Notes under the pieces: generated by a model
Seen by the model: only the letters and a program-made list of their open reading frames with translations
Told to the model about the DNA's origin: nothing
Database searches by the model: none
Part shown: one piece after another, positions 1 to 64,000 of the stretch
How positions within the stretch are numbered: the first letter of the stretch is position 1
Layout of the letters: every line of letters begins with the position of its first letter
Origin: Octopus vulgaris
Lineage: Eukaryota
Direction of reading: 5' to 3'
Assembly: GCA_951406725.2 (NCBI GenBank)
Contig: OX597817.1
Span: forward strand, 163,928,001-163,992,000
Length of the DNA stretch: 64,000 nucleotides
Translations under genes and position numbers: made by a program

Positions 1-690
1 TAAATAGCAGTTGTACTTGAAGTCTTTTCTCTTCGCCTGCCGAAAGCCTGAACTACATAAAGAACAAGAATAATGATGGAAGGAGATGATATTCCTCCGA
101 TATCATAAACCTTGCCTTCCATTATTAAAGACGAAAAGACAGCCCCGAGTCGAACAGAGTAGATAAAAGTCATCAATTGCCTATGTACTGTAGGGAGCGA
201 AGAACTTAAATAATTTACAGTAGTAACAAAGGAAGTTATTAACTAAATATATTTGCACGCAGATAAATTCAAACATTTAAATATAACATGACCAGCCTTG
301 TAGGTGCCATCATCGAAGTATGTATATACACATATAAAATATATATATTTATAAGCTGCAAAAAAGAAAATGTAAAATTGTTAAAATCTAAATAATCCTG
401 AGACGCCAGTCGTATGGTAAACAGTGAATTGGAAGATATCAGCATGTTTAAAGTATAGAACAATAGCAGAAATCTAAAACAATAAAAGTATTCCCAGAGG
501 AGTTAAAGATATCTCCGAATTATTTTCTATGCATTTTTTTTTTGTTCTGCGGCAACAAATACACACATACATACACAAGCGCGCACGCACACACATACAT
601 GTATGTACGTATATATTTATATATTTGTTGTGGAAAGAGAGAGAGGGAGAGAGAGAGGAGAGAGAGAGAGAAATGTTGAAAAGAAAGATA

Positions 691-713
691 ATGACGTCGC
701 TGACGTCACGTCA
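691..713. promoter_or_regulatory. Cluster of CRE/ATF-like motifs (TGACGTCG, TGACGTCA, CACGTCA) in a locally CpG-rich patch
   Basis: atgacgtcgctgacgtcacgtca with a perfect TGACGTCA at 701-708; another TGACGTC near 826. Function is not demonstrable from sequence. Confidence 0.25.
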
Positions 714-3009
714 AATGGATTCGACACTGGCTTCGAAAAACCGGCCGCCCAGCTAAAAGTATCTACACAGGTTAAGTAATATACGCTGATGATGCTATTA
801 TAGATTCCTGTCACCGATGACATGTTGACGTCGGGATGTTTCCCAGCGTGAAGAGCTCCCGAAAGAATATTTTATCAATAGACTTGTTGTCAAAACTAGC
901 AGGATTGATATATTAACTCTTTAATGTGTCATTCAAGTTGTCAATGAGAAGGTCACGGTAATGGATGACAAATACTTTTGAATCAGAAACATTCAATCAA
1001 ATCTCTAATCAAAACTGAGCGGGAAAGACACCTTCCAAATGATTTTTAGTAGCTCAATTAATTAATTCAGTTCCTATTGTTGTTTAAAGATAACTTTGTT
1101 TTATTTGTTGCTGCAACAAACAATTTAAGGACCCTTTTTCTGAAAATAATTTCTGCTTTATCAAATGATGGCCTTAAACAATAACTGTTTAATGATGGTT
1201 TTAAACTATTTACATCAATATCATTACACCGACCTTATAACTATAACATCATTACAATCATAATGAGACAAGGAGAATACTCTACCCTAGATGTGAAGAA
1301 ATCGTTGCCCATGGGCCTAATGTGACTACATAAAAATTTTAAACTATCCGCTGAGGAAGTAACTCATAAGAAATAAGTCATACGAAATAACAAATGACTG
1401 GTTTGGTAGACCAAAATGTTATAATTTATTATAAGTTATAATTTATTATAATTTATTATAACTTGCAATTTAATGAATTTGTAAAATTAAAGATCGTTAT
1501 TTTTCTCGGCATAGATGCACCTATCCAGGTTCTTGTCCCCTTGCAAACAGTAACGGAGCTGGGAGTTAGTGGAGAAGTCCACTTCGAGATACGCTTTCAT
1601 GTGGGCGGCACTTTTGGATCTGCTGTATGATCCTGAATAGGCTCGGGATAGGTGAAGTGGTGGGGGCAAACTCAAGAGCTGCCCCGGGCGGCGCAAATTC
1701 TAGCTACATCATTGCTTTCAAATCACCTTTGACACATCTTTTACGTGGTCGGTCAACCGGTCCGAAATAACAGTCAAATTTCTTTCTTTTAAAATGAAGG
1801 GTACAATTGATAATAGAATCCTAGTAGGCTGCTATTTTGAGCACATCAAGGGACCATGTGGAAGTTCCTTGTTATCTTGTTTACATTGTGTTTAGATGTT
1901 AATGTACGTATTCAATGAAGATTAATAAGACTTTTTTTGCAGCAAAAGCCCCTGAAGTTTTAAATATTTGACGTATTTCTGTTAGAAATACATTTTATTA
2001 TTTATTTATTTATTTTTATCTAGCTTCAGCTCACAGGCTGTGGCCATGCTAGGGCACCGCCATTTCACATTTAATGAAACATAGCAGATATTTGAGAAAT
2101 AGAGACGAGATGAGATAGGAGAGAATGAAGAGATAAGAAAAGAAAATAGAAGATAGAAAGATTTATTTTTAAAGAAAAGCATTTTCCTTCTCACATAATC
2201 AAATCATTTTGTGAAGATGAAATGCAATATATTTCATAATTCGTGGTAGCGGTTTTCTTATTTTTTTTTTTACTTTTTCCCCTCCTTTTGTCTGTGTTCT
2301 ATGTAGAACAGCAAATAATTAAATTGAGAGAATATTACGTTACCTTGGGTACGGAAACAGAAAGCTTCAGATGCATTTTGTTCATTGTAACATAAATTTT
2401 CTTCGAATAATGAAAGGAAGCAGTGATGACCTGTGATATTCTCGTATTGTATTTGTCTACATTCTCCACAAACATTTAATGCTTATTCGTTTTGTTTCCA
2501 CCGAAGAACAAAGCACGTGAATATGCACCCATTGTTCAATGCTGCTCTGCATTTGTTAGTGTAATGTTATACAAATAACAAACTAAAGGCCATATGGTAA
2601 AACAAAAATAACAAACAACATGTTCAAGTTTTCCAATAACACAACTTTCGACAATAACACGTAACACTTGACTGAAAATGTCAGTGAGAATGCGTTTACA
2701 GCGCAGATCACTCAGTTGTATATAATAGAATATATATACGGTTTCTCTTAACATAAACACTGGTAAAATCAGTATACTGAGTAAATATTGCTGGTACACA
2801 TTAAGAACGTTGTATAGTCTTTCATAAATAAAAGTGTTTATCAGAAAAGTTCTGGTTCCAGTAGAAAACAAAACTACATTGCAAATATGGCCGACCATCC
2901 ATTCGTTCAATGTTTATTGTACTTTTGCATTTCAAATGCCAACCATCTGGATACGTTCAGCTGAGTTAAAAATGTTATTTAATAAAATTGTTCCTAGTTT
3001 TTGCACAAG

Positions 3010-3290
3010 GTCAGCACTTTAGAGGGACAAGCCGATACCATCCACCCAAGTACTTGACTGGTACTTTACTGTATGCATCCCGAGGTGGATGAAAGGCAAA
3101 GTGGTACTGCATTTTATAAATACCCGGAATGAGGTAAAGATGAAAGGTAAAATGCTGCTTTATTATATATATCGCGGCCGAAGATATGAAAGACAAAGTC
3201 GGCTTCAGTAGGATTTGAAATCATTAATTAAAGAGCCGGAAAGAATCCTGCAAAGCAATTTTTCCGAAGCTCTAACGATTCTGCCAACGT
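3010..3290 (-). mobile_element. Degenerate SINE family A copy with internally repeated core
   Basis: Diverged matches to gatgaaaggcaaagtcg...ctaacgattctgcca; the gatgaaagg segment occurs about three times. Confidence 0.6.
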
Positions 3291-3294
3291 TTTT

Positions 3295-3740
3295 CTACTC
3301 CTGGGTCTCCTGCCAGTTAGCTCGGCGAGAAGAATCCATCATGGAATTCTTTCCTGTGACATTCTGATCACATGTCTAAAGTAGTGAAACTGTGACCTTT
3401 CAATACGGAGAAGTAGGGCTCAGCCTGGAAAGACACCCTGATCCCCGAGCTACGCACCGTGTCGAGTAACGTTACTTAAGAGATCCTTCAGAGAAACCCC
3501 ATTCGATTAGAATATCGGAGCAAAGAATCGCCAGACGGATTATTCCAGCCGGGCCATCAGGTAATAGACCTAGATGTAGACCAAAACGAGAGGAGTGAAT
3601 AATATCCATAGCCTCAGTTAATCATGTTTGGGAATCAAACAGGAAAGTCTGATGGCAGATGCTTCTGATAGGACCTTGTGAAGGAGGTGCTTGAGGACTC
3701 CTCACGACCCTCCCAGGAATATTGGGCGAAGATGGATGGC
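3295..3740 (+). mobile_element. RTE-clade LINE 3' fragment with an inverted 5' piece
   Basis: Minus strand near 3330-3403 reads IERSQFHYFRHVIRMSQERIP; plus strand near 3510-3595 reads RISEQRIARRIIPAGPSGNRPRCRPK. Both resemble the RTE C-terminal RWFGHV.RM...GxRxRGRP motif. Ends in gatggatgg. Confidence 0.65.
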
Positions 3741-4712
3741 TATATTTATTTTGGCTTTTATATGAAGAGTAGAAATAGAATTCTTAGATTTGAGAGATTT
3801 CTCTTTTGGTATACCATATTAAATGTTATCTTCCAAGCTATTTGCTATTTGAATTACATTTTCAGTAATGTCAGGATCTCGGCAATCAGTAATACGAGAT
3901 ATGATAAGAGCAGTCTTATATCGTTTCATTTTTTTTTTATTTTATGCTTATGTACATTTTATTTATTTATTATTATATATATATATATTTATTTTTTTTT
4001 TTTTGGTAATCTGGTACCGAAAATGTGAGTAGTAAAATGTCACAAACAAGAAACGTGTTAAAAATGAAGGATACAATGGCGGTGATAGAGTTACAAAAAC
4101 ATGCTTCTGTTTTGATATGTACATATTTTCTTTCGTTTATTATCTCCACGGAGAAGTCACGTATTTTAATTTTCCCTTGAATCCTAAAGAATGGATTACA
4201 TGACACTGATCAACGTCACGGGGTCAAGCCTAAATACTTTTCGTACTATAATCTGCTTAATCTACTTATAAATTTATGAATAGTGTCTGAGAAGTTCGTT
4301 CGCAAAATCAAAAACAGACTCTGCTTGTCAAAGTCTGATCTAATTTATTTAACATGTAATACTTGCATAAAAGATAATTCATCAGATGTACAAACGGTGC
4401 ACTCATACACACACACGTATGTATGTATGTGTGTATGTATGAATAGATACAAAAAACTAAATATATTTAGGAAATAAACACATATGTACATGACTATAGA
4501 TATTTATATATATAGACAAATAAATTCTCATTTACATGGAACATAAAAAATACGGAATACTAAGGCGAGAATGCATAGTATTTTTAACTCGATAGCTGTT
4601 ACTAGAAGCTCGAAATTACGTAATAATCGCATTGCCCATAATTAGCAGATGGCATGTACAAGAAGTCAAGTATATGCAACCAAACCAGTAAATGTCGCAT
4701 ACAAACATTATG

Positions 4713-4740
<28 letters not shown>

Positions 4741-4745
<5 letters not shown>

Positions 4746-5100
4746 TATTAGAGACAAAACCACTATTTTGCAAATCAATACATAAAAAATTTTAATATAA
4801 AGTAAATAAATCACCACTACAATTGTTTCCTGTCTTCAAATGACATTCATCATAACTTTAAAATTGAATAGAAGATATGAAATCCACCTGATGAATGTCA
4901 TTTGAAGACAGGAAACAATTGTAGTGGCGATTTATTTACTTTATATTAAAATTTTTTATGTATTGATTAAGTCTTTCCTTGTTTGATTTGCAAAATAGTG
5001 GTTTTGTCTCTAATTAATATTATATATATATTTTACTATAAAATTGGATTCAATCCTAAATCTGATTTTTCCCTGTAAATTTGGATTTATTCACTAATAT

Positions 5101-5112
<12 letters not shown>
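4741..5112. mobile_element. Hammerhead-bearing Penelope-pLTR/retrozyme-like element, family 1, inverted pair in (TA)n
   Basis: 4741-4852 is the reverse complement of about 4889-5021 (small deletion in the left arm); (TA)n on both sides; near-identical copy at 23898-24208. Confidence 0.8.
4884..4927 (+). ncRNA. Type I minimal hammerhead ribozyme
   Basis: CCAC-CTGATGA-aTGTC atttgaa GACAg-GAAAC-AATT-GTA-GTGG: stem I CCAC/GTGG, intact core, stem II TGTC/GACA, palindromic stem III ACAATTGT, GUA site. Confidence 0.85.
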
Positions 5113-5131
<19 letters not shown>

Positions 5132-5139
5132 TATATATT

Positions 5140-5273
5140 AACCAAATTCACTCACAAGGCAGTCGTCAGCCCGAGGCTAGAGAAGAAGACGTCTGCCCAA
5201 AGTACTGCGCAGTGGGACTGAACCCGAAACCTCGTGGTTACAAAGCAAGCTTCTTAAACACGAAGCCTTGCCT
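5140..5273 (-). mobile_element. SINE family B 5' fragment
   Basis: Matches aaattcactcacaaggc...gcagtgggactgaaccc of the fuller copies. Confidence 0.7.
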
Positions 5274-5635
5274 ATGTTTATATATTTTATCTTAAATAAT
5301 TTTTTATTTTATCGGGAAGACTATCTCTGAAGTCATTAATGCTATTGATGTGTGACGTCAAATGAGGAGAGAGTCATAGGCACGAGAGCAATGTTAAAAT
5401 GAGAGTTGATATTTCTATTTCTTTTATGTATGTTTATAATTGTGATACTATTGTTCATTGCAATGAAAATTATGCTGGTTTAAGGGCATCATATCGTGTG
5501 CCAAGTGTCAATGACATCTCAGTTACAACAGAAATTCGGTAGACTTGATAAGGTACCACCATCTAACATAACAGATGAGAAAGTATGACACACCAAAATT
5601 GTCATAATTTTTTGTTTTAATAAAGGCAGAATTTA

Positions 5636-5852
5636 AGACGGTGAGCTGGCAGAATTGATACCGCTTCGAACAAAATGTTTAGCGGCATTTCTTCTGATTT
5701 TACGTTCTGAGTTCAAATCCCACCGGGATCGATTTTGCCTTTCATCCTTTCGGGGTCGATAAAATAAGTACCAGTTGAGAACTGCGGGACGATGTAGTCG
5801 ACTTACCACCTCCCCAGAAATTGTTGGCCTTGTCCTAAAATTTGAAACCAAT
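5636..5852 (+). mobile_element. tRNA-derived SINE family A (Meta-domain-like core), older tail type
   Basis: Head gagctggcagaa...gagttcaaatcc (Pol III box A/B-like); core tttgcctttcatcctttcggggtcgataaaataagtacc. Confidence 0.8.
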
Positions 5853-5874
5853 ATAGGTGGACTATTTGTGAGAA

Positions 5875-6258
5875 TTCTTTCTACTTATAAATACAAGGCC
5901 TAGAATTTTGGAAGAGGGGACCAGTCAATTACATCGAACCTGGTACTCTACAAGTACACATGTTATCGACCCGAAGAGATAAAAAGGAAAAGTCTACCTC
6001 AATATGAAAAGAGCGAGAGGAAATACCTATTTCTTTACTACCCACAAGGGGCTAAACACAGAGAGGACAAACAAGGACAGACAAACGGATTAAGTCGATT
6101 ATATCGACCCCAGTGCTTAACTGGTACTTAATTTATCGACCCCGAAAGGATGAAAGGTAAAGTTAACCTCGGCGTAATTTGAACACCGAACGTAACGGCA
6201 GTCGAAATACCGCTCAGCATTTTGTCCGGCGTGCTACCGGTTTTGCTAGTTCGCCGCT
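5875..6258 (-). mobile_element. Composite SINE family A (young unit joined to an older unit)
   Basis: Junction gaaatacctatttcttt at about 6020-6036. Confidence 0.8.
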
Positions 6259-8079
6259 TTGTGGGATATTTATGAAACTTAAAAGTCAATTTATGTGAAA
6301 ATTAACTAATCAGAACCTAGAATATGAAGACTTGTTGATTGTTAACTAAAATGGTCAAGTGGAACTGGTTGTAGTTAAGAAATTGTTGATATCCTTGACG
6401 TTGTTGGGCCTCGAGTCGGCTCTGGTCAAGTAAATATGGATCAAAGACAGTCAACCCATGAACATCGTGACACATAAATAGTGTACAGCAGACTATGTTA
6501 TCCAAAATGACATGTTTTAAGATGGTTTGAAGAAGATTCGTCTACTATTTTTAACCAGTCGAGCGACCATATAGAGGTTTCTTCATTAGCTTGTAATAAG
6601 GAGCTTAGATGTAGAAGTAAAAAATATATAGAGAACGTAAAAAGAAAACAGTAAAGGGGCAGAGTAGGGATACGAATGACCTGCAGAAGGATTAGATAAC
6701 AAGACGAGGCTTAAATGAATAACTGAAGATCAGTAGCTTTAGCGAAATATAAAATAGAGAAGAAGCATATATGATATAGTGTATTACAACAGGGTTTCTT
6801 AATAAGACTATTTTATTTCCCTTGTGATGGGGATGAACTTCTTTGGAGGTGAAAATAGGAGAATATTTCACTGAAAGTGGGTTTATTTTTATTCAGACAA
6901 GGAGTAAAATTATTTTCGAATTATCCATCAAAATTGATCATTAAAAGTCTATAAAACACTATATTTAAAGTCGTCGACCGAAATTGCAGAAATAATTGTC
7001 TGTTTTCTATTATGCTATTTAGTTGAGACAAATTGGATGTGTACAAAAGGGGTGAGATATCTCTTACACTCAACGACATTAAACCGAAAATTGCATATTT
7101 AGTAACAAACATCGGTTTCAAGTACCTCATTAAATAAAATAGTGAGTTAAAAATGTCGTTTTAGTATTTCACTGTTTTGTGCGGAGAGAGTGATCTGAAA
7201 ACAGAATTGGCAAAAAGTTTCCAGAGGGCGATGATTGAAAAAAAATGTTGAGGACTATTATGTTGGATGAAGAAGATAAGGAAAGCAAATGCTTGGCGGG
7301 TATGTGATAAGTAACAAGATGGTAGCTAGGAGAGAATGAAATGGTATGGGAATGGGTGTCTGAAGATAAGTAGTAATGGAGGGAATATGGAACAAAGTGT
7401 AAAAAAGTGATGGTGATAGAGAGTTATATGAAGAGGAGAAGAGAATAAGTGGGGAATGACACATAAAGAGTAAATAAAACAGGAATTTGTCGAAAATCTT
7501 GAGCAGACAGATATGGTACAGTAAACGAAAGAAAAATATAGTCTTGATAAACAGAAGTTAGAAATAGGAACATAGTAATATGAAAGCATAAGGAAACGAG
7601 AAAGAACGATAAAACTATGAAAACAAACTAATGATGTACGGTATTTGCAGAGTAATTGAGTATCATAAAAACTGCCGAATTTCTTATAGATAATGTTCGT
7701 CGTTTGCAACGGTTGATGTAGGATATATTATGGGAACCAATGTAAGAAATAGAAATTATGCTCACTAAACGATGTGTAATGATGGGTTTTGAAGCAGAAG
7801 AAAATCTTCCCGGCCTGGGTATTTAGCAACCTCAATGACTCTTGTACGATGTGAACGGAGGAAGTTTCGAGAGAAAACTATTTATAAAAAGTAGTAATTT
7901 GGATGCAGCTCAATAATAAACTAAAGTTGAATATAAGAATTGAAGAATTCTGTACATGTATGTGTGTGTGTGGGGGGGGGGTTTATCGTAGATATTACAT
8001 ACTGGAGAAAAGGAAGTATGGATAATTATAAAGATTGCTGTTTTGTTTTCATGCATTCTATAGACTAAATAAATGGTTT

Positions 8080-8504
8080 CTAATTTAGGTACAAATCCAA
8101 CAATACTGAGGGAAGGAGAATAATCGATACTATCGACCTACTTACTTGTACGTGTACTTCATATGTCAAGTACCCATTTGACTGGTACTTTATTTCACTG
8201 ACCTTGGAGAGATGAAAAACGGAGTTGACCTCAATGAGATTTGAACTCAGAATATAAAGATTCAAAAGAAATGCCTATTTCTTTACTACCCACAAGGGGC
8301 TAAACACAGAGGGGGAAAACAAGGACAGACAAACGGATTAATTCGATTATATCGACCCCAGTGTGTAACTGGTACTTAATTTATCGACCCCGAAAGGATG
8401 AAAGGCAAAGTCGACCTCGGCGGAATTTGAACTAAGAACGTAACGGCAGGCGAAATACGGCTAAAGCATTTTCCCAACGTGCTAACGATTCTGCCAGCTC
8501 ACCA
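8080..8504 (-). mobile_element. Composite SINE family A
   Basis: Junction gaaatgcctatttcttt at about 8268-8284; full young unit 8277-8504. Confidence 0.8.
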
Positions 8505-9349
8505 TTTGCAAAACAAAAACAAGTTACTCTCCTCCAAATCTGAACATTATAGAGAAAAACTTATAAAGACAGAATGTGGAATTTGGGCACACTAGAAAAT
8601 TTGTAAAGGATACAAGAAGGGATTAAACCGGGAAAGTTCTCATTTAAAGATGCTAACGGTATAACTCACTGATTAAATTCCCCTGGTTTCCTTCTCTCTC
8701 CTCTTCTTCGAACTCGATCTAAGTTTCAGCCTCGGGCGGCGGTGGACTCTGACAGGGAGCAATAGTTGCTCTGCCTCATCTACTGGACATGTCAGCAGGG
8801 TTTACTAAAGTAGAGCAGAGTTCAACCGGTACATTGTTCCAGGACTCTGAGAGCCAAAGAAGAGGCACGCGAATATCTGATGAGTCCACCTCAAAATCAA
8901 AACAAAAAATATCACAGCCCCCTTCAAATACCAAAAGGAGGCACTCTCACCGGAGCCTGAAGGGAGTCATTCCTCCTTGCGAAATGTCTTTCCCAGTCTT
9001 TGGATGGAAAGGACACACTTAAAACACAAAATCACCTCCAAGCAAACATCAAGAACACGTAAAAACACTGCGAGTATTATGCCATTCTAAAAATACAAAC
9101 ACTTCCAAGTGAGCCCTCTAGCTTTTATTGTGTTATCTAAAGGGTAATGCAATATTTGTCGATGGTGGTTGGTTGGCTGGTTGGTTGGTATATAGGTGAG
9201 TTTGTTGAAATAGGGGACGGGAGCCTCAAAACTGTAACTGGGTTGTTGTTATAAATATTCTCACATAACATTGTGTGGCCCATGATGAATCACTTAAAAC
9301 GATATACATTCCTCAGCATTTTGTTGTTTAAACACATTTCAGTACATGT

Positions 9350-9378
9350 ACACACACATACACACACACCCATACACA

Positions 9379-9451
<73 letters not shown>

Positions 9452-9527
9452 GTATATACATACAAATACAAAGACATATAGACGCAAACACATATGTATA
9501 TGTGTGTATTTATATGTCTGCGTGTGT

Positions 9528-9587
<60 letters not shown>

Positions 9588-9592
9588 ATATA
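9350..9592. repeat. Compound (CA)n/(TA)n microsatellite
   Basis: Seen directly. Confidence 0.95.
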
Positions 9593-9776
9593 TTACGGAG
9601 ATGTACTCGCATAGCAAGTAATTTGATCTGAGATCGTGTGCTGAAACGAAAACAATTGCAGCGTGGAAGGTGTTTATAAGCCATTTATATATATTGATTT
9701 GCTGTTATTTGTCTCACACCATTTACTTCTCTGTCAACATTCTGTCCATGTAACTAAATAATACGCGTGTGTTTCA

Positions 9777-9925
9777 GACGGCGAGCTGGCAGAATCGCTA
9801 CCGCGCTGGACAAAAATGCTTAGCAGCTTTTCTTCTGGCTTAACGTTCTGAGTTCAAATACCATCAAGTTCGAATTTGCCTTTCATTCTTTCGAAGCCGG
9901 TAAAATAGCTGCCAATACTAGAAAG
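9777..9925 (+). mobile_element. Degenerate SINE family A
   Basis: gacggcgagctggcagaatcg...ctgagttcaaa...gcctttcattctttcg. Confidence 0.7.
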
Positions 9926-10631
9926 GTATATGTATCTGTGCGCGTGCGTGTTATATCTGTATATCTCTGACTGCATCTATCATGTTTCATATCTCCCATT
10001 AATTTCAAACATCCTCTATATCTTTACGCTTGTTCTCTCACTCTTTCACACACACATACACACACACACACTGTATCTCTCCCCTTTTAATAGTTTCAGA
10101 GTTGCTTATCTCTTTCTCTCTTCATGAAGCTTCTTTTAAAGATGACATAAATATTGGGAAATGTACAAAAACGAGACACAATAAAAATTCACAAAGATAA
10201 GAAACAACTCCTACCTGCCTACACATATATATATATATATATATATATAATAGACAAAGTGATTTGAATGTCACTTTTGCTACCACCAGTGACAAGGTAA
10301 CCTTGCTTAAACAGTAATAATTATTTTGTTTTTCTTCGTGTAGCATTCTTCCAACTTCCTTCCACAGTGATTCTGATAACGTTTAGATTTGGCATCGCAT
10401 TTTACTAACGGAAAGTTTGCACTTCCTTCATGTAAATGTGATAAAAATACTATTTTTTAGCTTACACAGCTATTGCCTTGGAGATTAAATTTCATTGAAA
10501 ATAGAAGTAATTTTGTTTACTTTCAAGCACATCATGTATGCGCGAGTCTGTGTGGTTCAAATTCATACGGGAAACACACAACTAAAAATTTGCTGTTAAC
10601 TCCTACAATTTTGTTGCGTTAAATTGAAATC

Positions 10632-11015
10632 CTTTTTACTTATAGGAACAAGGCCTGAGATTTTTGTGTGAAGAGGACTAGTGAATTACATCAACTTCAG
10701 TGCTCAGATAGTACTTATTTTATCGACCTGAAAAGATGACAACAGAAGTCAACCTCGGCTGAATTTGAACTCAGGACATGCAGCCGGACGAAATACCTAT
10801 TTCTTTACTACCCACAAGGGGCTAAACACAGAGAGGACAAACAAGGACAGACAAACGGATTAAGTCGATTATATCGACCCCAATGCGTAACTGGTACTTA
10901 TTTAATCGACCCCGAAATGATAACAGGCAAAGTCGACCTCGGCGGAATTTGAACTCAGAACGTAGCGACAGACGAAATGCCACGAAACATTTTGTCTGGC
11001 ATGCTAGCTATTCTG
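10632..11015 (-). mobile_element. Composite SINE family A
   Basis: Junction gaaatacctatttcttt at about 10790-10806. Confidence 0.8.
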
Positions 11016-11394
11016 TTAGATTTGTCCAAATTTGGCCAAATGCGTGTTTTCAATATTTAATTTTGTTTGCAATAGCCAGTTCTTTTGGTTAAACTATCGT
11101 ATCTCCAGCTGCTTCAGATGCCAAGATATGAAAATTGTCAAAGTGTAGTACAACGGCTTAGCATTTTTCAAAGGTGTAGTAAGTCCCACATACGACAGTT
11201 TTACAAAAATATTTCTGACTGAAAATATCATACAAGCATGGAGTTACGATTTTATGCACCCAACAAAGTATTATTGTTAAGCTGAAACTGTTGCTAATGT
11301 AAAAATGGAATGGTGAAACTATTTTTCCGTTTTCTGAAAAAGCAACGTTTTGGGCTTACGACACTTTGGCATAATAGTAACGGTATATATATTT

Positions 11395-11578
11395 GATAGA
11401 TCGGTAGCCACTACACACATTTTTTTCTCTCCTCGTTTCTTTCTGTGTTCCTTTCTGTGGAAGAGCGTAGGCTCGAAACGTTAAAGACTTTTTCAATTCC
11501 CGAGCGTTATACTAATACGTCTGTTTGTTTTCTACACCACCTGTCTTCGTCCTTTGTGGGGGTTTTGTCGTGAATTCT

Positions 11579-11582
<4 letters not shown>
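11395..11582 (+). mobile_element. Hammerhead-like element, family 2a (variant core), ending in (TA)n
   Basis: Reverse-complement copy at 35184-35380. Motif at 11451-11486: CTTT-CTGTGGA-a-GAGC gtag GCTC-GAAAC-GTT-AAAG. Confidence 0.7.
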
Positions 11583-11632
<50 letters not shown>

Positions 11633-11633
<1 letters not shown>

Positions 11634-12078
11634 TTTCTACTATAGGCACAAGACCTAACATTTTGTGCGGAGAGAGCTAATCGATTACATTGACCTCATT
11701 GGCCAACAGCTACTTATTTCATCGACCCCGAAAGGATGAAAGGCAAAAGAGACATTGGCGGAACTTGAACACCGGACGGAAAAAAATCGGACGAAATGCC
11801 ACCAAGCATTTTGGCCGGCGTGCTAACGATTCTGCAGCTCACCGCCTTATTTTTCAATATAGAATCCTTTCTACTAAAGGGGCAAGACCCGAAATTTTGG
11901 AGGAAGAGACTAATCAATTACATCGACCTCGGTGCTTCACTGGTACTTAATTAGTCGACCCAGAAAGGATGAAAGGCAAGGTCGACCTCGGCGGAATTTG
12001 AATACAGAACGGAAAAACGGACGAAATACCGCTAATCCTGCTCGGCGTGCTAACGATTCTAGCAGCTCACCGCCTTAT
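11633..12078 (-). mobile_element. Two tandem SINE family A copies
   Basis: Units at about 11633-11848 and 11866-12076, each followed by ttattt(t)tcaatata. Confidence 0.8.
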
Positions 12079-13059
12079 TTTCAATATATGAAAAAAACAA
12101 AAATTAATGAGAAACAGAATGAAATCGCACCTAACCCCACTGGTTTCATATATTTCTTCCTGGTTGGCTTCTATTACAACATTAAAAAGCTTCGTAAACA
12201 GTCACAGTATAATGTTGCACAACCCCATAACTATGAATTTTTTTACTTCATGAAGAATTACTAACAGTGCTAATATATACATTTTTAAGATATTGGGCGA
12301 CTGAAACGGAAGACATATTTAATTACGCCCCTTTAATTTGAATCTTACCGAGAGAAGCCGATATACAGCAATCAAAGAGTAGTACGAAATTATGGCAATG
12401 TGCCAAATTTAGAAGTCACTAATAAAGTACATTTATGTGTTAATTAGAAAATGTAAGTTGTCTTGTCTGTGTCTTTATCATAATATATATTGTGCGTGAG
12501 TGAGAGAGGGGCATGTGTGTGAGTAGGGGAGTGTGTGTGAGTGGGGGAGTGAGTGTGAGTGAGGGAGTGTGTGTGTGTACTATGTAATGTAATTTGAGTA
12601 AGATGCTACTGCTATATCTAGCACGACGAGCGACAACACAGGCAGCCTGTCGCTTCTGCTGATCTTGCTTTTCACTCCCAGCTGGGTACCGAACAAGCAA
12701 GACTATGGCGTTTCAGCCACTTATTATTTTCTCTTAAGGTGCTAGGGTTTGATTGGAGGGACATTTGACGGATATTTCAAACATGGTCAAGCTGTCACTT
12801 GCTAATTGAACGGAACATTCAGTCTATTACTCTTAGTTAAATATAAAGCAAGATAGAGAGAGAGGGGGGGAAGAGAGAGGAGGGGAGAGAAAGAGAAGAG
12901 AGAGAGAGAGAAAGAGAGAGAGATGACATGAGGGTACGTAACTATCTACGTCTGACACATAAGCAATGATGGCTATTCTCCTTGTGTTCAAACACTCAGG
13001 ATATTTATCTTAGTTCTGCAAGTAACTATGATATTTCAATAAAGTAATCAAACAGAGAC

Positions 13060-13810
13060 GTAGGCACAGCTGCGTGGTTAAGAAGCTTGCTTTGCAATCA
13101 CGTGAGTTCGGGTTCAGTCCCACTGCGCAGCACCTTGGCCGTGTATCTTCCTCTATAACTGCAAGCTAACCAATGCCTTGTGAGTTAATTTGATAGACGG
13201 AAACTATGTGAAAGAAACTATAAGGCGGCGAACTGGCAGAATCGTTAGCACGTCGGGCGAAATGCCTAGCGGTTTTTCGTCTGCCGGTAAGTTCGGAGTT
13301 CAAATTCCGCTGAGGTCGACTTTGCCTTTCATCCTTTCGGGGTCGATAAATTAAGTACCAGTTACGCACTGGGGTCGATGTAATCGACTTAATCCATTTG
13401 TCTGTCTTTGTTTGTCCCCTCTGTGTTTAGCCCCTTGTGGGTAGTAAAGAAATGGGTATTTTATCTGTAGTTACGTTCTGAGTTCAAATTCCGCCGAGGT
13501 CGACTTTTCCTTTCATCCTTTCGGGACCTATAAATTAAGTACGAGTTACGCATTGGGGTCGGTGTAATCGACTTAATCCCTTTGTCTGTCCTTGTTTGTC
13601 CCCTCTATGTTTAGCCTCTTGTGGGCAATAAAGAAATAGGAAACTATGTGGAAGGCCGTTGTGTATGGGTGTGTCCTAGTGTCTGTGATTTTCACACTCA
13701 AAAATTATAAAATTATTAAAAAAAAACGTAAGCACTGGAGTCGATTTGTTCGACTAGAACCCATCAAGGCAATGCTCCAGCATGACATCAGTCAAATGAC
13801 TGAAAAAAAA
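13060..13810 (+). mobile_element. SINE family B interrupted by a dimeric SINE family A (13223-13638)
   Basis: B head at 13060-13210 resumes at about 13640; gaaactat flanks both sides of the A dimer. Confidence 0.8.
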
Positions 13811-13854
13811 GATATCACTTTGGTATCTTTCCAGAAATAATTTTTTTTTTTTAA

Positions 13855-14380
13855 TATTGGTTTCAACTTTTGGCACAAGGACTGCAATTTCGGAGAAAGG
13901 GAGTGAGTTGATTACATCGATCCTATTGCTGAACTGGTACTTATTTTATCGACCTTGAAAGGACGAAAGGCAACGTCGACCTCGACACAATTTGAACTCA
14001 CAACGTAAAGATGGACGAAATGCCGCCAAGCATTTTTCCCGGCGTGCTAACGATTCTGCCAGCTCGCTGCCTGAAATCTCTCATAAATATTGATATCTGA
14101 CGAAATAAGTACCTGTTGTTCACTGGGTTCGATATAATCGATTTACTCCCGCCTTGTGCCAAAATTCGAAATCAATATTGGTTTCTGACAAAAATACAAA
14201 GCCCAAAATTTAGTCGGATGAGCATAACCTATTACACGACCCCAGTACTTGACTTACACCTCCCCATGCCATACGGGAAATGGTTAAAGTCGACCCCGGC
14301 GTCATTTGAACCTCGAGAAACAGAGACGTAGCTAAATATCGCACGGCATTTTTATCCCGCTTTCTACTGAATCTACGATA
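13855..14380 (-). mobile_element. Cluster of older SINE family A copies and fragments
   Basis: Full minus copy at 13855-14072 plus diverged fragments to about 14380. Confidence 0.65.
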
Positions 14381-16167
14381 TGTCGTCCTTTGTCTTTCAT
14401 TAATATTCTAAAGAAATCCTGATTTATTCTTCATTTGTCACTTACAGGAAGAAACATTTGAATGATGAATTCTTTATGAATTATTCCCGATACCAATGCT
14501 GACAGACGCTTCAGTCATGATTGGCAGCTAAGTTATTATGCATGTATGCCTCCAGAAGTTGACATACATACATACATACTTACGGATTCATACATATATT
14601 TACACATACATACATACATGCATACATACATACATACATACATACATACATACATACATACATACATACATACATACATACATACATAATACATGTGTGT
14701 GGGTGTATTTCAGAATGCATTAACCCATTAATGATTCTTTCGTTACTACTCGGAATGTCACCTTATTTGTCCTTGTTCAGGCAATAATGTAATGAAATGG
14801 AGTAATGAACTGGGAAATGTCGAAACCCCTAGTATGCCGATACTCATTCGTCCAGAACGGTGGTTAGGTTGTAGTTCCTGTTGCAAACATGCAAATCAGG
14901 TTGCTACTGTTAGTGGTGACTTACTGTACTGTAGAGAAAATATACTCAAATTTAACAAGCGAGTGTCTGGGAAGAGGATTTTCTGCAATGATTATGATGT
15001 GTCGTCTCTGATACCTATACAGATTGACAACTGTCGGACGGTGGCAAACGTTCAAAAGGATTTGCTTGTAAAGACATCAGATGGACAGTACCTCGGACGC
15101 TCTGTTTAAAAATATCACTGACTATTTTGGAATGTCTCAGATGTTATACACAATAACCTTGCCCATGATGTTCCTAATCCTTGGGACGCGTTAAGATCTA
15201 CAGTTGTTTATTTTCGAAATAAAGTAGAAGAAAGAATTGGAGCTCTCTTCGCCTCACGATTTGAATAACTGTAAATACTGATTGTTTCGAATTGTGGATG
15301 TGTTTGCGATGAGCATTGTACAATTATTCTCAATACCATCAGGAGGTATCAAAGCTGTTCTCTATAACGCTGCTTTACTCTTTTACTTGTTTCAGTCATT
15401 TGACTGTGGTCATGCTGGAGCACCGTCTTTAGTCGAGCACATCGACCCCAGAACTACGTGGGGAGAATGAAAAGTTTCTGAAGTTGTAAGATTGGTTGGA
15501 TATCTTTAGTTATAGAATTAGAACTGAGAAGCCTTTTTATCCTGAAAGACTAGCTGACCTTTACGTTATTCATATTAAAAAGTTAATTGCATTTATGCCG
15601 ATTATTGTATCTGTGGTGATTTATTGGGGTAAAAGGTCTCTGACAGCAAAGGTTATTTATCAAAAGTTATTTGGCACATCCCCAAACTACTTTCTTTTTA
15701 TTCGCCTACTCAGTGATCACCACTTTGGTAGATGCTTAATGGTTTATGAGAAAGTGGTTGACACAGCTTCTGTAAAGTATATAAATAATGTTTAGACAAA
15801 CAATGGGCTCATAATTTTGCCAAGTCAATGTTTTCATTCTTAGTTATAAGATTTGTCTGCGCTTTGACATCGCAATTTTTTTTTGCCAATATTTTGCGAT
15901 ATACTTAAGTTCCTGTCTTCAGAATTCAAGCCAACCATAAACGAATTGACGAAAGTCCTTTGTTTGAGATAAAACAGTTCGTGGAATATGTGAATATGTG
16001 AGTACAAGTTAATGTGTACATATTTGTGGGTGTATGTGGGAATGTACTTGCGTTCGTTTCATGAGTACATACTATATTTTGTTAGAATTGTTGTTGTGTG
16101 ATTACATTTTATGTATGTGTGTGCATACTGCATGCACATATGTGATTGTGGGTACATGTTCAAATCT

Positions 16168-16790
16168 TAGGAGAATTGAGTGGCTGTGTGGTAAGTAGCT
16201 TGCTTACCAACTACATAGTTCTGGGATCAGTCCAACTGCGTTGCACCTTGGGCAAGTGTCTTCTACTATAGCCTCGGGACGACCAAAGCCTTGTTAGTGA
16301 ATTTTGTAGATGAAAGAAGCTTGTCGTATATGTGTGTGTGTGTGTGTGTCTGTGTATGTGGTGTGTGTGTGTATGTGCGTGTGTGTGTGTGTGTGTCTGT
16401 GTGTGTGTGGTGTGTGTGTATGTGCGTGTGTGTGTGTGTGCGTGCGTTTGTGCTTGTCCCTCCAACATCGCTTGATAACAGATGCTGGTGTGTTTATATC
16501 CCCGTAACTTAGCGGTTCAGCAAAAAGAACCGATAGAATAAGTACTAGGCTTGCAAAGAATAAGTCCTGGGGTCGATTTGCTCGACTAAAGGCGGTGCTC
16601 CAGCATGCCCACAGTCACATGACTGAAACAAGTAAAAGAGAGAGCAAAAGAGAGAGTATATATATATATATATAGATAGAATAAGTACTAGGCTTGCAAA
16701 GAATAAGTCCTGGGGTCGATTTGCTCGACTAAAAAGGTGGTGCTCCAGCATGGCCGCAGTCAAATGACTGAAACAAGTAAAAGAATACAA
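16168..16790 (+). mobile_element. SINE family B (CORE-like, internal (TG)n) with duplicated 3' end
   Basis: Head gagtggctgtgtggtaagtagcttgc, CORE-like accttgggcaagtgtctt, tail gactgaaacaagtaaaag occurring twice. Confidence 0.85.
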
Positions 16791-17279
16791 GACTAAAGAA
16801 TCTTTTGAACGTTTTGCAAATTTTCGCTGCACCACCAATCAATTGAATTTGACAGATGAGATTTTTTTCTGTTTTAGTCTTTCTTGGAAAAATCCAGCAT
16901 TTAGAGGCTTTTATGCAAATCTGTTATGACAAATCCCAATGCACCTCTGATAAAAGATGCAAACGGGGATATAGAGTCAAGATACTCGAGTTGTAAGTTC
17001 ACGTTAGTTCACCACAGATGTTCTTTTTTTCAAAACTTTAGACGAGACGTTCATATTCACTGAGCTGATAGCCTCCACAATCAGATAACTTTTGTTCCCT
17101 CTTCCATACAATATCAAATGTGTTGCTTGTACCAGAATGCTGTTCTACGCGAACATTCCATCAGTATTCTTTGTTAAAGGTGTGGATACACTCCGATTCG
17201 GGGGAGTGGGGTTGTATGAAAATATGAAGGAAAATCCTTTCTAAAGATAGTAGTGGAACTAGTGGGATACTATAGTCGT

Positions 17280-17580
17280 TACTCTTTTACTTGTTTCAGT
17301 CATTTGACTGCGGCCATGCTGGGGCACTGCTTTTAGTCGAGCAAATCGACCCCAGGACTTATTCTTAGTAAGTCTAGTACTTATTCTATAGGTCTATTTT
17401 GCCGAACCGCTAAGTTACGGGGACGTAAACACGCCACCATCGGTTGTCAAGCGATGTTGGGGACAAACACAGACACACAGACACACACATACACATACAT
17501 GTACATATATACGACGGGCTTCTTTCAACAATGTTTGTGGGGACAAACACAGACACACAAACATATACACACACACATGC

Positions 17581-17645
<65 letters not shown>

Positions 17646-17824
17646 TTTATATATATATACGAGGGGCTTCTTTTAGTTTTCGTCTACCAAATTCACTCAC
17701 AAGGCCTTGATCGGCCCGAGGCTATAGTAGAAGACACTTACCCAAGGTGTCATGCGGTGGGACTAAACCCGGAACCATGTGGTTGGTAAGCAAGCTACTT
17801 ACCACACAGCCACTCCTGCGCCTA
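17280..17824 (-). mobile_element. SINE family B, full length with internal duplication
   Basis: Reverse complement of the family B pattern; head ends at cagccactcctgcgcc. Confidence 0.85.
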
Positions 17825-18058
17825 TGTCATGTTTCAATGAAAGGTAGTACCATGTAGACATTTTTGGAGCAACTGATGATAATCAGTTGATATTTTATGC
17901 CACAGTCGTCATTTTCCATCATAACGCGCACGTGTATGTGTGCGTACGTGTTTGCCTCTGTGTGTTTGTGTGTGTCTATGTGTTTTTCACATGTTCTTTT
18001 TGGTTCTAAGAGTTGCCCGTAAAACTACGCCGATATGAGTGGCATGACACACTATGTA

Positions 18059-18625
18059 TTGGGTTGTCCGGAAAATTCGTGCCGATTTTTAAAGGCAAGA
18101 AAAAGGTCAATAAATACTTGCCATTACATTTTTAATCAACCAAATAGAAATATTTTGTTGCACAATGCGTCTCCATCTTTCCTTTAACTTGAAAATACCC
18201 TCTTCCCAGAATTGGGGTGGTTTCATGGCAAAGAATTTATCAAGGTATCTTTTTACATCATCCAAGGAATTGAAATTTTTACCATTAAGACTATTCTGCA
18301 GAGACCTGAATAAGTGAAAATCCAAAGGAGCAATATCTGGTGAATATGGTGGGTGGGGTACCAAATCCCAGCCGAGCTGCAGCAATTTTTGTCTGGTTCC
18401 CAAAGCATCAAGTGCCGAAAATGAACTTTCTTATCTTCCATTTTAAAGGGTTACAGAATTAACACAGGTTATAGGAACATAAACCTTCTTCCATGAAAAG
18501 ATAGCTCAAACTGTGCTCTGAATGGAGGTGTGTAGTCAAATCCTATGTTATGGACTCAACCATGTTCTAAAGTAAGTCGAAAGGTAAGCTACTATAAATC
18601 GGCACGAACTTTCCGGTGAACCCAA
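18059..18625 (-). mobile_element. Internally deleted mariner transposon
   Basis: TIRs ttgggttgtccggaaaattcgtgccgattt / aaatcggcacgaactttccggtgaacccaa with TA on both sides. Transposase N-terminus MEDKKVHFRHLMLWE abuts the C-terminus containing HPPYSPDIAPLDFHLFRSLQNSL (mariner YSPDLAP motif). Confidence 0.92.
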
Positions 18626-18787
18626 TATGTATGTATGAACGTACGTACGTAAGTATGTATGTGTGCATGTATCTACGTATATATATGTATGTACGTTTAT
18701 TGAAGCACGAAGATGAACATTAGCTGAAAATCTATGAATTTATGTTTCATTGTATCTACATGTTCCAATAATTTTTTATTTCTTTAC

Positions 18788-18789
<2 letters not shown>

Positions 18790-18821
<32 letters not shown>

Positions 18822-18892
18822 GTCATTATTAATATTATTGTTATTATTATCATTATTGTCATTATTAATATTATTATTGTTGTTATTTATTA

Positions 18893-18944
<52 letters not shown>

Positions 18945-19095
18945 GTTATTATTGTCATTATTAATATTATTGTTGTTATTATCATTATTGTCATTATTAA
19001 TATTATTATTGTTGTTATTTATTAGTGCTATTATTATTAATATTATTATTATTATTATTATTATTATTATCATTATTATTATTATTATTATTATC
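18790..19095. repeat. Degenerate (ATT)n array with higher-order duplication
   Basis: Seen directly; the block tgtcattattaatattattg recurs. Confidence 0.9.
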
Positions 19096-19737
19096 GTGTG
19101 TTGTTATTATTCAAAGAAAAAGAACGCATGTGTATCTGTTGGCAATCTAGCATAATCATTCATATCTGAAATATGGAGATAAAAATACATAAAGCCCAAG
19201 TGTCAATGAAATTCTGCTGCGGGGATAAAATTTGGGTAATATTTCACCAGAGAAATGTCAACAGCTAGATATCTTGTCAATGTTTCCTCTTCGTTTCCGT
19301 AATCTATAAGAAATTTATCATTTCGCCTGCAGATGGAAATTCTAACTGAAGCAACGTTTGAATCACACACTGTCTATGATACGATAAAGTTTTCTCTCCA
19401 AATAGAAACTTTGGTAATTCCAGTAAATATGAAGGATATTTGAGTATTTCCATTTGTAATCAATAAAGTAGTTTTCGATTTCCCAAGTCTATCAGAAGGA
19501 AAATGGAATGCCATAATGGACAGTGCTTGAACATGTAACATGTCTAATGTTTCTGAAGAACAGCTTATTCCTACTAAAGTTTCGATTTTGACTTGCTATA
19601 AATGTGTTAGCGAATAATTCTTTTTCGTTGTGATAATTATGGTTGACAAGTATATTCTACTATAGCCACGGGCCGATCGATGCCTCGTGAATGGATTTGA
19701 TAGACGTAAACTATGTGGAAGCATATCTTTAAACTCT

Positions 19738-19987
19738 GGCTCTGATGAGACTTATATGTAAGGGAATTGTTTATATATCAAACTGCGAGAAAGTAAAACA
19801 CTTATAAATAGATTTACAATCTACCGACTAAAATTTCGACCACTTCATTCAGAATTTAAACAACATTATTTATTACAAGTCTTGAAAACTTACAGTTTAA
19901 CTTAACTTAAAACTCTTTACAAAAAAAGGACTTGAACATTTTCCTTAAAGATCAAAACTTTATATAAGTCGAAATAAATTGTTGGCC
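19738..19987 (+). ncRNA. Type I hammerhead ribozyme with ~200-nt loop II insertion (family 3)
   Basis: GGCT-CTGATGA-GACTTATATG...(202 nt)...TATATAAGTC-GAAAT-AAATT-GTT-GGCC; 10-bp stem II directly abuts both core halves; stem I GGCT/GGCC. Confidence 0.7.
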
Positions 19988-20139
19988 TTTTGATGTTTTA
20001 ATAATTGTCTATGGTATCTTATATTATGTTATATTATATTCATAGTATATTATGTTATATTATAATATAAATAAATTATTGGATTGTCAATTGTATCTCT
20101 CTATTTAATTTATCTTTATATATACATACATATATATAT

Positions 20140-20662
20140 ACTAGCAGTATCGCCCGGCGTTGCTCGGGTTTGTAAGGGAAATAACTATATAAGCATTTTT
20201 AGTGAGTTATAGCAAAAAAATAGCAAAAAAATGCATTAAAAATGGAATAAAAAATGATGGTAATTTTGGTGTCTTCAAGCCGTGAAGTCGTTGTTCTAAA
20301 AGAACGCTGGTCTCCTTGACAACGCTTTACGACGTTGATTTCCTTACACCCCCTTCCCTACAGCTTCACGAGGGAGGGAAGAAGGGGGAGAAGCAACATA
20401 GGTGCAGGTGTGAGCATGGACGCCAACTCCGCCGCCATCGACACACGAAAAAATTGGAAGAAATGGAAAAAAATGATGTTAAATTATTTTTTAAATCGTA
20501 GACTCATCGTAGACGCGCGCTAATACCCAGACGGGCTCGATATGAATCACGACTATAAGATACCCGAATTTGGTTAAACTGCACCGCAAAATGTGGGAGT
20601 AGTTAGGAATCTAAATCGTAGGAGACAGACACTCACACAACTACAGTTTTATATATATAGAT
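20140..20662 (+). mobile_element. Non-autonomous Helentron/HINE-like element
   Basis: Starts actagcagtatcgcccggcgttgctcggg (hairpin) and ends tttatatatatagat; same start at 43451 and 53592. Confidence 0.7.
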
Positions 20663-21076
20663 ATTAAGAACAATCTTACTTAGAGATGGATGCATGCGTT
20701 CCGTCATATAATAAGTTAATAAATAAATAAAACATATGCATATATACATACATATATGTACGTACCTACCGCTACATGTATATATACATGCATATATGGG
20801 TACAGGACACCAAAAAAACTTCGAACACAATGAGAAACGAAAACATAAAAACAAAACCAAGGAAATGGACATTTTTCTTAAACAACGAAAAAATGGAGTA
20901 CAGGACATACAACACAAGGAACATTCCCCTTCAGCCGCCTCTGTTTCATCTACTCCGCATTTCCTTGTGTTGTATGTGTTGTACTCTATTTTTTCCAGTG
21001 ACTGAAACAAATAAAAGATAAACGATACATATGCGTGTGTGCGTGTGTGTATGTGTATATATGTTTCACCGTATAT

Positions 21077-21306
21077 ATTTCTTTACTGCCCACAAGGGGC
21101 TAAACATAGCGGGGACAAACAAGGACAGGCAAACGGATTAAGTCGATTACATTGACCCCAGTGCGTAACTGGTACTTTATTTATCGACCCCGAAAGGATG
21201 AAAGGCAAAGTCGACCTCGGCGGAATTTGAACTCAGAACGTAACGACAGATGAAATACCGCTAAGCATTTCTCCCGGTGTGCTAACGTTTCTGCCAGCTC
21301 GCCGCC
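21077..21306 (-). mobile_element. Young SINE family A with 13-bp TSD
   Basis: TSD tttcaccgtatat at 21064-21076 and 21307-21319. Confidence 0.92.
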
Positions 21307-21457
21307 TTTCACCGTATATCGAACGATGTTTCCCGAATTAAAACACTCCCCAATTAGAAATGCCAGAAACCAGTAAGTGGTCCGTTATAAAAGCTGTGTG
21401 TGTATCGTCGCTGTTGTTCATAAATTCGAATAGAAGATAGACAAATAAATAAATAAG

Positions 21458-21488
<31 letters not shown>

Positions 21489-22139
21489 ACAAATTATATG
21501 TACATGTTACGTTTATAAACTTAGAGAACTCCTAAAGCTTTTAGCGCCTCCCAGTCTGCTATTGCTCTTAGTATTTTGTTTTAATGTCTATCTCTATGCA
21601 CATGCAGGCACATATACAAATACACATACAGGCACTCGCACACACACATACTCACACATCTGGCCACTGACATGCTATTAACAGTTCGACATGCTATTCG
21701 ACAGTTTGATGCCTCTCCTTCCTCTTACTCTTTCCTTGAACCTCTTTCCTTCCTCTCTCTCTCGCTCTCTTTCTCTCTCTTTCTCTCTCACTCATCTATA
21801 CATTCTTTTATACCTGCAGTCGTTGAACTACCTTCTCTTACCTTTTACTTTTTTCAGTCAATTGGATTGCGGCCATGCTGGGACACCGCCTTAAAGGGAT
21901 TTTAGTCGAAGAGATTGGGGATCCAGTGTTTGTTATTCGCAAAATGAGCCCCCTTTAATTTTGTTCAGATTACTTTCAATTTCAGTGCATCGATGCAACT
22001 CTGAATTTTTATTACTATCAACAAATTACTTTATCTCGTAAATTAAAGAATCTGTTCCTTATTCAAAATTAAAGTTGGGAAATTTGGGCAATTTTAGCCA
22101 ATCCACAGACAGCGTGGCATTAGAAGCTTTTTATCATGA

Positions 22140-22554
22140 AGACGGCGAGCTGGCAGAATCGTTAGCACATCGGGCGAAATGCGTAGCCTTATTTCGTCTG
22201 CCGCTACGATCTGAGTTCAAATTCCGCCGAGGTCGACTTTGTCTTTTATTCTTTCGGGGTCGATTAAATAAGTACCAGTTCCGCACTGGGATCGATATAA
22301 TCGACTTAATCCGTTTGTCAGTCCTTGTTCGTCCTCTCTGTGTTTAGACCCTTGTGGGTACTAAAGAAATAGGTATTTCGTCTGCCGCTAAGTTCTGAGT
22401 TCAAATTCCGCCGAGGTCGACTTTGCCTTTCATCCTTTCGGGATCGATTATATAAGTACCAGTTACGCACTGGGTCGATGTAATCGACTTAATCCGTTTG
22501 TCTGTCTTTGTTTGTCCCCTCTGTGTGTAGCCCCTTACGGACAATAAAGAAATA
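22140..22554 (+). mobile_element. Dimeric SINE family A with ~17-bp TSD
   Basis: Flanks agaagctttttatcatg / agaagcttgttatcatg; internal junction aaagaaataggtatttc. Confidence 0.9.
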
Positions 22555-22796
22555 AGAAGCTTGTTATCATGGCAACCTCACGCTGTGTTGTGGTTCATTT
22601 CATTGTTGTCTGCGACTTCGTGGTTCACTTCACTGCTGCCTGTGACGCTCGTTGTTCTGTGTTGATTTTACACACTTGATTCTTCACCCGCGTGCTTTGC
22701 TTAACTTTTTCTGTGTTGGTATATTACATATTGTTCATTTCATATATGTTATTCTTATCGTAGTTTGCAAATCCAAGCATAAAAACGTTTCTCAAA

Positions 22797-23250
22797 TTTG
22801 GAGTTTTGGAGACAGACACCCCTTTCACACACATACACACACACACATATATATATATACACACACACATGAATGCATAAATGTACATATAAACTTATAT
22901 ATGAATACATACATCCACATGCGCTTATATATTAATGATGTACATACATACATGACAGGTATATATAATACTGAAATATGCATAAAGTAAACACAGGCAG
23001 AGAAATATATTAATATAACAAATTTTTAAAACTGTTTGGAGTTTTGGAGACAGACGTCCCCGTCTCACACACACACACACACACACACACATGAATGCAT
23101 AAATGTACATCTAAACTTATATATGAATAGATACATCCACATGCACTTATTAATGACGTACACAAATATATGACAGGTATACACAACACTGAAATACGCA
23201 TAAAGTAAACATAGACAGAGAGATGTATTAATATAACAAATTTTTTAAAA
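22797..23250. repeat. ~238-bp tandem duplication
   Basis: tttggagttttggagacagac at 22797 and 23035, with parallel downstream sequence. Confidence 0.85.
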
Positions 23251-23733
23251 TAATAAAAACATACTATCAATGAAGAGACAAAACAAACAGTAAGATGATA
23301 CATGTTGATTTTATTAGGTATTTCTGTTTATTTAGAAACCTACAATGAACAGGTCATGTCACAGACGCTAAACTATAAATTTCACAGGGTACAACCTTAA
23401 AGTTGACATCGCTCCGCTAAACGCAGAAAATTTCTGTCTCGCTATTGGCTAAAAATACACAGCTTTTCCGATTTTTAAACGTCTGTAACTTTTCCCTCCA
23501 ATTTTTATCTCCCCCAACATCATACCTTCATAGCAATGAGACTGGAAACCTACATTATTATAGCCGATTTTCGGAATTTTACTTCCTTTAAAAACAAATA
23601 CATATTTTGAGAATGAAAAAAAACTAGATTCGAGATTGACCCCAGAACTTATTTTTAAATCTGATATATATTCATATCGATTGTTAAACGGCGAGGTGGG
23701 GACAAACACTAGCACAATAGCAACACACACACA

Positions 23734-23780
<47 letters not shown>

Positions 23781-23897
23781 CTTTTGCTCTCTTTTATTTA
23801 TTTCAGTCATTAGACTGTGGCTATGTTGGGGCACCGATATATACATACATACATTACATAGATACATACATATATATATATATATATATACATATAT

Positions 23898-24206
23898 AAT
23901 ATTAATTCGAGACAAAAACCACTATTTTGCAAATCAAACAAGGAAAAACTTAATCAATACATAAAAAATAGAAGATCGGAAATCCACCTGACGAATGTCA
24001 TTTGAAGACATGAAACAATTGTAGTGGCGATTTATTTACTTTATATTAAAATTTTTTATGTATTGATTAAGTTTTTCCTTGTTTGATTTGCAAAATAGTG
24101 GTTTTGTCTCGAATTAATATTATATAATTTTTACTATAAAATTGGATTTAATCCTAAATCTGATTTTTTCCCTGTAATTTTGGATTTATTCCCTAATATT
24201 TATTAT

Positions 24207-24208
<2 letters not shown>
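23898..24208. mobile_element. Hammerhead-bearing element, family 1, second copy, inverted pair in (TA)n
   Basis: 23898-23968 inverted against about 24051-24122; same sequence as 4741-5112 but a different inversion breakpoint. Confidence 0.8.
23984..24027 (+). ncRNA. Type I minimal hammerhead ribozyme
   Basis: CCAC-CTGACGA-ATGTC atttgaa GACAT-GAAAC-AATT-GTA-GTGG; canonical core with a fully paired 5-bp stem II. Confidence 0.9.
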
Positions 24209-24264
<56 letters not shown>

Positions 24265-24266
24265 TG

Positions 24267-25326
24267 CAAAGCTGGGCATAAGTCAGTTAATCCGTTAATG
24301 GTTAATTAACGAAGTTAACATTTTCTTGAAAAGTAACAAAATTTTTGGCGGTTGCCATCTGGGATAATTCTAGTAACAACTCAAACAGGTAAGATGCATT
24401 AAGAATTTCAGTTTTAGTGTTTATCCATAAAGTTATTGCTTTTACACTTGTTAATTAAATTTACTTGACCATACAAGGCAAATTTACTCTGCAAAATCAT
24501 CTAAAGTTGCATAACAATAAACTAGTGGTATATAAAGCACCTACTGACAAAATTTCAAATATATATGTAAAAAAAAGTTTCAAGCAAATATTGTGGACAC
24601 CCCTCTTGAACCTGAATAATTCAAAATAACGTGAACAAATAAGCATTACATTTGACAGATTAATATGAACATTAAAGATGTTTTTAGGTGGGGGGGGGGT
24701 TCTTACACACAGACATAACACGGCCTCACTCGGTTGGGACTACAGGTGTGTTCCTTAGACATCACCATTCCATAAAATTTGTTTATGAGGAGAAAAATAT
24801 TGAAAAAAATCCCCGTCAAAGTGGAGAAATTCCAACATATGTGGGCTGTCTGATCCGAAACTCCGCTTTCCAGAAACACCCCGCCGCCCCCTTCCAAATG
24901 TTTTGCCTACAAAATTCCTTGTAATCGTAATCTACACCGTTCGAAAGGTATTTGTATAAAATTTCTTTAAAAAATACCTATTTTTCAGAAAGTTATGACG
25001 GGGTGAAATGTCGGGTCCTGTGAATTTTCCGAAACTCCTCTCCCCAACTCCTCGGAATTTTTTTCCAACAAAGCATTACATACACTCAGTATAAAGGATA
25101 TAAGCGACTATTTGGTGAAAGTTTCGTTAAAAAGTATCCATTTTCTGGAAGTTATAAAGCAACAAAGTTGATGGGGTATTAAACTGTAGTTATGCCTTTT
25201 TCAATAAAAGTTAACGTTAACGGATAAAACTTAACTTCCGTTACCTTTTCAAAGAATTAACGGATTAACAATTAACGAAGTTAACCTTTTGGTTAACGGA
25301 TTAATAATTAACGCTGCCCACCTGTG
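24267..25326. mobile_element. Non-autonomous hAT-like DNA transposon
   Basis: Short TIRs caaagctgggca / tgcccacctgtg with subterminal cgttaa/taacg repeat clusters at both ends; TSD unclear. Confidence 0.6.
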
Positions 25327-25934
25327 TGTGTTTGTGTATTGAAATATAAATTTCAATACAGTTCCCGGTTTCTAAATTCACTAAAGAGGCATTGGTGTGT
25401 CTAGAATTGTAGTAGAAAATAGTTGCCCAAGGGGCCACGCAGTAGGACTAAACTCGAAACGACACGATTGTAAACCGAGCTTGTTAATCCCCTGAGCCCG
25501 TGTTCTCCCTTCATCAGACTGTTTACATGAGAATCAACCACATACTAACGTTCTGTATCAAGAACCAAAATTGTGCAACTTTTATAACATTATCTGTTTG
25601 ACAACAACAACAACAATATATTTTCTCAAAACTAATTATGAATAATTTCTCTTGGAGCCACTAAGTTTTAGACAAGTTGAGTTAAACGTCTTGGCCTGGA
25701 AGAGATGTTCCGTGTGATAACACTGCCATCGTGATTAATGAAGTTAATGATGCTGGTTTATTAATTAGTCACAATTAGTTAAATTATTGAGAGAAGTATC
25801 TTCTGTACTTTTCTCAAGTATTCTACTAATACCATTGCTGCTGATACTACTACTATAACAACATGCATTACTATTATTATTATTGTTGTTGTTGTTGTTG
25901 TTGTTGTTGCTGTTGTTGTTGTTGTTGTTGTTGT

Positions 25935-26420
25935 TGAGTGAGAGAGTAGCGCCTGCCATCAAAGTGACACTGAGGTACAAATATACGAAGCCCAATATAC
26001 CCGTCATGACAACCTTTCTGATAAGGGTACACCAGGCATATGTATCACAAAGATATGTGCGCCACATAGTGATCTCATATCAAGATAAACACCGCATGAC
26101 CTTATAGGTGGGGCCCTGTTAGAAATTTCTTCTGGTCGAGTATCCCATCCAACTCAAAAGGTCACTGAATAAGATTTTTTTAAGGATGAATGGAACACCC
26201 CATGATTCCAGAGGTGGATTATTTAAACTCCAAAGACACATGGCTATGATATTCCCCCACTGCTTCTGCCTGTGATCAGAGATGTACACATCATCAGCCA
26301 CTAAGGGACATCTGATTAAGTTCAATCAACTGACAGGCAAATTTGTGGCATTGAGCAAAATATTTGCTGTAGCCCATCTTTTACAGTAAGACAAACATGT
26401 ACATGATAGCACTTTCAATC
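25935..26420 (-). mobile_element. Unclassified retroelement 3' region with (AAC/AAT)n tail
   Basis: 25935-25993 recurs inverted at 26910-26970, where it is followed by (AAT)n. Confidence 0.55.
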
Positions 26421-26444
26421 AGTTAAGATCAAAAGGCATGATAC

Positions 26445-26660
26445 CCAGTGCCTGGTAGTCACTGCCTGGTATTGCACCAAGGCATCCGTGAGAGCCAATG
26501 CCTGGTACTGCATCAGAGCATATATGAGAGCCACAGCTGCGTACCGCATTAAGGCATCTATGAGAGCCACTACCTGGTACTGCATCAGGGTATCTATGAG
26601 AGCCAATGTCTAGTACTGCATCAGAGAATCCATGAGAACCTCTGCCTGGTCTGCATCAGA
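26445..26660. repeat. ~36-bp minisatellite, about 6 units
   Basis: Unit approximately gagagccactgcctggtactgcatcagggcatctat. Confidence 0.85.
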
Positions 26661-26839
26661 CCAGCAAGTTCGGGAAGAGGGTAAATCTCGATTACGTCAA
26701 CTCCAGTGTTTTATCGATCGAGGAAGGGTGAAAAGCAAAGTCGACTACGACAAAATTTGAACTCAGAACGTAAAGGCAGATGAAATGCCGCTAAGCGTTT
26801 GGCCCAGTGCGGTAACGATTCTGCCAGCTCACCGCCTTA

Positions 26840-26908
<69 letters not shown>

Positions 26909-27040
26909 TGGGCTTCGTATATTTTACCTCGGTGTCACTTTGATGGCATGCACTGCTCTCTCATTCACTCAATAATAATAATAATAACAACAACAACAAC
27001 AACAACAACAACAATAATAATAATAATGATGATGATGATG

Positions 27041-27112
<72 letters not shown>

Positions 27113-27159
27113 GTAACAGCAACAACAACGACAGCAACAGCACCATTACCTGACCAGCA

Positions 27160-27750
27160 TAATGAGAAAACTAAGTTCGCCTAAAAGCATGCCAAAACCA
27201 GGATGAAAATATATCATCTGCTCTATATGGGTGACCTGAGACTTCGTCAAAAATGAAAACCACTTCGTCTCTCTGATCCAAGCAGTAAGAATCTTTAACA
27301 AGGATATTGATATGCAGTTTGAGATATAGAACTGTTCAGTTTTAATTATGAAAAGTTCTGAAAGATTAAATTCTGATGGTATAAAATTACCACAAGATAC
27401 CATTAGATCTCTGAGAAATTATCAGGGATAGAACTACCTAGGGATGCAGCAGGACGATAAGATAATGGAAGGAGAAATGAGGGAGAAAATGTCCGAAGGA
27501 TTAAGAAAGTACTCGAAACAAAACCAGATGGAGGAAATGTTATCAAAGCTGTGTATTCGTGAGTCATGCCAGTATTAAGTTATTCTGCTCTTTTTCTAAA
27601 TTGGACAAAGTGAAGCCTACAGGAATTTGATAGAAGAACTAGGAAGCAACTTAGAGTGCAGAACGCTCACCACTCTAAAAATAACATCTGGCTCTGCCTA
27701 CCAAATAAAAAGAAAAAGATATGAGGCTTGTTAAACGCTGAAGACACCAC
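27160..27750 (+). mobile_element. Decayed R4/Dong-clade LINE reverse transcriptase fragment
   Basis: Reads IYHLLYMGDLRL (cf. HLLYMDDLKL), DIDMQF (cf. DIGMEFG), YLGM, GNVIKAVYS*VMPVLSYS, with stops and frameshifts. Further remnants at about 28670-29060. Confidence 0.75.
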
Positions 27751-27857
27751 TATCTCTGTCCTATGTCAAGTTCTGGGATCGCTAAGCTACGGGATGTTGA
27801 TGGGGGACAAATACGAACACAGACACACGCACATACATACATACATACATACATATA

Positions 27858-28204
27858 CAGGGTGATTCAAAAGTCGCCATACATAGGAACAATTTATCTT
27901 TTTATAAGAACAGTTTTTTTTTATTTAACAGGCTCTATATGGTTACCATTGTTTTGAATACACATTGCAATACGTTTACCCCACTCATTGTGAACTCGTC
28001 ATAGCACAGTTGGTGATAGTGTGCAAATGAGTTGGTGATGCGTTCCTTCAAATGATTTTATGTCTTGTATCTTTCCGCGATACACCATGCTTTTCAAATG
28101 CCCCTAAAGAACCGGTCAGATCAGGGGATCTAGGGGATTTTATAAACTGTCTCTTATAAAAAAAATTAATTTTTCCTGTGTATGGAAACTTTTGAATCAC
28201 CTTG
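27858..28204 (-). mobile_element. Tc1/mariner-superfamily deleted element nested in a SINE B microsatellite
   Basis: ~60-bp TIRs cagggtgattcaaaagt... / ...acttttgaatcaccttg; minus strand reads SPRSPDLT then (frameshift) GHLKSMVYR. Confidence 0.75.
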
Positions 28205-29071
28205 TTTATAAGCATACGACGGGCTTCTTTCAGTTTCCGTCTACCAAATCCACCCACAAGGCTTCGGTCGGCTCGAAGTTATAGTAGAAGACACTTACCC
28301 GAGGTGTCACGCATTGGGACTGAACCCGGAACCACATGGATAGGAAAGCAAGCTTTTTACCACCCACCTTAACCTACTATCACCCAAACAACTTTTATGG
28401 TCTTGTACCTTCGTAATTATTAGGGCGGTGGGTTGGCATTAGTCGGTCCGGAACTATAGTAATTAACACTTGCCCAAGGTGTCGCGGAGTAGGATTGAAC
28501 CCGAAACCACAAGGTTACTAATCTCACCGACTTCTGCTTTACCTTACATCTGTCTGAAGCGAATTACTTAAAGTACCAGTCACTGGAGTCATTTTAATCG
28601 ATGAACCACCTGGTACAAAACTTGTAACCTTGCGCCTACGCCAGAAACAATTATTAAACGCAAGATTTGGCAAGGAAGAGGAAAAAGATGAGGAGAAGAG
28701 AAATGGAAGGAAAGTAAAGTCTTGGCAAACCTGAATAGATCGGCAGACACAACAGAAAGTGAAGCTATGTTGAGTGGAAGATGTTTCACTCCCAGAATAC
28801 TGACACAGAAAACAGATGTTATAGACATATGTCGCAGACAGTGTCTAACAATTATAGGGTGGCGATATTGTAGGAAATGGTATTCATACAGACAGAATGA
28901 TACAGGAAGGCTGCCTTGATATTTGTTAGCGTTAAAACAACATATTCTAAAAGGCTGTTTATAGATGTTGCACTACCAACAACCGAAAATATTTCACCGA
29001 AAATATATGTATGACATTATTTCCTTGGAAATCTAGAAAAATCAAAGATTGAGATTTTCCAATATCTAACT

Positions 29072-29720
29072 CGATGGTTTTCAACAGGGATCCGTACAAT
29101 ATTTTAAATTTTATATGCAATAACTTGCTTATACTTCAACAATACACAAAATATTTTAATTTTTGTATACAATTCCTAATAATAATTAATTATATTAATA
29201 ATAATTAATTTATATTAATACAGTAGAATGCAGAATACATACATACAGATGCACACATACATACATATATACATATGCACACACATACATATATACATAT
29301 GCACACACACACATGTATACATACACACACATATATACATACATACATACATACATACATACATACATACATACATACGTACATGCATGCATGCATAGGC
29401 ACGCACACACACACTGATCCACACACATGCGCACAAACAAACAAAAAGGAACGCAGTGTAAATAACGGACACAGTCAAGACTATTGAAAAGGTTGCAAGA
29501 CGCAACGAACATTTTAGGAAAATAAAAAAAAGAAATAAGTGGAAATTTTACCGGTGAGTGTGTTAAATTATAAGGCACATTAAGAAAATGATTCTCCGCG
29601 GGCACAACAGAATACAGTAGGAAAGAAAACTTTTTAAATACAGCGAATGGCTAATTAAATCCACTTGAGTAAAACATGAATGAAAGAGGTCCATAGGCAA
29701 TAAATGGTTGAGAACCACTA
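29072..29720. mobile_element. hAT-Charlie-like MITE
   Basis: Ends cgatggttttcaac / gttgagaaccacta (CAGTGGTTCTCAAC type); 8-bp flanks atctaact / atctaaat. Confidence 0.7.
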
Positions 29721-29903
29721 ATCTAAATCAATTATTCTATAGACAAACAAGTACAGGAAAATAGTACTTACTCCATACTTTTAAAAACTGTTTATAGATG
29801 TTGCACTAACAACTGAAAATATTTCTCTGAAATTATTTCACTGAAAACTGGAAACTCAAAGAAGTTTAAGCCGTTCCAATATCTAGACCAGTGCATTTCC
29901 ATG

Positions 29904-29957
<54 letters not shown>

Positions 29958-31339
29958 ATAACGAAGAAATAGTTTTCTAAATATTTTTTTCTAAATTTTT
30001 AACTTCCGTACAATGTGGCGCGCTGCCAGGATCGTTCAGGCATCGGGAGAAATTCTCTGCGGTATGTCTTCCAGTTCTTCATTTCCTGAGTTCAAAATCT
30101 CGCAGATGTCAACTTTTCTTTTCTTTCCATCTTTTTGGAGTGGATAAAAAAAAGTGCCATTCAAATACTAGAACCGGTGTAGTAGATGCACCCTCTCTCG
30201 AATTTTTGGCTTTGTTTCTGTATCAGAAACATTTAATTATCCTTGTGAATAACGAAAATTATGAATAATGAGTTTTTCAGGGCCCTCAAGCATTATTTTG
30301 ATTTTTCTAATAATTTCAGTTACGCTTTCAAAACTCAGCGATGCACCTGGATACTCAATGCGGCGTACTGTTTGAGAAGCAATGACATAATCTGTAAAGA
30401 CTTTAACAAATAGAACTAACAAAGTTGTTGAATGTGAATTAAGGTTGAACATATGAGCAGGTCGAACGGTGATATTATGGGTACAATCCATCTAACTGAC
30501 TTCCACTCAATTTCCATCAACCCAATTTTATATACACAGCCTGAGTAAACCTGAAGATATGTCAAAAACACCACCACCACCCCCAATGAGATCGAACTCG
30601 CGTCCTCGTAACTACGATTCAAACTTCTTTACCATTTGGCCAGAAAATATATATATTGACATAAAGAAAAGCGCTCGCAAATTGACTGATAAAAAATTTC
30701 CAAGCTTCTAACACATCTTAGAAGGAGAATTGTACTTATTGACATAGCCGCTATATATGCAACAATAGAAAAAATGGTCGATATTTCTGGCATAAACATA
30801 AAGCCACGTTTTAAGTTACATGTAATATAATGTAGTCTTAAAATATGAAAGGATTCTCCGCCTCTGCTATAAAGGCCTTTAAAAAGTCATTAATACTTCA
30901 GTGCAGGATGAAGAACTCTTCGACAACCGCAAAATTCATATGATCCTTCGCTTGTGGATTATTTGTGATTTATAAGTGGATAGGTGCATTAGGAGCGGTT
31001 TATAGTCTAATAAATAATGCAATGTACGGGTTGGAAGGAAAAGCTACAAGATTACAATTACGCGGGTTTACTGCATGATGAATGTATTCAACGAGGGAAT
31101 GTGCAGTATTTTGTTGGGGTTTTATATTATCGATTGCACTGAAAAATACTCTACGTGATATACTTTAACTACCAATTAGCGCTCTTTACAATATGCTTGA
31201 ATATTTGTGAGTCTTGGAGGCAGGTTTGTTATGCGTGTGAATGCATCTCTTTTAATGATCCCCAAGCCACCTATTTTTATTAGGAATTATTTCTGCTTTC
31301 CTTTCCCCCCCCCCCCACGTTCTCGTTATTTTTATTCAG

Positions 31340-32200
31340 GATATCATAAAACTGCTGAAAGACCTAAACGAAATCTACAAATGGGCTAACAAAAATAACA
31401 TGCAGTTCAATGCTATGAGATTTCAGGCACTCCACTATCGGTCCAGCACCAGGATAAAATCTGAATACACTGGACCAGATGATAATATGATCCCAGAGTC
31501 AGAGTCGGTGCGTGACCTGGGGGTTCACATGAGCAATGATGCAACATTCCATGTGAATATTACCAAGTTGGCGACACTGTGTAGGCGAGTAGCTGGATGG
31601 ATTCTGAGGACATTCAGAACCAGGAAAAGGGAAGCCCTGCTGCCCCAGTGGAAGACTTTCGTTCTCAGCCGCTTGGACTACTGCGCCCAACTATGGTCCC
31701 CAGAGAGTGTGAAACAAACTGTGGAACTCGAAGCGATCCAGCGCTAAGAGACAAAGAAAATCGATCGATGCAAAAGATGGGCTACTGAGAGAGGCTAAAG
31801 AAGTTGAGTCTCTATTCCCTGGAGAGAAGACAAGAGATAAATGCGGTGATATGTATTTGGAAGATCTTGGAGGGTTTAGCTCCCAATTTTGGAATTGACA
31901 GCTATACCAATCCTCGAACTGGACCGCACTGCATCATACCAAAGATCCCGTCTTCTCTATCTAAAATAAGGACACAGTACTGCAATTGTCTGGGTTTCAA
32001 GGTCCCACAATTGTTCAACATCCTTCCAGGCAACCTTAGAGATCTATATGGTGTTGATGTGGAAGTTTTCAAGGAATATCTGGACAGGTTTCTGTCTGAG
32101 ATACCAGATGAACCCACATCACGACAGGAAACGCAAAGAGCGGCTCTGTCCAACTCGCTACTTCACCAACTACAGATGGTGCACCAGCGTGACCTCAGCC
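31340..32200 (+). mobile_element. CR1/L2-group LINE 3' fragment (RT C-terminal region), pseudogenised
   Basis: ORFs 31400-31747 (RDLGV...WILRTF...SRLDYCAQLWSP...LEAIQR) and 31804-32232 (LYSLERR...QLFNILP...FKEYLDRFLSEIPDEP). Confidence 0.9.
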
Positions 32201-32744
32201 CTGGGCTGAAACCAGTAAAATATAAAAGATAAAAGATATAAAAGGTTTACTTTTGCGCATTTACCTCTGTCTAAGTATTGATTTTACTGGTCTATATAAC
32301 TTCCTAATATTTCTCATAAGACGGCCAGCTGGCAGAATCGCAAGCACGTCGGACAAAATGCTTTTAATTCTACTCTTTATCTCCAGAGTTCAAATGCTGC
32401 TGGGGTCAACATTCACTTTCATAACCTTTGGGGTCGAAAAAATAAAGTAATGGGTAAGTGTTGGGGGGGGTCAGTGTAATCGACAGACCTTCTCCCATTG
32501 AGATTGTTTACCTTGAACCCTGAAATGGGCCAGCATCCCGTTCATAAAAATGTTGTGATCTCGGTCACTTATAGGCCATGGAAACCGAGTAATTAGAGTC
32601 CTAGAGCTCGAAAAAAACTGTTTCTTTTAATCGGTCTAATTCATTAATTCCAGTGTATTTTGCAAGTTTGTGTTTAGTCCAATTATTTTGTCCCTGATTC
32701 TTTATTTAGCCTAATATCATTGCTCTTAATTAATTTTGGTCTCT

Positions 32745-32970
<226 letters not shown>

Positions 32971-32979
32971 GATTCAAAA

Positions 32980-33195
32980 GGCGGCGAGCTGCCAGAATCG
33001 TTAGCACGCCGGACAAAATGCTTCGCAGCATTTCGTCCGTCTTTACGTTCTCCATTCAACTTCTGCCGAGGTCGACTTTATCTTTCATCCTTTCGGAGTT
33101 CATGAAATAGGTAGCAGTTGATCATTGGGGTCAATGTAATCGACTTAGCCCCCCCATCCCCGAAATTGCTGGCCTTATGCCAAAATTTGAAAGCA
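32980..33195 (+). mobile_element. SINE family A, older tail type
   Basis: ggcggcgagctgccagaatcgttagcacgcc...gaggtcgactttatctttcatcctttcgg. Confidence 0.8.
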
Positions 33196-34246
33196 TTATT
33201 ATTGTTGTTGTTGTTGTTGTTGCTGCTTACCCTAAATACAAAGTTACGAAGGTTTTACTAATAATGGAAACGAGATCTAAAATACAGATGCTATGCATTA
33301 AACAGATATTTATTTCCACTTGAGAGGCAAAGTTATTAAATATATTGGTTGGCTGTCTGTTTGTGTTAGCTAATAATTGATAATATTGGCCTTCGTATTG
33401 CAAACTCTATAGGGAAACTAAATGGTATTTTTAGACATTTCTAATGAAATAATCACTGAACCGTAAATATAACATTCGGAACTACGAGATTCATATTGGC
33501 AATTTATTGTGAATATAGTAATGTCTTGAGAGCGAAGCCTTCATTCAAAACTGGAACTAGATGTTCCCGTGTGTTAAATACGTTCACTTAAATATAGGTT
33601 TGTATAAAATGAGCAGTATTTAGCTACTGTTCCCTGATGAGAAAAACTAACCTCAACAACACGAACACCTGGCTACATAATCCTCTTCATAGACATCGTT
33701 AGGTGTCAGAATCTGTTGAGCATAAGATAAAATAATTACCAGCATTTAATGGTATAACCTTACTTTCGGATCGCAGCAGTCGTCTTTTACAATCAATTAA
33801 CTTCGGAATTTGATCAAATTTCCTATACTCCCATGCGATATTGTAAACCTTACACTAAATTTTGAACAAGATAACACCAAATTCGAATATTTAAGTATTT
33901 CTATCGCAATCCAACCTACAACCTAATTACTATTCGACTTACCACGCAGTGGAACTGAACCCAGAACCATGTGCTTGTGAAGCAAACTTCTTACAACAAA
34001 GCCACGCCTGTACCTATATATGTGTGTGTGTATATGTGTGTGTGTGTGTCTGTAGCTTTGTTTCAGTCATTTGGCTGTGGCCATGCTGGAGCACCGCCTT
34101 TAGTAGAGTAAATCGACCCCAGATCGACTTTGTTTTCATTCTCTTCGATAGAATAAATACAAGCCGAGCACTGAGATCTATGTAATCGATTATTACCATC
34201 TCCCACCCCACCAAATTTCAACGCATTGTGCCTACAGTACAAAGAA

Positions 34247-34285
<39 letters not shown>

Positions 34286-34521
34286 GTGAATGGAAGAAAT
34301 GGAGCTGAACGAAGATTCTACAGAATTCCTTTTATTACATCCTTTTATTCAAAACTCCATTCACTAAATATATTAAACTTCAATTATCCGCGCTAACGCA
34401 CGGTTGCGACACCCTATGGTCGTAACTCCAACCGTGTTTTTTCTGCTGTGATTTTTGCTACCCAGGTATCGGTTAAACTTTTGAATAATCCGTAACAAGA
34501 AAATTCATCTATCCATTTCAT

Positions 34522-34580
<59 letters not shown>

Positions 34581-34707
34581 GCATACACATATGCATATAT
34601 ATATATATATATATATATACATACATATATACATACATACATACATACATACATACAGACATATACATACAGCACACACATTCACATACATACACATACA
34701 AGCACAA

Positions 34708-34738
<31 letters not shown>

Positions 34739-35092
34739 CATATATATATTGCTGTTATGAACTACTTTCTGCTGACACATTCAAGATGAGCTTCTGTGCA
34801 CGTATGCATGTAGAACAATGCGCCATGATTTTCAAACATGTCTGTATTTCAAAGCACAGTCAATAATTGTATCATGAATTAACTGAAAGTATATTGAATC
34901 TTGTTTCAAAAATCCTTCCGAATATAACATCGATATTATTTACTGTCCGCTAGCCATGAAACATATCAATGTTATAAACCTAACTGCGCTTTCACTTACA
35001 ACAATATCTGAAAATTGTAAGGTATGTTTGCTGCATTGCAAATGTATCATGTCTACGCAAATGTGATATGGCATTGCAATGCGAATAGTGTA

Positions 35093-35160
<68 letters not shown>

Positions 35161-35183
35161 AATATACACATATATATATACGA

Positions 35184-35380
35184 GGGGAGAATTCACGAAA
35201 AAAACAAAAGACGAAGACAAGTGGTGCAGAAAACAAACAGATGTATTAGTATAACGCTCGGGAATTTAAAAAGTCTTTAACGTTTCGAGCCTACGCTCTT
35301 CCACAGAAAGGAACACAAAAAGAAACAAGGAGAGAAAGAAGCAGAGAGAAAAAAATGTGTGTAGTGGCTACTGATCTATC
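35184..35380 (-). mobile_element. Hammerhead-like element, family 2a, second copy
   Basis: Reverse complement of 11395-11582; motif at 35275-35310 identical to 11451-11486; TA-rich arrays on both sides. Confidence 0.7.
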
Positions 35381-35946
35381 ATGGCGAATGTATATATATG
35401 TATATGTATGTATGTGTGTATATGGGTGTGTGTGTGTATAGATATATATATATATATATAGTTAATCCGAGGAAGTTAAGTCCTCATTAGGGATTATATA
35501 ATCCAACGTATTCCACTGGTTCAATCCATATCATATAATGGTAAAGTTATTGGTATATGTTTAGGATTACTGAATTGTTTAATATTGATGGGGGAAAAAG
35601 AAGAAAATTGAGAATAAATGGATGTAATTTCAAATTTATCCGCATATTGTAGAAAGATGACTTTTTTTTTTAAAAAAAAAAAAAAAGCATTACAAATAAA
35701 AAAAAATGGATTGGCAGTTGAAAATTCAAAAGCTTTCAACTTCCAAAGCATTTATTTATTTATTTATTTGCAATGTTTTTTTTTAAAAAAAAAAAACAGA
35801 TCACGGTCTTAAAGCGACGAAAATATTTTGACAAATTAAATTTAAATGTTGAAGTGCATCTAACGGATTTTATGTGTTTTGTAAATGGCTTATAAACACC
35901 TTCCACGCTGCAATTGTTATCTTTCTACAACATGCAAATAAATCAG

Positions 35947-36190
<244 letters not shown>

Positions 36191-36741
36191 TTCGTGTGTG
36201 TGTATGTAGTTTCTCCTGAAGCTCACATTGGCAGAAAACTCGAGTCGTGAGGCGAGTCTCAGATCTAGTTCAAATATGAAAAATCATATCCTTTACAACA
36301 TGTATTGAGCACTCCAGTCTCATTCCGCCTACCGTAAGCAACGTACAAATACACAGCCCTCTGGAGACTGAAGAATCCCAGCGAGCCGATAAACAAATTG
36401 GACGTTGAAGAACATATACTCAGATTTGCAGGCATGTTTCGCCTGACGATCGCAGTGGTTTGAAACTCGATTCACGAGACAAAAGAAAATTATACGTACA
36501 TGTGTGTGTGTATGTGTATATAGAGAATAGAGAGAGAGAGTGACTGAGAGAGAGATGATAAGATGGAATAGATAGATAGATATGTAATCACAGTAAAACC
36601 AACACAGTATATGTTATTGTGTATGTTTCTGCATGTGAAAAAACATGCAGAAATGGGTATTTATATAAACGTTGTGTTGCATTGTGCGTGATATTCTGCG
36701 CATGCGTGTGAATGTATGTTCGTGCGCGTGTGTATATGTTT

Positions 36742-36854
<113 letters not shown>

Positions 36855-37230
36855 CACACACATATTTATATAGGAATATATATGTATATATGTTTGTGTG
36901 CACGTGTGTGTATGTATGTGTGTGTATGTGTTCCCTTTTGGCTTGATTCTCATTTATCATTCACCTAGGTTAGACTATTTATTTTTATAGACTGAAAGAC
37001 CGACTGACAGAGAGGCAGACAAAGATAGACTGATTGACAGACAGATAAAGGTAGATAGATAACTAGGTATATAGGTTGCTAGGTTACTAACCTAAGTATA
37101 GTATAGATTTCTCTGCCTTTTTCCAAGCATTAATTACGCTTTGTCGCACGTAAGTCGCTCATTTATCTTATAGATGGCCTCCCATAAATATTTAACATTT
37201 GAATGGATAAATATGGTTATAGCTACAAAT

Positions 37231-37287
<57 letters not shown>

Positions 37288-37663
37288 CAGATGCAAATAC
37301 GTGTGTGTGTAGGCATATGTGTGTGTTTCATTGTCTGTGTGTCCTTGTTTATGAGCTATGTTAAAGTTTCTAATTACACTGTTTTTTACTTCAATATTTT
37401 CTCATAGGTTTTTACGAGTATAAACATTATTTACTTCCTCCAGTTAATTGATTGATAAATTTGTCAAAAAAAACGATATATCAACAGAATTATAAATTCT
37501 AGTTGCTGATCATATCTCGTGAAATCAATAAAATAACGTATTTTTTTCTCCATTAGATCATAACACGATCCGTTAACATGACAGAAACGCAGTGGTAGAT
37601 TGTAGAATTTATTTTGCTTTATACAAAGTTCGAATCCCACTAGTTCTTATATATATATATATA

Positions 37664-38261
37664 TTACAAGATAAGGGCAAAAGAAAAATTCTAATGCCAA
37701 ATATGCCGAAACAACAAATTGTCGATAACCATCTCGAAATCTCTAAAAAATTCGTTATTACCGTATTGGTCCAATTTCGGGGTTAATTCATAAGAAAATT
37801 TTCCCCTCTTCAGCGGCAAATACGCGAGATATAAGTGAAATACTTACTCATACCCATGGAAAAAGCAAGCACCAAGTCCTGACCAGACCTAAGTACCCCA
37901 AATATATCCAAAATAGAAAAATCTTCGGCACACCTCGGGACACGTGATTCGAACAAGAAACTTTAATAGAGTGAGCGAATCCGGAAGTGAAACACTATTC
38001 AATTTATAACTAATGTAGGATAAAACTTTTTTCGGGAAATTGGACCAATACGGTAATAACGAATTTTTTAGAGATTTCTATTGGTTTGTTTCGAGACGCA
38101 TAAATTATAATGGTTATCGACATATTTCGGCATATTTGGCATTAGAATTTTTCTTTTGCCCTTATCTTGTAAATTATTTATAAATTTAACCTTTAAAGGT
38201 ATTTTTTGATATGCTGGCCATTGATAAAATTTTTTTCCCGAAAAATTTTATCCTACATTAG
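37664..38261. mobile_element. Hammerhead-bearing element, family 4, divergent inverted pair with circular permutation
   Basis: 37664-37778 inverted against 38036-38172; 38010-38038 inverted against 38235-38261; (TA)n on the left, (TTA)n on the right. Confidence 0.8.
37758..37819 (-). ncRNA. Type I hammerhead ribozyme
   Basis: Minus strand: TTGCCG-CTGAAGA-GGGG-(20 nt)-CCCC-GAAAT-TGG A CCA-ATA-CGGTAA; 6-bp stem I, 4 G-C pairs in stem II, quasi-palindromic stem III, AUA site. Confidence 0.92.
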
Positions 38262-38262
38262 C

Positions 38263-38311
<49 letters not shown>

Positions 38312-38532
38312 TTACATATACAAGTCATTCGACTGTGGTCATGTTGGGGCAGTTCTATTTTTAAATCTGACACTTATTCTATCGGTCGCTCAGACCGAAC
38401 CGCTATGTTACGAGGAGGTAAGCAAATGAATAGTGGTTGTCAAGCGGTGAGTAGAGAACAAAATAAACACCAAGACATGGTCATATATTCATATACACAC
38501 ACATGCACTCACATACACGTATACATAAATTC

Positions 38533-38753
38533 ATATTTCTTTATTGCCCACAATGGGCAAAACACAGCGGGGACAAACAAGGACAGACAAACGGATTAAG
38601 TCGATTACATCGACCCCCAGTGCGTAACTGGTACTTAATTTATCGACCCTGAAAGGATGAAAGGCAAAATCAACCTCGGCAGAATTTGAACTCAGAACGT
38701 AACGGCAAACGAAATACATATTTCTTTACTACCCACAAGGGGCTAAACATAGA
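38533..38753 (-). mobile_element. SINE family A tandem fragments
   Basis: Junction gaaatacatatttcttt at about 38711-38727. Confidence 0.8.
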
Positions 38754-39159
38754 GATTTCTCCGCCGTGAAAATTAAGTTATGGTTGAAAATTTATTTTTA
38801 CCGCTATTCGCTGGTGCCTCGGGGGAAAATAATCTGACGAAAATACAGCTAGGATCGTGACGAATGTCCTCCTAAAATTGGAGTGACATGCGTGCTAATT
38901 TGTGGACATGCATAAATTACATTCACGTACACACACACACGCATACATCCTGCCTTTTACATATATATATATATATACAAATGAAAGTAAGGAATATTCA
39001 GCTATTAGCGTTTGGTGAGATAACAGAAGTTAAGGTTAACATTTTAATTTCCTCAGCTAGTTACTTCTAACACAATGTAAAGCTTCTAGAGTTACATCTC
39101 GTATTATGTGTGCGCCACACTTAGAGGAAGACGCCTTTTATATTTATATTCTTCGTCTT

Positions 39160-39782
39160 ATATTTGCCAAAATGATTTTCTGGCATTACCGTTTCTTTGT
39201 TGACATTAACGATTTCATTTCATACCTGATCACATGGAAAATAATTCTATGTGTTCTTTTTTCATATTTCATCTGTATTAGCATAGTTTGGTGGGTTTTA
39301 AATTAAATGTCAATAACAATACAAACTTTTACATATATTTTTTGCAATATTTTAACATACATTACCGAAAAAATATATAAACAAACAATAAAAGACACTG
39401 CTTTATATTTTGTAAAACACACAAAACCTTTAAATATATAGAAAATACAAAGACCACGAATGACTCAAATTACATGTACTGTAGTATTTATCTACCAGGT
39501 GTAGTGAAGCATGTGGTTTTGTGTGTTTTACAAAATATAAAGCAGTGTCTTTTATTGTTTGTTTATATATTTTTTCGGTAATGTATGTTAAAATATTGCA
39601 AAAAATATATGTAAAAGTTTGTATTGTTATTGACATTTAATTTAAAACCATCAAACTATGCTAATACAGATGAAATATGAAAAAAGAACACGTAGAATTA
39701 TTTTCCATGTGATCAGGCATGAAATGAAATCGTTAATGTCAACAAAGAAACGGTAATGCCAGAAAATCATTTCGGCAAATAT
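39160..39782. repeat. Long near-perfect inverted repeat (~268-bp arms, 86-bp spacer)
   Basis: 39160-39428 is the reverse complement of 39515-39782 with only a few differences. Confidence 0.92.
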
Positions 39783-40019
39783 TTACACGAGAAAATCATG
39801 CAAAATGTCGGTGCAATTCACGCACGGCTACGCAACTGTAATGTTAAGCTGCAATTATTTCTTTCTTGATTCGATCCCACTATGTGACACATTGGAATCA
39901 TATAAAACTGTACTGGCCAGATAGCTTGAAAGTAGAATTTGGAGACGGTTAACGTAGATTTCCTATTGTGCGTTTTTATGTCAAGTTATATATAACAATT
40001 TAACATTATATTGATAGAA

Positions 40020-40408
40020 GGCGGCGAGCTGGCAGAAAAGTTAGTACGCCTAGCGGTATTTCGTCTACCTCTGTGTTCTGAGTTCAAATTCCGTCGAGGT
40101 CGACTTTGCTTTTCATCCTTTCGGGGTCGATTAAATAAGTACCAGTTACGCACTGGGGTCGATATAATCGACTTAATCCGTTTGTCTGTCCTTGTTTGTC
40201 CCCTCTGCGTGTAGCCTCCTTGTGGGCAGTAAAGAAATAGGTATTTCGACTGTCTTTACGTTCTGAGTTCAAATTCCGCCGCAGTCGACTCTGCCTTTCA
40301 TCCTTTCGGGGTCGATAAATCAATTACCTGTTGCGTACTGGGATCGATCTAATCGATTGCCCCTCCCACTCCAAAAATTTCGGGCCTTGTTCCTAGAGTA
40401 GAAAAGAA
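40020..40408 (+). mobile_element. Composite SINE family A (young unit plus older-tail unit)
   Basis: Junction aaagaaataggtatttc at about 40231-40247. Confidence 0.85.
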
Positions 40409-43077
40409 TTTGACATTCTATGATAGGATACATTCAATATATATCAGCACTCCCAACATTCTCCCCCTTATCTCATTGGAGAATAATTTTCATTAACACT
40501 AATGAATATTCTCATTATTTTAAAATTTCTACTGATTAAGCATTATATTCGATTGACCACATCAAATATGGCAACCTGCATTCAAATATGAATGTAACAT
40601 ATATAATTATCACTTTTGTAACAAAATAAATTATAAAACATATTTTAACATGTATGTTTCCATATACACATTCATTTTCTTTCTTACTTATTTCTCACTC
40701 TCTCTCTCTCTCTCTCTTATTCTTTCTTTCTGTCTTTATCTCTCTCTCTCTCTCTCTCTCTCCCTCTCTTTCTTCACTGTACCTTTTAATAAATTATACC
40801 AAGGTATAAAAATATTCATGGCTCTAGATAAATATACCAAGATTACCGAAAGAATAGATTAATTAACTAAAACTTCAAAGAGAATCTTTAATTGGACGCA
40901 GACACCTAAATTAGAGGCTTAGACCAGAACAAATCGGACAAATACTAATGAGAAGGTGAAACTGACACAGAAATGAAAAAGAAAATTAGAAGAGAGAAAC
41001 TTGAAACAGCTCAACACTTTATTAATTTATATCTGGTTCCAGTATTCATTCATTGTGGTTCCAGTACTCTATGTGATTACAGTTATGTCGTTATGGAAAC
41101 ACAGTTTCAGTTAATCTGTACATTCTGAGATTAAGTCTGGCAGCTACAGTGGAAAACCATGAGAGGGAAATTCTTAAACAAATGCTTTCTGTTCCTCAGA
41201 GCTGGCCGGTCTGATATCATATGTCCTCTAATCAGGCATCACGAACCGTTCGTCTCTACCTCTCGTCATCCTTGTTCCATTCAACTTACCTGGCCTGCAC
41301 TCACCCCAAAACTCAGTCCTTTCTCCCACACAACATCGATATTCTGGAATCTTCTTACTCCCGCAGGTGTTGATCTGTTTAAACAACGCACTTACATCCT
41401 CAAGCTCAATAGTGAGAGGAGAGAGGCTCCAAATGAAACTATCCTTTCTTTTAGACTCAAGAAGTAAGAAAAAGCTGCCATAGGTTTCATACAAATACCC
41501 GGGAAAAGAATACAACTGGTGGAACACTCTTCAAGCTCCTACCAATATTAAGAAATCATATGTACTATTTCACCTACAGTTTGTGAAAATAAAGATAAAG
41601 GGAAAAATGATTATACTTAAAAGCAACTAGAAATACTGCTACAGACGGTACACGGATATAGTACAAGATGAGAGTCGAACTGAATACCAGTCGGCTAGCA
41701 AGTTATATACAAGCAGTGCTTCGAAGTCTGTCAGTTGTTTTACTTCTGTTTTCTGTATGAAATTGATGCCTATAAAGTCTAATGGATCATTGGTTTCACT
41801 TAAAACAAGCATACTGACTATCATCAATTAAATATCACAACAAGAATATCTGCGCTTTGAAGTAATCTGAGAGCTCCCATCGTTCTGTCCATTGATGTAT
41901 TAAGGAAACATAATCTATAGCTCAATTTCCCTAACATGATATTCTACAGTAATTCAGGAGTATCGCTCCGATTAAACCTAAGAATCTAGTTCTCTAGTTG
42001 TATTTTATATTTTCCACCATAATAATACCGTTAAACTATGCTGCCATTATGCATCCGGTTTGCTGATTTGGTAACGTTGTTTAAATGTAAAAATAAACAA
42101 AAGTTAATCTAAAAAGTAACTAAGGTTTCTGTTATCTTTAGTTAATTAAAGTATCATTGACAGTTACAGAGACAAGGAAGTACATCAGGAGATAACGACG
42201 TAATGTTTTGCTACACTTTACGAGGCGATGTGAAATTTTAGAGAAATGATACAGTTGTGTTTGGTTGAAGCAATAAAACATGTTCTATTTAAACAGGGGA
42301 ATGGAAGAAACAAGTAGAGACGAGACGAGAAGTAGGAGAGAAAGGCAACAGTGCAGAGTAAGAAAGAGAAGATATTTGAGGGACATAGTAAATAAAAAAA
42401 AAAGAAACAGATTTAGAAAAATAGAGAAGTTTATGATAAATATATGTAAGTAACAGAGAGTGTGAGGAAAAGAAAATGGTGAAAAGAAAGAGCGGAACAA
42501 AAAGACATTTACATAGAATGGTTTTGTTGTATTTTCGTTCTCATTTGATCTGAGAACAACCCTGGCTAAGCAAACCTATGATCAAAGGTATTCCAGTTAT
42601 AACCATCATACATCATCTGTGTCCTTTCCTTATGTAAGACGTCAGTGCATGGTTCGAGAAAAAATTGACTGCTATTTCTAGCAGCTCGAGTGACCACGTA
42701 GAATATATCTAGTTGGGTTATAGAATATTTCTTGATCGTTCACAGTTTTAGATAGAGAGCTTTTTACGATTGCATCTAAGGAAAGATATTGCTAGTTACT
42801 GTTGAACAGTTTGTTGGTTCATTAATTAGAATTGGCTAAAGTTAAAAGTTAATGTACTTTAATGCAGTTCGGAAACGCATGAGTCGGAAATGTCTACGGG
42901 ACGATGGATCTTGCAATGAATGAGAGCAATTAAATATGTCATTAGCCTTTACTCTTGAGAAGACATATGAATAAGATAATTGGAATTGGTTAATACTAAA
43001 AGATTAATGCATTTCGGAAACGCATGAGTCGAAAATGTCGACAAGATGGTGGTTCTTAAAATTAATGAGAACATAGA

Positions 43078-43385
43078 CGGGCCGACCAAAGCCTTGTGAG
43101 TGGATTTAGTAGACGGAAACTGAAAGAAGCCCGTCGTATATATGTATATATATATATATAAATGCGTGTGTATGTTTGTGTTTGTCCCCCTAGCATTGCT
43201 TGACAACCGATGCTGGTGTGTTTATGTCCCCGTCACTTAGCGGTTCGGCAAAAGAGACCGATAGAATAAGTACTGGGCTTACAAAGAACAAGTTCCGGGG
43301 TCGAGTTGCTCGATTAAAGGCGGTGCTCCAGCATGACCGCAGTCAAATGACTGAAACAAGTAAAACAGTAAAACAGTAAAACAGT
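43078..43385 (+). mobile_element. 5'-truncated SINE family B
   Basis: gggccgaccaaagccttgtgagtgg...gactgaaacaagtaaaacagtaaaacag tail. Confidence 0.85.
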
Positions 43386-43450
43386 ATAGAAATCAGAAAT
43401 ATGGTTGCTGTAGGTATCTTCGAGTAGAAGCGGGATGCGGTTTATAAATA

Positions 43451-43843
43451 ACTAGCAGTACCACCCGGCGTTGCTCGGGTTTGTTTCAACCTTTAGAATT
43501 GGAATTTTTGCAAAGTAAAAATTTTGCATTATGTAGCTTGTTATTCTCTTTAAGTGAACTTTTTTCTGGTTGAAATACACCGAAAAATGGCGACACAGCA
43601 GTCAAAAAATCGTAAAAAACAGGGATTTTCATAGAAAAAAAGCACCTTTTTGATGTAAATAATTTTTGGTCTTAATATGGTCCGATTTGAATTTTACCTC
43701 CTACGTAATGAAGAGCAAGCCTTCTATCATACTCTCAATTTTGGTCAACTTGCGCCGCAGGGTTTCGGAGGAGATAGTGTTAGTTGAAGGCTACCAAACC
43801 TGCCACACACACACAGACAACTTCAGCTTTATATATAGAGAGA
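43451..43843 (+). mobile_element. Helentron/HINE-like element
   Basis: actagcagtaccacccggcgttgctcggg ... tttatatatagagagac. Confidence 0.7.
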
Positions 43844-44034
43844 CTTATTCTTTCTAGGCCTGGTACTTATTCTACCGCTCTCTTTTGCCGAACCGCTAAG
43901 TTACGAGACACAAACACATCAGCTGTATTACTTTCACCATGCCTATTGGTCCAGCTGGGGGGGGGGGAGCACATACGCCACAGAAACCGGGCCCATGAGC
44001 CCGGCTAGGCTTGAAAAAGGCGACGTTTATCGTT

Positions 44035-44086
<52 letters not shown>

Positions 44087-44089
<3 letters not shown>

Positions 44090-44318
44090 ATAAAACGGTA
44101 AGATAACAAAAGAAAGAAAGAGACCTCAATATTATGTAAATAGAGGAAATTTATCTATACAATATGTTACATTACTCGGTAGTCAAGATAAAACTCTGAG
44201 TTTCAGATGCCGAAGTGGAAATCCACAACAAACCGAAGAGATGGTGTTGTGGATTTCCACTTCGGCATCTGAAACTCAGAGTTTTATCTTGACTACCGAG
44301 TAATGTAACATATTGTAT

Positions 44319-44323
<5 letters not shown>
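44087..44323. mobile_element. Inverted-pair element in (TA)n with hammerhead-like motif (family 5)
   Basis: 44152-44230 is an apparently perfect inverse of 44245-44323. Motif at 44231-44285: aa-CCGAAGA-GATG...CATC-t-GAAAC-TCAGA-GTT-tt (U4C core, stem I truncated by the junction). Confidence 0.6.
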
Positions 44324-44366
<43 letters not shown>

Positions 44367-44984
44367 TTATATATATATATACATACATATACATATATAT
44401 ATACACATACATACATGCATATACACACATATATGTATATATGTATATATATATATATATACATATATATTTATATATTTATATGCACATTCAAACAGAC
44501 GTGTGCGCATACTAGTGGTTTGTTATTTTAACATTAGTGATATGCTTATATTATCGTGTTTACAGTATTACATGCAACATAGTTGCTGGACTGATATGTC
44601 AATAGATTTTCAGGATGTTTAAAGGGTTTTTTTTTTTAAAGTTGTTACTTTATCTCTGTATTGTTTTGCTTCCTCTTTTTCTTTTTTCTTTTTTTTGACG
44701 TTATTGTTTTCTTTCTTAATCTATGTAACTAAATTCATGGTGGGCTGGTCCACTGCTGGTGAGACAGGCTCGGAAATTAATAAGCTTTAGTTTTTTTATC
44801 TTTTATGCTTCATTCCATGCTGGGGCACCACCCTGAAGTGGTATTAGTCGATCAAATCGGCCCCAGGACTTATTTGTTTTGTTTACTATATCGGACGATT
44901 TTGCCGAATCACTATGTTACGGGGATGTTAACAAACCACACCAGTTGTCAAACAGTACGGGTTTTCACATATACATATATACAC

Positions 44985-45048
<64 letters not shown>

Positions 45049-45108
45049 AACACTCACACATATATATATATATACACACACACACACTCACACACACATA
45101 TATATTAT

Positions 45109-45255
45109 AGGCGCAGAAGTGGCTGTGTAAGTAGCTTGCTTACCAACCACATGGTTCCGGGTTCAGTTCCACTGCGTGGCATCTTGGGCAAGTATCTTCT
45201 ACTATAGCCTCGGGCCGACCAAAGCCTTGTGAGTGGATTTGTTAGACGGAAACAG

Positions 45256-45295
<40 letters not shown>

Positions 45296-45445
45296 CCTTC
45301 CACACAATTTTATGTCTAAAAATTCACTAAGACTGTATTGGGCAAGGTTAGGCATTTGTAGAAGATACTTGCCCAGGGTGCTCTGGACTAAGCCCGAAAC
45401 CACACGGTTGCAAAGTGAGCTTCTCAAACACATGGCCATGCCTTC
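45109..45445. mobile_element. Two facing SINE family B 5' halves
   Basis: Plus copy at 45109-45255, older minus copy at about 45310-45445. Confidence 0.7.
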
Positions 45446-46574
45446 GTCTAGGATTTTGCCAGATGACCCGCTGGAATTGCAAATACCGATGCACAGTACA
45501 ATCAGTCGTCACTCGCGAGCGAGTATGACTTTTAACATGTAGCATACTTTTGCCAACTCCTGTCAATGCCTCTATATAGTCACGAGTCATCAAAGACTGC
45601 ATCTTGGTCCTATTACCCTTGATCACGTTGAACACCCAGAATCTGACAGCTAGTAGAAAAAAGGGCTCTAATCTACTCAGACGTAGTCAGAAGCAATGTG
45701 GAAAGAAGTGCCTTGATTAAGGAGACAATGTTCTATCTGGTCCAAGAACTGACCGCACCGAACACTCTAACTACTAGGCTACGCCCCCACAGTTGTTAGA
45801 ATAAAATCATTGGTCATGTTCTTTAGATAGGAATGGGATATAAATAGGCGTTGTGTGTATAACAAAATAAAAATAACTATCAAAGTATTTATATGTCTAA
45901 ACATGTGTACACATCCACGCACATACACACGTGTGTGCGTGCATATACATACACATATATACACACTCACACACACACCGATGCTACGAATATATTTTAG
46001 TTATATGTGTATTAATGGCTTTGCAGTTGAAATAAGACCATTGTTTTTCAGAGAATTTGAGATCATTATCATCATCATTGCTATTATTATCGGGAGAAGG
46101 AGGGATTGGAAATGTATCTGTGGAAGGAAAGAATGTGCTCGAGAAAGTGGGGGCGGAGGAAGGATTGTACGTATCTTTCGTTTTTCATTATAACCTGATC
46201 CGTTTGTTTCATGGGTGGTGCTGATAGCCTGGAGTATCTGACTCCTTAAGACAAGAGATGTTGAATGTTGCTCTATCTTGTTACTTAGAGATTCACCTTC
46301 TCAAGCAAGCAACAGAAATGTCAATGAAGTATAATTGTTTCCCAAGTCAAGCAGACGATAAACCCAATGGCTTCACCTTTGTCTATAATAGACATCGATT
46401 ATCAGTGTGACCTTATAAAAGATTCTACAACGAGTTTACTTTCGAAGAAAAATTCAATAAATCTTGTTTTTGTTGCTATTGTAGCTACTGCTGCTGTTTT
46501 GTTATTGTAGTCCTTGCTGCTACTGTTCTTGCTAGTGTTGTTTTGTAGTTGTTGTGGTTGTTGTTGTTCTTCTT

Positions 46575-47043
46575 CTTCCAGTCAGGACTCATGCCATTAG
46601 CCACAAAGAATAATCTTTGATTCGAGCCTACTCTAAGCTACTAAGAGTGCGTGCGGCAACTTGAAGATCCACCCACCACACGCGATACACGAGCGCGAAA
46701 GCTACGTTGTTATCCTCATTCTGTAAATGGTGACTTTTAATGGGTGGAGAGCTGAACCATCCTGGGGTACAGAGGATTCGTAATCTAGACTAGGGTCTGA
46801 AAGTTTACCACACCATAGTGGGTTACACCATAGTTCCTCGGCTTTGTAGAAGAAGTAGGAAGAAAGAGTGAGAGAAAGTTGTGGTGAAAGAGTACAGCGG
46901 GTTTCACCCCCACCCCTCGCCGGAGCCTCGTGGAGCTTAGGTGTTTTTGCTCAATAAACACTCATAATGCCCGATCTGGGAATCGAAACCGCATTCTTAC
47001 GACCACGAATCCGCTGCCCTAACCACTTGTCCATTACGCCTCC
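46575..47043 (-). mobile_element. tRNA-derived SINE family C inserted in (GTT)n
   Basis: Minus strand starts ggaggcgtaatggacaagtggttagggcagcgg...ggtttcgattccc (box A/B-like); GTT repeats on both sides. Confidence 0.7.
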
Positions 47044-47460
47044 GGTTGTTGTTGTTACCGCGATCGTAGACATCGTTTAGCTCCACGTCAACATTGATCT
47101 GGCATACTTAACTTATCCTATCATGAAAGGCATTCTAACCGTGACCATCCCGCTTTTTGCTTGGTGCGAAGTTATCTAGAACTACAGTCACTTGTCTATC
47201 AGTTCCTTTTTCTTAAGACGGTACAGAACCTGGGTCGCGAGGAAGATTTAACTATTATACCTAGTAAGTCGAACGTAAAGGCTCCCTCGTTTCGTTTTAG
47301 TTTCTTCTGTTACTAAAATATTTTTGTTGACATTATAACCTACTAGGCTTACAAAGACTAAGTCCTGAGGTCTTTTTGCTCGACTAAAGGCGGTGCTCCG
47401 CCATGGCCGCAGTCAAATAACTGAAACAAGAGATAAAAGAGATTAAATAACTGATATTAC

Positions 47461-47691
47461 GTCGGCGAGCTGGCAGAAACGTTAGCACGCCGGGCAAAAT
47501 GCGTAGCCGTATTTCGTCTGCCGTTACGTTCTGAGTTCAAATTCCGCCGAGGTCGACTTTGCCTTTCATCCTTTCGGGGTCGATAAATTAAGTACCAGTT
47601 ATGCACTGGGGTCGATGTAATTGACTTAATACCTATGTCTGTCCTTGTTTGCCCCCTCTATGTTTAGCCCCTTGTGGGTAATAAAGAAATA
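47461..47691 (+). mobile_element. Young SINE family A with TSD
   Basis: gatattacgtcgg at both ends. Confidence 0.9.
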
Positions 47692-49244
47692 GATATTACG
47701 TCGGTGATGACGATAAGGGATCCAGTTAATCCGATCAACGGAACAGCCTGCTCGTAAAATTAACGTGCAGGTGGCAGAGCATTCTAAATTAAAAAGACTT
47801 TGCTATTCTATAGAATTCAAATTTCCTTTAATGGATCCCAGGCCATCTTAGAAGACCAACGTATACAGATTAGCTAGCACCGTTGGTTTACTAGATATGT
47901 ATTCCAAAACGGAATTGAATTATAGTAAATTTGTAGAGATCCGTCTTCCTATTTGAAGGGCCAATTTATATAAATAGCTATTTAATATTTTACCTAAAAC
48001 CTGATATTTTCCAACAGCCAACATGTTTGAGACATTTTGCAGGTTAACACTCCAAGGCGAATGTTTAGCTGTGATAAATTTCGAGGTGAATATAAATGGG
48101 TGAATTTTCACCTATAGATTCTGCTTTCTTTTAAATCATGCCTAAAAGTGCACAGCTTAAATATTATGATAGCTTGTTCATAAAATTTGACTATAAATTA
48201 GCTGCTGCATAGGTAGATGCTAGACTAGAACAAGGTTTATTTTCAAAGTATGAAGAGCTGTGCGTGCATCGGACACATTCTCGTTCTGAAATTAATATGT
48301 TCAATGGCAAAAATAATGTCAAGACAAGCTTAGCTTGTATAAGAACGTAGAATATTGTCAAATTAGCCGAAAGGATCTCTAGACCAGGCAGTACTGTATA
48401 GCTGTGTATGGCCCAGGCCATAAACTATCACACTTGATGTTTGATCAGCATAATGGCTAACTCGACAAGACGGTATATAGGCACCTGCACCAGTTATTTT
48501 CATTGACTTGTTGCCGTCAAACGAAGCTGTGAAGAGGAATGTTACTTATTTCTTCAATGTTTGGTTTAAATGGAATGTGAGTCTGCCACTAACCAGACAC
48601 ACACACACACACACAGACTCACGCGCGCATGCACGCACGCACACACGCATGCACGCACGCACGCACACACATTCATGCACGTCCATATGTACAAACTCTT
48701 AGCCGAGTAAACGACTCCTCTCTAGTGTCTAGCATTGTTACTTAGGCGACTTAGCTTCATAACTTAAATATTCTCCCCTGAAACACAACCCTAATTTACT
48801 GCAAATGTGTATTCCTCTTTTGTTTTTGTTCTTTTTTTTGTGTGGTCTAATGTTACAAATGTGACTATATCAATTTAGACTTCTTATTTGCGTAATAGTT
48901 TTGCTTAATGGTATCAAGTTCAAGTAGAACCTATGTACAATAAAATGTTTATTATCTCTTTAAAAATCTTATATGATTTAATGGAGATGGTTAGTTAGCA
49001 CTACAAGCGTCTATGATAAATTAGTAATAATAATGTGAAACAATTAACCGATCTTATTTATGAGCGAAATAATAATTAAGCTGGATTGTTGCATTGCGAA
49101 ATGGAGAAAAATATTAATTATCAGCCGACGAAAATGAAGTGCCTGCTCATTAACCGTTGTCATTTAACTTGATTGTTAAATTTTGTTTAATTTAAAATGT
49201 ATTGGATTTCAGAAATACTCTAAGCGTTGGATCAACCATAAACT

Positions 49245-49474
49245 ATTCTTTACTACCCACAAGGGGCTAAACACAGAGAGGAGAAACAAGGACGGACAAA
49301 CGGATTAAGTCGATTACATTGACTCCAGTGCGTAACTGGTACTTAATTTATCGACCCCGAAAGGATGAAAGGCAAAGTCGACCTCGGCGGAATTTGAACT
49401 CAGAACGTAGCGGCAGACGAAATACTGCTAAACATTTCGCCCGATGTGCTAAAGTTTCTGCCAGCTCGACGCCT
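49245..49474 (-). mobile_element. Young SINE family A with TSD
   Basis: atcaaccataaa on both sides. Confidence 0.9.
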
Positions 49475-49660
49475 TAATCAACCATAAACATCTAGTCTTT
49501 CATAAAAGTTTTGCGTTTCAAATTCCGCCGAGAATGACTTTGTCTTTCATCTTTATGGGGTTGATGAAATCGACTTACCCCCTCCTACCGAAATTGCGGG
49601 TCTTGTACCAAAATTTGAAATCAATAACAAACTGGCGAAATATTAATAAGCATTTATAAG

Positions 49661-49925
49661 TTTCTTTATTGGCCACACAGGGCTGCACACAGATGGGACA
49701 AGTTACAAGGTAGAGCTTTTCTTTTGGGGGATGAAAAAAACAAAAAAACAAAAGAAACAAAAAAAAAGGGGTGGCGTAGGTTTTCGATCAAGAGGGATCG
49801 TAAAAGGGAAGAAAAGAACAAAAACAATAAATAAATAAAAAAAATAAAAATAAAAAAGAAGAAAAGGAAAAGGAACAAAAGAAAAGAGAAATGAAAAAAG
49901 AAGAAAAAAGGGGAAGAGGATACGC
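49661..49925 (-). mobile_element. Probable LINE 3' UTR sharing its terminus with SINE family A
   Basis: tttctttattggccacacagggctgcacacagatgggacaa resembles the SINE A end tttctttattgcccacaaggggctaaacacagaggggacaa, then diverges into sequence that is pyrimidine-rich on the minus strand. Confidence 0.55.
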
Positions 49926-50966
49926 ATTAAATGCCATCGAAATATATTTACTTTCAAAGCAAAATATATTCATACACAATTATGTAAAATAAATATAGAG
50001 ACTTTGAATGCTACTTTGTCAAGTTTAACTATTAAAGTAGACAGTCAAAACACTTTCTTTGTAATTTACATACATGTACCTAACGCATACACACACACAC
50101 ATACATGCATTCGCGCGCGCACAAACAAGCAAATACAGAAAACACATTTTAAATGCCACCAAGACTACGAACATTTGGGGAAGGGTTTGAGGGAGGAATC
50201 TGAAATCATAGGGGATTAAACGAAATTGATTTCATTCTTGCCCCACCTTTCATAATGTGAAGTTCAAGATGAGCTGAATAAAAGGAAGTCTGAAGTTTCC
50301 ACACCGGCATAATTTGAAAAAACAAGATCAAATGTGAATCTGTTGGTATTGCTGTTTTGTATGCGATACGTCTTAGAATATTCCCACGTGGTGCTTGCTA
50401 TTTCTCGGTCACGTACAGGAAGCACTATTTTTGAGTATGTTTTAAAGAGAGAAATGAAGACTGCGATAAAATAACGAAAGAGATATTTACAGAGCGAGTG
50501 AGTACTATTCGACGAATAAAAGATACAATGGAGAATTAAATGTATCATATGGGAAAAATTACAAAAATTGAGAATCAAATGCATGACTATCCTTCAGCGA
50601 TTTGCAGAAATCCTCCCGGAGGGTTGTCTTCATAATTGTGTTATGAATGACAAGAGAGCAAGATTCATGTAATCATATTCATTAGGTTACAGCTAATTAA
50701 TATTACAGTCTGTATCACCTGATGTTTTACTCTAAAGCATATGCATATTGATTTCTCATAGGTGGTTATCAGTATCACTAAGTAGAAATATTATTATATC
50801 CAAGTCTCTCTAAGGAGGACTACGGCAGCGGTACTGGATATTAATAGCTATCGCCAAGCTAATATGGCATTCCAGAAATATAGGACGAATGCTGCCGTTG
50901 ATTAGCTCCAAGAGGCCATCGCCTCTAGCTAGCTATGTGACACACGAACCTGTGTCCATTATAACC

Positions 50967-51137
50967 TTCGAACAGGGGAGGTCAGACGCTTCCCCTTGCT
51001 GGTCAGGCATCTGTAGACTAGTCAGTAGCGACGCCTGCTGGGTCCGACTGCTCTGCATTGATAAGGGGCAAATACCCTGAAACTAGTCTGCAGATGCCTG
51101 ACCAGCAAGGGGAAGCGGCTGACCTCTTCTGTTCGAA
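50967..51137. mobile_element. Hammerhead-bearing inverted-pair element, family 6
   Basis: 50967-51022 is the inverse of 51082-51137; the left arm stops at the stem III palindrome ACTAGT. Confidence 0.75.
51052..51094 (+). ncRNA. Type I minimal hammerhead ribozyme with U3-A8 covaried core
   Basis: TCTGCA-TTGATAA-GGGG caaata CCCT-GAAAC-TA-GTC-TGCAGA; 6-bp stem I, GUC site, palindromic stem III. Confidence 0.85.
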
Positions 51138-51650
51138 ATGTCGGGCTTTGTGCCAAGAATAGAAAAGATTTTGAAGAGAGTTCATAAGCACGCCGGATGA
51201 AATGCTAAGCGGTATTTCGTATGCCGCTATGTTCTGTATTCAAGTTCCGCCGAGGTCGACTTTACCTGTCATCCTTTCGGGATCGATTAAATAAGTACCA
51301 GTTACGCACTGGGGTCAATGTAATCGACTTAATCCCTCCCCCAAACTTTGAGGCCTTGTGCTTCCCGTAGAAAAAATTACGAAGAGAATTCATCGACACT
51401 TCGCCTTACTTCTATCTCCTAAATTCATATGGTTAACGCAAGAAAGGTTTATTTCTGTTTATAACCCATTTTTGCGCCATAGTATCGGTTTAGAAGAAAT
51501 GTTTATTCAATTTTCTTCATCTGTTGATGAAGGTATACAAATTTACTCTGTTCCAGAAACTTGATGCAGGAAATTCGAGGTATAATATACTTATAATTGG
51601 CTACGTATATATATATATATGTGTGTGCTAGTATTAACATATATGCATTC

Positions 51651-51689
<39 letters not shown>

Positions 51690-52013
51690 GGAGTAGTAAC
51701 AGCAGCGGTGGTGGTGGTGGTGGTGGTGGTGGTACGGTGCATATGCTGTAACAGCGCGTCTCTGCATCCACCATTTGTTGGTGATAGCCTACTACTCTTG
51801 GCGGATGACTCCTTTGCACTACTCGAGCGACAACTCTCCAACCCTTGAATCTGTTTGGATACTCGTTACTGTTGAAGGTTTTACGAGGTCGAAGTACAAA
51901 TCCTACCTCGACCTGTTTTAGTAGCCTTTTACCGACCCGTATATTTATGTATATGTATAGATACATAATCATAGATATATTTATGCCAACATATATTTAC
52001 ACACACACACACA

Positions 52014-52088
<75 letters not shown>

Positions 52089-52213
52089 ACACACAAACAA
52101 AAGATAATTATATAAAGTTGTATGCAAATACATCTTGAATCTACGCAAATGGCTTCCATGATTTAATAATTTGTTTAAAAAATACATTTGGTCATGCGGC
52201 TATGTACGTGAAT

Positions 52214-52390
52214 ATCGTTGGTGATTTTCTTCCTCCGTCTTCTATTGGACTTTCCTCTGTTTCCGAACAAGAGCATCTGCTCGAAACATTAACCCATCTC
52301 TCTTTCCTTCTTTGAGCGTCTGCTAATACATTACATGTACCAAGTCCTCGCGTTGTTGTGTTGCTTGTGTTTGTTCTTTTGGGGATTTAT
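52214..52390 (+). mobile_element. Degenerate copy of hammerhead element family 2b
   Basis: Colinear with 62753-62945; core decayed to CCGAACA-a-GAGC atct GCTC-GAAAC-ATT; ends in TA repeats. Confidence 0.65.
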
Positions 52391-52429
52391 TATATATATA
52401 TGTTTATATTTATATTTATATTTATATAT

Positions 52430-52645
<216 letters not shown>

Positions 52646-53235
52646 AGGCAGAAGCAGACACACGGAAATATCACACACAAATATGTACGCATTCGAATGT
52701 ATCAGATTTTATATGAACATGTATAAAGAACAGTCTTTTTTAATTACGAATGACATTTGCGTTTCCACACCACACCACTCCTGTCTCTTTCTCTCCCTCA
52801 CAAAGTATTAGATTATCGCAGATGTCTCGGAAATATCACACCAGTCGGTTGAAACGTATGCTGCAAAATATAAAACCAGTTGTAGTAGTGAAATTTCCAG
52901 GATATAATACTCTCACTTATCAAATAGAATGTCAAAATGTAAAGTGTAGACATCTTATGAACAGTGACGCGTTATTTCGATATTCCTTTATCTATTTATT
53001 TGGAACATTCCAAATTTATAGCTTAAGTGGGGGACAGGGGGATCATTGTTTCCGTGTATATATTTGTGTGTGTTTATATGTGTCTGTTTCTGTGTGAGCA
53101 TGTGCACGTGTATTTAATATATACATATACATACACATTCACACATACGTACATGCATGTATACATACATACATTTATACACACACACATAATATATACA
53201 ATACGTACATATATTCCTATATATATATATATATA

Positions 53236-53302
53236 TATAGTTTATATCATAGCTTTGTCAGCTTCGAGATCCACCACTCCAAGATAGAGTTACATATATA
53301 TG

Positions 53303-53372
<70 letters not shown>

Positions 53373-53443
53373 ATTACATATATATGTAACTCTATCTTGG
53401 AGTGGTGGATCTCGAAGCTGACAAAGCTATGGTATAAACTATA
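53236..53443. repeat. Inverted repeat (~73-bp arms) around a central (TA)n
   Basis: 53236-53308 is the inverse of 53371-53443 with one mismatch seen. Confidence 0.9.
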
Positions 53444-53591
53444 GCGTATAAATATTGGATTAAAAAACAAAACACTTTGGGAGAAATGGTTAAAGTTACA
53501 TCTTCTGTAAACATCACATACGTTCTACCATTGGACCAAAACAATCCTTCGAATTTTTCTATCCATTTTAAGAAACTTATTTTTATCAATG

Positions 53592-53997
53592 ACTAGCAGT
53601 ATCGCCCGGCGTTGCTCGGGTTTGTAAGGGAAATAACTATAAAATATTTTTAGAGAGTTATAGCCAAAAAATGGAAAAAAAATTATGGTAAATTTTTTTT
53701 AATTAAAAAGGTCGAGTTGCGTCAAATTTTTTTAGTTAAAAAGGTCGAGTTGCGTCCCCATGACAGTCTGTGGTTTGTGTTTCTGATTCTCAACCCCATG
53801 TCGAATTTATCGATTTTTTTCAGAACTGGGGGAACTTTTCAAAATTTTCGCTGCGTTAGTTTTGAATTATGACATTGGGCTATGTGTGTGTTAAGTTTCA
53901 TCAGAATTGGTTGAAAGCCGTGGTCAGGGTGAGGGTACAACCTGACAGACACACAGAAACACACACAGACAAACTGCCGTTTATATAGAGAGAAGAT
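53592..53997 (+). mobile_element. Helentron/HINE-like element
   Basis: Same first ~50 bp as 20140; ends tttatatagagagaagat. Confidence 0.7.
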
Positions 53998-54126
53998 AAC
54001 TGTATGTCGCTGATGTCACAAGAATTCATAAACTTCGAGAGAAAATGAAATAATTATTTTTCCATAACTGGATTTAGCAAAAATACAGAAATGCTGAGTT
54101 TTTTTTATAGTAAAGCTTCTTATGTG

Positions 54127-54196
<70 letters not shown>

Positions 54197-54562
54197 CAGC
54201 AGCAGCACGTCACAGCATGGTGTAATGCTCTATAACCGCACGTCGCAGCATCGACCATGTGTTGTGTGTTGGTGATTCCCTACTACTCCTGGAGGGTGAC
54301 ATATTTCCACCACTCTGGCGACAACTCCCCAACCCAATGGTCTGTTCGGGTAGTTGTTGCTGGTGAGGGTTACGGGGCCGGAGTGCTGCTTCAACCTCTC
54401 TTAGTCCCCTTTTACAACACGCAGAGGAAACGTTGAGTCCGTTCTATGCCATGCCACAAATAAAAACCTCAAGGCATTTTGTCCAACACTCGAACGTTCC
54501 TATCAATTTACTGTCTTCTAAATAAAGAGTAAATAGTAAATACTGATTACTTATAATGGCAG

Positions 54563-55030
54563 AGGGCCACACATTTATAGGGCGTGTTGTATAATATAAT
54601 CGTTATATATAAAAGAATATTTCTCTAAAAGACACTATCTTCAAGATAGCATGTTAGCACCAGAATTAATTGGAAGTAATTCAGTTTTGATATATAATCC
54701 ATGCCATCGAGGCAGTTGTTTTCTCATTTATCATTAAAGAAGATAAAGAAGCTGAGAGGTAGTAAGAGAAATAAGGAAGCTGAGAGGTAGTAAGAGAAAT
54801 AAAGAGAAAATGAAAGGGCCACACATTTATAGGGCGAGTTGTATAATATAATCGTTATATATAAAAGCATACGTCTCTAAAAGACACTATCTTCAAGATA
54901 GCATGTTAGCACCAGAATTAATTGGATGAAATTCAGTTTTGATATATAATCCATGTCATCGATTCAGTTGTTTTCTCATTTATCATTATAGAAGCTGAGA
55001 GGTAGTAAGAGAAATAAAGAGAAAATGAGA
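54563..55030. repeat. ~252-bp tandem duplication
   Basis: agggccacacatttatagggcg at 54563 and 54815, with parallel downstream sequence. Confidence 0.9.
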
Positions 55031-55444
55031 AGAGAGAGAGTATCATTCGTTTTATGTATGTGAATTATCTAATTATATTTAATTACTTCTCTGGAATGAA
55101 AAATGATGACCTAAGAAGAACAGCAATACTCCGAAATATCTTCGGAATCTATGAACATGCATATTTTTGTGATATATAGAGATGTGCAGACGAACGCGTC
55201 GGCGTGTTGCAGCTGTAGTTGTTGTAGCTATTGTTGTCTTGTTTAGCCCTAGGTACGCATGGGTGGTTTTGATGATAGAGAGTGCATCCATATTAGCAGT
55301 TTAGCAGCTTCGGTAATCTGTATCGAGAATTACACTGGCGCAAATCTAAGCAAATTGAAACAGGTGCAATATCTGCTAGTTGCTCTCAATGAACTTCCTT
55401 AAAACGTAGTTTGAACTAAAAGTTCGTAGATAATATATATTGAA

Positions 55445-55674
55445 AGCGGCGAGCTGGCAGAAACGTTAGCACGCCGGGAGAAATGCGTAGCCGTATTTCG
55501 TCTGCCGTTACGTTCTGGGTTCAAATTCCGCCGAGGTCGACTTTGCCTTTCATCCTTTCGGGGTCGATAAATTAAGTACCAGTTACGCACTGCGGTCGAG
55601 GTAATCGATTTAATCCGTTTGTCTGTCCTTGTTTGTCCCCTCTGTGTTTAGCCCCTTGTGGGTAGTAAAGAAAT
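55445..55674 (+). mobile_element. Young SINE family A
   Basis: Near-consensus full-length unit. Confidence 0.9.
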
Positions 55675-55699
55675 ATATATATATATATATATACGTACG

Positions 55700-55960
55700 T
55701 ACGTATGTATGTATGTATGTATGTATGTATGTATGTATGTATGTATGTATGTATGTATGTATGTATGTATGTATGTATGTATGTATGTATGTATGTATGT
55801 AGGTAGGTAGGTAGGTAGGTAGGTAGGTAGGTAGGTAGGTAGGTAGGTAGGTAGGTAGGTAGGTAGGTAGGTAGGTAGGTAGGTAGGTAGGTATGTAGGT
55901 AGGTATGTAGGTATGTAGGTAGGTAGGTAGGTAGGTAGGTAGGTAGGTATGTAGGTATGT
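55700..55960. repeat. (GTAT)n to (GTAG)n microsatellite
   Basis: Seen directly. Confidence 0.95.
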
Positions 55961-56376
55961 ATTACAATGATTTCGTATGCTGCGAGGTACGAAACCTTCT
56001 ACGATTCAAACTGGTATTTTTTCAAAGAGAAACATCATATGGTTTAATACCAAGCTATTTATATATTCTGTATGTATTTTCAATTAGATTTCCTCTATTC
56101 CTCCACTTCTTTGGACTAATAAATAAATAAATAAATAAATATATATATATACATTATCGACCGCACACACTTAAAGCATGTGTTTTATTTGTTCGCTGGT
56201 TCAATGTATTGAATAGCACCGGAGGGACGAACGCCTCATTACATTGGATATTAAAACACCTAGTAGTTCCCTCACCCCAAGGCGCTATGCCGCAGCGAAC
56301 CGCCAAAGAAACAAAACACATGGATTGAGTATGTGCAGTCGATAATATTTACAACACTAGCGCGGATTTTAATTCG

Positions 56377-56437
<61 letters not shown>

Positions 56438-56440
<3 letters not shown>

Positions 56441-56828
56441 TTTTACTCTTTTACTTGTTTCAGTCATTTGACTGCGGCCATGCTGGAGCACCGCCTTTAA
56501 TCGAGCAACTCGACCCCGGGACTTATTCTTTTGTAAGCCCAGTACTTATTCTATCGGTCTCTTTTGCCGAACCGCTAAGTAACGGGGACATAAACACACA
56601 AGCAATGCTAGGGGGACAAACACAGACACACAAACACACACACGCATATACATATACATATATACGACGGGCTTCTTTCAGTTTCCGTCTAGCAAATCCA
56701 CTCACAAGGCTTTGGTCGGCCCGAGGCTATAGTAGAAGACACTTGCCCAAGGTGCCACGCAGTGGGACTGAACCCGGAACCATGTGATTGTTAAGCAACC
56801 TACTTACCACACAGCCACTCCTGCGCCT
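56438..56828 (-). mobile_element. Full-length young SINE family B in (TA)n
   Basis: Complete head-to-tail match; TA repeats on both sides. Confidence 0.9.
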
Positions 56829-56917
56829 ATATATATATAGGAGGTATCTTCCTGGGGCTACAAACTACAGTAGCATCCACCCTTAGGGGTTAGCCATATT
56901 CAAATGACAAATATGCG

Positions 56918-56974
<57 letters not shown>

Positions 56975-57464
56975 ACACAGAAGAATGAGTAAATATTCAA
57001 AATAAATAGTCCTAAAGATGTTATTATTATTTTCAGGGGCAAATCTAAATAATTGATAATAGCAATAATAATAACATCAGTGGCAGCAAGCGAAATTAGT
57101 ATTAAATAGCTATACAATAAATTTTTTATTATTATTACAGGATACACGAAGCGCCAGCTTGTTAAAGAGTGGAAGTAAAAAGTCTCCAGCTTAACCACTA
57201 ATCTTACTGAAAATATGTAACGGACCAACAGAAATCGGGCAAACGAGTGGAATTTAACGGATTATATCAGCTAAAAAGCCGTAGAATAGGGTAACAGATA
57301 TACCTGGATCATGATTTACGAATTCTGGCTAGAGCCTCAATTCTCCTCAGCAGGTATTGATGTGTCTACAAGGAAAAATCCATCTCGCCTCATTGTAATC
57401 CGCTACGTCTTGAATAGTCCCGTGCCAAATTCAGAACAATTTCAGTGCATAAAATATGTATATA

Positions 57465-57528
<64 letters not shown>

Positions 57529-58139
57529 CATACATACATACATACATACATACATACATACATACATACATACTTACATATGTATGAGGCTTAGGTGTTG
57601 CGATACTAATGACCAAGCATATGTCTTAGAACAAAGCGAAATGTGTTGATAATAAGAGAAATGACAAAGACATAAACAGTTATCATATAAACTCCATTAT
57701 CTTACATCTGCATTTGTCCCAAAAAATTTCACTTCATATTTGAGACTCTGATGAAACTGTAAGGTGTTACTCAGGTACTCAACTATGAGTCCACTACCTC
57801 TTATAGTAGAAACAGTTATAAGCGAATGAAGTTCATAAAACAACCTGTAGTGGATCTTGCATGCATGAAGTGGATTCGATCCACCATAGCCAAATTTAAA
57901 TAAACTATGCAACAGAACTTTTCTCACGATGGATCAATGTTTTTTCTCTGACAGCAGTTTTACATTTTCCAGATGCCTTTAGCTAGGCCGAAATAATGTC
58001 TTCACCACTTGACCCTTTCTAACCTCTTCTACTTCACCAAAAGCTAGAATAGATAACAAGACCACCAACTAAATCTATTGTTCTCAATGATATATATATC
58101 CTTCTGGATCTTAATATAAGCAAGCACACTCCAATCGTA

Positions 58140-58357
58140 CTACGTACGTTTCATGGCAACAATTACATTCGAATTACAATTAAATTTAAATATATATATA
58201 TGTGTGTGTGTGTGTGTGTATGTGTGTGTGTGTGTGTGTGTATGTGTGTGTGTGTGTGTGTGTGTGGCTACAATTAAATTGGAATTACAATTAAATTTAG
58301 ATATATATATATATATATATATATATATTTCACACACCAACTTTCTCACCTATGTAT

Positions 58358-58429
<72 letters not shown>

Positions 58430-58759
58430 AATTTAATTGTAATTCGAATTTAATTGTAGCCATGAAACGTACGTAGTTTTTTTCTTATATATTGTTTATT
58501 TATTTTCATACTTTTTGAGATCTAGTTATATGTTTTATAAAAATATACTTTATTTTTTATTTATGTTTTGATTTATGTCTATCATTGTTTGAGTTGCATA
58601 ATAGTGGTTTTATCTCTAATTTATATTTATATATATTAATTATCTTTTTTAATAATTTTGATATATATTTAAATATTATAAATTAATTAATCTTATGTAT
58701 TGGCTTAAGTTTTTCATTGTATGATTTGCCTAATAGTGGTTTTATCTCTAATTTAATAT

Positions 58760-58762
<3 letters not shown>
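58140..58762. mobile_element. Inverted-pair element with a hammerhead 3' half; tail related to family 1
   Basis: 58140-58192 is the inverse of 58424-58476, which ends GCCAT-GAAAC-GTAC-GTA. aatagtggttttatctctaatt occurs twice downstream, matching the family 1 tail. Confidence 0.55.
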
Positions 58763-58833
<71 letters not shown>

Positions 58834-58923
58834 CACTATTCGCATTGCAATGCCATATCACATTTGCGTAGAAGTGTTTATTCTTGCAGGGGTATATATC
58901 GTGCATATATTTACCTATATGTG

Positions 58924-58972
<49 letters not shown>

Positions 58973-59562
58973 ATGCAAAGATATATGTATACTCATATAT
59001 ATAATTTTCATACATCGAATCATTTATTTGTCTACAAAATATAGTACAAGAAGATATAAGGTACAAATAATAATAAGTTCCAAGAAATATGTCGAAATAT
59101 ATCAAATTATCTTGCACCAAATTTGATTCCATCATTATGGAATCCTCAGCTTCCAGAAATCGATACTTCAAGCTGAACTGCAAACGTATTCAGTAATTTA
59201 AATTTCCAAGAAATTTTCCGACATTTTGAGAGATGCAATAACAATTCGGTTGTGTGTTTTCTAGGTATAAATTATGATGTAGTTGTTATGCTAAAGAGTT
59301 ACTAAGAGAAATATCTCTTCCAGCCTTAAAAGGAAATCGTGAATAAATGAATTACTAACATTACGCTAGCTTATAATTAAAGCACATATATATACATACA
59401 TATATGTATGTATATATATATATAAATATATATATATGTATGTATATATATATATATAAAAGCATACACACACACACACATACACACACACATATATATA
59501 TATATATATCAGAATTGTTTGCATAATGAGATTTAAAAAAAACAAGGCTGTGCAGATATTAG

Positions 59563-59611
<49 letters not shown>

Positions 59612-59639
59612 GAGACATACATATTTATGTGTGCATATT

Positions 59640-59964
59640 TATACATACAAACATACATAAATACATACATTCACACATACATACAAACATATAAACATAT
59701 ATACATATGCACACACACACAATACATACATACATATATGCATGCCTGCATACATATATACACATACATACATACATACATACATGCATATACATACATA
59801 AATACATACATACATACATACATACATATACATACATACATACATACATACATACATACATACATGCATGCATACATACATACATACATAGATACATACA
59901 TACATACATACATACATACATACATACATACATACATACATACATACATACATACATACATACA

Positions 59965-59995
<31 letters not shown>

Positions 59996-60000
59996 GCATA
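59640..60000. repeat. (TACA)n microsatellite
   Basis: Seen directly; similar arrays at 61895-62200. Confidence 0.95.
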
Positions 60001-60666
60001 TGTATGTTTTTTGATTAAAATTTTTGTTTTCGAAGAATTCGCAAGAAACAGCAGATGATAATGACAGACAATTTGTGTTCAGACCGGAACGTATACCTTA
60101 ATTCGACGTCGAACGAATAATTAAACTGGAATCCGAACCAACAGGAGTTGGCCGTAGGCAATATATCTATCGAGCTGATAGAAGCATAAGAATTACTGGC
60201 GGTTATTAATACCATTTATAGAAGTATTTATTTTATAAATGCTACGATGCCACTACCAACTGCCTCCCCATCGTTTATTTTATTATACGTTGATTACAAA
60301 TAATTATTTTGTATTCCTGGAAGTAAGATCTCTAAAACGTTTCATTAAAATATATCTAATTCATATATTAATACTATAGACGTTTGTGAGATTCAAATGT
60401 GTGGGGGGTGTAAGCATGTATATATGGTACACTGTATTCTTTCTGTTCAATATTTTCATTATGTTTTAAATATAAATTTTTTGTACGTCCTTCCCTCAAG
60501 ATATTCTCGCTTGTAGTAATTAACCAAATTGATTTAGTTAAGTTAAATTAAATTTGGTTGATTTTATGTTGCAAGTGATGAATTGAAACAATTGTAGGTC
60601 TGGTCTTGTCAATGAACTAATAGACTTTTATTAATCGTATCTCCATCTTTATATATATATATACAT

Positions 60667-60720
<54 letters not shown>

Positions 60721-60780
60721 ATCGTGTGTATGTGTGTGTGTGTACGTATGTGTATATGTATGTATATATGTACATACATA

Positions 60781-61001
60781 TACCAGGAGTTGCTGAAATG
60801 TTCTTGGCTTTGGATAAAAGAAAATACAGAAGGATCATTCAATTATGATTTTATTCCACATATTCCACTCTCAGATTCATATACGTATTGTAGCGGACCT
60901 TCGGTTTTTCTAAATCATGTAAAAGAAATCGGAAGGTTCGACTTCCAGCCAGGCCTTTCTCGATACCCTTAAAGCTGGGAACTTTTCAGCTGCCCCTCGT
61001 A
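60781..61001. mobile_element. mariner-type MITE
   Basis: Left end TAccaggagttgctgaaatgttcttggcttt; right end (reverse complement) TAcgaggggcagctgaaaagttcccagcttt. Confidence 0.7.
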
Positions 61002-61099
61002 TGTATGAAATAATGTATGTATGTCTCTTCTATTTTTTAATCATTATAAATTTTCTACTGAGGAGGGAGCCGGTTTCCAACAAAGATACAAAGTTCTAT

Positions 61100-61840
61100 C
61101 TTTCGGACGTAGTTAACACAGACGAATTCACATTTGGAACTTGAGAAAAGTCTTGCATATTTTTATTGTTCCACTCACAGATTGCATTTGTAATGTACGA
61201 ATTAGCCGGTAAATTTCTCTTTCTGAAAAGAGATGTTTATATCTGCAGGGTAGCTGACCTCTATGATGGTACATATCTTTGCCCCTCTGCCAAACAACAA
61301 TATCCGGTCTGTTATGTTTACATTTGACTTTTCATGCGAATATTCCACCAGTATTCTTTTGAGTTGGTGTTTATGAATGTATTCCATAAGAACGGGAGTT
61401 TCTAAGTTTATTTCAGGACAGTCTTTTTTGCGGATGGCATTGTAAATTGTTTTAGCAACAACATCGTGCCGCATAGGGAGGTAGTACTGTGATGACATTT
61501 TAGGACAGCTGCTAATCACATGCATAATGTCTTCCACAGAAACATGACATAACCTACACATGCGGTTGCACCTTAGACTTACAAGAGCGTCAGTCTCTCT
61601 TGTCCACCAGGTACTCTGTGACAATCTCCTGTTCCTGGATTGCAAACGCATAGCCTTCAAAGAGTGATGTGATGCAGTGGACTTGTGTCCAAGAGAGGCT
61701 GCGCTTCGTGTCAATTCTACTGTCTTCTTAAAGATTCCGGGCATGGTCTTTTTGTATGCTGAGTGCTTTCCATCCAGGTCATCGCTGAGATAAGAGAGCC
61801 CAGCTATTTGGGGGCTGTATACCTCCCTCAGAGCCATTTA
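61100..61840 (-). mobile_element. R4/Dong-clade LINE 3' fragment (CCHC knuckle and restriction-like endonuclease), decayed
   Basis: ORF 61202-61837 contains CRLCHVSVEDIMHVISSC...RHDVVAK and CTIIEVS.P.D.NI. Confidence 0.85.
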
Positions 61841-61945
61841 GGCGAAGAGAAATTAGATAGATAGACAGACAGATAGATAGATAGATAGATAGATACATAC
61901 ATACATACATACATACATACATACATACATACATACATACATACA

Positions 61946-61979
<34 letters not shown>

Positions 61980-62173
61980 CATGCATGCAAACGTACATAC
62001 ATACATATATTCAAACATGCATGCATACTTATATACATGCATACATACATACATACATGCATGCATACATGCATACATGCATTCAAACAGTCATACATAC
62101 ATATGTACTTGCATGCATACGTACATACATACATACATACATACATACATACATACATACATACATACATACA

Positions 62174-62204
<31 letters not shown>

Positions 62205-62693
62205 TGTCTGGTGAAATAGATTGATTTTCTGAAATAAAAACAAACCCCCTGAATTTGTAATATGCATTAATTGTAATTTGGCGCAATGTTATGTATTCAT
62301 TTATTCATAACGTCATTCGCAGACTATGTAAGAATGGGTTGCTCTTGGTAACACTTTTACGTAACGACAACATAGGAATTTATATGCTCAAAAATGTATG
62401 TGTGTATGCTGTCATTTATGCTTTATTTCTATATTTCTCGCCAATGAAAAAAAAAAGAGCCGGTTTGCAACCTAGAACCAAGGCAACTTCATAGGAATTT
62501 CAACAAACATCAGTAAGGCACATTTGTGATCGAGTATTTAGAGTCAGTGCATATGCATTTCCGTAGGTTTTCTTCTATGTATATATGTGCGTGTAAATAC
62601 AAGTCGTAGCAGACGAGAAACGTCAGCCAACGGCTCCGGAATACTCAAATATGTACATATCTGTATACATACATACATACATACATACATACA

Positions 62694-62724
<31 letters not shown>

Positions 62725-62752
62725 CTATATGTGTGTGTGTGTGTGTGTGTGT

Positions 62753-62945
62753 ATTGTTGGCGATTTTCTTTCTCCGTCTTCCCTTCCTTGGACCTTTCCT
62801 GTTTCTATGTTTCTGACGAAGAGCTCCGCTCGAAACGTTAAATCCTCCTTCGTCCTTTCCTTTCCTGAGCGTCCAATAACACCATACTTGTTCCACGTCC
62901 TCGCGTTGTTGTGTTTTCTCTTTGTGTTTTCATGTTTGGATTAAC
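62753..62945 (+). mobile_element. Hammerhead-bearing element, family 2b, ending in (TA)n
   Basis: Homologous to 52214-52390; microsatellites on both sides. Confidence 0.7.
62809..62843 (+). ncRNA. Ultra-minimal type I hammerhead ribozyme
   Basis: GTTT-CTGACGA-a-GAGC tcc GCTC-GAAAC-GTT-AAAT; loopless palindromic stem III (AACGTT). Confidence 0.75.
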
Positions 62946-62969
62946 TATATATATATATATATGTATATA

Positions 62970-63048
<79 letters not shown>

Positions 63049-63140
63049 ATGTATGTATATACACACACACATACACACATATATATATACATATCTATAT
63101 ATACATATGTATATATATATGTATATATATATATATGTAT

Positions 63141-63177
<37 letters not shown>

Positions 63178-63201
63178 CATATATATATATATATGTACAT
63201 A

Positions 63202-63279
<78 letters not shown>

Positions 63280-63431
63280 TACATTCAAATAGATGCATTG
63301 GTAAGGTTTGCATTTTTTGACAGTTCTATTGACGATTTGTGTCAATAGAACTGTCAACCTTAATTTTGATAATCTTAATTTCTCAAGATTAGTGCTCAGG
63401 CAGTTGGCTACGCATCCTTGTATCTCAATAA

Positions 63432-63483
<52 letters not shown>

Positions 63484-64000
63484 GTAAGTAGAAGGTATGT
63501 AGGTATGTACGCATGTATGTAATATGTATGTGTGCGTATGTATGCATGTATGTATGTACTTTTGTATGTATGCATGCATTTATGTATACATGTATGTATG
63601 TCTGTGTGTATGTGTCTGTGTATGTATGTTATTATTCAGTTTTATTCCACGGTTTCTTGCCAACAGAGAAAGAGTCGGTTTCTAACCTAGATGCAAGGCT
63701 CCTTCTTTGAAATTTCAACATCACCAGTGTATTTGTGCATGTTTGCCTGATTATGTACAGTATTTGGAGTCAGAGCATGTACAGATATGTATTTTTTTTG
63801 TTTTATGTATGTATCCTCAGGCATATAGTTGCTTGTCTAGACATGCGCATATGTACTTAAATACTAAACTTCTGGAAAGTTTTACAAATTTTACTGTTCC
63901 ATATTTATGAATGTATGTATGCATACATGCATGTACGTATGTTCCTAAGCATCTGCATCTGTTAGAAAATATCTGCCCTCTAAAACACATTATACACGAA

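Follow-up and report, generated by a model that had tools for sequence, protein, structure and literature searches.

How does a short insertion come to carry a mirror copy of part of itself? The question is raised by two loci in a 64,000-nt stretch of the Octopus vulgaris genome (hereafter the window), A (4741-5110) and B (23898-24207), each of which consists of the ribozyme-bearing 3' end of an element with a shorter copy of it inverted head to head, and both of which are bordered by (TA)n on both sides. A preliminary description of this DNA had proposed that A and B are independent insertions, that the inversion is created afresh at each integration from one RNA, and that both target strands prime reverse transcription.

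Comparison of the flanks of A with those of B revealed no similarity. Since the flanks lack homology, the two loci are separate insertions, as had been proposed, and their breakpoints differ as well; an origin of the pair by segmental duplication is ruled out on the same ground. As previously described, the right arms are shared and their ends coincide: they are 95.1% identical (233/245, E 3e-107), with 9 substitutions in the 247 columns of a pairwise alignment, and they differ at their 5' ends also. The left arms, put at about 112 and 71 bp in the preliminary description, indeed amount to 112 aligned bases in A and 71-72 nt in B. The 112 bases of A cover 133 nt of the right arm, the left arm having lost the 20 nt that separate two TTGATT repeats, and contain the hammerhead minus C3 and minus the 5' strand of helix I. 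At the junction the arms overlap by 3 nt in B (23967-23969), by at most 2 nt in A and by 4 nt at a further locus at 37.6 kb, and the sequence left unmirrored between the mirror points of A and B measures 35 and 81 nt. Altogether, the arms of A and B show four different 5' breakpoints and two 3' end points (Table 1).

Table 1. Coordinates of the features of loci A and B and of related elements in the window.
Feature	Position	Strand	Remarks
A left (TA)n target tract	4713..4739	.	pure TA; duplication unreadable there
A short inverted arm, tail-less	4741..4853	-	mirrors 4889-5021; 112 aligned bases
A long-arm body	4854..5021	+	4854-4866 belongs to the element but is missing in B
A type I hammerhead motif	4884..4927	+	helix III palindrome at 4915-4922; cut predicted after 4923
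A one-sided tail, ~89 nt	5022..5110	+	opens with internal TA tract; from arm alignment
A right (TA)n tract	5114..5138	.	from sequence
B left copy of C-marked direct repeat	23883..23898	+	candidate target-site duplication (TSD), at most 16 nt
B short inverted arm, tail-less	23898..23969	-	mirrors 24051-24121 (71-72 nt); sole difference a 1-nt T-run indel
B long-arm body	23967..24121	+	from arm alignment
B type I hammerhead motif	23984..24027	+	helix II of 5 bp; distal helix I intact; cut predicted after 24023
B one-sided tail, ~86 nt, with hairpin	24122..24207	+	hairpin z -2.4 in B vs -0.06 in A
B right copy of C-marked direct repeat	24207..24222	+	continues into (TA)n to 24260
Third family	37648-38262 (inverted-arm locus 37665-38262)	long arm minus	full hammerhead, core 37807-37813
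Second family, same design	44088-44315		tail on the left (~65 nt), then arm, spacer of 14 nt and inverted arm; arms identical over 80 nt
Diverged family-1 relative (79-83%)	58543..58770	+	a pair of 3' pieces in head-to-tail order, both ending at the internal site

The outer ends of the two arms are not equivalent: the left arms reach only as far as an internal TA-like tract (5021-5031) and the right arms continue for 86-89 nt beyond it. The earlier statement that both 3' ends face outward into (TA)n stands as far as the (TA)n on both sides goes, but the two outer ends correspond to separate points of the element. Such asymmetry bears directly on the reading of A and B as a DNA MITE or foldback element with terminal inverted repeats. 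Inverted repeats, TA flanks and a high copy number are all features that this reading would explain; the right-side repeat, however, is not terminal, arm lengths differ (112 vs 71), the inner ends differ too, and no fixed terminal inverted repeat boundaries were found. The hammerhead motif, a strong 3' excess and the head-to-tail relatives at 58543-58770, which lack an inversion, count further against it. The MITE reading is thus largely refuted by the asymmetric ends, and we consider it barely credible. Within the tail of A, 5032-5097 comprises two similar 25-nt stretches and a hairpin, and the end of the tail resembles the internal end point; this resemblance hints at stepwise extension of the tail.

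Equally implausible, in our judgement, is an artefact of assembly or of long-read fold-back. The arms of B differ by homopolymer length only, mirror pairs centred on (TA)n do occur in the window, and the A and B junctions are not among the joints listed in other sequencing runs, all of which would suit an artefact. A fold-back read, however, would mirror the tail and the right flank also, yet each left arm has a unique flank. The arms of A moreover differ by a CpG transition (at 4928) and by the repeat-bounded deletion of 20 nt, both of which, together with a variant outer end, are private to the left arm.

Both loci carry a type I hammerhead motif with predicted cut sites. That of A comprises helix I (4884-4887/4924-4927), the core (4888-4894), a helix II with a 7-nt loop and a GUA triplet. 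The copies had been said to differ only at core position 7 and one stem II base, which holds for the minimal hammerhead (4892, core position 7; 4911, the base closing stem II) but not beyond it, as two further differences, 4877-4878, lie in distal helix I, which is intact in B only. A hammerhead descriptor, composed after the motif had been seen, found four sites in the 64-kb window (A, B, 37813 on the minus strand and 62813) and no site in any of 200 block-wise dinucleotide shuffles; the motif is therefore not due to chance. Rfam returned no match at the gathering score, and a loose E-value gave only generic hairpin or miRNA scores far below gathering. Free folding yielded no hammerhead fold and a z-score within chance, a failure that is expected because helix III is unstable. 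Self-pairing of the helix III palindrome amounts to -6.4 kcal/mol; a self-paired dimer form has been described for the hammerheads of Penelope-like elements (PLEs) in PMC4209133, which also mentions hammerhead motifs that occur in pairs, one on each strand, at distances of 100-700 bp. Among the variants listed for the family, the large ones within the motif either lie in loop 2 (4900, and insertions at 4905-4906) or affect core position 7, which is free.

We regard it as very probable that A and B are of PLE type. The marks found are a hammerhead with a short palindromic helix III, 5' truncation with fixed 3' ends, an inverted copy and a (TA)n target. Membership is read from these non-coding marks, since no RT or GIY-YIG gene is linked to the loci; an ORF and motif search of the 64-kb window found no RT or GIY-YIG gene and no PLE gene, and the motif search gave an isolated 4-residue motif at 52942. 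Truncated copies such as A and B would not be expected to contain such a gene. The mark of 5' truncation has to be read with the limit that the 3' depth excess comes in part from a subfamily with another upstream sequence. The inverted 5'-truncated copy stands at the 5' end in 2/2 full loci and is missing from the diverged third locus; conversely, the direct (partial tandem) pLTR layout is absent at A and B and present in 58543-58770, where the second piece runs into (TA)n without hammerhead or inversion.

The wider family was followed in public sequencing runs. Of 24 runs listed, none is recorded as RNA; four of them, with three organism labels from three studies, contributed 7116, 2193, 1187 and 151 contigs (10,647 in all), which are short (60-120 nt). 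Pattern scans of metagenome contigs, viral contigs and prokaryote genomes gave no matches. As contigs of 4/4 runs cover the stretch 4854-4866 of A, it is element sequence and not a spacer: 4854-4862 is covered in the four runs, 98, 63, 43 and 6 contigs extend past the ends of the stretch, and two contigs of one run extend about 69 letters further upstream. Among the 24 of 213 loose ends listed, ends into TA or ATT repeats were found behind 5031 in at least 47, 37, 19 and 9 contigs of the four runs, and behind 5101 in at least 12 and 1 contigs. Both 3' end points (5031 and 5101) thus occur family-wide. From the first 5' bin to the 3' body the summed depth, which is not copy number, rises 206- to 1343-fold in 4/4 runs, a hint in favour of 5'-truncated insertions; part of the step at 4953 is due to the subfamily with another upstream sequence (42, 8 and 11 contigs). 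Among the joints listed in the four runs, there was neither a strand change nor a 'go back' (tandem) joint, both listed joints being skips, in contigs of only 60-120 nt. The run contigs therefore lend no support to the inversion being common in the family, nor do they mean that it is absent.

If the mirror half is made when the element lands, the two arms of a locus should resemble each other more than they resemble the other locus, and the preliminary description had indeed pointed to locus-specific bases in both arms. At 5/5 informative sites (4892, 4911 and 5011 in A; 4973 and 5011 in B) the base in the short arm is that of its own locus, leaving out 4986 for the short arm of A, where the 20-nt deletion makes it ambiguous, and column 5022 at the TA boundary. 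Substitutions within and between loci point in the same direction, at 1/112 vs 4/112 for A and 0/71 vs 2/71 for B, but are not significant alone. Some of these sites are, however, family variants. The 5011G of gtctcgaat accounts for 10-21% of the summed depth in 4/4 runs (74 contigs in one run) and 4892C for 4-27% in 4/4 runs, and the three bases that match between the arms of A (4892, 4911, 5011) are majority alleles; the one minor allele common to both is 4930A. The arms of B, by contrast, share two minor alleles, 5011G and 4973T, of which 4973T is not among the variants listed at the 1% level in the four runs. Because the matching bases of A are majority alleles, the allele evidence for arms of one origin is strong for B only. 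The terminal variant of the A short arm is missing from the A long arm, yet turns up again behind 5014 in two of the runs, in 36 and 20 contigs, which does not fit a single identical template for both arms.

A second line of evidence comes from the target site of B, where a direct repeat marked by a C encloses both arms and is a candidate target-site duplication. The last 6 nt of its left copy also fit the internal TA tract of the element, and since the ends of the element are TA-like, the length of the duplication lies anywhere between about 2 and 16 nt. Among 34 other TA tracts, four have such a C; in one of them it lies within 9 nt of the right end of the tract, whereas no tract has one that close to its left end.

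Taken together, the independent sites, four 5' breakpoints, 5/5 alleles, lack of fixed terminal inverted repeats and candidate duplication at B make it likely that the inversion was created at insertion. The claim that it arises afresh each time is accordingly favoured at A and B by breakpoints, alleles and the candidate duplication, but the four runs do not confirm it family-wide. One alternative places the inversion outside the insertion step, either in palindromic source copies or through two insertions into one TA tract followed by deletion of the centre and arm-to-arm conversion. Long hairpins are indeed present and decaying in the window (the 20-nt deletion of A, 39160-39782, the TA-centred mirror pairs), and with 5011G being a subfamily variant, some of the arm sharing requires no single event. 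The CpG transition and indels between the arms of A have nevertheless not been converted, a single marked direct repeat brackets B, whose arms share two minor alleles, and the arms meet directly, overlapping by 3 nt with no intervening TA. We therefore rate an origin outside the insertion step as improbable.

Creation of the inversion at insertion may be accounted for by priming from both target strands, which we regard as the best mechanism, ahead of fold-back, but to which we give only about an even chance. A GIY-YIG endonuclease would nick both strands of (TA)n a few to about 16 bases apart, the upper figure being taken from the candidate duplication of B. Priming by the bottom-strand end, at the distal limit of the tail, would yield the cDNA of the long arm, and the top-strand end would pair over about 6 nt with the internal TA tract of the RNA and prime, at the near end of the tail, a second cDNA that becomes the tail-less arm; at B, the possible pairing of the target end with this tract is 6 nt. 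As both arms copy the same bases, the second cDNA would need a further RNA molecule, an RNA in tandem or circular form, or a renewed reading following displacement. The preliminary claim of one RNA meets a difficulty in that the same 71-133 nt are copied twice, so that a single molecule would require two readings or a tandem structure. The two unfinished cDNAs would then be joined head to head via the microhomology of 0-4 nt observed at the junctions, and fill-in and later small deletions would complete the locus.

Against two-strand priming, there are only two loci, and the short arm is nested in the long arm at 2/2 of them, just as required by single priming followed by cDNA fold-back. According to the latter, a first cDNA stalled close to the hammerhead would pair at its 3' end with itself over 2-3 bases, copy back in the direction of the tail, stop at the internal TA tract and anneal there to the other (TA)n overhang. 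Fold-back predicts the same junction microhomology at A and B, and the junctions hence do not establish the earlier claim that both target strands primed; it also accommodates the arms of B, which are identical save for one T-run indel and share 4973T. Three observations speak against it. The short arm of A ends in the recurrent family variant, unlike the end of its own long arm; the internal site can serve as an end itself, since many contigs end there into (TA)n and 58543-58770 does so without an inversion; and at 37665-38262 each arm holds sequence missing from the other, an arrangement of arms that are not nested and that fold-back of a single cDNA cannot give. We hence consider fold-back unlikely for A and B, albeit the strongest of the alternatives. 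Much less probable still is the model of PMC3846280, in which self-priming takes place at a palindrome in the junction, with an antisense strand as template. It yields head-to-head repeats and was proposed for PLEs, but it was deduced from junction palindromes, and here a search for such palindromes gave best arms of 3 bp (A), 2 bp (B) and 1 bp (the 44-kb locus). The 35 and 81 nt between the mirror points, being unmirrored, also argue against it.

The reading that we put forward as a whole, and hold slightly more probable than its negation, is that A and B are 5'-truncated insertions of the hammerhead-bearing 3' end of a PLE (pseudo-LTR plus tail), or of a non-coding derivative mobilised by such an element, in which the inverted arm was made in the same event. 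More tentatively, and with somewhat less than even confidence, we suggest that double target-primed reverse transcription is built into these elements, so that inverted arm, one-sided tail and target-site duplication form one signature, and the RNA carries two TA-like priming points at the ends of its tail. Each nicked (TA)n strand would pair with one priming point and direct its own cDNA from separate or tandem RNA; microhomology would join the cDNAs, and ordinary second-strand priming would be unneeded. We did not find this mechanism stated for PLEs in the open-licence literature, although older Penelope papers may state it.

Three unrelated hammerhead families in the window follow the same design. 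The second, at 44088-44315, has (TA)n on both sides and the 3' half of a hammerhead-like motif in both arms. In the third, at 37665-38262, the tail-less arm contains the entire hammerhead together with about 200 nt upstream and has at its head a copy of the final 30 nt of the tail, and the short inverted arm contains the full tail, so that neither arm is contained in the other. The head of its long arm looks as if it had been read through a tandem or circular RNA; directly after the unit junction there is an 11-nt match to 4862-4872 of family 1, and a stretch near 37950 has what we take to be a resemblance to a tRNA B-box. Because the flanks differ, this locus could also be two insertions.

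A number of other repeats lie in the window. Single hammerhead-bearing pieces of another family, both ending in (TA)n, are found at 62753-62925 and 52214-52374; the former includes the descriptor site at 62813 and the latter has decayed. A further repeat is present in two copies (86%) at 11394-11581 and 35185-35381, with a (TA)n end and a hammerhead-like 3' half. Mirror pairs of 51-54 nt (96-98%) centred on (TA)n, with a geometry opposite to that of A and B, occur at 53240-53439 and 58139-58477 and represent either local fold-back duplication or an assembly artefact. The 623-nt hairpin at 39160-39782, with arms of about 300 nt and no (TA)n borders, is foldback- or MITE-like. An element of about 350 nt at 27857-28205, with 60-nt inverted ends (85%), starts at a TA beside a (TACA)n tract and is presumably Tc1/mariner MITE-like. 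A SINE-like short repeat is very common (up to 26 overlapping matches per site), at 5141-5284, directly to the right of A, 5871-6276, 8181-8519, 10627-11019 and about 20 more places. Broken reading frames at 31259-32232 (+) and 61202-61837 (-) resemble C-terminal parts of non-LTR retrotransposon proteins.

The layout of A and B is not new; it has already been published for PLEs, of which these copies are a further case, and their value lies in helping to frame how the mirror half arises on landing. What is added to the preliminary description is the C-marked direct repeat at B, the two distinct outer end points and the link to the published layout. The family is very abundant, its insertions are short, its alleles are marked and it has two natural 3' end points, which makes it a good test set; a few hundred assembled copies could separate two-strand priming from fold-back by counting. 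For annotation, (TA)n hairpins of this kind mimic MITEs or microRNA precursors, yet are retroelement stumps.

How, then, do A and B compare with known systems? In L1 twin priming both target strands prime, and an inverted, truncated product comes to lie within the target-site duplication, the two arms being drawn from separate portions of one RNA. A and B are alike in having such an inverted, truncated product, which at B lies inside a candidate duplication. The arms of L1 insertions are non-overlapping, however, and have a poly(A) end, whereas those of A and B duplicate 133 and 71 nt and are without poly(A); an L1-type twin-primed insertion is ruled out, since both arms copy the same bases and poly(A) is lacking.

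Non-LTR retrozymes of animal genomes, proposed to be PLE derivatives (PMC7229834; bioRxiv 10.64898/2026.07.22.740005), resemble A and B in being short and non-coding and in carrying a type I hammerhead. They are defined as head-to-tail tandem units, each with a hammerhead, together with circular RNA, whereas A and B consist of one forward unit and an inverted arm. The single forward hammerhead per locus rules against a retrozyme of tandem units, and no tandem joint was found among those listed.

For the PLEs themselves, the usual traits according to PMC8557442 include an inverted 5'-truncated copy beside the 5' end, a (TA)n bias and a tail restricted to one end; that paper names the formation of the inverted repeats and the choice of microsatellites an open question. 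PMC3846280 reports a head-to-head inverted pLTR layout, in which a tail is optional, for EN+ PLEs, PMC8969392 repeats the layout as curation advice, and the accessible text of PMC6962438 notes only hammerheads and Penelope elements in squid. The PAc element (Poseidon, Anolis; PMC11167929) is comparable in its AT-rich target and in having two RT start points that bound the tail. Purified PAc, a predicted dimer, nicks and extends both strands, and its two start sites are internal; this biochemistry favours two-strand priming. These sites lie inside the ORF and are without homology to the cut DNA, however, whereas in A and B both ends resemble the target; the sections of PMC11167929 that were examined give no explanation of inverted copies.

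EN+ PLEs (PMC3846280, PMC8557442) share with A and B the inverted 5'-truncated copy at the 5' end, a one-sided tail, variable duplications or microhomology junctions, a hammerhead in the terminal repeat and AT-rich targets. They differ in a tail of 30-40 nt as against 86-89 nt, and A and B are without an ORF and without a junction palindrome.

The PLEs of the Hydra clade (PMC8557442), among them Penelope-13_HM, Penelope-2_NV and Hydra-1_Obim, resemble A and B in target and ribozyme. Six family motifs were searched for in the supplement of that paper, where line breaks can hide motifs; three were absent and three occurred in unrelated contexts, which gives no sequence link to the clade. The hammerhead of Hydra-1_Obim differs from that of A and B, and the clade is defined by its protein (RWK, DKT, no CCHH), so that A and B agree with it in target and hammerhead shape only. 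In these two respects the agreement covers a (TA)n target and a compact hammerhead whose helix II is flanked on either side by an additional base and whose helix III is palindromic, and Penelope-13_HM is also listed with a 5'-truncated inverted copy and the hammerhead on both strands.

Follow-up and report, generated by a model that had tools for sequence, protein, structure and literature searches.

We identified, in the 64,000-nt stretch of octopus DNA analysed here (the window), a minimal type I hammerhead ribozyme from a Penelope-like retroelement (PLE) whose loop II is interrupted by 178 nt of mitochondrial DNA (a NUMT). With a probability of roughly 85%, we favour the reading that this piece was captured once, by microhomology-guided break repair, and that the split ribozyme is now an inert relic. 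The components are ordinary: a known kind of transposon ribozyme was hit by a known kind of insertion, which is an amusing coincidence. The insert sits on a 177-Mb contig (C4) of a 2.8-Gb, microsatellite-rich genome, and its flanks are PLE, not mitochondrial.

Every element of the split hammerhead named in a first-pass annotation of the sequence was found where it had been placed, within 19738–19987 on the plus strand. The 5′ strand of helix I (GGCT, 19738–19741) leads into the core from C3 to A9 (CUGAUGA, CTGATGA in the DNA; 19742–19748), whose letters in the window are common to 25–28 of 28 copies. The 5′ strand of helix II follows (GACTTATATG, 19749–19758, with G10.1 first; placed by sequence and fold). 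As had been claimed, a complementary arm lies 202 nt away: GACTTATATG pairs with the 3′ strand of helix II at 19961–19970, through nine Watson–Crick pairs and one G.T. By sequence, 19971–19983 hold the core from G12 to A15.1, a short near-palindromic helix III with loop III, and the GUU cleavage triplet (GAAA at 19971–19974 and T-AAATT-GTT at 19975–19983, the triplet itself being 19981–19983). The 3′ strand of helix I (GGCC, 19984–19987), supported by sequence and fold, closes the motif. The predicted cut after 19983 is correctly placed, and the AT-rich tail does run into TA-rich repeats, at about 20116–20140. The core boxes CUGANGA, GAAA and UH occur in type I order and are conserved among 26–29 copies; helix II has 10 bp and opens with G10.1–C11.1, and helix I has 4 bp, as in the minimal hammerheads of PLEs.

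CTGANGA followed by a 9-bp stem and GAAA, with a loop of up to 300 nt, occurred in none of 200 first-order Markov resamples and once in the real window. Since homologous copies also occur genome-wide, the motif is more than chance. Rfam gave no match in the window at the gathering score; at E up to 5, over five loci including short-loop copies, no hammerhead family stood among its 67 matches, which were microsatellite-driven miRNA noise only. The description of a type I hammerhead with a greatly enlarged loop II, overlooked by short-loop searches, is one that we retain. The ∼200-nt cargo that had been proposed for this loop needs trimming: the spacer is indeed 202 nt, but only 178 nt (19783–19960) are foreign, and 19759–19782 are a remnant of the native loop II of the PLE family, on the plus strand.

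We searched the genome with 19640–20010 as the query, and the 48 matches from the best 40 of 745 candidates formed two sets, one on the ribozyme flanks and one on the middle only. Members of the first set match 19724–19782, then continue directly into about 19954–19965 and further. Members of the second set match the middle alone, with different sequence following on both sides, and their longest continuous match is a mitochondrial contig (C227). Identity over 19724–19782 reaches 93–96% with five copies (L027, L028, L029, L059 and L068). An exact pattern for both ribozyme halves found 15 other genomic copies with a 25–35 nt spacer; with a spacer of 51–400 nt, the same pattern found the window itself only. 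As exact patterns overlook decayed copies, these copy counts are lower bounds. The right-hand junction, with up to two mismatches allowed, matched twice: at the window and at one ordinary short-loop copy. Hence, the homologues sought on the advice of the first-pass annotation do exist as short-loop copies, but no second long-loop copy was found among them. Conservation of the insert fails, with one long-loop copy against 15 short-loop copies and a junction that has no second copy.

Covariation among the short-loop copies was not significant: two pairs showed double changes, a result matched by 32–138 of 500 shuffles. The alignment comprised 14 of the 15 copies, L036 having been excluded for a deletion over helix III. 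In these 14 copies, 98.6% of cells were paired in helix II, where the search pattern fixes them, and 83.9% in helix I. Because stem II is fixed by the search pattern, covariation is uninformative for that stem.

On the strength of its alignment to C227, the insert is identified as a NUMT that spans mitochondrial trnY, trnW and part of trnQ. C227 is the mitochondrial contig (15,651 bp, 25% G+C), in which COX1, COX2 and COX3 score far above their Pfam cut-offs and 23 tRNAs are called under the invertebrate code. Its cox1, cob and other genes are split across frames, probably by assembly indels. Window positions 19769–19965 align to C227 6809–6613 reversed, at 88.9% over 198 nt (E 1e-67), and this is the only match between the window and C227. 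The insert itself, 19783–19960, corresponds to C227 6795–6618 reversed, and its tRNA genes are read on the minus strand, antisense to the ribozyme. They are an approximately complete pseudo-trnY (tRNA-Tyr, GTA; 19783–19849, aligned to C227 6729–6795), a complete pseudo-trnW (tRNA-Trp, TCA; 19850–19916, called directly in the window by ARAGORN -mt) and the 3′ part of a pseudo-trnQ (tRNA-Gln; 19917–19960, aligned to C227 6618–6662). On C227, ARAGORN placed trnQ at 6593–6662, trnW at 6662–6728 and trnY at 6729–6795; its bacterial mode found no tRNA in the window, and the mitochondrial mode was required. A search with the insert gave 39 further nuclear matches to the 180-nt mitochondrial tRNA stretch (77–100% identity, 36–179 nt), located on many contigs and in some cases pieces of one locus. 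One such copy (L004) sits inside an apparent Helitron Rep frame. Two other identities were ruled out. The insert starts near a GT donor-like word, but it is not an intron, as native loop and mitochondrial DNA account for the sequence; nor is it a second transposon family, as its best continuous match is the mitochondrial contig.

Sequencing runs from four organisms all contain the unique left flank; the single-copy sequence there is 19100–19646. In two of them, contig depth over the insert was 2101 (X6) and 786 (X8), compared with 4–7 for the unique flank, so that insert contigs were about 100–400 times deeper, as expected of the organelle. It is extremely improbable that mitochondrial reads were mis-joined into a repeat by assembly or alignment. 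Both parts are repeated sequence, and no run contig spans the whole stretch or either junction, but the insert differs from the C227 of the same assembly at 14 of 178 aligned sites, mostly by states common to other NUMTs. Moreover, X2 alone among the four runs has a contig (117 nt, 19807–19923) that equals the window insert, and its depth is that of a single copy, 20 versus 15 for the flank. In X4, X6 and X8, no contig carries the window letter at 19844, where gaps in contig coverage prove nothing; short-loop joints occur at single-copy depth, and no contig connects these joints to the 19738–19987 locus. Two short-loop junction variants of X4/X6 were not found in this assembly. The runs hint that the site may be empty in relatives. 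None of the runs listed as containing the sequence was an RNA run, which speaks neither for nor against expression.

Comparison of copies identifies the ribozyme family as a Penelope-like element and the window copy as a 5′-truncated PLE end. By sequence identity, the 5′ part of the pseudo-LTR remnant, truncated at about 19724, runs on the plus strand from 19724 to the left insertion junction at 19782. Copy comparison assigns 19988–20115 (+) to the AT-rich 3′ tail, which ends in the TA-rich repeat at 20116–20140. In all, the window copy retains about 215 nt of the terminal repeat, without coding sequence. Directly upstream of the truncated copy, outside the ribozyme, lies a fragment of an abundant dispersed repeat (19647–19712, no strand assigned) that is presumably SINE-like and that has very high contig depth in the sequencing runs.

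Upstream of the short-loop copies lie over 2 kb of AT-rich sequence and, beyond them, broken coding sequence on the ribozyme strand. A reverse transcriptase (RT)-like piece (L097) matches residues 310–451 of a 753-residue public protein, P0005 (pairwise E 4e-23), and a cysteine-linker/GIY-YIG-like endonuclease (EN) piece (L096) matches residues 609–744 (pairwise E 3e-11). Both pieces thus match P0005 in RT-then-EN order, and in sister copies the RT and GIY-YIG frame is joined to the hammerhead repeat. Neither the protein pieces of the family nor P0005 matched RT or GIY-YIG in Pfam, so these labels rest on the P0005 matches, on Atlas leads (cluster members with GIY-YIG, 18%; HTH_animal, 14–26%; RVT_1, 11%) and on motifs in the pieces that we take to be those of RT and GIY-YIG. 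Word-based protein searches with the EN piece gave no match, and neither did a PDB search with P0005. L100, L049/L074 and L106 each carry EN, then the 3′ region, then the hammerhead on a single strand, and L106 is a partial tandem. An inverted hammerhead tail adjoins a truncated frame in six of the eight regions fetched (L100, L102, L103, L104, L105 and L107). Upstream of one family copy, at about 4,000–5,100 of L074 (contig C8), there is also a LINE-type RT frame of 500 codons that has no relation to the PLE.

We judged the junctions of the insert against the paralogue L028. The insert took the place of about 5–6 bases of the loop, 6 when counted in L028 and 5 in most close copies. The PLE and the mitochondrial piece share 3 nt at the left, the last of the native loop remnant, and 5 nt at the right, the first of the helix II 3′ strand. 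Both overlaps arose at random mitochondrial positions with a joint frequency of 0.0029. The left 14 nt were matched at 11 of 14 by only 28 of 31,274 positions. Microhomology at fusion points is established for NUMT capture by end joining in the available text of Hazkani-Covo and Covo (2008; PMC2567098). Taken together, the NUMT identity, the microhomologies and the few bases replaced mark the insert as a NUMT, and a double-strand break within a 5′-truncated PLE copy is its probable point of capture. In the sequence of events that we propose, the PLE end would have inserted first, truncated, beside a TA repeat. A double-strand break in the A-rich part of loop II could then have been bridged by a mitochondrial fragment, from the organelle or from an older NUMT copy, which annealed via the 3 nt at the left and the 5 nt at the right and replaced the 5–6 bases. 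The PLE and NUMT parts would since have drifted at a similar low rate. This order, with the PLE first and the NUMT later, is suggested by the paralogues.

The divergence of the two parts is consistent with such a history. Across 17 aligned NUMT loci out of 25, the insert is 93–94% identical to the closest other NUMTs over most of its length, compared with 91–92% to the mitochondrial contig. With its slightly greater similarity to other NUMTs than to C227, the insert may stem from an old haplotype or from a nuclear donor. A near-identical nuclear donor was not found among the best 40 of 46 candidates, the best being 94% identical over 178 nt and 97% over 99 nt. In the PLE part, 3 of 214 sites (1.4%) carry a window letter that occurs in less than one fifth of copies; in the NUMT, 3 of 174 do (1.7%). 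The private divergence of the two parts is similar and low, and is compatible with neutral drift.

This similarity would also suit an improbable alternative, in which the element's own reverse transcriptase changed template twice, leaving PLE RNA for a mitochondrial transcript at the 5-nt microhomology and returning at the 3-nt one, to produce the chimera in one step. The family has many inversions and rearranged ends, and microhomology is present at both ends of the insert. However, two switches would be required, onto RNA antisense to the tRNAs. One insert end is the 3′ end of trnY, which would be expected from an RNA-templated route too, yet the left homology falls in trnC, past the processed trnY end. 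In addition, NUMTs of the same stretch are common without PLE flanks, and the runs of three related organisms with the flank hint at short-loop forms and at the absence of a window-type insert. We therefore continue to favour capture at a break.

The fold gave a divided answer to the structure that had been predicted. For 19725–20000 (276 nt), the hammerhead is missing from the minimum-energy structure, whose stability does not exceed that of shuffles (z = 0.02), but the centroid keeps stems I and II. Stem I has a pair probability of 0.42–0.53 here, compared with 0.00–0.17 among five folded short-loop copies; for the constrained hammerhead-like state, the probabilities are 0.034 here and 5e-6 to 0.008 there. 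In contrast, stem II closes at about 0.6 here versus 0.9–1.0 for most pairs in the short-loop copies, and its closure depends on the fold bounds, shifting from 0.59 to 0.00 and 0.36 once these are widened. The real insert was equalled or surpassed in stem II closure by random mitochondrial pieces in 19/40 and 18/40 cases (1/15 in the widest context), and by shuffled inserts in 12/40 and 19/40 (0/15 in the widest context). Only in that widest context did the real insert exceed the controls, namely 15/15 shuffles and 14/15 random mitochondrial pieces. Helix II remains able to close around the insert only because both arms were spared by chance.

In active elements, the ribozyme presumably cuts precursor RNA as a dimer, by way of its palindromic helix III. 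A palindromic helix III and loop 3 suited to this are present in the PLE family but were lost in the window copy through C15.2>U at 19975, where 3 of 29 copies have T and 26 do not. The helix III self-duplex is predicted at 0.0 kcal/mol here, compared with −3.4 kcal/mol in the family, and helix III itself is essentially unformed (probability 0.01). The window contains no second hammerhead of this PLE family. Given a weakened helix III and no dimer partner in the window, the ribozyme is likely to be inactive in vivo. These predictions make an in vivo role unlikely; weak cleavage in vitro at high Mg2+ may be possible.

The first-pass annotation had suggested that the insert may be structural or regulatory, and this suggestion is not supported: the insert is a one-off mitochondrial piece, the loop being long in one copy against short in 15, with a unique junction. 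Because the insert is likely an accidental mitochondrial piece, the locus is likely an ordinary relic and not a regulatory design; the intact catalytic core counts against a relic. We regard it as very improbable that the insert has been tolerated or selected in a working split ribozyme, with loop-controlled cutting of a host transcript in a Clec2-like domestication. Stems I and II are predicted to be able to form beside that core, and the Clec2 discontinuous hammerhead is known in mammalian 3′ UTRs (PMC6155905, available text). Nevertheless, the split form is single copy in the genome and was not seen in three related-organism runs, in which coverage has gaps, and no host gene was identified on the plus strand. 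The unformed helix III, the abolished dimer duplex, the missing second family hammerhead and the fall of stem II closure to 0.00 with the fold bounds all weigh against activity. So does the behaviour of a PLE minimal hammerhead elsewhere, which showed no cleavage in vitro as a monomer and weak cleavage as a dimer (PMC4209133, available text).

More improbable still is an accidental tRNA-sensing ribozyme, in which a hammerhead split by a one-step capture of mitochondrial DNA would still fold and cleave. Being antisense to three mitochondrial tRNAs, the loop could pair with these and thereby switch the ribozyme. Such a ribozyme would provide a dated example of the origin of discontinuous ribozymes such as that of Clec2. 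The locus would gain importance only if expression and cleavage of the split RNA took place, since it would then show a discontinuous ribozyme arising in a single event. The relic reading has uses of its own. It provides an example of a NUMT junction for which the sequence before the insertion is known, and the presence or absence of the insertion may serve as a marker among related species. A further lesson is that, when a repeat-rich genome yields a long-loop hammerhead match, this match should be compared with short-loop paralogues and the mitochondrial genome before anything else.

Minimal type I hammerheads occur in the pseudo-LTRs of metazoan PLEs, according to the available text of Cervera and de la Pena (2014; PMC4209133), and comparisons with that text place the octopus family among them. 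The shared features are intact core boxes, G10.1–C11.1, a long helix II, a 4-bp helix I and a tiny palindromic helix III suited to dimers; in both, most copies are solitary and truncated, and some form inverted pairs a few hundred bases apart. The octopus family differs in having a helix II of 10 bp with a loop of 24–35 nt and in lacking the bulge after A9 that is usual there, the unpaired base between 9 and 10.1 being found neither in the window copy nor in any of the 14 aligned copies. The window copy differs further by its 178-nt NUMT in loop II and by C15.2>U. Set against the available text on EN+ PLEs of the Neptune/Nematis type (bioRxiv 10.1101/2021.04.23.441226), the sister copies likewise have RT, a cysteine linker (CxC...C) and GIY-YIG at the C terminus, and the family shares the hammerhead in the terminal repeat, the layout of partial tandems with inverted 5′-truncated copies and the TA-repeat ends. 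Unlike those elements, the window copy is reduced to about 215 nt of terminal repeat and lacks coding sequence.

With the end-joined NUMTs covered by the available text of PMC2567098, the insert shares a short chromosomal mitochondrial fragment, microhomology at the fusion points and little target loss, whereas the target here is a ribozyme loop. The Clec2 hammerhead, in the available text of PMC6155905, is discontinuous, with a helix I insert of 150–1500 nt; its only resemblance to ours is that the halves are parted by a long insert. That ribozyme is type III, split in helix I and found in mRNA 3′ UTRs of several mammals, whereas the window hammerhead is type I, split in loop II, single copy and without a known host transcript. 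A literature search, which left most subscription journals outside its reach, found no report of a hammerhead split by a NUMT, and the available parts of PMC3088659 and bioRxiv 10.64898/2026.07.22.740005 hold nothing on a NUMT insert in a hammerhead.

Other features of the window were observed around the motif. On the minus strand, 19203–19598 is a single-copy frame of 130 codons, broken by one TAG (19374–19376), a stop that runs X2 and X8 do not have, and an acceptor-like site near 19599 precedes it. No Pfam family matched this frame, and its only match, to a multi-Ig protein, was short, weak and probably due to chance. The frame could be a host exon or chance; if it were an exon, the hammerhead would lie antisense within its intron. 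Inside the TA tail of the PLE, 20141–20661 on the minus strand hold a non-autonomous element that we take to be Helitron-like from its 5′ TC, its 3′ hairpin with CTAG and its position between A and T; a copy of it interrupts the NUMT locus L002. We presume that 18107–18430 (minus) is a remnant of a mariner/Tc1 transposase C-terminus, which its translation resembles, and that the open frames at 31259–32229 (+) and 61205–61837 (−) are remnants of LINE-type reverse transcriptases. A different family of short-loop minimal hammerheads is represented twice, at 4888 and 23988 (+), with a 5-bp helix II, a palindromic helix III and a GUA site. A relaxed scan found further hammerhead-like motifs at 62813 (+), 51058 (+) and 37813 (−), which are probably the ends of other PLE families.
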